This document shows, piece by piece, positions 1-64,000 of a DNA stretch of 64,000 nucleotides. The stretch spans positions 1,798,001 to 1,862,000 of the forward strand of contig CM119376.1 in assembly GCA_051294905.1 (NCBI GenBank). The letters are read 5' to 3'. The translations under genes were made by a program, and so were the position numbers. How positions within the stretch are numbered: position 1 is the stretch's first letter; the number at the start of each line of letters is the position of its first letter. Source of the DNA: Botryllus schlosseri (Eukaryota). A model generated the notes under the pieces. It did not search any database, was not told the origin of the DNA, and saw only the letters and a program-made list of their open reading frames with translations.

Positions 1-701
1 CATTGCACAAGATTTGTATGGCTTTAACAGTGAACTAGTCACAGCCACTGGCCATGAAATCATAGCTTAACAGCTTTTGTACCTATTTATACTGATGCAT
101 AAATCCATTTGTAGTGAAGTTGAAAGGTTCTGTGAAAATAATTTTCAAACTTAGAACAAGGAGAACACAATGGAGCGAGTACTCAAATTTGAATATAGAT
201 TATTCTGATCATTCGAGTAGAGTGGTCAGATATGATGTTTTCCAGTACTGAAATTATATGCTCCATGACACTAACAGTTACTTATCGACCGGAATTATAC
301 TTAAGATACTATTTTCTCATGTGAAAGCCTTGAAACCTTAATTGGTGGCATCACTCATACAAAGCATTTAGTAGACCTACAAAACTACACACGTTAGTGG
401 AAATGACATGCCTGTGAAGTCATTACCAACCCACAACTTTGTCACAAAGTGCGATGATATATATTTTTGCTGCGGAAAAAATAACATACCGGTATCTTTA
501 ATTTGATGTAGGCTAGGCCTAGAGCCCTCATTGCAATTTGAGTCATGTTTAACAGGACGTGTAAACTTATGTAGGATCACACACCAATTAGGCCTAGCGC
601 TTCGATCTCCTGTGTAATTTTGTATTGCTACAGATTTCCACATCTGTATGATTTCCGAACTTGCTCCAGCTCTTGAGGTTTCTGATTGTGCTTTGATATA
701 G

Positions 702-858
702 AAAATCTGCGGAAGCCTTGATGGCCGAATCGGGATGTTGTCAGGAGCACCAAGCCGCTCCGTTGTTTCGTCGTCAGGTCATCGAGGGGAACTGGGCTAA
801 AATCGAAGCCACGCTCTCGGAATTGAAACCGCTTCTTAATCATCAAAAGCATTTACAG
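702..858 (+). CDS. WDR26: WDR26 exon (LisH/CTLH: [12 protein letters not shown]...KHLQ)
   Basis: atag| acceptor, cag|gtacgt donor. Confidence 0.9.
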
Positions 859-3800
859 GTACGTTTCGTCGCACGCAACACGGCGCATACACCGCCAATC
901 ATTTATAACGACGATCTTTTTCAAACAATTGACGTTAGTACATTTGTAAATCATTATGGCCTGACATAAAATCAATACCGTAAGGCATGTTCGGCAACTA
1001 CATGATTGTAATATATATCAAATTTTGCATTCAAGCTGTATGTTTGTATGCATTTTGTCTGGCTATTATGATGCCCTGAATTGAAAAATAATGTGATTCA
1101 CAGCTTATTTTGGATACGGGTTAAATATCCATGCTTCAGATCTGATTTCAGTGTGCGATGTATGCAATGTGAATATGAACGGAAAACAATGATTTTGACT
1201 GCTTCAACACTGCTTCAAATCTCACATGCTGCTCCATTTCATTCAAAAGTATTTGTTCCAAAGAATTCAGGTTAAAGTAGGCCGTCTTTGCGCTTCCAGA
1301 ATGTTACTTCTAGAGTCTTTTAATACGGTACCGAGAAGTAGATTCGACTACTAGATAATTGTAGGTGCCTAAGTTGAGCAAAATTCTGGTGATCTGATTG
1401 TATTCTAATTTTTTGAATTTCTATTCTCTCGTTAGAAAGTTGAACTTGACTTATGTTGCATTCCGTTCCCATTAGGAATTTAGTTCCAATTTTTGAGTTT
1501 TTGTGAATTCAGTCTAGGCTAATTCTAATTGTATTCTAATCCGGAAACAATGTGTAGCTATCATTTTCCATCACTGGTTTACGGTGTGGTACCGTAATGT
1601 GAGTTTTTCCATTAGCGATTAGCAGTGTCAGTGCCATCCGTCTTATCCGTTTCAAATTGACTGAATTTCAAATACCTTCCTTTCAGAGAATGAGATTTTA
1701 TATATTAGAACAAAAATACCTCGAGCTGATCGAAGACGGCAGGCTGCTGGAAGCGTTGCATTGCCTCCGCACCGAGATCACTCCGTTGCGCAAATTTGTG
1801 GGGAGGGTCCACGAGCTTGCCGGGTACGTGACGGTGCTTCGCAGAACGCGATTCTCGCGTTTATTGCTAACAGGCAGACTTGTCCGTATTGCTGGATTTT
1901 GAAAATGCGAAACTAGAACTAAAAGTACTGACTTTTCGAAATCTACCACTAAAACTGGAACTACTCACTTTCAAATACAGCAACTAGAACAGCGCTGGCC
2001 AACCCGTGGCCCGCGAGAAAGTTTTGTGTGGCCCGCAAGGTAATTTCCATTATTATTAATATTATCAAAATGGATTGCACAGATTGTGAACTTGTAAGGC
2101 CAAACAAAAGTTTGATTAGTCTTGTCGCAACACTTGAGATGTGATGACTAAAATATCAGTTCCGACGCATTGGCAGATCCATGAGCCAGTCACATTTTGG
2201 TAGATCTTCGTACACTACAATAAAGGAGAATAATTTACGATAAATTTATAAAAAGTAAAATCTTCTACACGCTTCTCGCAACATGTTGTCACTCAATTTC
2301 TTGCTTTTAATATTGTTACCCCTTTGTGAAAATGAAAGAACGACTAATGTAAGAGATTGAGTCTAACCATGTTCGCGATTACGAGACAAAGTGTCGTTCA
2401 AGATTTGCGACCTTGCGTTTGCGCTCGCAGAAAGACCGACGACTATATGAAACCTAGGCACAAAATGATTGACGCATGTTGGTCGAAGCTTTCGATACCG
2501 ATATGTCCAGGCGCCGAATAGTCCATACCTTGCAAACTGAGCCCAACGATATACAGCAGGCCAGCATTATAGTCAAGTTACAGTAATATTAACCTATGAA
2601 CTTCGAAAAATTTTCGCGCTTGGCGCGGCTAGTGGCCCGCGCAATAGTCCGTCAATCAAATGTGGCCCTTTGGCTTAAAAGGCTGGCCACCCCTGAACTA
2701 GAACTAATAGTAAGCTACTCACTTTTCGAAATGCCACTAAAACTAGAACTAGGCTTAAGTCACCTTTCAAAATCTGCAACTAGAACTAGGCTCAAGTTAC
2801 TTTTTAAAATCTGCCACTAGAACGAGGCTTAAGTCACTTTTCAAAATCTGCAACCAGAACTAGAACTACTCAACTTTTCAAAACTCCCAAGTAGGCCTAG
2901 AACTAGAGCAACTCGCTTTTCAAAAATCTTCAATTAGAACTAGAGCTATTCGCTTTTCAAAATCTGCAACTAGAACTAGGCTTCGTCACTCTTCAAAATC
3001 TGCATTTGGAACTAGAATTTCTCCACTTTTTAAAATGCACAACTAGAACTACCCGTATTCATCAAAAAAACAGCAGTCAACTAAATCGGTGGTTCCTGCA
3101 AGTCTGCTGACGCGCCTGTTGTCGATTTAGATTTCTAATGCTGCGAGACAAGGCGGAACTGCGGAAATGCGCGAAGTGGGAGGGCAAAGGCCGGAAGTCG
3201 AGGGAGAGGCTGATGGAAAAGTTGAGAGGTATTTCGTCTGCTGTGCATGTGTTGGTAGTAGGCTAGTAGGGCATCACATTACTTCTACTTCTGTGTTATG
3301 TTCTTGCAGCCTTTGCTAGCTCAGACTCATCACTACTAATAGCCACATTGCCAGGTGTGGGTTTGTGGTGGAAACTGGAAACCCTATCCTTTTGAAATGC
3401 TGATGCTGTCTCCAATATTTCTTAGCTCATTTACAGTTCAGTAATTCGTACTGTCACTATTAGTTAGTTGTGGATTTTTGAAAAGGTTGTAGTTCTAGTC
3501 TTAACTGCGCATCTTGAATGTCCAGTCTGGTGTTGACACTGGGTTCACCTGTGTTATGGATAGAATATTGTTCGAACAGCGTACCTGCCTGAAGATATTA
3601 TGTTACCTCCTCACCGTCTACAAAGTCTTCTGTCGCAAGCGGTCGAGCTACAGCAGACAAAGTGCGCTTACCACAACGCCAAGATATCAGCGAGAGATGA
3701 CATGTCACTCTTGACAGACCATATTTGTTCCAGGTAACCTTATACAATTGATATTAAAATCGCACTGCCGCCAGTAAGAATTAAGGTTTGGAAAAATTGA

Positions 3801-6800
3801 GTGTCACTCATTACGGCGTCGTAGCATCGTGGCAAGTTCAAATACGTACCTATATTTGCTGCCACAAAGAATATGCTGGTTTTACATCGCATGAAAGATG
3901 GTTGGGTATTTTTAAACCATGCCCATTTCATTTCAACTTGTGACAATGCTTTGATTTGATCACAACTTTACATAGATGGTCTAATTATAGTTTTTAATAA
4001 CGTGTGTAGCGTTGCACTACATGTATCGTATGCTAGGATGCTGCCAATCAAGGTTTTACGGTTTCCACAGAGGAAAATACTGTCAACAGTTTACTTTTCA
4101 TTGATGAATTAAATCTTAGTGGCAAGGAGGGTATCATTTCACCTCTCCACTTGAAGAATCAGAATTAATAATAATATGAGTACTGGAATTATTTTGCTCA
4201 GCATTCCTAATAATGGGAGGTTGGCATTATCGTCCATGTTATGATTTTCTCGTTTTATTCCAGTTCCAGTTATTCTATTCCTACTTTGAAACGATCCATA
4301 TGGGAGTCGTGTTTGTGTATTGCTAGTTGTAATTGGCAGACTGTTCCGTTATCAGGTTGGATTCCGTATGGAGCTAAAACCTTCCTTAGACCTGCTTGTT
4401 AGTATTATGACTATCTCCAGGACACTCGATTACATTCCGATTACATTCCGTTAGTTGTTAATCCTTTGTCGAAATAGCATCTGTCAGCTGGTGATAATTA
4501 TTACTCCAGCAATGAGCAACACAAGCCGATGAATAATGGTAACAAGAGGCCACAGTAGTATTCCCAAGACGTTTATTTCGTTCACAGAAAATTGTAGGAT
4601 GACATTAAATTTGTAGCATTACAAATACAGCAGATGTTTTCACGCTTGATACATGACTGTAATTTATAATAGGCTAAGCATATCAATTTCAATAATTTTT
4701 ATTGAAATCCTGGAACTAGGTTTTCGTGGGAAGGAAATAGACACAGTTCTACAGTGGATCATTTTATGTGTTATTTTAACACATACGATACTAATCATTT
4801 TATGACCGGGTATATTTAGCAGTAGGCTATAAGATTTGAATTGGTAGTTGAATAATATTGAAATGTTTAGGACCATTCGCCTATACCTTAGTGTTAGTAT
4901 TATAAATTAGTTATTATAGAAGCTTTTGCAGGCTATGACATCATCACCAATGGTGACTGATACGCGGGCTGGCTGAGCCATTACCATTAGTCACATTATT
5001 ATTACTACGAACGCTTGATATCACGGATTGCAGTAAAGAATATGCATATGCCGCTAGCAATCAGGGCACTATAACTTCGGTTTTTGGTTGTAAACGGAGC
5101 TGTGAATGCGGTGAATGTGATATTCTCTGAATGGATTACTTTTTGTTATGGGGTGTGTTGCTGGCAATTAAAATATAACGTGGGAAACTAGTTTGGTCTC
5201 GAAAATATTTTGATGCTCAAGATTTTGACATGGAATGAATTTGTTAATGTGAAATGACAATACCCATAAAACTGAATCGTTTCTGTCAGCACCATTGATA
5301 TACGTTTCCAGATTTTGTCAAAGAGGGAATATCTTTTGAAATCTAGGTTTTTTTGGGCCCAAGTTGTGATACTGATAAGGCCTAGACGGCTAGGCACTGT
5401 AGGCAGTAACGGATCAGTGATTCTATTCCGAATTGAGTATTAGCCTTCAAGTCTAGTATTTCAGTAGCTCTCGTTGTGACATTGTAACTGTAAGTTTTCC
5501 TCAGACTTGGAAGAAAGTTCGAAATAAACCTATGTACCTTTTGTGTGACCACAAAGGAATAAATGCCTGTTATCAGGGTTGTAACCAAGTCGCAAAGTTC
5601 CCAAGTCACAAGTTCATTTGACTTTGATAGTTTTGACTCGAGTCAAATCCAAGATGTAAAATATACTGTTAAGTATGGAGTTCAAGTCAGGTTCAACCTA
5701 CTTCTGTGAAACTCCTCGGTGATATCGAAAGCCTTGGCTTTGAGATCTGCTCATTTTTCCAATGTAGAAAATATTTTCATTCAAACAGATAAAAGACCGT
5801 TTCTAGTCGTATTTTTCAATTGAATATTTGAATACTGATAACTTATATAGAATGTATCGAGTCTTACGACTGGGTCGAGTCATGCTCAAAAGTGCAAGTT
5901 GAGTCGATGTACAAATTGACTCAACCGAAACGAGAATTATTGTTTCAATACTAGCTGCCAATGTGGAACCTTGGTCGGTCGTATCGCAGCATACAAACGT
6001 GTAGTAGGCCTACAAAGCTACTTACATTAGTGAAAATGACATGTTTGTCACAAAGTGCAATGAAGTAGGTACGGTGTGGTCGAAAAAACAGCAAATATCT
6101 TTAATGTGATGTGTAACCGGCGTTATGTTCTTTGTGGTCGCATAAAAGGTAGGCTACATGTTTGACCGTTATGAGTGATAGGCCTACTTGATTTTGACAA
6201 GCCCGACTTACAATTAATACTCCATTCGCGTTGGAAATTCTTGTGCCCTGTCTCCCAGTGTATTTTTCTGCTAATCATGTGTGATTTGTCAGAAAAAATA
6301 TTCCCACTCAAGTCAAGCAAGTATTGAGTGACCACTGTGACGAGGTCTGGTTCTGCAAGTTTTCGAACGATGGAAAAAAGCTTGCGACCGGCTCAAAAGA
6401 CTCCACAATTATCCTATGGGATGTTGACCCCGTAAGTGTTCCATCTGCAAGACTACATTTGCTGCCGTTTGTGTTTCATAAGCACGGTCCATCAACAATT
6501 CTCTGGGTTATTATCAAGTAGGTTTCGAAGAGCTAGAACTACTCGCTTTTCAAAACTTGCAACTACAACTAGAACTGTGGTTCTCAACCTTCACCGACGC
6601 CTTTTGGGCAGTCCCCCCCCCCTATAAGTTAAAATTCAAATTTAGCTCGATTATCATGCAACCATCATCTGTCTTGTTCAAATATTAACTGTAGGCAAGT
6701 GATAAACGGCACCAGTTTGACTTTGTGAAAATAACATCATGCTATATGTAGAAATAGAAATTATGGCGAATTTTATAAAATCAAAGCGAATTCTGCAGCT

Positions 6801-9800
6801 GCATTTCTTAAAATATGTGTTGCTGTCCAGAAAATCCATGTCTACAAAAATAGTTGGAGGCAAATAGAACAATAACGTGGAACGCTTCCCACTGCAGCTT
6901 TGGGTATGATCGTGACCTATTTGGCATCAAAATTGATGAACAGATTTTGTATGGAACATATCAAGTCCACCCTCATCATTTCTATCCAGCAGCTCATCTT
7001 GAAGTTGTTATGGAATAGTGATTATGTGTATCACTGTAGAAAAGGGGGAATCTGTGGTGAGGTTTCAATCCCTTTGGTACAAATTAGGAAAAAAAACTTC
7101 AGGAATTCAAAAGCGAAACTGCCTCATGATTTCCGTAGCTTAGAAAATTACAAATAAGGTTGTCAACGTTGGGTGTGAATCGTGATACCGGTGTTCTGTT
7201 GTGTGATGTTCTTACAGCCAGTGCCAGCTCAGAGTCGCTCCGATTCCGATAAAATGAAAATGAATGAGTTACTTCTGAATTGAACCTGGTTGTATGTGTT
7301 TTAGCTCATTGTGGTTTTTAAAGGGAGTTGGTTTTAGTTCTAGGTGTGAGTTTAGAAAAGTGAGTGGTTCTATTTGTATTTCTAGTCGATGATTTTGAAA
7401 ATTCAGCAGTTTGTAAAAGTCTGGAGCGTGAGCCTATGGACCTGATTCTGATTTCTAAAACCTTGATTTATCGATGCAGGTAACCCATCAGGTCAAGCAT
7501 TTCAAGACGCTCAACGGTCACACGTACGGGGTCGCCTTCTTATCCTGGAGCCCCGACGACTCTCATATTCTAGCTTGCGGCAGCGAAGAATCTTGCGATT
7601 TTTGGATTTGGAATGCCCTGGTCAGATTTCGGATTGAAAAGTTTTGTTATCTTGCTTCTCTACTGCTTGATACTAACTACTCTCCTACAGTGATACCCCA
7701 ATAAGGGTTAATATGATAATTTGGCCTAAAAAGCGATGTCAACGTTTGTAAAATCTACTGTGCACGTTTCAAAAGCCCACAGGTAAAAAGGTTATGGTTT
7801 TTTGTCAAAAACTTGTGTAGAAGAACAAAATATAGAAGTGAAAGTAGTGTAACAACATCTTCGTTTCAGTAATTAAATACGGCAGTGTGTTCACATTGAA
7901 ATAATCCCGACTATTTTTGGCTGACACTTGTCAGGGGTAATCGTCAGCAACTAGTAGCCTATCCATGTTGAAAAGAGCATTGTAGACGTGACGTGGCCAC
8001 CCCAAGGAATATAATTTTTTCGCAGACCGGTGAGCTGAAAACGAAACGAAGTCATTCGAGCGACGACAGTTTGAGTTGTTGTCAGTGGATGCCGGACGGT
8101 GAGCGGTTCGTTACTGGTGGCACGAAGGGGCAGTTTTACCAATGTGTAAGCTCATTTTTTCTTGCCATTGACTCCGTTGTTACATGATAATCTAAGTTAG
8201 ACTATTGGAGGTGCAAAACTGCAATGTTTGTATTGACGAATGTATTCCGATCAATTGAATAGTATATTCGTATCAGGGTTGTAACCAAGTCACAAGGCTC
8301 CGAGTCACGAGTCAATCTCACTTTATAGTTTTGACTTGAGTCAAGTCAGTGAGCAGAGTGTCGAGTCCGAGTCATTGTGTTGACTGCTCAGTTTCCAGTT
8401 AAAGTCTTGGTAAACCCACTTGTTATAACTCTGTTTGGAGATATCAAATGGTTCGCATTTATGTAATACTAATTTTCCTCACTTTTAGCAGTGTCTGGTT
8501 GCATTTTCAAGTACCAGTACCAACAGACGAAATCCCAATAGTGTAGTTACTTTACTATTCTTCGAAATTACAAGGAAATGTTGGTCTTGGCTGTCTGAGT
8601 CTTGAGTCATATGACTTTGTTCGAGTCATGCGCAATGACTCGAGTCCAAGTCGAGTCGTTTCCCTATTCTGATGAAATGACTCGAGTCAAGTTGAGTCGT
8701 CAGAAAATCGCAACTCGAGTCGGACTGGAGTCGAGTCAAGAAAACCCTGATTCGTATTGAAATGAACCGAAATATTTCCGGCTGACACTCGTCAGGGGTA
8801 ATCGCCAGCAACTAGTAGAGGATTGGAAAGAACATTGTAAACAACAATCGTATCACAAATTATGACTTCACCGGCATGGAGTTACGAATAATTGGGGCAA
8901 AGAGATCGCTTGAGCTCAATGTGCTATTGGATGGTAGGCCTACACAAACACCTGTAGGCTCATATTGGTTGGCGGTTTTTGCTAAAAGTCGACTCCAAGA
9001 CACCCAAATGAAAGCTTTTCCACTGACACTCATCAGGGCCGAACCCCTCACCGAGATTGTGGGCGATCATGGGGGGTCACAATGAAAGGCTGATAGTCTC
9101 GTTTTGGCCGCCCTGTAAACTAGAAAATTTTCAGTTTTTCCGAATTCGATTAGAATTAGAATTACGGAATTAGCGAAAACTTGGAAATTCCAAAAAAAAA
9201 TCAAGTCCATTTCATATCAAAGCATAGTTAATTGTCATAAGCATGGGAATGGCGAATGACTGTACACTAGGGGTGTTCAAAAATGTCTTTTTTCTCAAAT
9301 TGTGCTGGCTACTTGATAAAATTGTTAGGTTACCTAATTCAAGCCTACACACCAAATTTGGTTCAATACCAGCCAGTTGCTACAGGAGAAGAAAGTGATT
9401 TTTAAACACCCCTACTGTACACATCGAATAGGGCTCGTTTCACGCAATATAGCTCTATTGTAGCATTATCAGGAAAACCACGAATGAGATTAGAAGGATA
9501 TTGAGAGCATGAAACATCACACACACCTTAGATTAGAATTGGATTACCAGTGTTTCACTCCACTAGTTAGTCGAATTAGTTAGTCTGCCGCTCTGCTATA
9601 GAGCGATATGTTTTGAACTTCTGGTTTGTGAATAAGGATATTGATGCCAAGGACTGTAATGCAGTTACGTTCTCATAACAAGTGACGGTTTCTTTGCGCA
9701 GGACCTTGACGGGGCTGTAATTGACTCGTGGGAGGGGGTACGCGTCCAATGCCTGGCTTGCCTGCCCGATAACAAGACCGTTCTGGCCGCGGACACGCAA

Positions 9801-12800
9801 CACAGGATCCGATCCTACAATTTCGATGAAATGACCGATGACGAGTGGTAAGTTTTTGTATCAAACTGAGTCTATTCGAGGGTCGCGACTAGGACAGGCA
9901 CAATCATTCGAGTAATTGAATCTGAATTGACTAATGATTCTAATAATTCGGGTTGAGTAATGAGAGATAATCTCTTCGAAATTGTACGCTCCTCAACACA
10001 AAGAGTTGATATATAAAATTATAGTTTCGGTACTATTTCCCACTGTGAAAGGCTGTGAACTCTACCAAATTTTCCTTGGTGTCCCAGACGCACAAGTAAT
10101 ACATAGTAATGTTTAGTTAGATGTGTAATGCGGTAGTTTTTCTGACTCCATAAAAATTACTTCCCAAGCCATTGAAGGTTAAGAATCGTACTGAACTTGA
10201 ATTAATTATGTGATGCAACATATTAATTTATATTCCATCGGAAATATCAGACACGCATTCGACTTTTCAAAAACAAAGGACTTAGAGTTCAAAACGGGCG
10301 TGGTTTCGATCGCGTAAATCCACTATCTGGCTACGCCACTGTTGGTAATGAGGACTCTGAGCTGGCAACGGCTGCAGAAACCTCGCACAACAGATTCACA
10401 CGAAACCGCAACACTTGTATTCTAATTGTTCGGCACCTAATATTTTTTATCAAATTTACAACTTGAACTACTCACTTTAAATATCGGCAACTAGAACTAG
10501 ACCTAATCGCTTTTCAAAATCCGCAACTGGAACTAGAACTACTCGAAAAACCGTTTGTTGGTTAACCGTCGACTAATTAAATGGGTAGTTTGTACAAGTT
10601 TGCAAGAAAGGGTTGGTTTTGTACTATGATGCTCATTACAACTTGATCATTGACATTGAACAGCAACAAAAAGTAGTGTTTTAGTGTATGCAGGTATGCC
10701 TGTAAAATTTCATGAAAGCTTCATGGATACGGGCACTTGCAAGGTTAAGAAACACTTGTATATTCTTTTTCAGTTTCCGCGAAGACAACCCAATCGTGTC
10801 GTTTTCTGTAACTAGAGATGGAAAGTGCGCTTTGCTAAACGTTTCACAGCAGGTTTGTGGCTGGCTTTTTAGGTCAGTGGTTCTCAACCTTGTTGACCGA
10901 GCGGACCGGTATAAGTTCCAAAGAAATGCTACGGACTGGTTAACCTTCGAAAATCAAAATTAACCCAAGTTTAAAACGATACCGAATAATCACAATCAAG
11001 TTGGAAGTGTTAAACAGGACTTTGCTAGTTTTGGCTTGCACAAGGGTCCGACTCAAGTCTCGATTTTGTGGTGACTCGACTTGACTCTAGTCATTATTTC
11101 AAATGCACAAAATGCCTCGACTCGGGTCAATTTTTGTATTGACTTGACTTGTACTCGAGTCATTGTGCATGACTCGAACCAAGTCATATGACTTAATACT
11201 ACGACAGCTAAGAGAGACATTTCATCATAACGTTGAAGAATTGTGCGTCAATCCATGTCGGTTGTTCCTGGCCATTGTAGCAACTATCTCGGAATTTCAT
11301 GAAAATTGGTATGCTTACAGCACTTTATTTTCTGATTTGAGAAAAGTAAATTTTATCAAAATCGGTCAAACAGAACAGAAGATATGACCGTTCAAAAATT
11401 GCTATTTTTGTGTTCGCTCAAGCGGAAAATACGTCAAAAATTTATGCATGTATTTTAAATTTGTTATATTTGGGTCAAATCAGGGTTGTTGTGGGTGATA
11501 CTTTCACATTTGTCATTGACATCCTACTTAACCCGATCGAAACGGCCGGCCTCAAGTCCAAATTTCAATGCATTTAGTAAAATGTTCATAAAATCCGAAC
11601 CACGGGAGTTGAACCGACACCCAATATATCGCTGTAATCGTGAAACAGCCGCCTAACCAACTGAGCTACTCTCAAAGCGAGAGAGAAACAGGTGATGCCC
11701 CTATACCAAGAAGTGTTCTCAACTTTTAGAAAATAAAAGAGAATTTGATTTTTGAATTTGCGACTACGTCATACAAAGACCTGCTCGGGATAGAATCATC
11801 GCCTGACTGATTTCGCAAGGATATCAGGATTCTAAAATGACCTGAGTGAGGTTCTTACGATAATACAATCGAGAGTAACGACCGCTGATATAGCGATGGC
11901 TACAGTTGGATATAGCACGATTGATGCCAGGCGTCTCGCATTCGGCGCACATACACGCGCCGTGAGTTATTCTAGTATCGACGACGTTCAATGATTCATT
12001 TCACCGCGCCGGTGTATATATTAGCTTTGTACGAGTTACTAAGTACTAGATAGTGCTTTGTCGAAACACACCTTGCTCTTGTATAACAACTAGCACTGAA
12101 TATATAGTGGTTGGATTGACAGGTAGTCATACCTGCAATATAAAATACAGTGTTTCACTGATATTTTACTGGGCATTTGAAAAAAGATTAGGTCATATTA
12201 TGCAAGCCTTTTATCGATAATCGTGATGTACACAATCGCTTTGAGACAAGGGCTGTCTATTGAACAAATAGGCATTTTGAAAACCCAGTGTTCACGACAT
12301 GCGCACCGCAGCAATCAGCTTCGAAGTGCACAACTCGACCGCTGACTCTACACACCTATTTTATTCGCTAATTTGACAATGGACATTGGACATTCAGCCA
12401 TATTTTGCTTTTGTTCTCTACCATGGGCCAGATCTGAAACATTTTCACCAGAAGTGAAGCCATTTACGGACATAACTTTGCTGTCATATCGATTGCGCGT
12501 TGGAGATCTTGTAGCTCGTTGCACATTATCATGCTGGTAATGCTGTATTAGTATAAAAAGCAGCAATCGATATGCGTAATCTGCAACAGCGAATCTGCGC
12601 TAATCACAACAGCAAATATATTACCGCGTGTTATTGTTTGGGTAATAACATAGTATCGCGGACGTTCAAATGATTCATTTCACAACGTCGGTATATGTAA
12701 TCGCTTGTCTATCCTTTGTACGAGTTAGTGCCATGTGTTGAAACTAACATTGCTGTTGTACAACACGCGCATCGCAGCAATCAGTTTCGAAGTGCGTTCG

Positions 12801-15800
12801 TGACCGCAGACTCTACATACCTCGATCCGCTAAATTGAAAATCGACATTCAACCATATTTTTGTAAAAGAATTTATTGCATGGCGCAATATATCATGAAA
12901 TAATGCACCACGTGTGTAATGCAATAGCAAATCGAAATAATAACAAACCAGCACATCTAGCACCAACACATGGAAAAACGTAAGAAACCATTATAGCATT
13001 GGCAACTGAAGTTATTGCAATTATATTCGTTGCCCACACTGCAATGATAATAGGTCAACTGCTTTGACAGAGTTACGCCGGATTTTCTTGCCTCTCTCGT
13101 GAATCATGGACGAATAAAATACTTTGAATCAAGAAAGTGCTTTGATTAGATGGAACCGGGATTTGATGCCTGGCTTTGCTGGTCGTCAAATTTTCATAAA
13201 TGACCTGCGCGTTGTGGACGGAAATCTCGAGCAGACACGAACACACCTTTCAATACCAGAATCGCGACCGGAGCATTGATGTGCCGGTGCATTTCTTTTT
13301 ATTCGCTACTACGGGAAATACGTGAAACATTTCCACCAGAAGTGAAGCCATTTACGGACATAAATTTGCTGTCATATCAATAGCGGAGATCTTGTAGCTC
13401 GCTGAAGAACATCATGGCAGTATTGGTGTATTAGTATGAATAGCAAAAATATTCAATATGCGTAATCTTCAACAGCAACAGAAAATACATTGCTAAAACC
13501 CGCGCATGTTATTTCGTAACATAATTTTACTTCCAGTTCGAAGAATCTTCTGTGCGACTAATTTTTGATTATAAGTATTCCAATAGATGGGCAATGGGCA
13601 TAACCAGCACATGTTAGGAGAAAAGATCTGCAAATGAATTTGATGTCTCGGAGATGCGCTGATTTAGGTCACGGGCGCTGGTTTATCTCACGCGCGCACA
13701 TTCACGCGAACGTCGTGGCGAATTGTATTTTGCGCAAAACGTTTTTATGTATTCAATCTGCATTTTGAACAGGCTATTCGATAGTATAAGATGTTATTTA
13801 TGGCTCGACGTATGCGTATTGATAATAGCTATCCATCTGTTATAGTTGTAATTGTCTACGACCAGAACAACCCAGGAAATTTTGGATTAAGTAAAGCGTG
13901 TTCGTGAAAATACGCTCAGTAATCATTAATGAGTGTGCCGTTTCGATCGGGTTAATACGCCTACTAATACTACCCCTTGTTTGACAACTGTGGTTGCATA
14001 GTTTGACCTATGACCCCCTGATTTTTTTTCACGCCTTCAAAAATCCCTCGTGCGTAATGTCATTTTCAATTACAGATATCTCCTGCTGACCAGGTGGTAT
14101 CTTTGGAAAGCTCTTGTAAAGGACTATTGAAGTCAAGCATAATATTAGTGGGGATTGGTCGTAACATTTGAAAAATTTCTAAAAAATTCCTTGAAAAATT
14201 GTTCAGTTTTTTAAAAAAATTTCCTTTCATGACAGGTTGCATTGGATTAAGTATTATATCTGTAGTATAGGTTCTGTTTTGTAAAGTGGTTGTGGCAAAA
14301 AGTTGTTACATTCCCAAAGCCAAAAATTAACTTCACTGGATGACCTAAATGATGACGAACGGGAGCTTCTGAGAATGAGGGTTTGAGCAGAATGCAACAT
14401 CAATACTAGTACTGATCTTTTAACTACTGGTACAATTTGCTGGCTTCACAAGTATAAATTTCTTGGCCAATATTCTGTATCATATAAGACCTGCTGTGAT
14501 GTATTTAAGTCCACAAAAAACCTATCAAAAGCCTTTCATCATTTTAGGCCATCGTCTTCAACAAAGCTAGGAGAAAAACGTGTCAGCCAAGACGATCAGT
14601 ATATGTTGGAAGTTGAGTTGAATGAACACTCTGAAAACCAAGATCACATATGTCAAAGTGAAATTATTCAAAACCAATTTTTATGCTCGGTTTATGACAA
14701 AAACTGGTACATTGGCATGGACATAGAGTTGGATGAGCCAAACAACGATGCCTTGGTTGACTTCATGCACCCTAAAGGTCCATCTCCGTTTTTTCACTGG
14801 CCCCAAAATGAGGACTGTTGTTGCACGCCATTCCAGCACTTTTTGTGCACAGTAGACGTTCCTTTTTTGGTCAATAATCATGGACAGTATGATCTGACAA
14901 ATAAAAGTCGATCAAGGTTGGGAAAAATATCATAAAAGATAAATGTATCTGACATTCTGATGTGTGAAAAGTAATCATCGCAGCACAATATAAAAACTAC
15001 AAAACCCACAGAACATTGATTTTTATTGTCATGTTTAGTGCTGATTGTCACCCGAATCCATTGTGTAGACACAAAAAATATTGTATCTTATCCCTGAGGT
15101 AGTCAAAGTAGTCAAGAAAGCTACTCAAGTAAAAGTAGAAGTAGCGACGAAAAGTCTACTCAAGTATGAGTATAAGTACTTCTTTCATAAGCAACCCAAA
15201 ACTACTTGAAGTAGAATTGGCTGGCTTTTAATCTACTCAAGTAAGTAGTTGTGAAAACGATCGTAATTCGTTCGCATGGACTGTCAAAAGCTGCAAATAT
15301 CGCTATGCTGAAGGTGTAGAGAGCTTGATTCATATTCATGCATCCCAGGGGGTGTCAATTTTTGACAGAATAAGCAGTCGTCCACATCATGGGATGTAAA
15401 TGATAGTATTGATATGGAAATGCGATACTAATCCTTTGTTTCCTCGAACACCCGGTTTTAGAGAAACATGGCATGGCGCCCTACCCCATCATAAGGCCTC
15501 TAGTTCAGTCAAAGAGCAATACGGAGAAGTTGTGTCGGATACGGCTTAACACATTGCGTGATTAGTATACGTTGATTAAAATTATGGCAGATCGTGTAGA
15601 GCTTTATTTTCGGAAAATAGAAGGCATTACTACACTTGCTTTTATACTTGAACATGTATGTTCTCCAGACAAAGGAACTGAAACTCCAAATAAAACTCAA
15701 CGTATAATACTCGTAATTGAAAGAAAAATACTAATACTAATTCGAAAAAGCAGAAAATATATTTCATTAAACTACTTCTACTTGACAAACTGAAAATAGC

Positions 15801-17811
15801 AAAAAGTAATTAGTTAACAAAATATTAGGAAGTAGAACTAAAAGTGGGTTTAGCAAGACTTTAACTCGAAACTGAGCAGTCAAAGCAATGAGTCGGACTC
15901 GAGTCATAATTACCATGACTTGGACTTGACTCTGTGTGTGTGGTGAATTAAAAATGACTCGACTTGACTCGAGCCAAAACTAAAAAAGTGAGATTGACTT
16001 GTGCCTCGCGACCTGGTTACAACCCTGATTCTGCTACAACCATCATGCAGAAAAATACGTTCACGGACCATGGTTGGGAACCACTGATTTAGGTGATGTC
16101 TTTCTTTCCTTACACTAGTTGCCTGTTTCAGGGCCTGCATCTGTGGGACATTGAGGACCGCGTGTTGGTACAGAAGTATCACGGTGTATTTCAAGGTTTT
16201 TATACGATTTTCTCCACCTGCGGAGGTGCCTCGGAGGAATTTATTGCATGCGGCAGCGATGGTAAGTCGCTACGGTTTTATCTCCCTGTGTCGTCATGGA
16301 ACTTGCAAGGTTTCCACTTTTTACTATCATTTTTCAATCGATCCAAGTGATTCTCAAGTCACACGGTCCTCGTTTTATCAACGATAATTATAGTTTCAAT
16401 GCTATTTTCCACTGTGAAAGGCTTTAAACCTTGATCGGTCGTATTGCAGCATTCGCAACTTGTAGTACGACCACGTTTGTGAAAATTGGATATCTGTACG
16501 GCAGTGATCAATTCACAGCACTGTCACTAAGTGCAATAAAATGGGTATGGTCAAAGAATATGAAATCACCTTCTAAGTGATGTGGAACTGGCATTATATT
16601 CTTTATGGTCGCATAAAGGTACATAGTTATTCAGGATAGAAACACACAGGTACTCAATTTTGCTCAGTCCCAGTATCAGTTGACTTCGCAAAATGTTATC
16701 CACGTGCAACATGGATTCATGCTATTTTTATGTCCATAGTCCAATAATTTTAGCTGCCTTCTTCGTATTGCCCGCATCAATGATTTCCAATTAGGATTGT
16801 ATCGTTCGTTGTCGGAATCAAGCCGAGAAGAAACCCGGTTTTGGCAGATGGAAAATTGATGTTTTCACTCTCACAGATCACAACGTGCACATCTGGCTGC
16901 GTAACAAGCCGAAGCCTGTCCAAACGTTAAGCGGGCATACCAAGACTGTTACGTGCGTCTCGTGGAATCCGGTCTATCACAACATGCTGGCCAGCGTGTC
17001 GGATGACTGCACCGTCAGGATATGGGGGCCGCCCGACGACGACGACAATGTCGAATCAGGTAATCATAACATGAGACAGTATGTGACGAAGTACTTCCAC
17101 CTTTTACTGGCACGCTTACATTTGGTCACTCAATCAATCAACTAATGATGAAAGTGCAGATAAGGAATAGTATATCTTACTTCTTCACTCTACCATTTCC
17201 AAGATATACGAAATTGTCTAAAATTATCCAAAGTAACCTGGCTTTACGGTGTTAAAAAGCTCTCTACCCCCAAAAAAAGTCACCAGTGGTTTTGTTTTCA
17301 CACTACTCCTTCTGCTTCTAATTTATTCTCAAAATTTGTAAATTAGAAGTAGTTTTGGGATTGGTTTGTATCGCTTTTGTGAGTGGACTTATCGTGTCAA
17401 TTGGCCGAAATAGCCCCTGTGTCCGTGGATCATGGTTGCAGGTTCCAAAATTGCTCTAATACTGGAGTCCTGGGTTATTTTGCGCAAGAATTGTAGTTTT
17501 GTGACTATGTTCAACTGCGGAAGCCTTAAAACCTTGGTTGGTCGTATCGCAGTATATGAAACTTGCAGTACAAAACTATGCACGTTAACTGCACGTTAGT
17601 GGAAACGGCATAGCTGTGACGTCGTGGTCGACCCACGTTGTCGCAAGGTGCAATGACAGAAAGGTGTCATCGAAAAATACCAAATTATCTTTAACGTGAT
17701 GTAAACTTGGCATTAGATTCTTTGTGGCCGCATAGAAGGTCGTTCATACCACTGTGATGAATTGAATCAAATCAATGAGATATTGTATTCTCTGCAGCCC
17801 CATATATATAA
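702..17811 (+). CDS. WDR26: WD repeat-containing protein 26 (CTLH/GID E3 ligase subunit), 5'-partial, 12 coding exons
   Basis: GT-AG exons with consistent phases: 702-858, 1687-1823, 3131-3228, 3580-3733, 6293-6431, 7480-7620, 8026-8145, 9702-9847, 10774-10852, 16132-16261, 16877-17059, 17798-17811(stop, least certain). Peptides match recalled WDR26 ([73 protein letters not shown]). Start exon(s) lie upstream of the window. Confidence 0.96.
1687..1823 (+). CDS. WDR26: WDR26 exon ([11 protein letters not shown]...VHELAG)
   Basis: tttcag| acceptor, gg|gtacgt donor. Confidence 0.92.
1905..3055 (+). repeat. 36-37 bp minisatellite (consensus ~CAACTAGAACTAGAACTACTCRCTTTTCAAAATCTG)
   Basis: About 10 units at 2696-3055 plus 1905-1989; shorter copies near 6530, 10455, 19410 (+) and 3470, 7320, 35660, 40440 (-). 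Confidence 0.8.
1990..2695. mobile_element. hAT-type MITE (706 bp)
   Basis: Termini cagcgctggccaacc...ggctggccacccctg; exact 8-bp TSD aactagaa (1982-1989, 2696-2703); interrupts a minisatellite. Confidence 0.8.
3131..3228 (+). CDS. WDR26: WDR26 exon ([32 protein letters not shown]); not in ORF track
   Basis: ttag| acceptor, g|gtattt donor; phases 2/1 fit neighbours. Confidence 0.9.
3580..3733 (+). CDS. WDR26: WDR26 exon ([24 protein letters not shown]...DHICSR); not in ORF track
   Basis: aacag| acceptor, ag|gtaacc donor. Confidence 0.92.
6293..6431 (+). CDS. WDR26: WDR26 exon, first WD40 repeat
   Basis: tgtcag| acceptor, ccc|gtaagt donor. Confidence 0.93.
7480..7620 (+). CDS. WDR26: WDR26 exon ([18 protein letters not shown]...IWNAL)
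   Basis: atgcag| acceptor, ctg|gtcaga donor, 47 codons. Confidence 0.9.
8026..8145 (+). CDS. WDR26: WDR26 exon (TGELKT...GQFYQC)
   Basis: ttttcgcag| acceptor, tgt|gtaagc donor. Confidence 0.93.
8274..8749. mobile_element. hAT-type MITE with GACTCGAGTC/GACTT subterminal arrays
   Basis: cagggtt...aaccctg termini; exact 8-bp TSD attcgtat; relatives near 5574, 11040, 15860-16027, 27500-28436, 28700-28880, 29830-30345, 49131-49657. Confidence 0.85.
9268..9414. mobile_element. 147-bp hAT-type MITE (TAGGGGTG TIR)
   Basis: taggggtgttcaaaaa...tttttaaacaccccta; exact TSD ctgtacac. Confidence 0.8.
9702..9847 (+). CDS. WDR26: WDR26 exon ([18 protein letters not shown]...MTDDE)
   Basis: gcgcag| acceptor, tg|gtaagt donor. 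Confidence 0.92.
10774..10852 (+). CDS. WDR26: WDR26 exon ([26 protein letters not shown])
   Basis: tttttcag| acceptor, cag|gtttgt donor. Confidence 0.92.
11532..13951. mobile_element. Non-autonomous piggyBac-type element (2420 bp)
   Basis: ttaa|cccgatcgaaacggc ... gccgtttcgatcggg|ttaa: perfect 15-bp TIR starting CCC, TTAA on both sides. Confidence 0.85.
14320..14935 (+). pseudogene. Decayed DNA-transposon protein relic (tentatively Sola2-like)
   Basis: Broken frames give [11 protein letters not shown]...[11 protein letters not shown] and [13 protein letters not shown], then YDKNWYIG...[15 protein letters not shown]; these resemble recalled N- and C-terminal motifs of a DNA-transposon protein family; the central catalytic part is absent. 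Confidence 0.45.
16132..16261 (+). CDS. WDR26: WDR26 exon ([18 protein letters not shown]...CGSD)
   Basis: tttcag| acceptor, g|gtaagt donor. Confidence 0.93.
16877..17059 (+). CDS. WDR26: WDR26 exon, last WD40 repeat (HNVHIW...VRIWGP...)
   Basis: ctcacag| acceptor, g|gtaatc donor. Confidence 0.92.
17798..17811 (+). CDS. WDR26: WDR26 probable terminal coding exon (APYI*)
   Basis: tattctctgcag| acceptor in matching phase 1, followed by UTR-like sequence with AATAAA at 18169 and 18324. Confidence 0.55.
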
Positions 17812-18323
17812 CCGCTCATCCTGACAAGATCATTTTCTTCACAGATCCTGATGCATCGGATGAGGATTGACTACGTCATCACAAGACTGCTCATGATTGG
17901 TGCCACACCGCACGCAGACTGCTTTCGTACAACGCACGTTACGAAGCCAAGATAGACATTTGAGCATATATAGGATTAGTAAAGTGAGAACGTATATGGT
18001 ATATAAGATTAATGTTGATTGTTGGACATTGATTTTTTGCGGATTGGTGGGAGCTGGATTGAGTGAACCTCGCATGTCTACGGAGACCGTACCACTACTT
18101 GTACTAGTACCTGATCATTCCTCAGTTGCTAACACTCTTTAGTAATGCCTTTTTTTGATTTGTCAATTAATAAAAGAGCCGAATTTTCAGGCTCGGACTT
18201 GCTCGGTACAGTTTGCATGGGAGTGCAGAGCTATATTGACGTCGCGTTGTTTAGAATGGAGAGAGACTTTATAACTTTCCTGCAGATACGTCTAGAAATG
18301 AATGAACAATTGAAGTGAACACA

Positions 18324-18340
18324 AATAAAATCATTTTATT
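18324..18340. terminator. Back-to-back polyadenylation signals (AATAAA on + at 18324-18329; AATAAA on - at 18335-18340)
   Basis: aataaaa-tca-ttttatt lies between the WDR26 and CNIH4 stop codons. Confidence 0.5.
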
Positions 18341-18484
18341 TAACTTGATGTGTTACAGAATACATGGCAGTCAGAGCGGCTCTAGGTAAATAAACTCAAT
18401 AGTATATTTTGTTGTCTGAGAAGGCAGTGTGTACCATCGTGTTGTGCATAGTACCACGGTTTGTTGACAAGGTTTACAGCACTG

Positions 18485-20361
18485 CTACGCAGCGGCGACC
18501 AACGAGTAGATTGTGCTGCAATACAAGAAGGCGAAAATGATTATTCTGATATCCAACTAGCTTTCGCACTATCCAGGAGTGGCTTTCAACAGACAGATTG
18601 CAACAAATAGATTTCAGTTCCATAAAATGCATCTGCGTCAGATGTTCAAAAATAACTTTTTTTCCCCGATTCCTTAGATTCACTAATTACAGCGTTAGGT
18701 TGCGTAAAATACCGAGCGTTCACTGTAATAAAATCGCTTTTACCAGTTGGTAGTGAGCAAAAATTGGTAAGCATCATGAGCTAACCTCGCCCCAAGAAAG
18801 GCATCTCAGAGCAGAATATCTTTTCTAAGATTGCAACCCGTTTTTAGTGAACTAGCACTTCCGATGAATCCCTTAAAATATCACACCACCCCTTGCCCAT
18901 ATCTAGTGAAACTACTTACTCGAATAGTTTGAGACCTCGAATTTCACATATATTAGCAGTAGTTTCAACATGTCTTGGAATGATATTTCTACTTCGGTAA
19001 CAACATTGGCTACTTTGCAGAGGTAGCAATAGGCTACATGTCAACAGATTATTTTCAAGACCTTTGACCATCAAATTCATTATTTTAAATCATGCACAAC
19101 TCGAATTCGAGTTGCAATGCTGAATCAGTGGACAGCTAGAACTGAAGTAGCGCAATATGGATTGATATGACTAGCCAGATCGGAATTACGCTCCACCTGC
19201 ACTCACCAATACAGATAGATGAAGAAAAAGACGACATGATTGGCAGCTTTCACCATAGATTCCTTCATGTGATACTGGATCAGTTTTCGGTTATGGATTT
19301 CCGTCGGGTCGTACATTCCAATGTTTCCGCTCGGGACATTGTAATACCTGTAACAGCAGCATCGGTCAGACTTTTACCGTAGGAATTACTGGGTTTTAAA
19401 AAGGTGCAGCTAGAATCCACATCTAGAACTACTCGCTTTTCGAAATGACCGATTAGAACTAAAACTACGGTATTCATTTTTATAAATGCTCAATTAGAAC
19501 TACTCCAAAATCTGCAACTTGTCCTAGAACTACTCAAAAACCAGTCGGGCCTAGTTAGTCAGACCATCAACCAACTGGACTGGCGATTAGAAGAAGTCTA
19601 CCTGTTACCAAACTGAGGAATAATCATAGTCACATTTCTTCACCTGTGAATAAGGTAAGCGAGCATCGGAACGTTGAGTGCGAATAAGAGCCATCGAAAT
19701 CCTATCAGCAACAACAAACACGACACAGACAGACTTGCTACCTCGGGAACGACAAAAGAATTTAATCGTTTACAACATGAAGCCGCGTTCAGGTAGTCAC
19801 ATTCCAGATCTGAAATAGTGACGATCTACAAATGATGATATTAAGGATCATATCATCAACACTGGATCAAGATTGTACGGAAGGGAATCTTCAACGCGAT
19901 CATAAACAATACAGTGCCTGTTCTATTTCACATAAAATCGAACATGCTATTTTATCGCACTTTGTGACAATACCGTGTGTTGATCCTGACTTCACAGATA
20001 TATCATAAGCCCTTATGTGCGTGGATTCGTATTACACGTTTCATAAGCTGTGATATGACCAATCGAGGTTTAAAGGCTTCTACAGTGGAAAATATTATCA
20101 AAACTATAGTTCCTGAGGATTAATCAATTCTTACTGGCAGGAAGGGTATCATTTCTCTCGCTATTGACAAGAATCACTAGAATTAAAACACCATTCAGAT
20201 TAGAGTGCTCCAACCATAGTTTGCAACCCTAGTGACATGTCAAAAATAGTAACATGCTACAATAAGTCTGATATTTCAAAGGATACAAAGTATATGGACG
20301 TGAACAGCAGAAATCCGGAATCAAGAAGAGTAGCTAAGAATATCAATGCATCACTGTACAT
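18485..20361 (-). CDS. CNIH4: Cornichon homolog 4 (ER cargo receptor), 142 aa, 4 exons
   Basis: Minus-strand exons 20361-20287 ([25 protein letters not shown]), 19825-19644 ([28 protein letters not shown]...[12 protein letters not shown]), 19347-19207 ([20 protein letters not shown]...FFFIYLY), 18515-18485 (TIYSLVAAA*); all GT-AG, 429 nt total; SDLECDY and [13 protein letters not shown] are CNIH4-type motifs. Mostly missed by the ORF track. Confidence 0.95.
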
Positions 20362-22846
20362 GTCTTGTTTCCTATTCTCAAATAGAAACCTGGCAAAGAC
20401 ACCTGCAAAAACGGAAAGACAATGAAATTCGCGCGTTGGAAAGAATGCAAAAGCAAATAAACATGCCGCACCGTACTCAAACACCTACAGCGCATTGCCA
20501 TAAGCACCACTTAATTAAAAACGTGATCACATTTTGAATACAGAATATCCTCGCATTGCGGATGCGTGTTGGCGATCTGATCTGACACCCACTGAATAGG
20601 CGTAGGCCTACATCCTGCCACAAAGGCTAATATACACAACACGCATCAATGCACCAAAGTTGAGTGCATGACCAATGAGCACAGGCTAGGCTACTATATA
20701 CTTGTAGCAAAAACAGTTTCAATTCAAGAAATAGGGTGTGGTGGTCAGTCACAATCGTCACTAAAACTTGTCCGAATTCGAACAAGTGGAAAAAATCTCA
20801 TATCCACAAGAAACTGGGCACATAGTATCTCAGAGATGTAAGAGGTAAGCAAAGTAAACAAAAAATACATGATCAGTGTCGACATAGCATTAGCATATCA
20901 TTATGAACACAGCTGGCAATTTGTTCACTCGGTAACTTCAATGCTACTGCATTAACATGAACAGACTCTACGTTTCAAGCATCCTTTATTAATCTTTTTT
21001 ATCTGTTTTCAAGAAAAAGATGGCACCTAACGACGCCAAGTTTAAACATTACACTGCCGAGACAAGTCACTTGTATCAATGTAAGCAAGTCTTTAAATTA
21101 AGCACTGTAGGCATAAATTCACGGACCAACTATAAGTCATAGCTATAGATCATAATCTCGATTTACAGACAAAAATTACGATCATTCAATTTATTAATAG
21201 TCTGCTGAAACAAGATATTGACACAGTATGCGCTGCAAAGAACGTAGGCTAGTTTACAAAACATTGTTAACTTCAGTACCAACGACGAACTCCGCATACA
21301 ACATTTACATATGTTGGCTACCTGTACTACTACGATAAAATCATTAAATAGCCATTGTAATTGGGAAAAATGGCACTTGTCCGCAATCATTCGTTCAATA
21401 GGCTTGCGGTAATGTATAGATCTGTTGTATTCCCACAAGACTCATCCTATCCACCCAGCAAATTTACATATATAAAAATGAGCAGATTGATTTTCAATTT
21501 ACGTGCATACAATTTATACATACAAGACAAGGAGATATTTCTGATATTTGTAAAAATCTTAGCAGATTGGATGAAGATACATCACTTTGGAGGACTAAAT
21601 AGACATGAACGAATTGCCATACAAATCATGATGTATTTAGGATAGTTTGTGTATTCGTGCCTTCTGTGCAATACATTCGAAGCTCGTTAACGAAATCAAG
21701 TAGCCTACACCGCTGAATAAACTCAACGATGTTTAGGCTATCAGTTGTATAGATTTCAGACGCACCATAGACAGTAGACAATACAGTTTGGCATAGCACG
21801 TATTATGAGACCTTAGGCAAATATTGGATGCCAATATATCACTATTAACGAGCGTATGAATCAGAATTAATTTTATTTGTTTTATGATCACCGAGTAGCC
21901 TGCTTTAATATCGTACTAGCCACAGAAAACAGAATTCAAGTTGCATTCCTGGGGTTGATTTGAATTCAAAATTCAGAGACTGAGACTAAAGAGGATTATA
22001 AATGACAATCCAGCAATTGGTTGGATTCGTTCAATTGTTTGAATAGCCTGATCTTTTTGACTTTGAATGTGAGAAGTTTTTATCACTCGTCAGATTTAGT
22101 TACACAAACAATAATTGTCATTTCTATTGAGAAAAATCACAAAAGACCAATATAGATAGCTGTGTTTACAGTTTTATAGTAGGCCTACATCACAAATAGC
22201 CCCAGGTCACTGACAAATCACCACGATTCCCACAAATCTTTTTTTAACATGTTAGAAAGCTTCAAAATTATATAAATGCACAGCTTACAAGGTAGTGAAG
22301 GTACTTTTCATGAATTCACATTGTCAGCGTAAACCTTCATTTCCTAACCTCATACATGACTTATTCATTGAAAAACCGACACTGTTTTAATACTGGGGAG
22401 GGGCAAAACGATTCTAGTCTACTCTAATTAGAGTCAAGTATCAATTGTAATGATTCGGGTCCAGTGGTGAATTTGATAGTCGATTTTTTTCAAGAAACGA
22501 AATGACGATCCTGACTAGGAAATATTTTGCCAACGAGCTATATAGTTTCAATACTTTGTTGCACCTTAAAAACTCTATTGGCCGAAGCTAACATGTTTCA
22601 CTGTTTCACCAATATTCATGAAACCACCTTTCACTCAAGTAGTGATTGGCCTTCACCAAATGATCACTAAGCAACATGATATCTTCGATGGATGCCGTGA
22701 AACCAGCATCGATCGACGCAGACATGATAGCAAACAAAATAAATGAAAAGCAATGCAATAAAGCGTCAAAAAAGATTTCAGAAATACTGTTTCATAAGTG
22801 GTAAATGTTTTACTGTAAAGCGTATCATGGTATCAACACACCACGA

Positions 22847-23782
22847 CTAGCCTGGATGAACGCTCAATTGCTGCATGTTGTTATTACAAAGTGCCCGTTT
22901 ATGAACAGGCGCTTCCTCGTGATCTGTTGTTAGAGACATGGGACGTTTTGATGTTTGAGACTTCTCCGTCGCTGAATGAGAACAGTTTTCATCAAATTCA
23001 GGTTCCTTATCACCGAGTCCGGAAACTGATAAACGTTTCACCAAAGGTGCTAACGATATATTCCCAGGATTACTCTCATTAGAGTCTTTATCAGTTTCTC
23101 GCATTTTTTCAAAAAAATTCTTCATAAGAATGTCACCTTCATCGACTTGACGACGTATTATTCCGGCAGCGCCTAGCGGGAAACGTTCCTGTAATTTAAA
23201 AATCGTTTTCACAGACGCGGACCGCTGTCTTCTGGATCTTGAAAATTTGATGTCGTCCACCACATTCCATTTCTGACGTTTTATTCTTTTATTGACGGGA
23301 CATTGTATTATTGACGGGTGACAAATAGGGCTACGTCTGGAGGCTTCATCGATGTAATAATCCGTGTCGAACAGTAGGTTTGATTTCGCTAACGTAAAAT
23401 TACACTCCAACTCGCTTCGTTTTGACAACTTCCAAAGCTCCGCAACCTCCAACATGACTTTCATCGGCGTTTGATTGGGGTGAGATGATTTTTCCACAAA
23501 GCTCGTCATATCCGATGATTCTACGGACGCCGGCATTAATCTATAACTTCTCGGCGATGAATTCACGAATCTAGTCTCGGCTGGCTTTTTGATAGAGCCT
23601 TTCGACACAGGTAGACAGGGAGATTGATTTCCGTTCGATTGAGGAAACGTGACGGACATGATTGGCTCTGTCGAGGTCGTGGTGCATACTGCAGACGTTG
23701 AACTAACGCTGATTGAGCGCTGGACTCCGAGTTGTGGAACAGTTGGGACGCATGCTGAAGACGAAGTCAAAATGTCTTCCAT
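22847..23782 (-). CDS. Uncharacterised 311-aa Ser/Thr-rich protein, single coding exon
   Basis: Longest non-transposon ORF outside WDR20; ATG directly follows a pyrimidine-rich acceptor (catccttatcgttag|g ATG); no family recognised. Confidence 0.75.
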   Translation of the reverse strand: MEDILTSSSACVPTVPQLGVQRSISVSSTSAVCTTTSTEPIMSVTFPQSNGNQSPCLPVSKGSIKKPAETRFVNSSPRSYRLMPASVESSDMTSFVEKSSHPNQTPMKVMLEVAELWKLSKRSELECNFTLAKSNLLFDTDYYIDEASRRSPICHPSIIQCPVNKRIKRQKWNVVDDIKFSRSRRQRSASVKTIFKLQERFPLGAAGIIRRQVDEGDILMKNFFEKMRETDKDSNESNPGNISLAPLVKRLSVSGLGDKEPEFDENCSHSATEKSQTSKRPMSLTTDHEEAPVHKRALCNNNMQQLSVHPG

Positions 23783-24061
23783 CCTAACGATAAGGATGGC
23801 ACAAATACGAACTCACGCAAAACTTAACAGTAAATTAAAATCGTACAGTAGAGTAGGCAAAAGCTGAGAATTCATACAGCTTTAAAAACGCGGTTTAAAA
23901 TGATGCAAAAGTAAATTCATTTTCATCAATGTGACCTTTGCACAATCTTGACTTATTTATAGCAAAGGCTGAGGTAAAAGTAAAGAAAAGGTAAAATTTG
24001 CTTAGGTCCATTATCTCGTGAAATAATTTACAGTCACACAAATGAATCATGGTATATAACT

Positions 24062-25184
24062 TAGGGTTGCCATACGTCCGGAATTTCCTGGACATGTCCG
24101 GAATTTCACTGAAAAATCTGCGTCCGGGAGGAATTTCTAAAATATGCCTAAATGTCCGGAATTTTGAAGGCTTCAAGCAGGCTCAATTTTTTTTCGTAAA
24201 TCAACATAAACAGTATTATTTTCAAGCAGATTTACGCTATTCAAAATGGTTCTTCGCGCTGCGCGCGAGTTAATGCAACGTATGATGATATTAGTATGGG
24301 CACCTGGTACTACTCTCGCCGAAAATGCAATCAAAATAAATATAAATAACCATCACTTACTGAAATAAGTCTGATTGTAACCGCAATTATAAGATATAAC
24401 GGTATATTCCTAGAGTTGGTTAAGGTCGATTGGATGCTTCGGTCACAGACAGGGGTTACAAATCTTGCGGTCGTTCGCCTTTATCTGGGGATCGCGATGA
24501 TGTTGGACGTAATCGGCTTCCTAAGCCGTTAGATAAGTTTGGGCAAGCTGAATTTTTTTAGTAATCAGCTTATCAAGTCTTGAGATTTGCCTGGGAACAT
24601 TTTCAAATAGGAAATGAGGTCGCGACCATAGAAGGCTGGAAATCACCGGATGTGCAACCTGTTGGTGCATTTTACAATGGCCTAATATATGGAAGAATCA
24701 ATATTTTTGACAGAATTCATACATAAAATTTAACAGCCAAATGCATATAATAAGTGCCTAACAAGTAACATCGACTACCCTATGGTGGCCCCAAGATCAG
24801 TGCTTTTTTGGGCGGAAGGGAGGAGGGGAGAAAAAATGTTCTTTCGGGCCTGATTAAAACACTTAAACAGATAACCGCACCAACCGCAGGGCTCTCAAAC
24901 ACAATCCTGACAGGCCAGACACGGCCCGCCAGATGATATCATCCGGCCCGTGGAGGAATCCATTGTAGACCCTAGCAAGTAGGAATCACCAGATCTCACA
25001 TTACAGATGGCCCAATTCATGACCTATGTTCCACTCCATTCTTGTATAGTGTATATAGTCGATGGCAATGGTTTGCTATTGTGACGTCATATTGACAGGT
25101 CAATGTGGCACACCTCATTTCAAAATCCGCTAGTGGGCGCTAAAGAGTGTCCTGAATTTGCTCCACAAAAATATGGTAACCCTA
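24062..25184. mobile_element. hAT-type non-autonomous element, TAGGGTTGCCATA family (1123 bp)
   Basis: tagggttgccatacgtcc...tatggtaacccta; exact 8-bp TSD atataact. Confidence 0.85.
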
Positions 25185-25800
25185 ATATAACTGTATTTAA
25201 AATCCAGTAAAGCGGTATTGGCAGAAGCAATCGGTGAAATGTATTTCTTGTAGGCCTACTACTGTTATATAGTCATGGCAAGTGCAAGAATTGACATCAT
25301 TTATCTCATGCTACATAGTTCTTCATAAAGAAGTTCTAAATCGGTAAGGCGAGAGAAAGTTGAAGCCTTGAAGGCATGCAGTGGTAAGGTTTTCACTGGT
25401 CATACAAATGGTAAGTCAATCGTTTATAAAATTAATGCTTGTAAACGCCAAGTCGCAGCGGTAACAAGTAGCCCATACACTGCTCACTTCTCTTTGGTCA
25501 ACCTGATATGGTCAAAAATATACGCTTATCTCAAAGAGAGGTACGGTACCTTACCATAAATCAGGACAGGTAAATTAAGAACTGATATTAAAGAATGATT
25601 GAAAGAAGTATCTGACGCCGTTTGGACATGATCAATTCATGGATCATATAGCCATATTATATAGCCGTTAAGTACAATTAGGGTAAAAACAAGGTAAATC
25701 TTTCCCTAACTATATGTATAGGCCTACACGGCTATAACATACACACAACAAGACTATAACAGTTGATGCGTTTGCTCACTGATTAGCTTGCGACGTGTAA

Positions 25801-25970
25801 CCAATAAGCCAGGCTTGAATGAAAACCAATCCAATAATACTCCTTTCTGTTTTTAAATACACGGTCGATCCGATTATTCAACAATGTTGGAAACCAATGT
25901 CTGGTCGATATCGATAATCGAAATTACGATCGATTGCAATTCCAGCGGAGTTGGTCAGTAACGAACCAAT
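25801..25970. promoter_or_regulatory. Cluster of five CCAAT boxes (candidate NF-Y promoter)
   Basis: CCAAT at 25801, 25826, 25831, 25894, 25966, in the divergent interval between the 311-aa ORF and WDR20. Confidence 0.3.
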
Positions 25971-26397
25971 CAACTCAGCCCCATAAGTGAGATTTCTGCT
26001 AACATGTACGCTACTTCATTAATCATCAGTAGCCTACTAGATAGCCAACAGGGCAATCGTAAAGTCTTGAATTTAAGTCCGACCTGACTCGCCAAAGCAA
26101 TTATCAAGTTACGGATAACGGAATACACCAGCTACAAGATTTCAGCTACGAGATCTACTTGATTTACCTTACCATAGAAAATTGAAGAGAGACTGAATGT
26201 GATTGCGTGGCCTGTCAATCACGCACGGCTCAATGAGAACAAAAAGGTGGATTCTCTCATTTGCCTTGGTAAAATCTGAATAATCGGTGACTTCATTTAT
26301 TTATTACGCTCAAAACACATAATTTACAATGCGATGCACATATCAGCCCGAAAGTTTACCGGACCACGACCTCGACCACGACCACTTGGGCCTAGGG

Positions 26398-26976
26398 CCT
26401 AGGCGATGTAAAGAGGAGGCATGCTGCAATGGCATGCTGAAATCGCTCACTGAATGAAAACTAAAATAATTATATATAAAAGGACAAGCGATAAAATGAG
26501 GTGGAATGTGACGGCAGTCGAGATCGATAAGTCAAGTGGTGGTCCGGTGGTGAAGTAGAGAGAGAGAGGGATGATATTCTTTTTCGCCTGCACCATCGAG
26601 ATGCTTTGACGACGGAGTTGCGATACGGCCCCATGAGGTCATCTAGTCTGCGCCCCCGTTTTAGAGGGCTGACTAGTAGAAATTATTGCTTGTATTCGAC
26701 TTGAGTGGACCTGAACATGCTCGACGACTGACGGATATCCGGCGAGATACTGTTCCATACATTATAGGTCCATCATATTTGATATAACGATGATCTTTCT
26801 CGTCGATCACATATCATATGAATCACTATAGTCTATAGTTTACCGGATTACTACCTGACCAATCTCGCCTTCCATCACATGCCACTTCTTTTGGCGCCTG
26901 TCCTTTACTCATAATATTTTATTTTACTTTTCATTGAGTGTGCAACTGTGCATGCCCCATTTTTACATCGCCTAGG
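26398..26976. mobile_element. MITE with ~120-bp TIRs (cctaggcgatgtaaagaggaggca...)
   Basis: The two ends are reverse complements; a second left end occurs at 60780-60866; TSD not resolved. Confidence 0.65.
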
Positions 26977-27212
26977 CCAGGTGGCTGGTGTCTAATTTCG
27001 AAGGCGAGATATACTCAATCCAAGTCGTTTCGACACCTTCCTGCCTTTCATTTTATCGCATTTTTGTGGTGTATTGGAAATGATGAAATTGAATTGAAAA
27101 TTTGGGATCGGATCACTTGTTCGAAATCATAAACGTTATTGTAGGCTACCTAAACTGAAAAGAGCTGATTTTGATATATTTACTCAAAATTTGTTGTCTT
27201 GACTAAAAAAGG

Positions 27213-27499
27213 TCATCACATCATAAGTTTATTTTTGTCCTTGATGTTTTTTGCGGCATATACACCGACTCATGATACACATACACACGATCTGCGCATA
27301 TGCATACCTGAGTGCATGATGTGCATATATGCCGCTGGACAAGGAAGTGCAGATATTGCCTTTACGGCTTTCTAAGTCATGCACCACCCCTCCATGCTAT
27401 CCCAGTAATGCATGAGCGCCAAGCAGGGAAGCCATGGATACCAGTGTTACTAATCAGGTCTTTGGTCTGACCCGGCCGGGAATTGAACCCACGACCTAC
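27213..27499 (-). mobile_element. tRNA-derived SINE, 5' head truncated at a MITE
   Basis: B box gggttcaattccc followed by ggtcagaccaaagac...ttccctgcttggcgctca; the same 3' tail recurs near 48610-48682 (+). Confidence 0.65.
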
Positions 27500-28436
27500 C
27501 AGTGTTGGGATGACTCGAGTCAGACTCGAGTCACCTTTTTGGTATGACTTGACTTGACTCGAGTCACTTTGCTAAAATGACTTGACTTGACTTGACTCGA
27601 CGTATCAAAAATGTGGATTGACTCGTGACTCGGAGCAAAATTCACGAGTCAATTTCAAGTCATCAAGTAATCGGTGTCGATAAAAATCACTGTATCTTGC
27701 ATCTGTTCGGTTTGTTTACGAAACGCTGGTGTAACCCGCGAGAGCGACCAATCATTCAATGATCGTGCGTTTTACTGAGCCTCCATTGTTCTCTCACTCC
27801 AACAAATATGTTGACCGCAAACAAAGTCGAACCTTACAGCTTCACTTTGTCGTAAACTAGTCTTCTCTGTTCTTACCTTAACCAAACCCCTTGTTTTATT
27901 GAAATTGAATTCGAATATAGTTTACATATAGTCCTCACCAATTGGCGCAGGCTCGAATTGTGTCATATCAATTTGTAAATGGGTAATGTATTGCATATCC
28001 TATCAAATCGTTTCTCAATTCTCTATTTTGGATGGTAACTATGAACTGCGAGGCTATGCAATTACTTACGTAGTTTAGCAGTTCTACGTAGCCTATATGT
28101 GAGCGATAGAGCGCCTTCTTGCGTGTATATTTAACTCTATATTCGTTCATCGGTTCGAAATCAATGACCAATCAACCTGTATTTTAGACAGCTAGCAAAA
28201 TGCAATGACGTTATCATGCTTCATACTTGGAAAAGGCAACTTGACTTGAATTGTGACTTGACTCGTGACTTGACTTGACTTGACTCGACTTGACTCGAGT
28301 CACCTCCAAAAATCGAGTGACTTGACTTGACTCGAGTCACCTTTGAAAATCGATTGACTTGACTTGACTCGAGTCAAAATTTGCAATGACTCGAAATGAC
28401 TCGTGACACGAAGGTAGTGACTTGATCCCAACACTG
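27500..28436. mobile_element. GACTC/GACTT-array MITE, cagtgttggga...tcccaacactg termini
   Basis: 11-bp TIR and dense (GACTT)n runs; flanks are not duplicated. Confidence 0.7.
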
Positions 28437-30770
28437 ATATATAAACGCATATGCTATATGTTCGTTCGATTTAAATTATACAAGAGGGTTGGTAAAGGTG
28501 CAGAACACTGCTTAATATGAGCACTGAGCCGTCTAAGAAACAAAGATGCGTTGCTATAAGATTGATATACAACTACGACGACGACCTAAGCTGTGATCGT
28601 TTCGTTTGCGGTCAATTTACAATCGGTGAATGACTGGTTGCCCTTACAAGTAACATTGGCGTACCGTGAACAATCCGAACATACACGAGGGTGATTTAAT
28701 CGGCACCGTTTACTTGATGACTTGAAATTGACTCGTAAATTCTGCTTCGAGTCACGAGTCAATTGACATTTTTAAAGCACTGAGTCAAGCCAAGTCAAGT
28801 CAATTTTGCAAAGTGACTCGAGTCAAGTCAAGTCATACTAAAAAGTTTACTCGAGTCTTACTCGAGTCATCCAACTCTGGTAATTATACGTATAACGTAC
28901 GTTCACCGTTAGGAGAATTTGTCCTCTTTTTTAAAGAAATGTCCTCCTTTTTAACCTAAATCGCTCCCTAAGGCCACGAAAACATTAATTTCAACCTAAA
29001 AGATAGGCGACGGGTTATGCAAGAGTTAATTCTTTAAAAAATGTATTTTGTAATCAACGCCACAGAATTAACGTAAAAAGTGAGCAGCCTATAATTCGGG
29101 AGTCAAGCCCATGTGATAACCTTTTTTTTATTCAGCACCTCAGAAGTATCGTAACAAGTGGGTAATGAGGAAGTCGAGTAAAAGTGATGACCTTTTTTTA
29201 GTCAACACAACAATATTTCCAGTAAATATAACAAAATCAGCTGTTTTCAATTTCGGTGAACTAACTTTTATGATTTGATAAAAGTGCCCTCCTTTCCCGA
29301 TTACAAAATATGGTAACCCTAAACATAATGTAGATGATGAGCTAGCTGTAAAAGTTCACCTTCGTTACATGCTGGTACAGGCTGCTGCCTTCTAGTTTAT
29401 TTTCAATATTATTCTTTCAACACGACAATTGTTCTTAATCTGGGACCTCCCTATCTATTAGGGTTCCCATAGGATTTTACATCTATAGGCATAAATGACG
29501 CGAAATGGGTAATGCGGTCGTTTGAGTCGAATCACAGCGATGGCCACATAAGTAACCTAAAAAAGCGTGTAATTTGGGAGCTGTGTCAGAATGATGACCT
29601 TTTTTTATTTATTCTACATCACAGAATTTGGGTAATGCGGAAGCTGAGTAAAAATATAGTGACTACATAAATAAGCAGCCTCAAAGTAGCAGCAAAAGCA
29701 GCAAAACAGCAAAGTATAGCAGCAAAATGTGAACGTCTTGTGAAAATCCCATGTATAATATATATCCACATTCCACATAGATAGGTTAGGCCTATATGGT
29801 TCAGATTGGGATCAGTGCGATAGCCAAGATTTATTGATGACTCGACTTGCTTCGAGTCATTTTCCCAAAATACGGAAATGACTAGACTCTACTCGAGTTA
29901 ATCGGTGTATTGACTCGACACGGACTAGAGTCATTGCGCATGACTCGAACCAAGTCATATCACTCGAGACTTAGACGATCAAGACCGACATTTCATTGTA
30001 ATTTCGAAAAATAGCACTGTAACGACGCTATAATTGGATTTCGTCTATTCGTACTGGTACTTATTGAAAATGCAACAAGAAACTGCTAAAAGTGAGAAAA
30101 ATTAATATATTTTAAATGCGAACCATTCGATATCACAAAACATAGTTATAAAAAGTGGGTTTACCAAGATTTTACCTGGAAACTGAGCAGTCAACACAAA
30201 GACTCATAATACCGTAATTCGGACTCGGCCCTCAACTCGCTGACTTGGACTCGGACTTGACTCGGTGGTTAATTGAAAACGACTCGACTTGACTCGAGTC
30301 AAAACTATAAAAGTGAGATTGACCTGTGACCTGGTTACATCCCTGTTATAAATCCGAATATTTTCGGCTGACACAACGTCCAGGGGAATCGTCAGCAACT
30401 ATTAGTGAACTGGAGTTCTGTACCTACAAGAAGCTCTTCAAGAATTGTTTATAATTAGATTGCGATAAATAATTTCATGCAATATTAATGTATAATTTTA
30501 TCTCATTGATGTGATTTTTAAAGATATCAGTCGTTATTTTGATGATATTACAGAAATGACATGAAATGCTTAAAGAGCCTAGTCAGGCATATCCATTCGC
30601 TTCTATTATGATGATCTATGGGTATTTTGATGAGAATATTCTTGGATGAGCAGATCCAGAGCTCGGTGTTTGATGTTGTGTCGGTGTGAGTTTATTGAGT
30701 AGATTTATTTATTTCTGAGGTCAGTTTGGGCCACCGATCCCGAGACATCCTCCTGTAAGGAGGCCGAGAA

Positions 30771-30902
30771 ATGGCGATTAGTGCCGTCGGAAGCAAAATG
30801 GAAATACGGACGCATTTCAGTGCAAGGGAAGGGGTTTACAAGCATTTACCGCAGACGGAATTTTGTCGCATGAATAGAGTTCCTTATTCTCCAATCACAC
30901 CG
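30771..30902 (+). CDS. WDR20: WDR20 exon 1 (MAISAVGSKMEIRTHF...PYSPITP)
   Basis: ATG at 30771, ccg|gtatgt donor. Confidence 0.9.
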
Positions 30903-33900
30903 GTATGTTTTAGAAATGATTAGCTGAAGTATATGTGAATTTTGCTGCTTATTTATTCCTTCTCAAATATGTCGTTCTAGAGCACAGTAAATGAATACAA
31001 TATAATACAATTATATTTGCTGTACCAAGACGGTTCCCAGTGTCACACCGTCTGTGCAGTCAGTATAGAATATTTGGTGTTCATGAGATGATGATTGCAT
31101 AGCCTGGCTATGCCAAAAGGAAGTGCCTGGATGCGTTGAACTTGTGCCTGCTAATGTTTGAGCAGTCATTTTACTGCTATAGTTTTATGACTTTGCAATA
31201 TAATTTATTTGCATGTATATACTCTGTCTACATTCACATCTTTCGCAAATGATGGTGAGATTTTGAAGACATACATACCTGTATCCTGCTATCACTATCT
31301 TTAAGTTACCGTATATCAAAAGTATATCTAAATTTTAAGTAGGGAATGACCATGCATCCATGGAATTTGTGTCCAGGAGAAATGCAATCACATCTGTATT
31401 AATTAAATACTGATTGCTGAAAAGGTGCCGAAATTACAAAACAAAAATTTAGACTTGTGTGTAGGGTTTAATTCCAATTAGCAATTTGCGTAAAAATGAT
31501 GCAATGTCATTGATTGATCTATTACATCACAATCAAATATTTTTAGATAAGGCTACTATTTGCTGTAGGCCTGTTGCGATACGATTCAGGTAAATGTGAC
31601 TTGATGAAAATGTATGCGCAAAGACATTAAATAGGGTAGCCTATCATCAATCACAGGCATGCATTTGCACAAATTTTCATGTACATTTGAATAATAATGT
31701 ATTGAAAAATGAAATAGAAATAAACCCAAATATTTTCGGCTGACAGTCGTTAGGGTCAACAATAGAGATTTGAAAAGAAAATTATGTATCAACAATCTTA
31801 TCCCCTAATATGATACGATTATAGATAATTGAAGTTCTGTATCTCCAAGAGCCTGGCCAAACTTCTATGTATTTCTATCAATGCCTGCAGTGTGTACCAA
31901 CGTTAAAATTCTTTTTGGCAGGGCCAACCAAGCAATGTAGCCCCCGTGAAAGCAAGCTTTGTTGACATCGTGCACGAAGGTGTGAAGATTACCAGGATCG
32001 TTTTTGTTGTCGGAAAAGATATATTTTATTATGACTATGAGGGAGTGCTACCTTCTCAGGTGAGAATGTAAAATTATAGCCAGAATCCAACCGATATTCA
32101 GTCGATGCAGATATAAATCCAATAACTAGCATCTTCACGGATAACCAGGATTTATTCAGCCGATATCCAAAAGATACGGCGTCTACCTCAGTAGTTCTTA
32201 ACTGCCGGTCTGTGGCAAGTTTTCTTCCAGTCTGTCCAAAATGTAAGAAGTTGGACGCTTGTACGTTAATTAAAAAAGCTAAAACATTTTATATATAAAT
32301 TGTGAATTGATTGAACAGTCTTGTGAGAATTTTTCTCTGTCGTGCCGAAATAGAGAGTTTATAGTCGGATTTGGGCGTACGTCACAATGTTGCGAGATTT
32401 GCACAAAACTGTTTAAAAGTAACTTACAACTTGTTCCGTACAAGTTAATTGCGAAAGCTACTGAGACTTTTAAACAATTTTCCTTAAATTCCTAATGTGA
32501 AATCAAGCGACACTTGGCAGCATAATGGACGCTACAGCAATCAGCGAAGTTGCATTACTTTCAAAGGATACCCATACCGAACAATCACAATACAGTTTCT
32601 GGCCTTCAACATGACTTCACGAGTTTCGCCATGCAAAAACTTCAGTAGAACCATGTATAAATATCTATCATATATTCAAAAAAGCAGCATTAAGTGAAGT
32701 ATCCAACAGACATGGGGTAATCGTGATTAGTAATCGTAATCGATTACGACGATTACAGCATTTTCAAGTAATCGTAATCGCAATCGATTACATTCGAAAA
32801 AATTCCGAAGTAATCGTAATCGTAATCGACTACTTCCCATATCTAATCGATTTCTCTGTGAAAGAACGATTACTTTTTATTTGTACAAGAACTATGACAT
32901 AAACTGAACATTCGTGATCGAGGAAAAGATGTTATACCAGTCGTGACAGCACAAGAGTCTGATTTTCAAACGCCACTGCTCAATGCTCATTATTACGTCA
33001 GAAGCAGCCTATTAGCTTTGCGCGTCATTGTGTAAGAAGTATCCACAGTAAATAGATATTCGATGTACCTACGTACGTCGTCCATTAGTCTGATAGTAAG
33101 AACACCCGCCGTGCTATATATCAGGTTATCAACGCGTTCCACATGCCACTACCTCGCAGCAGTATAATTTATCTCCGCTCCGCCTATAGTTTAAAATAGT
33201 AACTTATGTGTTGATGTTTGGTTATGCTTATGCCAGAGATATCTAGACTAGTCTAGATATATAGACTAATCTCAAGTTGAAGACTGAATTTCGTCAAGAA
33301 ATTTAGTAATTGCAATACATTACTATTAATTTTTAATCCTCTCTCAGCCCGCGATGGTCAGATATACCTGTAGAGTTTACTTGTTTGAGGTAATCATGGT
33401 GTTTGTCGACTACCACAGACATTTACACCAGGCCGATTTGCATTTTCGATTCCGTATCTGCCGACTTGGAGCCTAGATAAACCTCCAACACTTAGGTAGG
33501 AATTCCGAAGTCGCCCTCGTTCAGACTCGAACCCGCAACCCATTGGTGTTGCATCCGTGGAATGTACCACTGCGCTATCTCGCCACACAATTACCTACCT
33601 GTAGAGCTGTGGCAACGTAATTCATAATTATGACCTGTGGTTTCTTGTTATAATTACTTTAGTGTATGTTCTTGATTCGTGACCTCCGGTTTGTTATGTC
33701 ATCAAAAGATACTGTAGTGGCTCAAACGTAGCAGACTAAAAAAAAACTTTCGTGAGACGCATAAACAAATTGTCATGTCTTTATATCTGACTGCATGTCT
33801 AGCAACTCAAGTTGTACTATAGGGTCAGTGGCCACATTAACTACAACAGGACTTGAAAACATTTTCATCATGTCTAAAAAGCATTCATTCAATGCGGCCG

Positions 33901-36900
33901 TTGAACTCAACAATCAAGTCAAATAATCCATTGGTTTGCTGGTCCGATATCGTTGCAAAACGTGTTGTAACACCACCTGCACTTAATTAAGTCTGGTGAT
34001 GAGCAGACTTAAATTTGAGTACCGATCCAGACGCATTTGAGTGTGAGCATACTTTTTGACGTGAGTTGAGTAACGAAATCGTTGCTGAGCAGAGAATCGC
34101 TACTCGACACCAAAGGAATTGGTCTTCGCCCTAAATTATAAACTACAGAATCCAAGCAAAGCAAGTGAAATTTTTGAATATCAATTTTTTTTGTTATAGA
34201 TTCATTATTTTTGTTGGATTTTCCAACGTCAAGGGGAGCCGCAAGTTGGTTAGCTGAGAGTCACATGCGGCTCTCGGACCCGCGGTTGGCAATCATTGAT
34301 CTAGAGAGGATTTTCAAGTTAATTAGATCTCTCGAAAATACTCTATAACTTATGATAGTTTACGAAATACTTTTTGATTCCCCTTCGAGCTCGCTCTCCA
34401 CCATATTGGGAAATTTGGGGTGCGGCAGTTATGGCCCTGGCAAGAATGCAAATCGTCGGGCGCGATAAATTGACCTCTATGAAAATGGGCAATGGATGTA
34501 TTATGACGTAACCAACAAATGACGCATCTTTTTTGAAGGGAGATCGTTATATCATTAGGCCTTTTCAGCGCAATCCATGTATTGTCTTCCAACATAGCTT
34601 CTAAGATGCAAAATAAATGTAATCGTGAGTAATCGTGATTACTTTTCCAATGTAATCGTAATCGTAATCGACTACTTCCTGATTTTGCTGTGATCGTAAT
34701 CGTAATCGTAATCGCGTCATTCAGAAGTAATCGTAATCGCAATCGATTACATTCATGAAGTAATCACCCCATGTCTGGTATCCAATATTACAGTTGAGTT
34801 GCAAACATTTGCCGTAATTAATTCGAGGTTAAATTTTGATTTTTGATGGTTCATTCTGATTCTCAACCTTTCTGGCCTCGTGGGCTGATAAAACTTCAAA
34901 ACAATTGTTGTGGACTGCCGATGAAACTTCGAAAATCAACATAACCCTAAATTTAATGACTAGATATGTGTTCAACTCAAATTTAACATTGGAAACTTCA
35001 TTTATTTCTGCCTTGTATATTTATGCGTAGTTCTGTTGAATTTACTGCAAGGTGAAATGCACTAAGTCCAGTTAAGGGCCATGGACGTGAACATTGCGAT
35101 TTTTTTGGTATATTTTGAAAGAAGTAGACTTAGCTGTTGAACTTCTTGCATTCTGGAATTGCTGTGTAAAATTCTAATATATTTGGTGGGACTGCAGAAA
35201 TCTTGCCACAGAACGGCACTGGTCTGCAGACTGGCGGTTGAGAAACAGTAAATAATGCTACACTTTGAACTCTTTCATTGTCCATGTCACCTGAAACTGA
35301 TCCTTGCTGCAATCGTTTCAATTTTTAAATGCACCATTGTTTTCAGCCTGTCGACTACTCCCAACCGTTGGACAGAAGAGTTTATAAAGGCGTTCTGCCC
35401 ACCTGCCATGCGATCAACGAACACACCGCAACTCTTAAAAGTTTAAAGGTGGCCGTCGGATTTGCGGCTGGCCAAGTCCAAATTATCGACGTGGGAAGCC
35501 GGCAAAGTTTGCAGATTTTTAACGAAGAGGTAGGTTGAAGATGGGGTGGTTTTTCATTGATTGTCCCGATGGTTTCAAAAGTCAGAATCAGGCGATTTTT
35601 CTCTCGGATAGTTTTGGAATTTGCCATTCCATCTTAAGAACCTGAAGACAGATTTGTACAAACAGTAGTTCTAGCTCTAGTTGCGGATTTTGGAGATAGA
35701 GTAGCTCTAGGTCTAGTTGCGTATTAAAACAAAATTAGTTACCCTACAACTAGAAAACACATGCCGGTACTGTCGTTTTGCGTGAATCGCCAACCTTTCA
35801 TCTTATCACAGCATAGCATAGAGGCCTGTTCAAAAACAATTTTTCTTTCCAATTTCACTGGCTACGTGATAAAATTATTATGTAGGCTAAAACAACGCTG
35901 CACACCAAATCTGGGTCAATTCCAACCACTAGAAGCGAGATTCTTGCAGTAGAAAATTATCTGTCTACCCTGATAAAATTGATAGGCAGTCAGTAGGGAT
36001 GATGTACACCAAATTCGGCTCAATCCCAACCAGTAGAAGCGAAGTTATTGCAGTAGAAAAATTTCTAATCCCATGATTTTATCCTAAAATCTAATTCAGA
36101 TCCAAATTTTTCTACTGCAATAACTTCATTTCTGGTGGTTGGAATTAACCAAATTTGGCGTGCATTGTCTCTACTATGTTATCGCCAGGAAAAATTTGAC
36201 ATTTTATTTTTTTATTTATTATGTGATAGATTCAAAACTTTCTAGTGCAAGAATCTCGCTTTCACTGGTTGGAATTGAGCCAAATTAAGCGTGCAGGGTT
36301 GTTTTAGCCAACATAATAATTTTTTCACGTAGCCTGTGAAATTGGAAACAAAAGATTGTTTTTGAACAGCCGTGAAGATATAGGCCTACACACCTGAAAC
36401 TCCTCATTTATAGTCGTTCTATTAGGGCTGCAATGAATTGAAAAAATTGTTTCACACAATTTCTTTAAATTGTAGACTAAAGATTTCATGTTTAATAACA
36501 TTCAGTCTACTTGCCTTATACTCCATGTAGACTTATATAATGTTAATTAATAACGCACATCGCCACATTCGTGCAGGAAATACAATACCGCTAAATCCTA
36601 TGTTCAAAATTATGTTCATCGCTCACCAAGTTTGAAATGAAAATCTTATCAATGTAAATCTAATTTGAATGGAAATTTAATTGATTGGCTTGATTAGGTT
36701 GCTGTCGATTCCCAATTGGCAATTAAAATATCAGTTGACGGATTCAATTTTTCATCATCAGATTATTTTTGAAATTGTTCATAAGGCTTGTAGTTGCTTC
36801 GGGATTATCGAAGTCCTGCGTTTTCTGCATTGTTGGTGGTACTGGTATGTCAGAATACAATGTATGTTAAGTTCAACTCTCCTGTTCAAACAAGGCAGCG

Positions 36901-39900
36901 GTATGTTTCAGTGTGCTTTGAGCTGCTTAGTCAAACATTTGGTGGGTTTCGGGAATCTGCAGAATATGATGTAGCCCGCTGATGTAATTGGTGTTTCAAC
37001 TTCACTAAATGGTAGCTTATATAGTTATTCGCATCGTTGAGGATGATATCAACCTTATTTTGTTATTTATACATGAATATTGAATCTATTCAATTCAGGC
37101 ATGATCCCATGTAGGTTCATTACCTTAATTATATAGAAAAAGTCATCCAGTTGTGCACTCTCTGTTAGTAGGCCTAGTATTATGTCATTGATTTTGTAAT
37201 GAATATTCATGGATATGCGATGCCCACTCATCTGTAGCCTACATATTATTACGAATTGAGTGCATTGAGGTGTCATTATTAACATTACAAGTTTGGATGG
37301 AAGTCTTAAGTAGACATATTGCTGTAACACCGGCCAAGACCCACAGCCATAATAGTACATCATTTAATTTTACAGCGTATGGTTGAAAAGACCGGGACCA
37401 CTTGCGTACACTGGGTTCCGGGCACTGAAAGTCTCGTCATTTCATCTCATTCAAACGGAATTATGTATACCTATGATATTTCTCACAAAAACATGAATGT
37501 AGTTCCAGTGTATCATGATAAGGTCAGTGAATAGAAAGGAACCCTGCAGTGTTGTCCCTTGTATATCTGTATTCCGTGCCATGCTAGTTCTAGTGCTCAG
37601 TTTGTTTATGAATTTGGCTGACTTTTAGATGGTTCAATGATTATTCGTCAGTTAGTCGTTTGTTGGGTGAGAATTCCCATTTTTCTTGTGCAAGAGATAA
37701 ACATTGACCTTCATCTTTGAAGGTCATAGGCACCACCTGTTTCGATAAGATGACGAACTTTATTGTGGTGTAGGCCTGGTTTCTTGTGATAAACATTGTA
37801 ACACATCACTGAATCCAATCTCTCAGGACTCTGTTCTGTGTGTTTTTCAAGTGGTCCCACCGGTAATCATATTTATGGAACATTATGAACAAATTTTCTG
37901 TAACCGTTGAATAGGTTTGTTCAAAAAATACTTCAAATTTTACTGGATATTCAATAAACTTGTGAAAGAAAACGGTGCCCACCAACTTTGACTTTATTTC
38001 AACATGTGGAAGGCAAGCTATTTGAGTTGAAAAAAAATTTAAAAATATAAAATTTTCTACAGTTAGATTTGAGTCAAATTTTGTGTGTGTTAAACTAAAT
38101 AACTTTATCGAACATCTGCAAAAAGTTGAAGAGAAAAGTTATTTTTGATCAACCCTACTGTATAATATTGTTTTTTTAGTCATAAATGTTATGTGGGATT
38201 AACGCATATTAGAGTGACAGCATTCTTGTCTGAATGGAACTATGGTGACTTTGAATTTCAATCTCTAGATCTAATATCTTCAGACTCTATAGTCTATGGG
38301 TATTTTACGTAATCGTATTACCTGAACAGTATGAACTGTTTTGTGGCTGCTTCTCAATTCAGCCATAATATAATGAATAAATGTGTATGATCAGCCCATG
38401 TAAGCATGGCTGTATGGCTCGTACGAAACTATGATTCATACATACTAATGAGAATTTTTGTCATTTAACATCTACTGCTCTAGTTAGGCTACCAGTATTG
38501 ATTTTAGTGTTTGTCCTTGTTGAGATCAATGATTCATTTTTATTGAACATAGCTACATTATCATAGTCATGTTGTCGCAAACAAAAGTGGGGATTGTCCA
38601 TTACTAGAATTTACATGCTCTGGTCGTGGGTGGTGATTGTCACAGCTACATGGCAGAGTATTTGTTCAACACTGATGAATGTTGATTTACCTGTTGGCTC
38701 CTTGTGGAAATAGATAGCATCTGTAATATTGGTCATAAGTGCGGCCGAGCAAAATTGAGAACATGAGAGATTTGAATCCGAACCAAGTATTAGATGTCCA
38801 GTATTCGAGTATCACCGCTAATGACGTCATAACAGTAGGTTGTTGTGTAAATTTCTAATATATATAGCCTGTACCTTTTATATGACAACAATAAATGCAA
38901 TGCCAGTTCAACATCGCATGAAAGACCATTTTGTATTTTCTCGACCATACCTATTTCATTGCGCTTTGTGACAATGCTGGGGGTTGTTCACTCTATATGT
39001 CCTTTTCACTAACGTGAGTAACTTGGCACTACATGTTTCATATACTGTGATACAAGCAATCAAGGTTTGCATCTTAAACATTGAAAAATAGTATTGAAAC
39101 TGTGGCAACTCTCGGTGATAAATTGATGCTTTGTGGCAAGGAGCGTATCCTTTCAGTAATTGAAACAATCCTCTGTCATTACTCGACTCGAATCATTAGA
39201 AATGATGTTCGATTCAGATTTGAGTTATGGAATCATTGTGCCCAGCGCGAGTCGTAAGCTATTTTGTCAATGCAATGATTTTCCTCGTCAGCCCAAAAAG
39301 GTTTCCGGCGACATTTCCGTATACACGCTGAAGAATCGAAATTACTCCACGCAAGCCGGGATCCCCCTCGGAGTCCTGAAGAACCCCCTTTATAAATGGG
39401 TCGTTACCCCCGACAGTTCGGCGATACACGAGTTTAAATTCTCTCCCGACGCCAGGACGATCGCCATTGTGTCACAGGTTTGTGGGAATGTGTATGTTCG
39501 GACTTGTACAAACTTACGATCTAGTTTGTTGACAGTCAACTAAGTAGCTGTTTTTTTAATCCTAGTTTTGTAATTCAAAAAGTGACTTATTCCAGTTCTA
39601 GCTGCGAATTTTATGAAACAATTGGACACCGAACAAATAGAAATCACATCTCGTGAATCGCGATACCGGTGTGCTGAGTGATTTTCTTGCAGTCGTTGAT
39701 AGCTCACAGTCATCACTAAGGGCAAGTTTTTGCAACTTCCGGCAGCTTCCTAAATACTCGGAAGTTACGTAGTGTGGTGTTTGCAGGGATCCTATTGTGC
39801 AACTTTTCTCCATTTTTTCAGACAAATTTTTTTCGACTTTATCGACATTTCATGCAACTTTTTTCGATTATTCATGTCAATGTTTGCACGATTTTTTCGA

Positions 39901-42900
39901 TTTTCCATACATCCAACTTTTTATTGGGAATAATTGGGCACTATATGTGAATAGATCGCTTGATTATTTCACTGTCGTTTAAATCTGCGGACCTTTCTGA
40001 TTTGACGTACATTCAGGCTGGACCTCCGAAAATTATATTTTCACTGGGTCAATTTTTTCAGGCCATTGATTATGTTGAAGTCGCCAACACTGAGTTTTGC
40101 TACGGTGCCTTGGATACGGATCAATTTGAGTACCTTATACCTTCATAATTTCAAGGAACTTGTCCATAAATGCAATTTTGTAGTGTAACCATTGTGAAAA
40201 ATAAATGCAAATTTTTACTGCAACTTTTGTGAAAAATAAGTGTAAGTGTCGTTGGATTTGACTGCAACAAAAACTTGCGCTAGTCAATACTACTAAATGT
40301 GACTTAGCCAGGGGCTGGGTTTTGGGTATTGACTCCGCATCCATCCTTTTGAAATGCCGATTCTATTTCGAATATGCGGTAAGATTCCGATTTAATGAAA
40401 ATGAATGTGTTGCTTTGGAATAGAACGTAATAAGTTGTGTTTTAGTTGGATTTAGATTTTTAAAGGTTGTTAGTTCTAGTTCTATTTATAGTCTGAGTTT
40501 TGAAAAGTGAGTAGTAGTTCTTGTTGCAGTCACGCATTTTCAAAATCAAGTTGCTTGCAGTTTTGACGTGTCTTGGAAATCGCCATTTGCGTTTGCAATC
40601 GTGTAGAAATGCACGTCTTTACATATCAGCTTCTACTCTAGCGTTGATACCAACCTCCTCTGAATTAGAGGTCGGCCGATTATCGCCCTGGCCGATTATC
40701 GAGGCCGATATTTGGAACTTTCCCGATTATCGATATCAGCCTGTGGAGGCCGATATTTTATAAATAAAAAATATTGGAAATTCAATACTCCAGGTTCTCA
40801 ATCTCAAGAAATCCACGACTCAAAGGGCGACATGTGACAGATTTAACCTTGCAGGACTAATTTAACTGCGTGAGCACGCAGAGAAACTACGCTTCCTGCA
40901 TTACAATCTAGCTCTACTGGACTGATCTGCAATTCTGTATCATGTTTTGCTTTTTGGGTTATCCCAAATCTCAATGAATGTGCACAATTAAGCAATAGTT
41001 CTTTTTAATCTCAGTTTTCTCGTTTTTTTGTTCAGCTTTCTGTGTCATGTACAAGTGCCATCTTGCCTAATATATAATATTTTGGCCGAAATGGTTCTCT
41101 GCTTCCTCCATATTAATATCGGCCCGTGATATCGGTTATTGTCCTTGTGAGTATGGCGATAATCGGTATGGGCCTGCAAAATTCGATATCGGTTGACCTC
41201 TACTCTGAATATTCTTTACAGGATGGGTACATGCGGTTAATCGATTACGTGACGCTGGAACATAAAGGCGCCATGAAGAGTTATTTCGGCGGACTGCTGT
41301 GCTGTTGCTGGAGTCCGGACGGGCGTTATATTGTCACTGGCGGCGAGGATGACCTGGTCACGGTGTGGTCGTTTTACGGCCGATTTGTGGTGGCTAGAGG
41401 ATATGGACATCGGTCTTGGATTAGCCATGTAGCTTTTGACCCGTTTTTATGCCTCGTGCCCGAGGAAGACGAGGTTTTGCGTTGGTACGGAAGCGATTCA
41501 CCAGCTTTAACGCGTAATAGCATTAGGGGTAGGAGTTTAAATCGTAATTATTTTAAATACGAGACTGCCGCCGATTTTAAATCGACCGAAACTACGTCTG
41601 TTAACGCGAAATCTCCGGTGGCGAAATTACAGAACCTATCGCGTAGAGACCGTACCGACAGCACCGTGTCTAAAACTTCGAAGATAAGCGTGGCGGAGTC
41701 GATAGACGCCAGACCAAGGGTGTCATATAGGTTCGGGTCTGCGGGGCAGGACGCGCAGTTGTGCTTGTGGGAGTTGACTGACGATGTGTTGTTTCCGAGA
41801 CGCAGAACGACGTCGATGTTGCGCAGCTATGGATGCGCGCATTTTGTTAGGACCGAGGCTTCTCCGGTTAAAATTGCGAACGGTAAAAGAGACAGTTCTT
41901 ATTCGGACTCGGGCAGTTTGGGGTTGAACGAGTCTCAGACTGTGAATGGGAAAGGGAAGCACGGGACGTCCAACGGGTCTCCGGGCAGCGGGAAGGAATC
42001 AAGTCATTCGATAACGAGAGGCTTCACGTTTTTTTCAAAGAGTTCGTCCAAGGACAGCACCAGTATGACGGAAGGTATGGCCCAGCAGTGCTCAGTAGGG
42101 TTGTTCAAAAGTAACTTTATTTTTCCCGATTCTGGGGATTCTCTGATTGAATTGTTAGGTTGCCTACATAAATCTGCTCACCAAGTTTAGCTCGATTTCA
42201 ACTGGTAGATGTGAACGAGTTAGTAGTTCGAAAATTTTGAATTCAATATAAAATATTAAACAACTTTTCAGATGTTGCTGTCAACCCCATGAGATTGTTA
42301 AATTGGCTGAAACAACGACGCTTAACAATTTTTGCTCACTTCCAACCGGTAGATAAGCGAAGTTATTGCAGTTGAAAATTGTGGATTCGCAAAAATACCC
42401 TGAACGGTGGGTAGTCGCAAAATTCTAAATGAAAACTCAAATAACTTCGCTTGTATGGGTTGGAATTGCGTCAAATTTGTTTGGCTTCGTTTTTGTAGAA
42501 AACTCACACAATTTCATGGGGTTGACAGTGAAATTTGAAATTTTTTTTTTAAATTTTTATAATAATAGGAAAATTTTCAAATTCCTGTGCGTTCAAATCT
42601 ACCAGTTTTAATTGAGCCAAATTTGGTGTGCAGCGTTTTTGTAGTATACCTAACAATTTATTCAATAAATCGCTATAATCTGGAAAAAAGTTATTTTTGC
42701 ACAACCCTAGTGTTCAGTAACAAAGCACTCAAATAGTGTTCCTCTACTTCTAGTACTTGAGTGATTCCAATTTTGCGCTACTTTCACTTTGTAATATTTT
42801 GTGATTTACCTAATCTTTGATAGTTACAGTTTGTCAAGCGGAAGTAGTACATTATTCCAACTAGAGAGAGAAAATTAGGGGACATTTTTGTGGAGTATCG

Positions 42901-45900
42901 ACAATATTTTGATTTTCACAAAACTTGAGTAGAGTCCATAATTTACAATAGTAGATGTAGAGCCATCAGCCATCCATTTATATTTCTACTTGAAGTTGTT
43001 TTGGTTGCTTCTAAAAGCACTTTTGTTAAGCAAGTTCGCAACTTGATCAGTGAATCCGGCAAAAAAAAGTTATTTTTGAACAACCGTACTGTGGAGCTTA
43101 TCGTGCGTTTGGCAATTTCAGGAAAATTCGCAACGTTGGCGATCGGCGAAAGTCCCTCCAAAAAGGATCAAGCCAAGTCGCACAAGCGCAATTTGAGCAT
43201 GCCCTATTTCGGTACCAAGAACGGAAGTAAAAGTCAGTCCACTGTGAACGGGGTATCGCGGACGGAACATAGTAAAGAGTCCAAGGTCGCTATAGGTCGT
43301 AAACCGTACTCTAAAGACCATGAGTGTTCATTGGTAGAATTCCTATCATTTTGTTGAGAAACTCAGATTCGCGTTTTCCCTCTCAAAGTGCCTTTTTTGT
43401 TGTCTAGCTCAGTGATTCTCTCACCTTTTTCATCTCACAGACCGCTAAAACTGCAAAACAAATATTCCAACCGGTGAATCTTCAAAAACCAAAATCATCA
43501 ACTTTAGTTGACCAAAGGAGAAAATATCTGCGATACCAGCTTATACTTTATCCCACCTTAGATTTATGTTCGGTCAAACAGAGATGCTAAGACCGTAAGC
43601 TGAATATGGTACGAATATCATCAAACCTAAGCTTGAAACCGGACTAGAAACTATATTGTCTCATTGTAAAGTTGAGAGATTCCTTTATTTCAACACGGGT
43701 TTGGAATGCTTTGTTTTTCTGATTGGAACTGTCTCGGTCCTCATCCCGCTGAAGCATTTTCACTAAGCTCGCGTACCACCTCGTTATATCGGAACGAGTT
43801 TACTAGCTCGAAAGTGCTGAAGACCACTGGTTCTTCCCCTATCACAAGTTTATTATTACCGAGATCAGTTTGGCACAAATGATTTGTGCGAAGGCAAGAT
43901 TTAGTAGGCTGATTTAGAATGAAATCTTTTGAAATTGTGACAAGGCTTGATGAAAAATCAGGCAATTTTTCTGGGAATTCATATATTTAAAAAAAAAAAG
44001 TTATCATTGCAGTTGTCATAAAATAAGCTTTGAGAGCTTTTGGAAGTATATGGATCTCTCGTGGCTTGCCCTGCGGTTGCATGATGGTGGCCATCGCTGC
44101 ACTTCTGATTAATTTCAACCGCAAGCCGTAATTGAGGGCGAGCAATCGAACATACTGCATGGTTTAGGTCATTAGATCATTACCTACACTGAAGATACCC
44201 AGTTAATGGAAGGGGGACATGACGCTTCCCTGCCTCTCTTGTACAATCTAGTTTTGGTAGGCCCAGCGTTACTTGGATACAAAGCAATTACAAATCTACA
44301 TATTTTTTCAGTTCAGAAATTTATAGGCTCTCTGACTTCTGACGTTACTCACCTACCACTTGAGATGCTCCCGCCTACCACAGTTTGGTAACCAAACACA
44401 GAAGTTGTTATTTGTTCTCTTTTCTTCTGCAGCCCGCACTCACACTCGGAACAAACTTATGTCCACGACTCGACGAAACTGCGATGCTAGAACCACTCGT
44501 ATGCAAACTCATATCACAGGTTTGTACTAAGTTGTGTTAGAAGACACCCTTGGACGTACTGAACTTCAGTATGTAATTTAAAATATATATTGATATTGAA
44601 ATAAACCGAATATGTTCAACTGACACTCGTCAGGGGTAATTGGACAACTAGCAACTAGCAGAGAATTAAAAAGGAGTTTGTATATTCAGTGATAGGTCTG
44701 TTGATATGCAAAGTTCTTTTCAATTCATTACTAGTTGCTGACAATTACCCCTGACGAGTGTCATTTGAAAATATAGGAGGTTATTTCAATATGAATGCAT
44801 TTTTTAATTACTTACTGAATTCGATTTATAGATCCAGGGTTAGGTATTTTCCAACTGCATTCACAAAAAAGTTGATGAACTGTAGCCTACATATCACCAT
44901 TCGTATTGCGATGCTGTTGATCAATAATCCAATTTGAAACAGTCAGAACATACTACGTCAGATTGGTCATGTGGTCAATTAGTTTTGTAGTTCATTTTCA
45001 TCATAGGATAAAAAGTAAAAGTGAACTCGTTCTTAATTAGACACGACTTCGCATGACGAGACCTAGTTTAGGCTATAACATGAAAGCATATGTATGAACA
45101 GTAGGGTCGTCCATAATTTGGAAAATCTCACAAATGCTGCGTATCCATGTCTCATTCTATAGATTATTGATAAAAAACGTCAATGAGCCTGCAATAAGCT
45201 CACAGGAAAGTCGTTAAGATTTGTCTAAATGCGTTTGAAAGTAGCTGCTGTAGAGTGGGCGTGCCAGCGACCATAGAACGGCGAGAAGACTAGTAATCAC
45301 GAAATCACGGCTCATAATTGGTTAATCAGTTATGCTTGAATGATCGCGACCGCAGCAACTTGCTGATTACGTTCTTCTACTCATTAAAGAAGTTTGCTAA
45401 CGGCGCTGTAAGGGCATTGTAGGTTGGTGATTTAACAATAATATGTGACACCTGGTGATTTAATGTTTTAGTTAGAAAGTCTGTTACGATAGGTTTATAG
45501 CAGCAATAGCCTATTGCAGACATGGCAGAGGTGTAACAGCGAATGATTATGAACTTGTAGAACTGAGTATAAATCCGAGAAGCATCTAGTTCTAGTCTGA
45601 TATGCTTGCGATTACGCCGAGTCGTCCTGTTTCCCTGGGTTCGGGTAACGTATTAGCCATCGCCAAACTGGTGCAGCACAACATGTGAGATGGATGCTGC
45701 GGGGCACAATCCTGTATGCTTATAAGATGATATGTGGACCAACCAGGTAGCTTACGTTGGAACTCTGAAGAAGTGTAACTACCGCATCGATTAAATGCAG
45801 TTATATATCCATGTCTGGTTTGATTCAAACATTAGTCGTGATGCAGCCAGTGATGATCTATGATTCATTTGGGACAGGCTAAGCTCTACAAGCAAACTGT

Positions 45901-48861
45901 AGTTTTGCTGACCCTACCAGCATAGCCTGTGCATACCTTTAGATCTCTTTCTGTGGTATGATTGAGGACTTTGACAGCACTTACGGGTGGATTCATTATG
46001 CTGTAAGAATCGGACAGGTGCCACGCATAAACGGACGATTCAGCCCATCTTTAGAGCATTCAAGACCTAAATTATATACCACGACCAGATCCTAATAAGA
46101 TCAACAAAGTATCATTACTGTTAAGATTTATATTTGTAATCAATGATGGTACATCCCTTCTGAAACTAGAAATTCGTACGCTACTTGCATAAGTGCCATT
46201 GCAATGTTTCTTTGTGTGTTTCAGTGCTTTCCCTCGATGAAAGCAAGCTACACAGACTACAACTGTTACCTTCACAATAAGCCAGTCATGTTTCAAACGT
46301 TTTTGTGAAGCAGCTGTCTTTTGTTCGTTATGTAATATGTTACTAAACATATCCCGAATCAATCTCAAATCATCATCTGCGGACCAACCTACAATGCGCT
46401 TACAGATTCACCGCCGTTAGCAGACTCCTCGAACAGCTGATCAGCAAGCCGCCACCGTCGTAATCATTCAGGCATAGCCACTTACCCAATCAAGCGCCGT
46501 GGTTTCTAATTACTAGTCTTTTCGCCGTTCTATGGTAGCTGGTACGACCACTCTGTAGCAGCCACTTTCAAACACATTTAGACAAATCTTAACGACTTTC
46601 CTGTGAGCTTATTGCAGACTCATCGACGTTTTTTATCAATAATCTATAGAATGAGACATGGATACGCAGGATTTGTGAGACTTTCCACATTATGGACAAC
46701 CCTAATGAACAGGCAGACAAGTTTATGTAATTGTTGGGCTGTAGACAACATCAATGTTATAACAGACTTGAATAACTAGATTATTGTAGTTATTTAATTG
46801 AAGCGAAATGCTGGTAATCTAATTTTTTTTAAATGTTTCTTTGCTTTAATTCTAATTTTAATGTAATTTGTAAAATATTCTTTGCTCTGATTCTATTTTT
46901 GATCGAACTTGTGAAATGTTTCTATGATCTCATTCTAGATCTGATGTGATTTGTGGTTTTTCTGAACATTCTGTAGGGGAACTTTATAGCCTAGTGAGAA
47001 ACCAGCCAAGCTTGCTGTCACACGACAATGCATTCTGACATGATATGAACTGAAGTCAATTTAATTTCCAAGTTTTTCGCAAATTTGGTAATTCTGATTC
47101 TAATCTAAAAAACTGTGGAGCTATAATTCTAATTCTCGTCTAATTTGAAAAAAAACTGTCTCGGCTATAATTCTTATTCTAATTTAATTAAAAAATAACT
47201 GTTTAGCTATAATTCCTTTTCTAGTTTAATTTGGAAAAACAACTAGTTATACTTCTAATTCTTATCTAATTTGAATTATAATTTGGAAAAAATGGTGTAG
47301 ATATTATTATAATTCTAGTGCCCAAATCTGCTTACAATAGCCTTACGGTTTGTCTCAATTAGGGTCGTCTGACGTGGATAAGCTTCCAGAGGGACAGTAT
47401 CATGACCGCCGGCCAAGACGGCTGTATTCAGACGTGGGCGCGACCTCACAAGTCTGAGGTGAGTCTTTTTACGAATGCATGATGTCGATAGTTAACGCAG
47501 GTATGTCCTAATTCGGGGTGGGTGAAATGAGTCATTGATTGGAAATGGGCTTCAATAGATCTTCATGCTGTATGATTCAATGCAGGGGTGTTGAACATTT
47601 TTGCTATTTACGGCAGCATTTCAATCACATATATGTATGTATAGCGTACGACCGCATTCCAGCAGGCGGACGTAATGGCACATATGGACGCCTATATCCA
47701 CGGTGTCAAATTCACGACTGGGAGATTTCGGACATTCCTTGTGTGGTGTTCTGCGTCGATAATATCGGTAATTGCGCACATCAAATATTTATCCTTAGCT
47801 CGCGCGACCCGATATACCGGCACAGCTAATGTTGTCTGTGAAAATTTGGAGTACAAAATTAATGATGCTGCGTCTTCGGATTGGTACTAATCACTTTGTT
47901 GCAAGTAGTTTTTCCTAGACCTCCCATCAGGATTGTCGTACTAGTCAAAATATAGATTGGAATCGCCCAAACTTACCAGAAAAACCTTTCTTTGTGAGAC
48001 GCACAACGTCGCACACGATACCAAACTGTTGTTTCCGGATGGGACGCACCATTTTGCTCTGTGTTTCCCGTTTGAAGAGCTTCTTGGAGGTTTCCCGTTT
48101 GTACTACGAGGCTCGGATTGCAAATATGACGCTATATTAAAAACGTTGAAGCCTGAATCGTTTTTGCTGAATTGACTTATATGTCAAGAATTTGTGATTC
48201 AATTTGTTAATTCAAATTGCATATTGACGGCTGCCAACGTGTGCTAATTCAATTATGTGTTGACGACCTCATAAATATTGTTCTTCGGCCGAAGGTTGGA
48301 CACCCCTGTTCTAATGGAAGCAAGTCTTTCGAATATCGAATGAATATGAACAAATCAACAGTAATAATGACATTCTGGGTACTTGAGTGTTTTGTTTTCG
48401 GGCACTGCAGTCGGTGATTAACCGTGATCACTGACCAGTTAAGTCGATTTGTTCAAGGAAATGGAGTTCTCTGAAGTCGCATTCAACTCAGTTGTTGAAA
48501 TGGTGTAACTCAAATTTGGAATGGTTTACTTTCCTATCGCCCCCGTGGCGAATAAATATTTTTAAGCTCCAGTAATATCTACATCTGCAGAAACACTGTT
48601 TGATGCTGTGTATGTAGCTCATGAGTCGGTGTATATGTCGCAAAACATCAAGGACGAATAAACTACGTCCTTTCCTTTCCATTACACTGTTCCTCATCCA
48701 TTTTATTTACTCTTCGAATCGTTAACGTGAATCTTTCTCGCCAGGGTTCGGCGCCAGTCACCGCCCACCGCAAGGACCTGCCCCGACAATCGGTCAACTC
48801 GCCCACGCCCTCTCCCAAACTGTCGCCGGTCAAGGGCCCTCCCGGCACGCAGGTCCGTTGA
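30771..48861 (+). CDS. WDR20: WD repeat-containing protein 20 (USP12/USP46 deubiquitinase cofactor), 10 coding exons
   Basis: Exons 30771-30902, 31922-32059, 35347-35529, 37376-37522, 39292-39477, 41222-42074, 43122-43285(3' end uncertain), 44433-44519, 47363-47458, 48745-48861. Peptides EIRTHFSAREGVYK, DRRVYKGVLPTCH, MKSYFGGLLCCCWSPDGRYIVTGGEDDLVTVWSF, YRFGSAGQDAQLCLWELT, HKRNLSM, LGTNLCPRLDETAMLEPLVCK match recalled WDR20. Confidence 0.95.
31922..32059 (+). CDS. WDR20: WDR20 exon 2 (GQPSNVAPVKASFV...YEGVLPSQ)
   Basis: ttggcag| acceptor, cag|gtgaga donor. Confidence 0.88.
32707..34777. mobile_element. hAT-type non-autonomous element with (GTAATC)n subterminal arrays (2071 bp)
   Basis: cagacatgggg...ccccatgtctg; exact 8-bp TSD gtatccaa. 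Confidence 0.88.
33376..33595 (-). mobile_element. tRNA-derived SINE nested in the GTAATC element
   Basis: Head ggcgagatagcgcagtggt (A box)...gggttcgagtc (B box); exact 11-bp flanking duplication tacctgtagag. Confidence 0.75.
35347..35529 (+). CDS. WDR20: WDR20 exon 3
   Basis: ttttcag| acceptor, gag|gtaggt donor. Confidence 0.92.
35821..36372. mobile_element. Palindromic MITE (GTTCAAAAA-terminal family) with nested inverted repeats
   Basis: 35821-35960 is the reverse complement of about 36235-36372; relatives at 42096-42709 and about 49950-50208. Confidence 0.65.
37376..37522 (+). CDS. WDR20: WDR20 exon 4 (RMVEKTGTTCVHWVPGTESL...YHDK)
   Basis: tttacag| acceptor, aag|gtcagt donor. Confidence 0.9.
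39292..39477 (+). CDS. WDR20: WDR20 exon 5 (...KNPLYKWVV...EFKFSPD...VSQ)
   Basis: ttcctcgtcag| acceptor, cag|gtttgt donor. Confidence 0.92.
40666..41202. mobile_element. hAT-type MITE with CCGAT repeats (537 bp)
   Basis: tagaggtcggccgat...atcggttgacctcta; exact TSD ctctgaat. Confidence 0.85.
41222..42074 (+). CDS. WDR20: WDR20 exon 6 (DGYMRL...SMTE)
   Basis: tctttacag| acceptor, g|gtatgg donor; core of ORF 41126-42190. Confidence 0.92.
42096..42709. mobile_element. hAT-type MITE (614 bp)
   Basis: tagggttgttcaaaa...tttgcacaacccta; TSD gtgctcag/gtgttcag (1 mismatch). Confidence 0.8.
43122..43285 (+). CDS. WDR20: WDR20 exon 7 (GKFATLAIG...HKRNLSMP...); donor could alternatively be 43252 or 43333
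   Basis: aatttcag| acceptor in phase 1; several phase-0 GT donors are possible. Confidence 0.75.
44433..44519 (+). CDS. WDR20: WDR20 exon 8 (PALTLGTNLCPRLDETAMLEPLVCKLISQ)
   Basis: ttcttctgcag| acceptor, cag|gtttgt donor. Confidence 0.9.
44565..44819. mobile_element. Foldback MITE with ~85-bp TIRs (ctgacactcgtcaggggtaat)
   Basis: Arms are reverse complements; solo arms near 7900, 8760, 30355, 31730, 49780. Confidence 0.65.
45102..46704. mobile_element. hAT-type element with ~270-bp TIRs (1603 bp)
   Basis: tagggtcgtccataat...attatggacaacccta; exact TSD atgaacag; arms 45102-45370 and 46435-46704. Confidence 0.88.
47363..47458 (+). CDS. WDR20: WDR20 exon 9 (GRLTWISFQRDSIMTAGQDGCIQTWARPHKSE)
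   Basis: caattag| acceptor, gag|gtgagt donor. Confidence 0.9.
48745..48861 (+). CDS. WDR20: WDR20 probable terminal exon (GSAPV...SPTPSPKLSPVKGPPGTQVR*)
   Basis: tctttctcgccag| acceptor in phase 0; GC-rich, Ser/Pro-rich tail. Confidence 0.65.
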   Translation, partial: GSAPVTAHRKDLPRQSVNSPTPSPKLSPVKGPPGTQVR

Positions 48862-49130
48862 TCGGCTGTTGGGCCGAAATTTGCAACGACCGTCAACACT
48901 TGTGAGGTGCAATAGAACCGTTTATCGACGCGTTTTCTTCCGTTACTGTTTGCAATTGTTTGTGTCGTAATTTCGAATCCTTTTACTAATACCTATTTCC
49001 AAGAGTCGCCTTTGCCCGTAGTTTGGTGTTTGGGTATGGTTTACTAGCCTACGGTAGATGCGAAACATGTGACTGGACGATTGGGCCATCAGATATGACC
49101 AGGGACTAGCAATTTCTGATGGCTTTGGAA

Positions 49131-49657
49131 CAGGGTTGTAATGACTCGAGTCACGATTTTCTGATGACTCGAGTCATTTTCACAAAATATGGAAATGACT
49201 CGACTTGGACTCGAGTCATTGCGCATGATTCGAACCAAGTCATATGACTCGAGACTCAGACGACCAAGACCTACATTCCATTGTAATTTCAAAGAATAGT
49301 ATGGTAACCATACTGTGGGATTTCGTCTATTGGTACTGGAACTTGAAAATGCGACCATAAACTGATCAAAGTGAATAAGATTATTACATTATAAATGCGA
49401 ATCATTCGATATCACCAAATAGAGTTATAAAAAGTGGCTTTAACAAGACTTTTAACTGGAAACTGAGCAGTGAACACGATGACTTGGACTTGTACTCAAG
49501 TCGTAATACCACAACTCGGACTCGACCCTCTGCTCGCTGACTTAGCCACAGACTTGACTCGGTGGGGAATTGAAAATGACTCGACTTGACTCGAGTCAAA
49601 ACTATAAAAGTGAGATTGACTTCTGACTCGGAGCCTTGAGACTTGGTTACAACCCTG
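49131..49657. mobile_element. GACTC-array MITE, full copy
   Basis: cagggttgtaa...ttacaaccctg; TSD ctttggaa/ctttgtaa. Confidence 0.8.
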
Positions 49658-52649
49658 CTTTGTAAGCAGAAATGGTGATATTATTATATTGTTAGGTTGC
49701 CTAAAAACGCTACAGGCCGAATTTGACTTGATTCCAACTGGTACATGTGAACGCAGAGGAGTTTCAAAACTTTGTATGTATTACTGCTGACGATTACCCC
49801 TGGCGAGTGTCAGCCGAAAATATTCGGGTTCATTTCAATATGATTATACTCCTCAACTGTATATTAAAGTTCAGCACCTCCGAGAAGCTATTAAAGTTAT
49901 TTTGCTGTAATGTTAGAATTATTAATGAAAAACTCAAATGACTTTGCTTCTACGTGTTGGAATTACGTCAAATTTGTTTGCATTGTTTTTGTAGACAACT
50001 TAACTATTTCATGGGGTTGATTGTAAAATCTGAAGAAATTTCCATAATCTTTTATAATATATATTCAAAATATTCAAACTCCTGTGCGTTCACATCTACC
50101 AGTTGGAGTCGAGCCGAAGTTTGTGTGCAGCGTGTTTTGGGCAACCTAACAATTTAATCAGTGAATCCACGGAATCCAGGAAAAAAAAGCTATTTTTGAA
50201 CAACCCTAGCGTGCAGTCACTTTCGCGCGTCTGCCCGTAGGTCAGTAATCTATACTTCGGCGCTTGTTGAAGATCTGTTTTTTCTATTTTGTTACGAATG
50301 CTATGATGCGAGGGACTTATCTGTTAAACGCGAATATATTATATAATGACACTGTTTCTTTCGTTTTAAAGCTTTCTCTTTACAACTCTATATCGTAATT
50401 GATCGGGTGATTCTAACTACCCAGGTTCAACCGCTTTACAAATGTTAACAACAGGATGTATGGCTTGATTTCTGCGATCCACTTTCTTAGATGCGTATTC
50501 AACAGTTACCATGCCATTTCCTACGACTGCTGCATGGGATCGTTAGCCTTACCAGTATTTGAAACTAGAGACCTTCGCCGATAGCCCCGACATACTCAGA
50601 TTATATTCAAAAGATATGGCATCTAGATCTTAGGCGTACTTCCAAAACTTAAGGCATTTAATTGAGCAGCTTTACAGCCTTTGTTATACTTGGGCATGAA
50701 ATAAACTAGAAAGGCTACGTTTGGACACCTGTAATGTTAAGATATGTAGAATTAGATCACTATTCCCAGTGTAGGAGTCGCAGATTGTAGTTCGGCCTCT
50801 CTACTACCGTACTGTGAAGTCACGAAATTAGCCGAGATTTTTTACCTCTAACGTCTGATGTCGATTATTTCCTGTGAAGTGTGATAATCGGTCTGGCTCT
50901 AGTTGAAACGCACATTGGTAAATTACGATTGACATTGAATGGACAAACAATACGTTACTCTTCAAAGAGTTCAAAAATCAGTATCACGCCATCCATATTA
51001 GCGCAAGCCAGTTAATGATCGTTAATAATATCTGCTCAAATGCTCTGACTGGTTGAGCAAAACTCCCCCCTTATTATAACGGACTACATCCCTCTTCAAG
51101 TGTGAACCATTTCTATATGTACATGTCAGCGTTTGCGACAGTCCTGGTAATGTGTCAGTGAATACAGCCAAGGATATTTAAAGTGTATTCTCGCCGGAAC
51201 TAAATTTTAGATGGTCTGTTAGTTCTGATGTGGATTTGTCTGTGATTACATAATGTAACAGGATCGAAGATTATTATATCACTGAACAATATCTCCTGCC
51301 CATGACATACGTGGTCATTGTCACAAACATTTCTACATTGCATGTCACGCTCTTGCGTGGCCGTACATTTCGTGGTCACTGCGCCAGGGATTTTGATTTT
51401 CCACTCTTTTTTAATTCAACAAGTGGGACCATACTTTCGTCATCTTAACTCTGTTTCACCATGCACTTTACGTTGAAAGTTCATACCTCATAGGTCTGAC
51501 GAACGGCTTGCACTAACTGTGCTAGCATGCGATGTGCTATTTGACTTGTGGGTTATGTTTGTATTGCATAGCGACTGCGGCCACATTATTGAACTTGAAT
51601 TGGCATTTGTAGGATCATCCTAGAACAACAGCCTGGTGCGCTTTCTAATATCATGTTAGGCTGCATGGCTGAGAACGAATGAAATGCGAATGACATAGCG
51701 TGATCTTTTTTTGTGTTACGAAATTCTTGTTGAGAAAATATATTATATCTGTGGAGTCAAGCATCCGTGCGGGAATATCTGAGCGGCTGGGGTGAGATGA
51801 GATTTAAACAATTTGAAAAAGATTTGCTTTTCCGAGCTAGATTAGAATTGGAATTATAGCTATTTTTTCAAATTAAGTTACGGTTAGAAAGAACTATACG
51901 AAAGTCAAGTTCAGGTCATATAAAATAGTTCATTCTCATCAGCACGAGGATGGCTAATGTCTGCACGCCAAGTTCTTTTTTCTAGGAAAATTAACGTAGA
52001 TTTCAAATTACAGCATGGAGATACCCTTCACGAATTAGATTAGAATTAGATTACCGGTGTTTTGCTTTAATTCGACAATTAGAACTAGACTAGATTAGAA
52101 TTATCTATAGTTACCCCAGACTGGGTGAGCTAGGCAGCCCCTTGGTATATGGAGTCTGGACCACGACCGAAAATTATTAAGACGACTAGCGTGGAATTTT
52201 GGCGCTGGATCAGATTTCATAGACAGAGTCGCGTGTGGCAGAACAGCAACACGGCGGTTTGAGAGTTGGCCCGGGCAGTTTCACGGATTTAATCATTCTT
52301 GTGTTTGCTGCCTTTATGCTGTTGCATGTGGATGATGTGAAGTAGTCGAAATCTATACGCAAGACGGATCATATTCCACAAGGCTATGGCTCGGTGTAAG
52401 GTAAGTCATTGGAATCCCTATATTCTGGATGACCGAGCCGCGCAAAAACGTCGTATCTCTGACTGCCGGGCTGCCGAGAGAAACGGAAAGGAGGTGTGTC
52501 AATGATCAGTTCAAAAACCAGAATGTATATTTAGAGTTCTTAGGGCTTGTTAGATGCTGGACTGACTGACAACTCAATTGAACGACAGTCGAGTGCGTGT
52601 CAGTGACAAATACCTATAACAGTTAGAGTTCAGGGTTGAGCTCGATTAA

Positions 52650-53180
52650 GGTTAGTCTACCATACGTCCTCTTTTAGGAAGATTTGACCTCTTTTTTCAA
52701 AGTGTCCTCGGAGGACGCCCGAAGTCCTCTTTTTTGATAATTTTGGTTAAATATAGGGTAATATTCGACTGAGAAACATAAAATCAGCACTGTAGTAACA
52801 CTAGGGTTGGTATATTTTGGAAATGGGAAAAGAGGACACTTTTTAAGAATTTTCAAACTTGCAAAATCGGAGCTAAATCCTGAAAAATGGTAAATTTTCC
52901 CACGTCGTGGACGGTTGACTAAAAAGAAATGGTCAGCTTTCCGGCCCGAATCCCGAAATACCGGTTTTTCTTTCACGTTGTCCGTTGGTTGCATAAAAAA
53001 AATGTTCAACTTACCGGCCCAGCTCCAGATATACCCGTCTGAGCGTTACTTCAGTGCTGATTTACTGAGCCTCAAGTCGAATTTTGCCCTATATTTAACC
53101 AAAATTCTCAAAATAGAGGACATTTGGGCGTCCTCCGAAGACACTTTCAAAAAAGTCAGAAAAGAGGACAAACCCTAGCT
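52650..53180. mobile_element. Foldback MITE with ~105-bp imperfect arms
   Basis: 52666-52772 is the reverse complement of 53071-53169. Confidence 0.65.
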
Positions 53181-56100
53181 TAGGGTTGCCATACGTCCGG
53201 AATTTCCCGGGCATGTCCGGAATTTCACTTCACTTCGTCCGGGAGGAATTTCCAAAATATGCCTAAATGTCCGGAATTTTGAAGGCTTGAAGTAAAATCA
53301 TAATTTTCTCGTAAATCAACATAAACAACATTATTTTGGCTAGATTTATGCTACGTGAATTTTTTCTTCGTGCTGCGCGCGATTTCGCATCACATGTATT
53401 GGTTTTAATATGGGGCAAACCACCCTCGCAAAAATTGCGATCAAAAATTTATAAAAATAGCGTTCATTTACAGAAATGAGTCTAATTATAATCGCCGTTT
53501 ATTTGATGCTTTGTTCAATGATAGTGGTTCTAAACCTGGGTTAGTTTGCCTTTATTCTGGGCTTCGCGAAGATGTTGAACGTAATCAGCTTTCAAAATCG
53601 ACTGTGAGTAAGTCTGGGTAAATTTGCCGACATTTAATTAAATCAGCTTATCAAATTTGGAGCTGGGCCACGGCAAATTGAAAATGGAGTCGCGCCCATA
53701 AAAGGTGGGAAGCTACCGGATTTGGGGTGTTTATATAGCTCAGTGGCGCAGTGCGCACCGGCTTTAGGCTGATAAATAATCTTGTCGGTGTGACACGAAC
53801 ATGACTTAACAATGTACAATTACGCTCCTTGCATTTTCGAAGTCATCCTCCTCCACCAGCTAGCTCTGTACCGCTAACTCTGATCATGTGGGCGGAGAGA
53901 GGATCAAAATTGTAGAGTAATATGTGAAGGAACCAGCGAGTTGGATCAATTGTAATTTGTAATTGTAATTGAATGTAATTAATTACATTTTTCAATGTAA
54001 TTGTAATGTAATTGTAATTGAAGCATTTTTATTTTGTGTAATTGTAATTGTAATTTGACAAAAAATTTGCTCAATTACAATTTCAATTACATTAAATTGC
54101 TATTGAGACCGGACAAGCACAACATAAAATAATTGACTTATAATGCATTCTCTTTAAATGTCGACAAGGAATTTGGTGGATCCATTCGCGGAAGCCCTTG
54201 ACTGCGCCCTTGCGGGCGAAGTTTTTTTTATTTTTACCGCTATGCTGGCCTCGGCTGCCATTGTATACAATTCTTAGATTACTAACCAACGGATGGATTC
54301 GCAACACGTGACTCACGATTGAATACGCCGAGAAGCCAACTGCTGAGCCGGCTAAAAGCAGCAGAATTGATAGTCCCATAGCTGGCGATCCAAGCGTCGA
54401 AATTTGATATGTATGGTCCTAATCGAAAGCTAGGGTCGCACTGATTCCGCAATAAAAGTATATTTCCAGGCAATGGTACCATCCCAAAATAGTCGTGAAA
54501 GTCTGGGAATCGGCATTGTTCTGAACAATCGCTGGGCGTAATTGGTAATTGTTGTGGTCATGCTGCTGCAGCGCTCTCACTTTTCAGAACAGTCGGCCTT
54601 GAACGGCGATTTTGGAGCAGTTACATTGCCCTGACGAGATTTTATTTTGTATTTTCGGAATTAGTACATCAATAGATTACGATAAAGACCAGATGCATCA
54701 AATTTGGACGCATGGATCGCCAGCTCTAGGACTACAAAGTTTGCTGCTTTTAGCCGGCTCTGCAGTACGTTTGTCGCTGCATTCATCCGTGACTCACATT
54801 TTGCGCATCTATCTATAGATAACTAACCTACGGATAGATGGGCAACACGTGATTCACGGTCGAGAGCCCAGATGCCGTCAGATTTGTTGTCGCTTCATAG
54901 CATGAAGCGGCAGGTTGTTGGCCAGATTGATGTTTGGTGCAGGGCAATCACGATGTTCAGGTTATTTAGTGACACAGTACACAGCCACTGGCCCGGCTAT
55001 CATTGCATTAATATCAGGAGGATATTTCATGAGCATAATAAGTCATGATATTCACTCTACTATTAATTGGATTCAATATTGACTTCGGCTGTGATTTCCT
55101 TGAACTATTTTGGTTTGTCTAATCATTAGAGCGGCCATGTTTTGACATGTCAAAATTTGTCAAAATCGTAATAGTACAAAAGTTGCCTATTTCTGAGCCA
55201 AAAACGTTTTTTGATGCTAAACTACTTCGTTAGGACAGCTATAGTTCCTACCAGAAATGAAGATCTAAGAAGTTGGCTACAATTTTAACATTATGTGGTC
55301 AAAAAACGCCCTAATAATCAGAGATAGGTTTTAGTATGTAGTGCTAAATAAAGAGAATATGTTTTCATAATCCAGTCATAATTGATATGGAATAATTATA
55401 TTTCGAATTACTGACTGAGGATATCATGTGTGCGTAGGGCTTGGCACAATGATTCTCGAATCTGAACATAATATGATTGCGGTGGAGGATGCATCAACGA
55501 GTCACAACTGGAGCTATTTCAATTCAAAGTCAGCTGTCATAAAATAATCCAGTTTTTGGGCAACACAGTCTTCTTGCTTTGCATGTTGATACTGCCTAGC
55601 CATGCAAAGATTCCTCCTATGTAAAAAAAGAGGTAAACCAACACTATGGCTGAAACCTTGACGTTGGTGTGTTGGCTTTTGTCCAATATCAGCTGGCAGT
55701 CCACTTCGCAATGGTGACATATCAAACTGACACATATTTCCTCAGTATTTATTATTTTCAATATTTAATATTATATTATATATATTATTCAATCGACTTT
55801 CGCTTGGGTATTGGGGATGCATCGTAGGGCTTTGCCGATCTTTTCATTGCCTTTGATTGGGTGACATGATGGATGTCGTACGCTAGCTGTGAAATATCCG
55901 GATTTGTCCGTCTTCTCCCCATTTGTCTCTGTAATCACAATCCCAGTCAATAATCTAACGCAGGGGTGAGCAAACTACGGGCAAATTCACGCAGCCATGC
56001 AATTCTTTCATCGTCCAGGCTGCATATCGGATAACTAATGCGGCATGTGACGATATTGAACCATCTGTTTTAGGTCATAAAATCAAGCCCCTTGTTATAT

Positions 56101-56287
56101 GAGTGAAAATTCGTTACTCGTACCTTTCCATCATCAGAACAAAATCAGATGTACCGGTTGCTCCCATCCCTTTCAAACAATTTCCAACTTTGTGACTCAA
56201 TACAGCCGTAGCCAAACTGACATTCATCTGGCATGAAAAACAGTCACATTTCAGCCCAGTGAATGATTGCAAGCGCATCATCTATAC

Positions 56288-56672
56288 CAGTGCTTCTCAA
56301 CCTATTTCAGTTCGCGTCCCACTTTCCATCCAGATTTCATTGCGTGGCCCACCACACATCCTTTTGCGACAAACGTTCAAACCACTACAGACAATAGAGC
56401 GAATAGCTGCGGGACTCGTGCACTTTGGGACCAAAAACTCATTTTCTCCGTAAGGCTGTAGTGAGTTTAGTCCGAAAGTGCACGAGCCCCGCAGGTCCGT
56501 CAATTACATGTTCCAGAATCATCATCCAAAGTGGAAGAAAGCGTTGAAAATTTTGACATTTTTCGACTTGGTCTTCGTGGTAGAGAACAGATCTACAAAT
56601 TGGGATATATCATCGTTTCTTAAAATGTCTTCGCGGCCCAAGTGGACGCAGCCAACCGGTTGAAAAGCACTG
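56288..56672. mobile_element. Charlie/Buster-like hAT MITE
   Basis: cagtgcttctcaacc...ggttgaaaagcactg; TSD atctatac/atctagac (NTCTAGAN-like target). Confidence 0.75.
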
Positions 56673-57539
56673 ATCTAGACCAGAGGTGTCAAACATATTT
56701 TTTGCCTACTTTAGATCGTGGATTTAAATTAACATGGGCCAATGGAAGTCCCGACTGGTAAAGTGCCAGGCTGCGCGACTCCACGTCAAACAGTTTTTGG
56801 ATATCCGTCCATAATATATCTTGCCCTCTCCCATTCATGTTCATGTATCGAGATCCCTCTGCTTTCGATGAATAGAGAGTTCCGGAGAGTTCCGTCTGTT
56901 AGGATATAAGAATATATCGGGTATGGAATTTTGGGACTGTTTTCACATGGTAGGCCTACTAACATTTAATTTTCATAAGTCAAGTAATACCCAGAATTTT
57001 CGTTGCGCTTCGCGCGCGGTAGATACGGTGTGACAAATATGTGTAAACGAAAGTATCACTGAATATAATCTAAGATATCGGGTTACGTTCACACAGCATC
57101 ACAGTAACTATGACCCCCCCCCCCCCCCACCATAACATTTGATACTATCGTTTCGCAATCTAGCAGTAACATGACGTGTCCAAATCCGGAAAAGTGAATA
57201 TTGACTTTTTTTAACGTTAGACTTAGACCTGTTCTAGCAGACCACCGTTGAAACTTTCTGGACAAACGACACATTATATATTACCGCTTTTTTGTATTTC
57301 TCTTCAAATTACGGGCATTATTGTCATTGTTTCAGTTATTTTGTAAACATTTTGAAAACATACGAACTGCCATATTTTTAATTAACGTTTACTAATCGCG
57401 CAAAGTGTTGAAGCCGTATCCGACACAACTTGTCACCAATGCTCATCGACTAAACTAGGCGCCTTATAATATGGGGGAGGGCGCCATGCCATGATATTCT
57501 CTAAAACGGGGTGTTCAAGTAAACAAAGAATTAGTAGCA

Positions 57540-57862
57540 CATTCCATATCAATACTATCATTTACATCCCATGATATGGACGACTGCCTATTCTGTCAAA
57601 AATTGACCCCGCCTGGGATGGATCAATATGAATCAAGCTCTTTACTCCTTCCTCATAGCTTTTGGCAGTCCATGCGAACGAATTACAATAGTTTTCAAAA
57701 CTACTTACTTGAGTAGCTTCAAAGTCAGTCAATTCTACTTCTACTCCATGTAGTTTTAGGTTGCTTATGGAAGAAGTACTTTTACTCATACTTGAGTAGA
57801 TTTTTTCATCGCTACTTCTATTTCTACTTGAGTAGCTTTCTTGACTACTTTGACCACCTCTG
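57540..57862 (-). mobile_element. AGTAG-repeat hAT MITE fragment
   Basis: Reverse-complement homolog of about 15095-15430; ends ...ctttgaccacctctg. Confidence 0.65.
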
Positions 57863-57999
57863 GTAGTGCTCACCGTATTACAATTATATGATCTAAAATT
57901 ATCAGGTAAAGCTACCTTGAGGAGATACTGAGGATCGGAGCATAGAAAAATTGGACTTACAGGAGCGTACGGATTTGGATCAGTAAAGAGTCCATCTAA

Positions 58000-58179
58000 T
58001 GGTATCTTCTTTGTTCCAGCAATAACCTAGGCCTAATTTTCACGTCACGGAATATGGTGGGTCTATGCGATCGTCTCATCGAAGAAATGCCCAAGTTGGC
58101 CCTTGGAACGTTCACGCAAGATGTGCTAGAGGCATTTTTTGGAAATTTAGTAAGATACTTAAACGTAATAAGGCGTTAG
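58000..58179 (+). pseudogene. P-element/THAP9-type transposase remnant (catalytic Glu region)
   Basis: WYLLCSSNNLGLIFTSRNMVGLCDRLIEEMPKLALGTFTQDVLEAFFGNL; matches the GLIxT...LCxxL...QDxLExFFG signature; below the ORF-track cutoff. Confidence 0.7.
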
Positions 58180-60866
58180 ATTATTGACTGGGATTGTGAT
58201 TGCAGAGACAAATGGGGAGAAGACGGACAAATCCGGATATTCCACATCTAGCGTACGACATCCATCATGTCACCCAATCAAAGGCAATGAAAAGATCGGC
58301 AAAGCCCTACGGCTACGATGCATCCCCAATACCCAAGCGAAAGTCGATTGAATAATATATATAAGATAATATTAAATATTGAAAATAATAAATACTGAGG
58401 ATATATGTGTCAGTTTGATATGTCACCATTGCGAAGTGGACTGCCAGCTGATATTGGACAAAAGCCAACACACCAACGTCAAGGTTTCAGCCATAGTGTT
58501 GGTTTACCTCTTTTTTACATAGGAGGAATCTTTGCATGGCTAGGCAGTATCAACATGCAAAGCAAGAAGACTATGTTGCCCAAAAACTGGATTATTTTAT
58601 GACAGCTGACTTCGAAGTGAAATAGCTCCAGTTGTGACTCGTTGATGCATCCTCCACCGCAATCATATTATGTTTAGATTCGAGAATCATTGTGCCCAGC
58701 CCTACGCACACATGATATCCTCAGTCAGTAATTCGAAATATAATTATTCCATATCAATTATGCCTGGATTATGAAAACATATTCTCTTTATTTAGCACTA
58801 CATACTAAAACCTATCTCTGATTATTAGGGCGTTTTTTGACCACATAATGTTAAAATTGTAGCCAACTTCTTAGATCTTCATTTCTGGTAGGAACTATAG
58901 CTGTCCTAACGAAGTAGTTTAGCATCAAAAAACGTTTTTGGCTCAGAAATAGGCAACTTTTTACCACTACGATTTTGACAAATTTTGACATGTCAAAAAA
59001 TGGCCGCTCTAATGATTATACAAACCAAAATAGTTCAAGGAAATCTCAGCCGAAGTCAATATTGAAACCAATTAATAATGGAGTGAATATCATGACTTAT
59101 TTTGCTCATGAAATATCCTCCTGATATTGATGCAATGATAGCCGCGCCAGTGCCTGTGTACTGTATCACTAAATAACCTGTTGTGATTGCCCTATATCCT
59201 ATCTGCACCAAACATCAATCTGGCCAACAACCTGCCGCTTCACGCTATGAAGCGACAACAAATCTGACGGCATCTGGGCTCTCGACCGTGAATCACGTGT
59301 TGCCCATCTATCCGTAGGTTAGTTATCTATAATCTATCCGTGGGTTGGCAATCCACAATACGATTTCAGATCACGATGCTGCATCGTTATTTCGTCTGGC
59401 TAACTAACCAGACCACTGGATATTATATAACGTCTTATCTGACAAAGCACGGTTTTGTTTTTACTCCTCATCCTAATTCCTACGTCCCTCGATAAAGATA
59501 ATATTATTTCTTTAATTATATGCTATATACGCGAATCCAACACGTGCATATATTATAATACTTTTTCAACGACATACTGCACCCTATCCTTAATCCTAAC
59601 CCATAGGAAATTAGGTAAAAAACATTTTACATTTCCAATTACGTGAGCCATAATTACCGAGCATACAAAACACGTCACAATGACATCTTACATAGCATAA
59701 TATGTACGGCATAAACGCATTTATTACTACACAATCTGAACTAGACTTGAATTGTTGTTAAATACGACGCTACGGTTGTCAAGGAGCACGGTTGAATTTA
59801 TGATTATTCAATTACATGTTCAACAGCAGTAATTGTAATTGTAATTGTAATGTAATTGAAGCATGCAAGGAGTAATTGTAATTGTAATTTGATATTTTTA
59901 GCATGGAGTAATTGTAATTGTAATGTAATTGAAACATTCATGAAAGTAATTGTAATTGTAATTGTAATTGAACTGAAATAATGTAATTGATCCAACTCTG
60001 GAAGGAACCAGTAGTATTGACATAATTCATTCAAATCATTTACCGACCATTATGCATATACTAAGCCCCCAGAAGTTGCATCCATTATATACTACGGAGG
60101 GCCCAAAATTAATGTTTATTTGTGGATGATGGGCTGACAAAATGGGGCTTCGAACCTGGTTACAACTTACAACACACAACCATATACTCCTTAACCGGAT
60201 TGTGACCACTTCTAGTCGATAGACAAAGCTTTGCAGGTGTGACGTCATATTACTGGACAATGTGCTCATACCTCATTTTAAAATCCACTAGTGGGCGCTG
60301 ACGAGCGTCCGGAATTTGTGTCACAAAAATATGGTAACCCTACCCTAGCTCAATGGATCGTCCACATACAATGTGTCGTTCAAAGTAACCGTTTATAGGG
60401 GCACTTATCAATGTTCAAACTGTATTTATGTCACTCAAACGAATAAAACAGCACTATTCAATGTGTCACGAAAATGAACTGTATAGTGTTAATGTGACTC
60501 AGTCGATGCAAGTACATTACACGCCCTTTGTCAATGAGTCTATTTAAAATACTTTTACGATCAAAATTACACAACTTGTATGTGCCCAGCTGTTTAAAAC
60601 AGCGAAAGACTTGCAACGAGATTAGACCACTTATCTATATAGTAGTATCAAATGCCATTTTTACTGTACCAAGTTCAAGTATATTCATAAAATTTCATCA
60701 CAAGACTGCAATACAATGAATGATAGGAAGATGCCGAAACGGCTAGGAGTAGTGTTTGAGATCAGACATCCCACCTCGGCCTAGACGATGTAAAGAGGAG
60801 GCATGCACACTGAATGAAAGTACAAGAAGATAAAAGCAGGTGACGGAAGGCGAGATCGATATGTCA

Positions 60867-63800
60867 CAGTGACGTGCGGTGAGGTTCGTGGTTGGGGAGG
60901 CACGGACCCCCCCCCACACACACACACAAACACGCACGCACGCGAGATATTCAGTTTTAATCGATTTATTACAGATTACTCAACGAAAAGTATGAAAAGA
61001 AACACAAGAAATATTATTCAAGAACTTAATTTCGGTATTATTGGAACGGACACTGTTTGTGGACATTATTTGTAAATAAAGTCCATGCGCCTATCCTTTG
61101 CCACAAAAATTTCTGTGACTTCGTTGTAAAAGTCCTCCTTGTTCTCCTTCAGTTTCAAAAGTCTCTTCGCCTCAATTGAGATGAGGGCCAAAGAGGAAAG
61201 TCGCCCTGAATCGGTCCTATTTCGACTGTATGTCTTGAGTCTTTTTAACGCAGAGAAAGACCTTTCCACTGACGCTGTAGTAGCTGGCACAGTTAGCACC
61301 AGTTGGAGCAACTTTGTGGCCTCTGGAACCGTCTGAAGCAGATTCCTCACTGTTTGCGAGCTGTACAGTCCGATGAGGTCAGTCTTTAGTCTAACAAAGT
61401 CAAAAAACTTTGCAAATTTTGACAGGCTCTGTAGTTTGGTGTCATCAAAATGTCGTGACATCTCATTAAATTTTGTACAGTCGACCAAACCGAGGAAAGC
61501 TAGCTCCCCAAAATGATCGAACCTAGCTTTCATTTGAACAAGGATGTTATCCAGAATGCTGTAGAACATTCGTTTTCTCTCATCTCTGACCGACTGATTT
61601 CTTCCGCTATCGGTTAGTTCAAGTCTACTGCATTTCTGTTCAAATCGCTGGTACATCATGTTAAACTCTCTTCTCATGCGTTCAACAGCTTCGATGGTGT
61701 CCTGGATTCGCGCACAACAATAGCCAATGTCCATGACCTTGTTTTGCAACACTCTAAAAAGCGCATCGGTTTCACAAAATACGTCTTCATATGCCATAAT
61801 TAAAAAGCATGTTGGTGCTTTTGTCAGCCAACGATAATATCCAGCGGCCATCATTTGAGTTTCATTATCCCAATTGTCAGGATTCTCAATAATGATACGA
61901 AATACGGCACGCATATCAGATTGGTACATGCTTGTTGTCGGTAGCAGGCGGGAATTTGAACTCCATCTTGTGGACGCTGCTCTTGGTAAGCGCCGTTTCA
62001 CAACTTCATCCAATAAACGGGTGCGCTTCGAGGATTTGCTAAAAAATGACCCTAGTCCCTCAAGTGTTTTAAAAAACGCTCTGCTCTCAGGCATACATTT
62101 TGCTGAATGCTGGAGCACAAGGTTAAGTTTGTGTGCATAGCAGTGTGTGAACATGGCCTCTGGTACTTTTTCTTTAATTTTAGCTTGCACTCCATTAAGC
62201 TCTGATGCCATCACAGCAGCCCCGTCATATGTCTGAGCTACTAGCTTTTCGACACAGCTGTATTTTTTCAATACACCCAAGACATACGAAGCTACCGCAG
62301 AGGCTCGTCTGTCCTCACTTACGTCATCAAATCCCAAAAAGGCCTCCTTGACTTCACAGTCAAATCCCCTTTTTTCTACATAGCGTATAATAACAGAGAT
62401 CTGTGCTTTATTTGTGACATCCGTTGTCTCGTCTACCTCTACAGCGACAAATTTGGCAGCATTAATCTCACTTTTTATATCATTACGAAATACATCACCG
62501 ACTGCCTCAATTAAATCATTCTGCGTTCGATTTGACAAGCCAGAAAACACACTGGATGTCTCCAAATGTCTTGCCAACCTTTCATCTTTCTCGGCAAAAG
62601 CATGTAACAGCTCTACATAATTGCCGCGATTAGTAGAGCTTGCCTTCTCATTGTTGCCTCGAAATGCTATCTCCTGTTTACCTAAGAAGCAGGTTGCATT
62701 AATCAGGTCTTTTAAAATATCTCGGTTTTCCGTTACTTTTTGCATTGTGGATGCTAATATCGAGTCTCCGCTGTTCGTTCAAAGCCGTATCGATCCTGGA
62801 ATTTCCGAAATATTTTGCGGAAATCGTGCTTTGAATGTGAGTTGTCGATCTCTCATGTCTGCTGAGGCTTCGTGGCAAATTTTTCAAGTCACAATATCCC
62901 GTGGTAGTCCAGACATTGTTAGAAGTTGAAAACAAAAGGCAGGGAAAGCAGTAAAGACGATTTTTTAAAGCGCAGCCACACAGCCATTCTTTTCGGGTAT
63001 ACCAGTCCGATTGAAAAGTGCGCATTTTCTTCTTTCCCATATTTTGAAGCAAACCTTTTAGTTGCGGCGTTGGTCTTCCGTTGCTGATCACTTCTATTTT
63101 TGCGCGAAACTCCAGTTTTGAGAAATCCCGAAGCTTGGATATATAATCCTCTTCCATTTTGGGAGCCCCAAGCGCGCTGTTTAATCACTGCGGTTCTGTA
63201 TTTGATCAGCAAAACTAAATATGTCACTCACTATTATCACACCTAAATGATTAGACATCAGCCAGCCTGTGACAAATCAGGGTGATATTCATGATTGGGG
63301 ATAGAGATGTCATTAGAATCGACCTGGTGTAAATAACTATTGCAGTCGAAAACACAATAAACGACCACAAACAACGACAACGCAGGCTATGTAAGTACAT
63401 CAATCACATATCACAATTTAAGGTTATACAGCTATTGAATTTGAACACAGCATCAAGGCCACAAAAAACGACAATAGGCTATGCTAGTAGCTATCACATA
63501 CCACAATTTAACGTATCTATGGATGGGAAATACATAACATATATATTTGTCGTCGCTACTATGCAATTCCTACAAGACTGTTGGATTCCGAAATCGATAG
63601 AGCGTTTCACTTTGCTGCAATTGTCCGATTGTTAGCGAATAGTGCATGAGCTAGATTCGTTTGTGCCTCCTCTGGCCATTGTTTTTCTGCGTTGGCATTG
63701 TCTATAATAAAGCCGACTGTCACCTTCTTTGACGATTTTTGGGGAGTTCTGGTGCTCTGACACTGCTAATATTTGGATTTTCAGAATCAGTGCGACGATA

Positions 63801-64000
63801 GCATTTGATTGATACCAATTATTATGAATTCCGAGCTATTTATGATGAATTGCATTGTTCCAAGTGAGGCACGACCCGCCCGTGCCTCACCCGTGCCTCA
63901 CCCGTGCCTCACCTCTCCTTTCGCGCTGTATTTTTGAATAATAATGAGGCAAATTGATGATATTGGGTGAAAAAATGTTCAGATTTAGTTATTTATGAAC
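60867..64000 (-). mobile_element. hAT DNA transposon (ZMYM1-like transposase), other end beyond the window
   Basis: Terminus cagtgacgtgcggtgagg at 60867 interrupts a 26398-family MITE arm right after atatgtca; gtgcctcac subterminal repeats at 63882-63913. Confidence 0.85.
61066..63157 (-). pseudogene. hAT transposase (~696 aa if repaired): TTF-type Zn finger, DUF4371-like region, DDE core, dimerisation domain; one +1 frameshift
   Basis: WLCGCALKNRLYCFPCLLF, DETTD, QTYDGAAVM, HCYAHKLNL, TRWSS, ASVERSFSALKRLK; ORFs 63157-62699 and 62745-61066 fuse if one T is removed from T5 at 62737-62741. Confidence 0.92.

What the first reader, a model, noticed from the sequence alone, without database searches (positions are those of the whole stretch)
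54807..59338. Galileo-like foldback P element: ~1.15-kb TIRs, 7-bp TSD, P-transposase remnant
Seen: arms 54814-55961 and 58173-59331 are reverse complements with scattered substitutions and indels (so not a simple assembly mirror); flanks carry a 7-bp duplication atctatc; just inside the right arm a frame missed by the ORF track reads LGLIFTSRNMVGLCDRLIEEMPKLALGTFTQDVLEAFFG. Established: QDxLExFFG surrounds the catalytic Glu of P-element/THAP9 transposases, and very long TIRs with 7-bp TSDs define Drosophila Galileo; canonical P elements have short TIRs and 8-bp TSDs. P-superfamily elements are known from ascidians, so the novelty is the architecture. The termini are TATAG...CTATA rather than CA...TG, so this may be an independent long-TIR P lineage. 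Such foldbacks can drive inversions and produce dsRNA.
Basis: partly seen in the sequence, partly recalled or inferred. Interest (0 to 1): 0.8.

Follow-up and report, generated by a model that had tools for sequence, protein, structure and literature searches.

The report
Rearranged P-type transposon with long arms
This is a real but broken copy of a P-element-type jumping gene, probably in a sea squirt genome; its 1.15-kb inverted arms arose at least partly because the gene's tail end was duplicated in reverse, so it is a modest addition to a known transposon superfamily.

Summary
Arms 54814-55961 and 58173-59331 are inverted copies with 26 substitutions and 5 indels. The 7-bp duplication ATCTATC is real: uninterrupted copies of the host repeat in public reads carry it once. 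The peptide is a genuine exon holding the catalytic Glu motif of P/THAP9 transposases.

That exon (E) splices into a last exon (F) lying inside the right arm, and F is also in the left arm. The spacer carries four more exons of the same transposase on the opposite strand. Exon E abuts a truncated exon A head-on at 58026/58027. The copy therefore has two 3' ends and no 5' half (no THAP, HTH or RNase H-N). The right arm plus E is an inverted duplicate of the gene's tail. A later deletion removed E on the left, and two unrelated repeats were inserted.

Relatives in Styela clava and Ciona intestinalis have the full P-type domain order between 0.3-0.77-kb inverted arms. Long arms thus look typical of this ascidian lineage. 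Galileo membership is not supported: the gene has many introns and the arms have no tandem repeats.

The scan's first readers noted similar 7-bp-TSD foldbacks elsewhere in this genome; those notes are unchecked.

The parts
54275..54806 (.). Left part of the host element: an older palindromic MITE of about 560 bp, continued at 59339-59357. Its terminal 43 bp are 86% like the termini of the large element.
   Evidence: Very high summed depth in reads.
54807..54813 (.). Left copy of the 7-bp target site duplication ATCTATC.
54814..55961 (.). Left inverted arm. Terminus TATAGATAACTAACC..., with a CACGTGA motif 32 bp further in.
55785..55928 (-). Last coding exon F with its stop codon: the copy in the left arm.
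   Evidence: tblastn to the Styela exon; ORF listing; translation
55965..56063 (-). Exon D (DDERIAWLREF...). Its 3' end is fused at 55961/55962 to the middle of the last intron. This deletion removed exon E from its natural place.
   Evidence: RNA joint 56064-56124
56125..56227 (-). Exon C, part of the GTP-binding insertion domain.
   Evidence: tblastn; Pfam TNP-like_GBD E 0.023; RNA joints with CT..AC ends
56289..56673 (.). Unrelated nested MITE (TIR CAGTGCTTCTCAACC) inside the B-C intron.
   Evidence: (I10); raised depth and a 482-nt RNA skip
56710..56884 (-). Exon B.
   Evidence: tblastn 54% to the Styela exon; RNA joints
56924..57860 (.). Nested block of a very high-copy repeat (end CCAGAGGTGGTCAAAG...TACTCAAGTAG) in the A-B intron. 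It is absent from other copies.
   Evidence: DNA joint 56923-57861 in X1 and depth profile; second copy at 15093-15595
57916..58026 (-). 3' part of exon A (VIAGTKK...FLCSDPQYLLK), truncated at 58026 by the inversion junction.
   Evidence: tblastn 55%; translation; RNA joint at 57916
58027..58149 (+). It is inverted relative to exons A-D.
58150..58205 (+). Last intron (GTAAGA...TTGCAG). The arm begins inside it, at 58173.
   Evidence: sequence; spliced homolog P0005; RNA joint 58148 to 55929
58206..58355 (+). Last coding exon F with its stop codon: the copy in the right arm.
58173..59331 (.). Right inverted arm.
59332..59338 (.). Right copy of the 7-bp target site duplication ATCTATC.
59339..59357 (.). 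Remainder of the host MITE's right terminus.
   Evidence: (D7, I16)

Best explanation
This is a non-autonomous, internally rearranged copy of a multi-exon P-superfamily DNA transposon of an ascidian-type lineage. It integrated with a 7-bp staggered cut (ATCTATC) into the terminal region of an older, abundant MITE that carries related termini. Shown: the body of the transposase gene lies on the minus strand (3' part of exon A, then B, C, D, then F in the left arm). The right arm plus the exon E fragment is the gene's 3' end (E, last intron, F, 3' region, terminus) in the opposite orientation, fused head-on to a truncated exon A. The copy therefore has two 3' ends and lacks the 5' half (THAP, HTH, RNase H-N), so it cannot make transposase. 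Inferred: the family has native inverted arms of a few hundred bp, as its relatives do. Pairing of these arms, or mis-invasion during repair of an excision gap, allowed DNA synthesis to copy sequence next to the 3' arm onto the other end. This extended the inverted repeat to at least 1305 bp and deleted the 5' half. A later deletion on the left side (end of exon D to mid last intron) removed exon E and trimmed the repeat to 1148 bp. Two unrelated repeats then landed in introns. The copy could still be moved in trans by transposase from intact family members, which are transcribed and spliced in RNA runs of this organism.
For: Arms and TSD. Exon map from tblastn with Styela clava exons: minus-strand hits at 58026-57874, 56877-56707, 56245-56147, 56105-55965 and 55934-55839, against plus-strand hits at 58030-58152 and 58200-58295. 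Splicing of E to F: a canonical GTAAGA..TTGCAG intron. The spliced E+F peptide is 61% identical over 71 aa to Styela P0005 (E 3e-31), and P0005 itself reads ...FFGNLRQLGRRR.... RNA contigs join E to F, and join A-B, B-C and C-D at GT..AG sites of the minus strand. P-superfamily membership: a relative, P0044, matches the solved Drosophila P transposase 6P5A at E 3.5e-14, and the family profile aligns QDVLEAFFGN with QDIVEHFFGS, where the Glu is residue 531 of 6P5A. Pfam gives TNP-like_GBD at 6.7e-8 for the exon upstream of E in L003. It gives GBD 3.8e-15 plus RNaseH_C 6.6e-9 in P0043 and RNaseH_N 7e-6 in Ciona L006. The order THAP, HTH, RNaseH_N, GBD, RNaseH_C is seen in both L001 and L006. Relatives have inverted arms of 715 nt (L001, 96%), about 675-770 nt (L006, 86-93%) and 303 nt (L004, 75%) around the gene, with exon F outside the arms. 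The junctions are real: X10 contigs bridge 58026/58027, and the arm contig ends at 58173. Arm divergence is uneven: 14 mismatches and most indels lie 101-400 nt from the tip, against 11 mismatches in the inner 748 nt (Fisher p 0.006, a post-hoc split). This fits an older outer TIR and a younger inner extension. The same kind of TIR extension, by inverted duplication of internal sequence in non-autonomous copies, is described for Galileo (PMC3573991).
Against: No full-length copy from this same genome could be fetched, so the native arm length of this family in this species is unknown. The close hits P0001 and P0002 came without DNA. The TSD rests on a single insertion. The three relatives' loci show no clean TSD. 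Single exons of the window score weakly or not at all in Pfam; membership rests on transitive homology and on relatives. The divergence contrast along the arms is post hoc. It cannot be told whether the rearrangement happened at this site or before transposition.
Confidence: 0.8

Rival explanations
1. The element is a native long-TIR (Galileo-like) element. In this species the family's normal TIRs are about 1.15 kb and naturally include the last coding exon, and this copy is merely an internally deleted member.
For: Relatives in two other ascidians have long arms. The scan's first readers noted several foldbacks in this genome with 7-bp TSDs and arms from 0.6 kb to over 1 kb (unchecked). Galileo shows that such architecture exists within the superfamily.
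Against: Exon E lies inverted against a truncated exon A, with both cut mid-exon. A simple internal deletion cannot produce that. In the relatives, exon F lies 1.7 kb or more inside the arm boundary.
Confidence: 0.13
2. Two separate insertions: a 3' fragment of one copy landed, inverted, next to or inside another truncated copy, and the pair only looks like one element.
For: The head-on A/E junction is what a nested or adjacent inverted insertion could give.
Against: The two outer termini are flanked by one matching 7-bp TSD within a host repeat whose uninterrupted copies have a single ATCTATC. The whole block therefore occupies one integration site. There is no second TSD at 58026/58027.
Confidence: 0.04
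3. Assembly artefact: a mirrored or chimeric join.
For: Long inverted repeats are a known assembly hazard.
Against: The arms differ at 26 sites and 5 indels. An independent run with its own sequence differences bridges the inner junction, and its arm contig stops exactly at 58173 at about twice the spacer depth.
Confidence: 0.02

Closest known systems
Galileo (P superfamily, Drosophila; Marzo et al. 2008, 2013)
   Same: 7-bp TSD. Inverted arms in the range 0.3-1.2 kb. The longest arms are found in non-autonomous copies and arise by inverted duplication of internal sequence (PMC3573991; PMC3698922).
   Different: Galileo's transposase gene is intronless, whereas this one has six or more exons. 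No internal tandem repeats were found in these arms. The termini read TATAG...CTATA. The host is probably an ascidian, not a fly. Clade membership was not tested.
Ciona intestinalis P elements Pcin1-3 (Kimbacher et al. 2009)
   Same: A P-homologous, many-exon transposase in an ascidian, with TIRs and TSDs (from the abstract as I recall it; cited). The closest protein relatives found here are from Ciona intestinalis and Styela clava.
   Different: The window's peptide is only 48-56% identical to the Ciona proteins, so this is another species and subfamily. The published TIR and TSD lengths could not be read because the paper is not held.
Canonical Drosophila P element and zebrafish Pdre2/THAP9
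   Same: Same transposase architecture: RNase H fold split by a GTP-binding insertion domain, with the catalytic Glu in QD..E.FFG.
   Different: Those elements have 31-bp or 13-bp TIRs and 8-bp TSDs. This one has a 7-bp TSD and arms of hundreds of bp.
1360/Hoppel (P superfamily)
   Same: 7-bp TSD.
   Different: 1360 is intronless and has short TIRs. It was not compared by sequence.

Membership tests
P superfamily (P/THAP9-type transposons) | RNase H-like catalytic core interrupted by a GTP-binding insertion domain | tested here: met
   Window exon C hits TNP-like_GBD weakly (E 0.023). The homologous exon next to E in L003 passes the Pfam cut-off (6.7e-8). P0043 has GBD 3.8e-15 plus RNaseH_C 6.6e-9. 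P0044 matches 6P5A at 3.5e-14.
P superfamily (P/THAP9-type transposons) | Catalytic Glu within the QD..E.FFG motif | tested here: met
   QDVLEAFFGN aligns with QDIVEHFFGS of 6P5A, Glu at residue 531. Q, D, L, E, F and G are invariant in 18 relatives.
P superfamily (P/THAP9-type transposons) | [quoted passage not shown] | tested here: inconclusive
   Absent from this copy, whose 5' half is deleted. Relatives L001 and L006 have an exon with a weak THAP hit (E about 0.03, C-terminal half of the profile) at the expected place.
P superfamily (P/THAP9-type transposons) | TSD of 7-8 bp | tested here: met
   Exactly 7 bp, confirmed by empty-site reads. This is one insertion only.
Galileo family | 7-bp TSD and TIRs of hundreds of bp | tested here: met
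   However, at least the inner part of the arms is a secondary duplication.
Galileo family | Intronless transposase gene | tested here: not met
   Six or more exons, with GT..AG introns confirmed by RNA joints. The relatives are equally split.
Galileo family | Internally repetitive TIRs (tandem repeats) | tested here: not met
   Tandem Repeats Finder reports only two weak AT-rich 16-nt arrays in the arms.
Galileo family | Transposase groups with the Galileo clade | not tested
   No Galileo or 1360 protein sequences could be fetched with these tools.
Canonical P element / Pdre2 | 8-bp TSD and short (13-31 bp) TIRs | tested here: not met
   The TSD is 7 bp and the arms are 1148/1159 nt.
Ciona Pcin elements | TIR and TSD lengths as published | not testable with these tools
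   The paper is not held.

The most novel reading that the evidence does not exclude
Ascidians carry a distinct, still transcribed P-superfamily lineage. It combines a many-exon P-type transposase with Galileo's hallmarks: a 7-bp TSD and long inverted arms that grow by inverted duplication. It also has a conserved terminal motif (TATAGAT...CACGTGAT) shared between Styela and this species, and a separate second ORF next to one arm. If so, long dynamic TIRs and 7-bp TSDs either arose twice or are ancestral in the superfamily.
Probability: 0.35. Interest if true: 0.5.

Novelty: new variant of a known kind. Interest (0 to 1): 0.35.

Why it matters
It extends the long-arm, 7-bp-TSD form of the P superfamily, so far described for Drosophila Galileo, to a chordate relative. 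It also gives a dissected example of how such arms grow, by inverted duplication of the gene's 3' end. For annotation, the practical lesson is that a foldback's arms can contain coding exons, so arm length in a single copy is a poor guide to family architecture. Long inverted arms like these can promote ectopic recombination. Otherwise this is an ordinary decayed transposon copy.

Tried and rejected
- Pfam on exons E and F alone gave nothing.
- phmmer of exon E against PDB sequences gave only spurious repeat-protein (Pizza) hits.
- The closest protein relatives, P0001 and P0002, came without DNA, so no second copy from the closest source could be read.
- The protein search found no annotated protein from the window's own genome.
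- A TSD scan around the arms of L001, L004 and L006 found no matching 5-9-mers. In L001 the likely true left terminus lies 38 bp outside the detected arm and the right end seems truncated.
- The solo family terminus at 50240-50254 has no partner, so it gives no TSD.
- I first read an in-frame stop in exon D. The RNA joints showed that it lies in the intron, so I withdrew that reading.
- ORF-X could not be identified beyond a weak Tnp_P_element_C hit.
- The Kimbacher 2009 paper is not held.
- Copy number cannot be derived from the summed contig depths.
- Rejected readings: assembly mirror, separate insert for the peptide, and two independent insertions.
Full report
**Observation**

The two arms, 54814-55961 and 58173-59331, align as reverse complements from end to end. 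Identity is 95.8% with gaps counted: 26 mismatches and 5 gaps covering 23 columns.

ATCTATC stands directly outside both termini (54807-54813 and 59332-59338). It cannot be extended on either side.

The element sits inside an older palindromic MITE of about 560 bp (54275-54813 plus 59339-59357). The MITE's own left arm reads the equivalent of GCGAATCCATCCG where the interrupted right arm reads GCGCATCTATC[insert]ATCTATCCG.

Contigs from four public runs reach 59332 from the left with the window's left-flank sequence. These are uninterrupted copies of that MITE with one ATCTATC. This is an empty-site proof of a 7-bp TSD.

**Is it a P-type transposase?**

The 51-aa stretch alone gave nothing in Pfam and only spurious hits in the PDB. 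A language-model search pointed to PF21789, the C-terminal RNase H part of P-like transposases.

An exhaustive phmmer search found 18 relatives, all short gene fragments. One of them, P0005 from Styela clava, continues ...FFGNLRQLGRRRSQNPDITQVAYG....

In the window the same continuation is obtained by splicing. Exon E ends at 58149. A GTAAGA donor follows, a TTGCAG acceptor ends at 58205, and exon F (58206-58355) reads RQMGRRRTNPDIPHLAYD... to a stop.

The spliced E+F peptide matches P0005 at 61% over 71 aa (E 3e-31). It also matches proteins that carry PF21788 plus PF21789 at E 1e-11 to 3e-14.

One of those, P0044, matches the solved Drosophila P transposase 6P5A at E 3.5e-14. The family profile aligns QDVLEAFFGN with QDIVEHFFGS, whose Glu is residue 531 of 6P5A. 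From my recollection of the 6P5A paper, not checked here, this is the third catalytic residue.

RNA contigs from two runs join E to F. The aligner laid the F part on the left arm copy, with a one-base shift explained by a synonymous TTG/TTA difference.

**What the spacer holds**

I ran tblastn with the exons of the Styela element (L001) against the window. It gave four further exons of the same gene on the minus strand:
- A at 58026-57916
- B at 56884-56710
- C at 56227-56125
- D at 56063-55965

These are followed by exon F in the left arm, 55928-55785. The exon limits agree with RNA joints that have GT..AG ends on the minus strand. Exon C hits the GTP-binding insertion domain weakly.

Exon A starts abruptly at 58026 in mid-exon (VIAGTKK..., where relatives read ...RRFFKLIAGV...). 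Exon E starts at 58027 on the other strand, also in mid-exon, lacking the conserved ...KR..A.PTLE lead.

On the left, exon D is fused near its last codons to position 58173-equivalent of the last intron. So exon E is missing from its natural place.

The copy thus consists of the 3' two-thirds of the gene on the minus strand plus an inverted duplicate of the gene's tail. It has two 3' ends and no THAP, HTH or RNase H-N part.

Two foreign repeats lie in introns:
- a 385-bp MITE at 56289-56673
- a 937-bp block of a very abundant repeat at 56924-57860, which other copies lack

**Independent support that the structure is real**

In DNA run X10, a 368-nt contig spans 57835-58202 with 8 differences. 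A 423-nt contig spans the nested MITE's left junction. A 1148-nt contig equals the arm, stopping at 58173, at depth 8.27 against 4.17 and 5.77 for spacer contigs.

**Relatives**

The protein search shows the family in Styela clava and Ciona intestinalis. Four genomic loci were read.

- L001 (Styela): arms of 715 nt at 96% around a roughly 7-kb element. Its exons hit, in order, THAP, the P-element HTH, RNase H-N, then the exons matching the window's B-D, E and F.
- L006 (Ciona): arms of about 675-770 nt at 86-93% and the same domain order, with RNase H-N above the Pfam cut-off.
- L004 (Styela): arms of 303 nt at 75%.
- L005 (Ciona): no arms around the gene.

In none of them does exon F lie in an arm, and none shows a clean TSD.

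In L001 the motif TATAGAT...CACGTGAT, which forms the window element's terminus, stands 38 bp outside the detected left arm. The motif is expected 0.01 times per 64 kb. This suggests a conserved terminal motif and a truncated right end in that copy.

**Mechanism**

Shown:
- one integration site with a 7-bp TSD
- a head-on exon junction
- a deletion junction on the left
- nested inserts
- family transcripts that are spliced

Inferred:
- The family has native arms of a few hundred bp.
- Strand pairing between them, or mis-invasion during gap repair after excision, let synthesis copy the sequence adjacent to the 3' arm onto the other end. This extended the repeat to at least 1305 bp (59331 back to 58027) and lost the 5' half.
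- A later deletion removed E on the left.

The uneven divergence of the arms is a hint in this direction. There are 14 mismatches and most indels at 101-400 nt from the tip, against 11 in the inner 748 nt (p 0.006). This split is post hoc.

The same process is documented for Galileo. There the longest TIRs occur in non-autonomous copies that recruited internal sequence by inverted duplication (PMC3573991).

**Comparison with known families**

The literature lists three families in the P superfamily (PMC3698922; PMC7776569):

| Family | TSD | TIRs | Gene |
|---|---|---|---|
| P | 8 bp | short | – |
| 1360 | 7 bp | – | intronless |
| Galileo | 7 bp | 0.3-1.2 kb | intronless |

P-like elements are known from Ciona.

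This element meets the superfamily's catalytic and TSD criteria. It shares the 7-bp TSD and long arms with Galileo. It fails two Galileo traits: the gene is not intronless and the arms have no tandem repeats. Its clade could not be tested.

It is best filed as a rearranged member of an ascidian P lineage with long arms. That is a variant of a known kind, not a new kind.

**Limits**

- No second copy from the same genome could be read.
- The TSD rests on one insertion.
- Copy number cannot be taken from the contig depths.
- Other first-reader notes in this genome describe further foldbacks with 7-bp TSDs. They are unchecked.

Noticed in passing
L003:2397-3191(-); L001:11210-12022(-); L006:5870-6484(+): The ascidian P-like elements carry a conserved second ORF of about 170-265 aa (tblastn E 1e-13 to 1e-16) with a weak Tnp_P_element_C hit (E 0.011). 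It always lies next to one inverted arm and reads inward. In Styela and a metagenome contig it is downstream on the opposite strand; in Ciona it is upstream on the same strand. It is absent from the window's copy.
   Followed up: partly
window 53927-54106 and 59835-60011: The host MITE itself lies inside an outer foldback element. Its arms are built of GTAATT-type tandem units, with termini C(A)GAGTTGGATCAATTG...CAATTGATCCAACTC. It is flanked by an exact 11-bp direct repeat GAAGGAACCAG (53927-53937 and 60001-60011). The locus is therefore a four-level nest of transposons.
   Followed up: partly
window 50159-50254: A solo right terminus of the same family (…CCGTAGGTCAGTAATCTATA, ending at 50254) stands next to a short foldback (arms 49682-49790 and 50050-50158). 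No left partner was found, so there is no TSD.
   Followed up: partly
window 56924-57860 and 15093-15595: A very high-copy repeat with a Tol2-like end (CCAGAGGTGGTCAAAG, repeated TACTCAAGTAG units). Its summed depth in DNA contigs is a hundred-fold or more above that of neighbouring sequence.
   Followed up: no
L001:5885-5906: The terminal motif TATAGAT..CACGTGAT of the window's element recurs in Styela clava 38 bp outside the detected left arm of the P-like element. The right end there lacks it.
   Followed up: partly
window 58900-59023: A segment of about 100 bp inside the arm has roughly five-fold higher read depth than the rest of the arm, and contigs diverge at 58949 and 59001. It is probably shared with another repeat family.
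   Followed up: no
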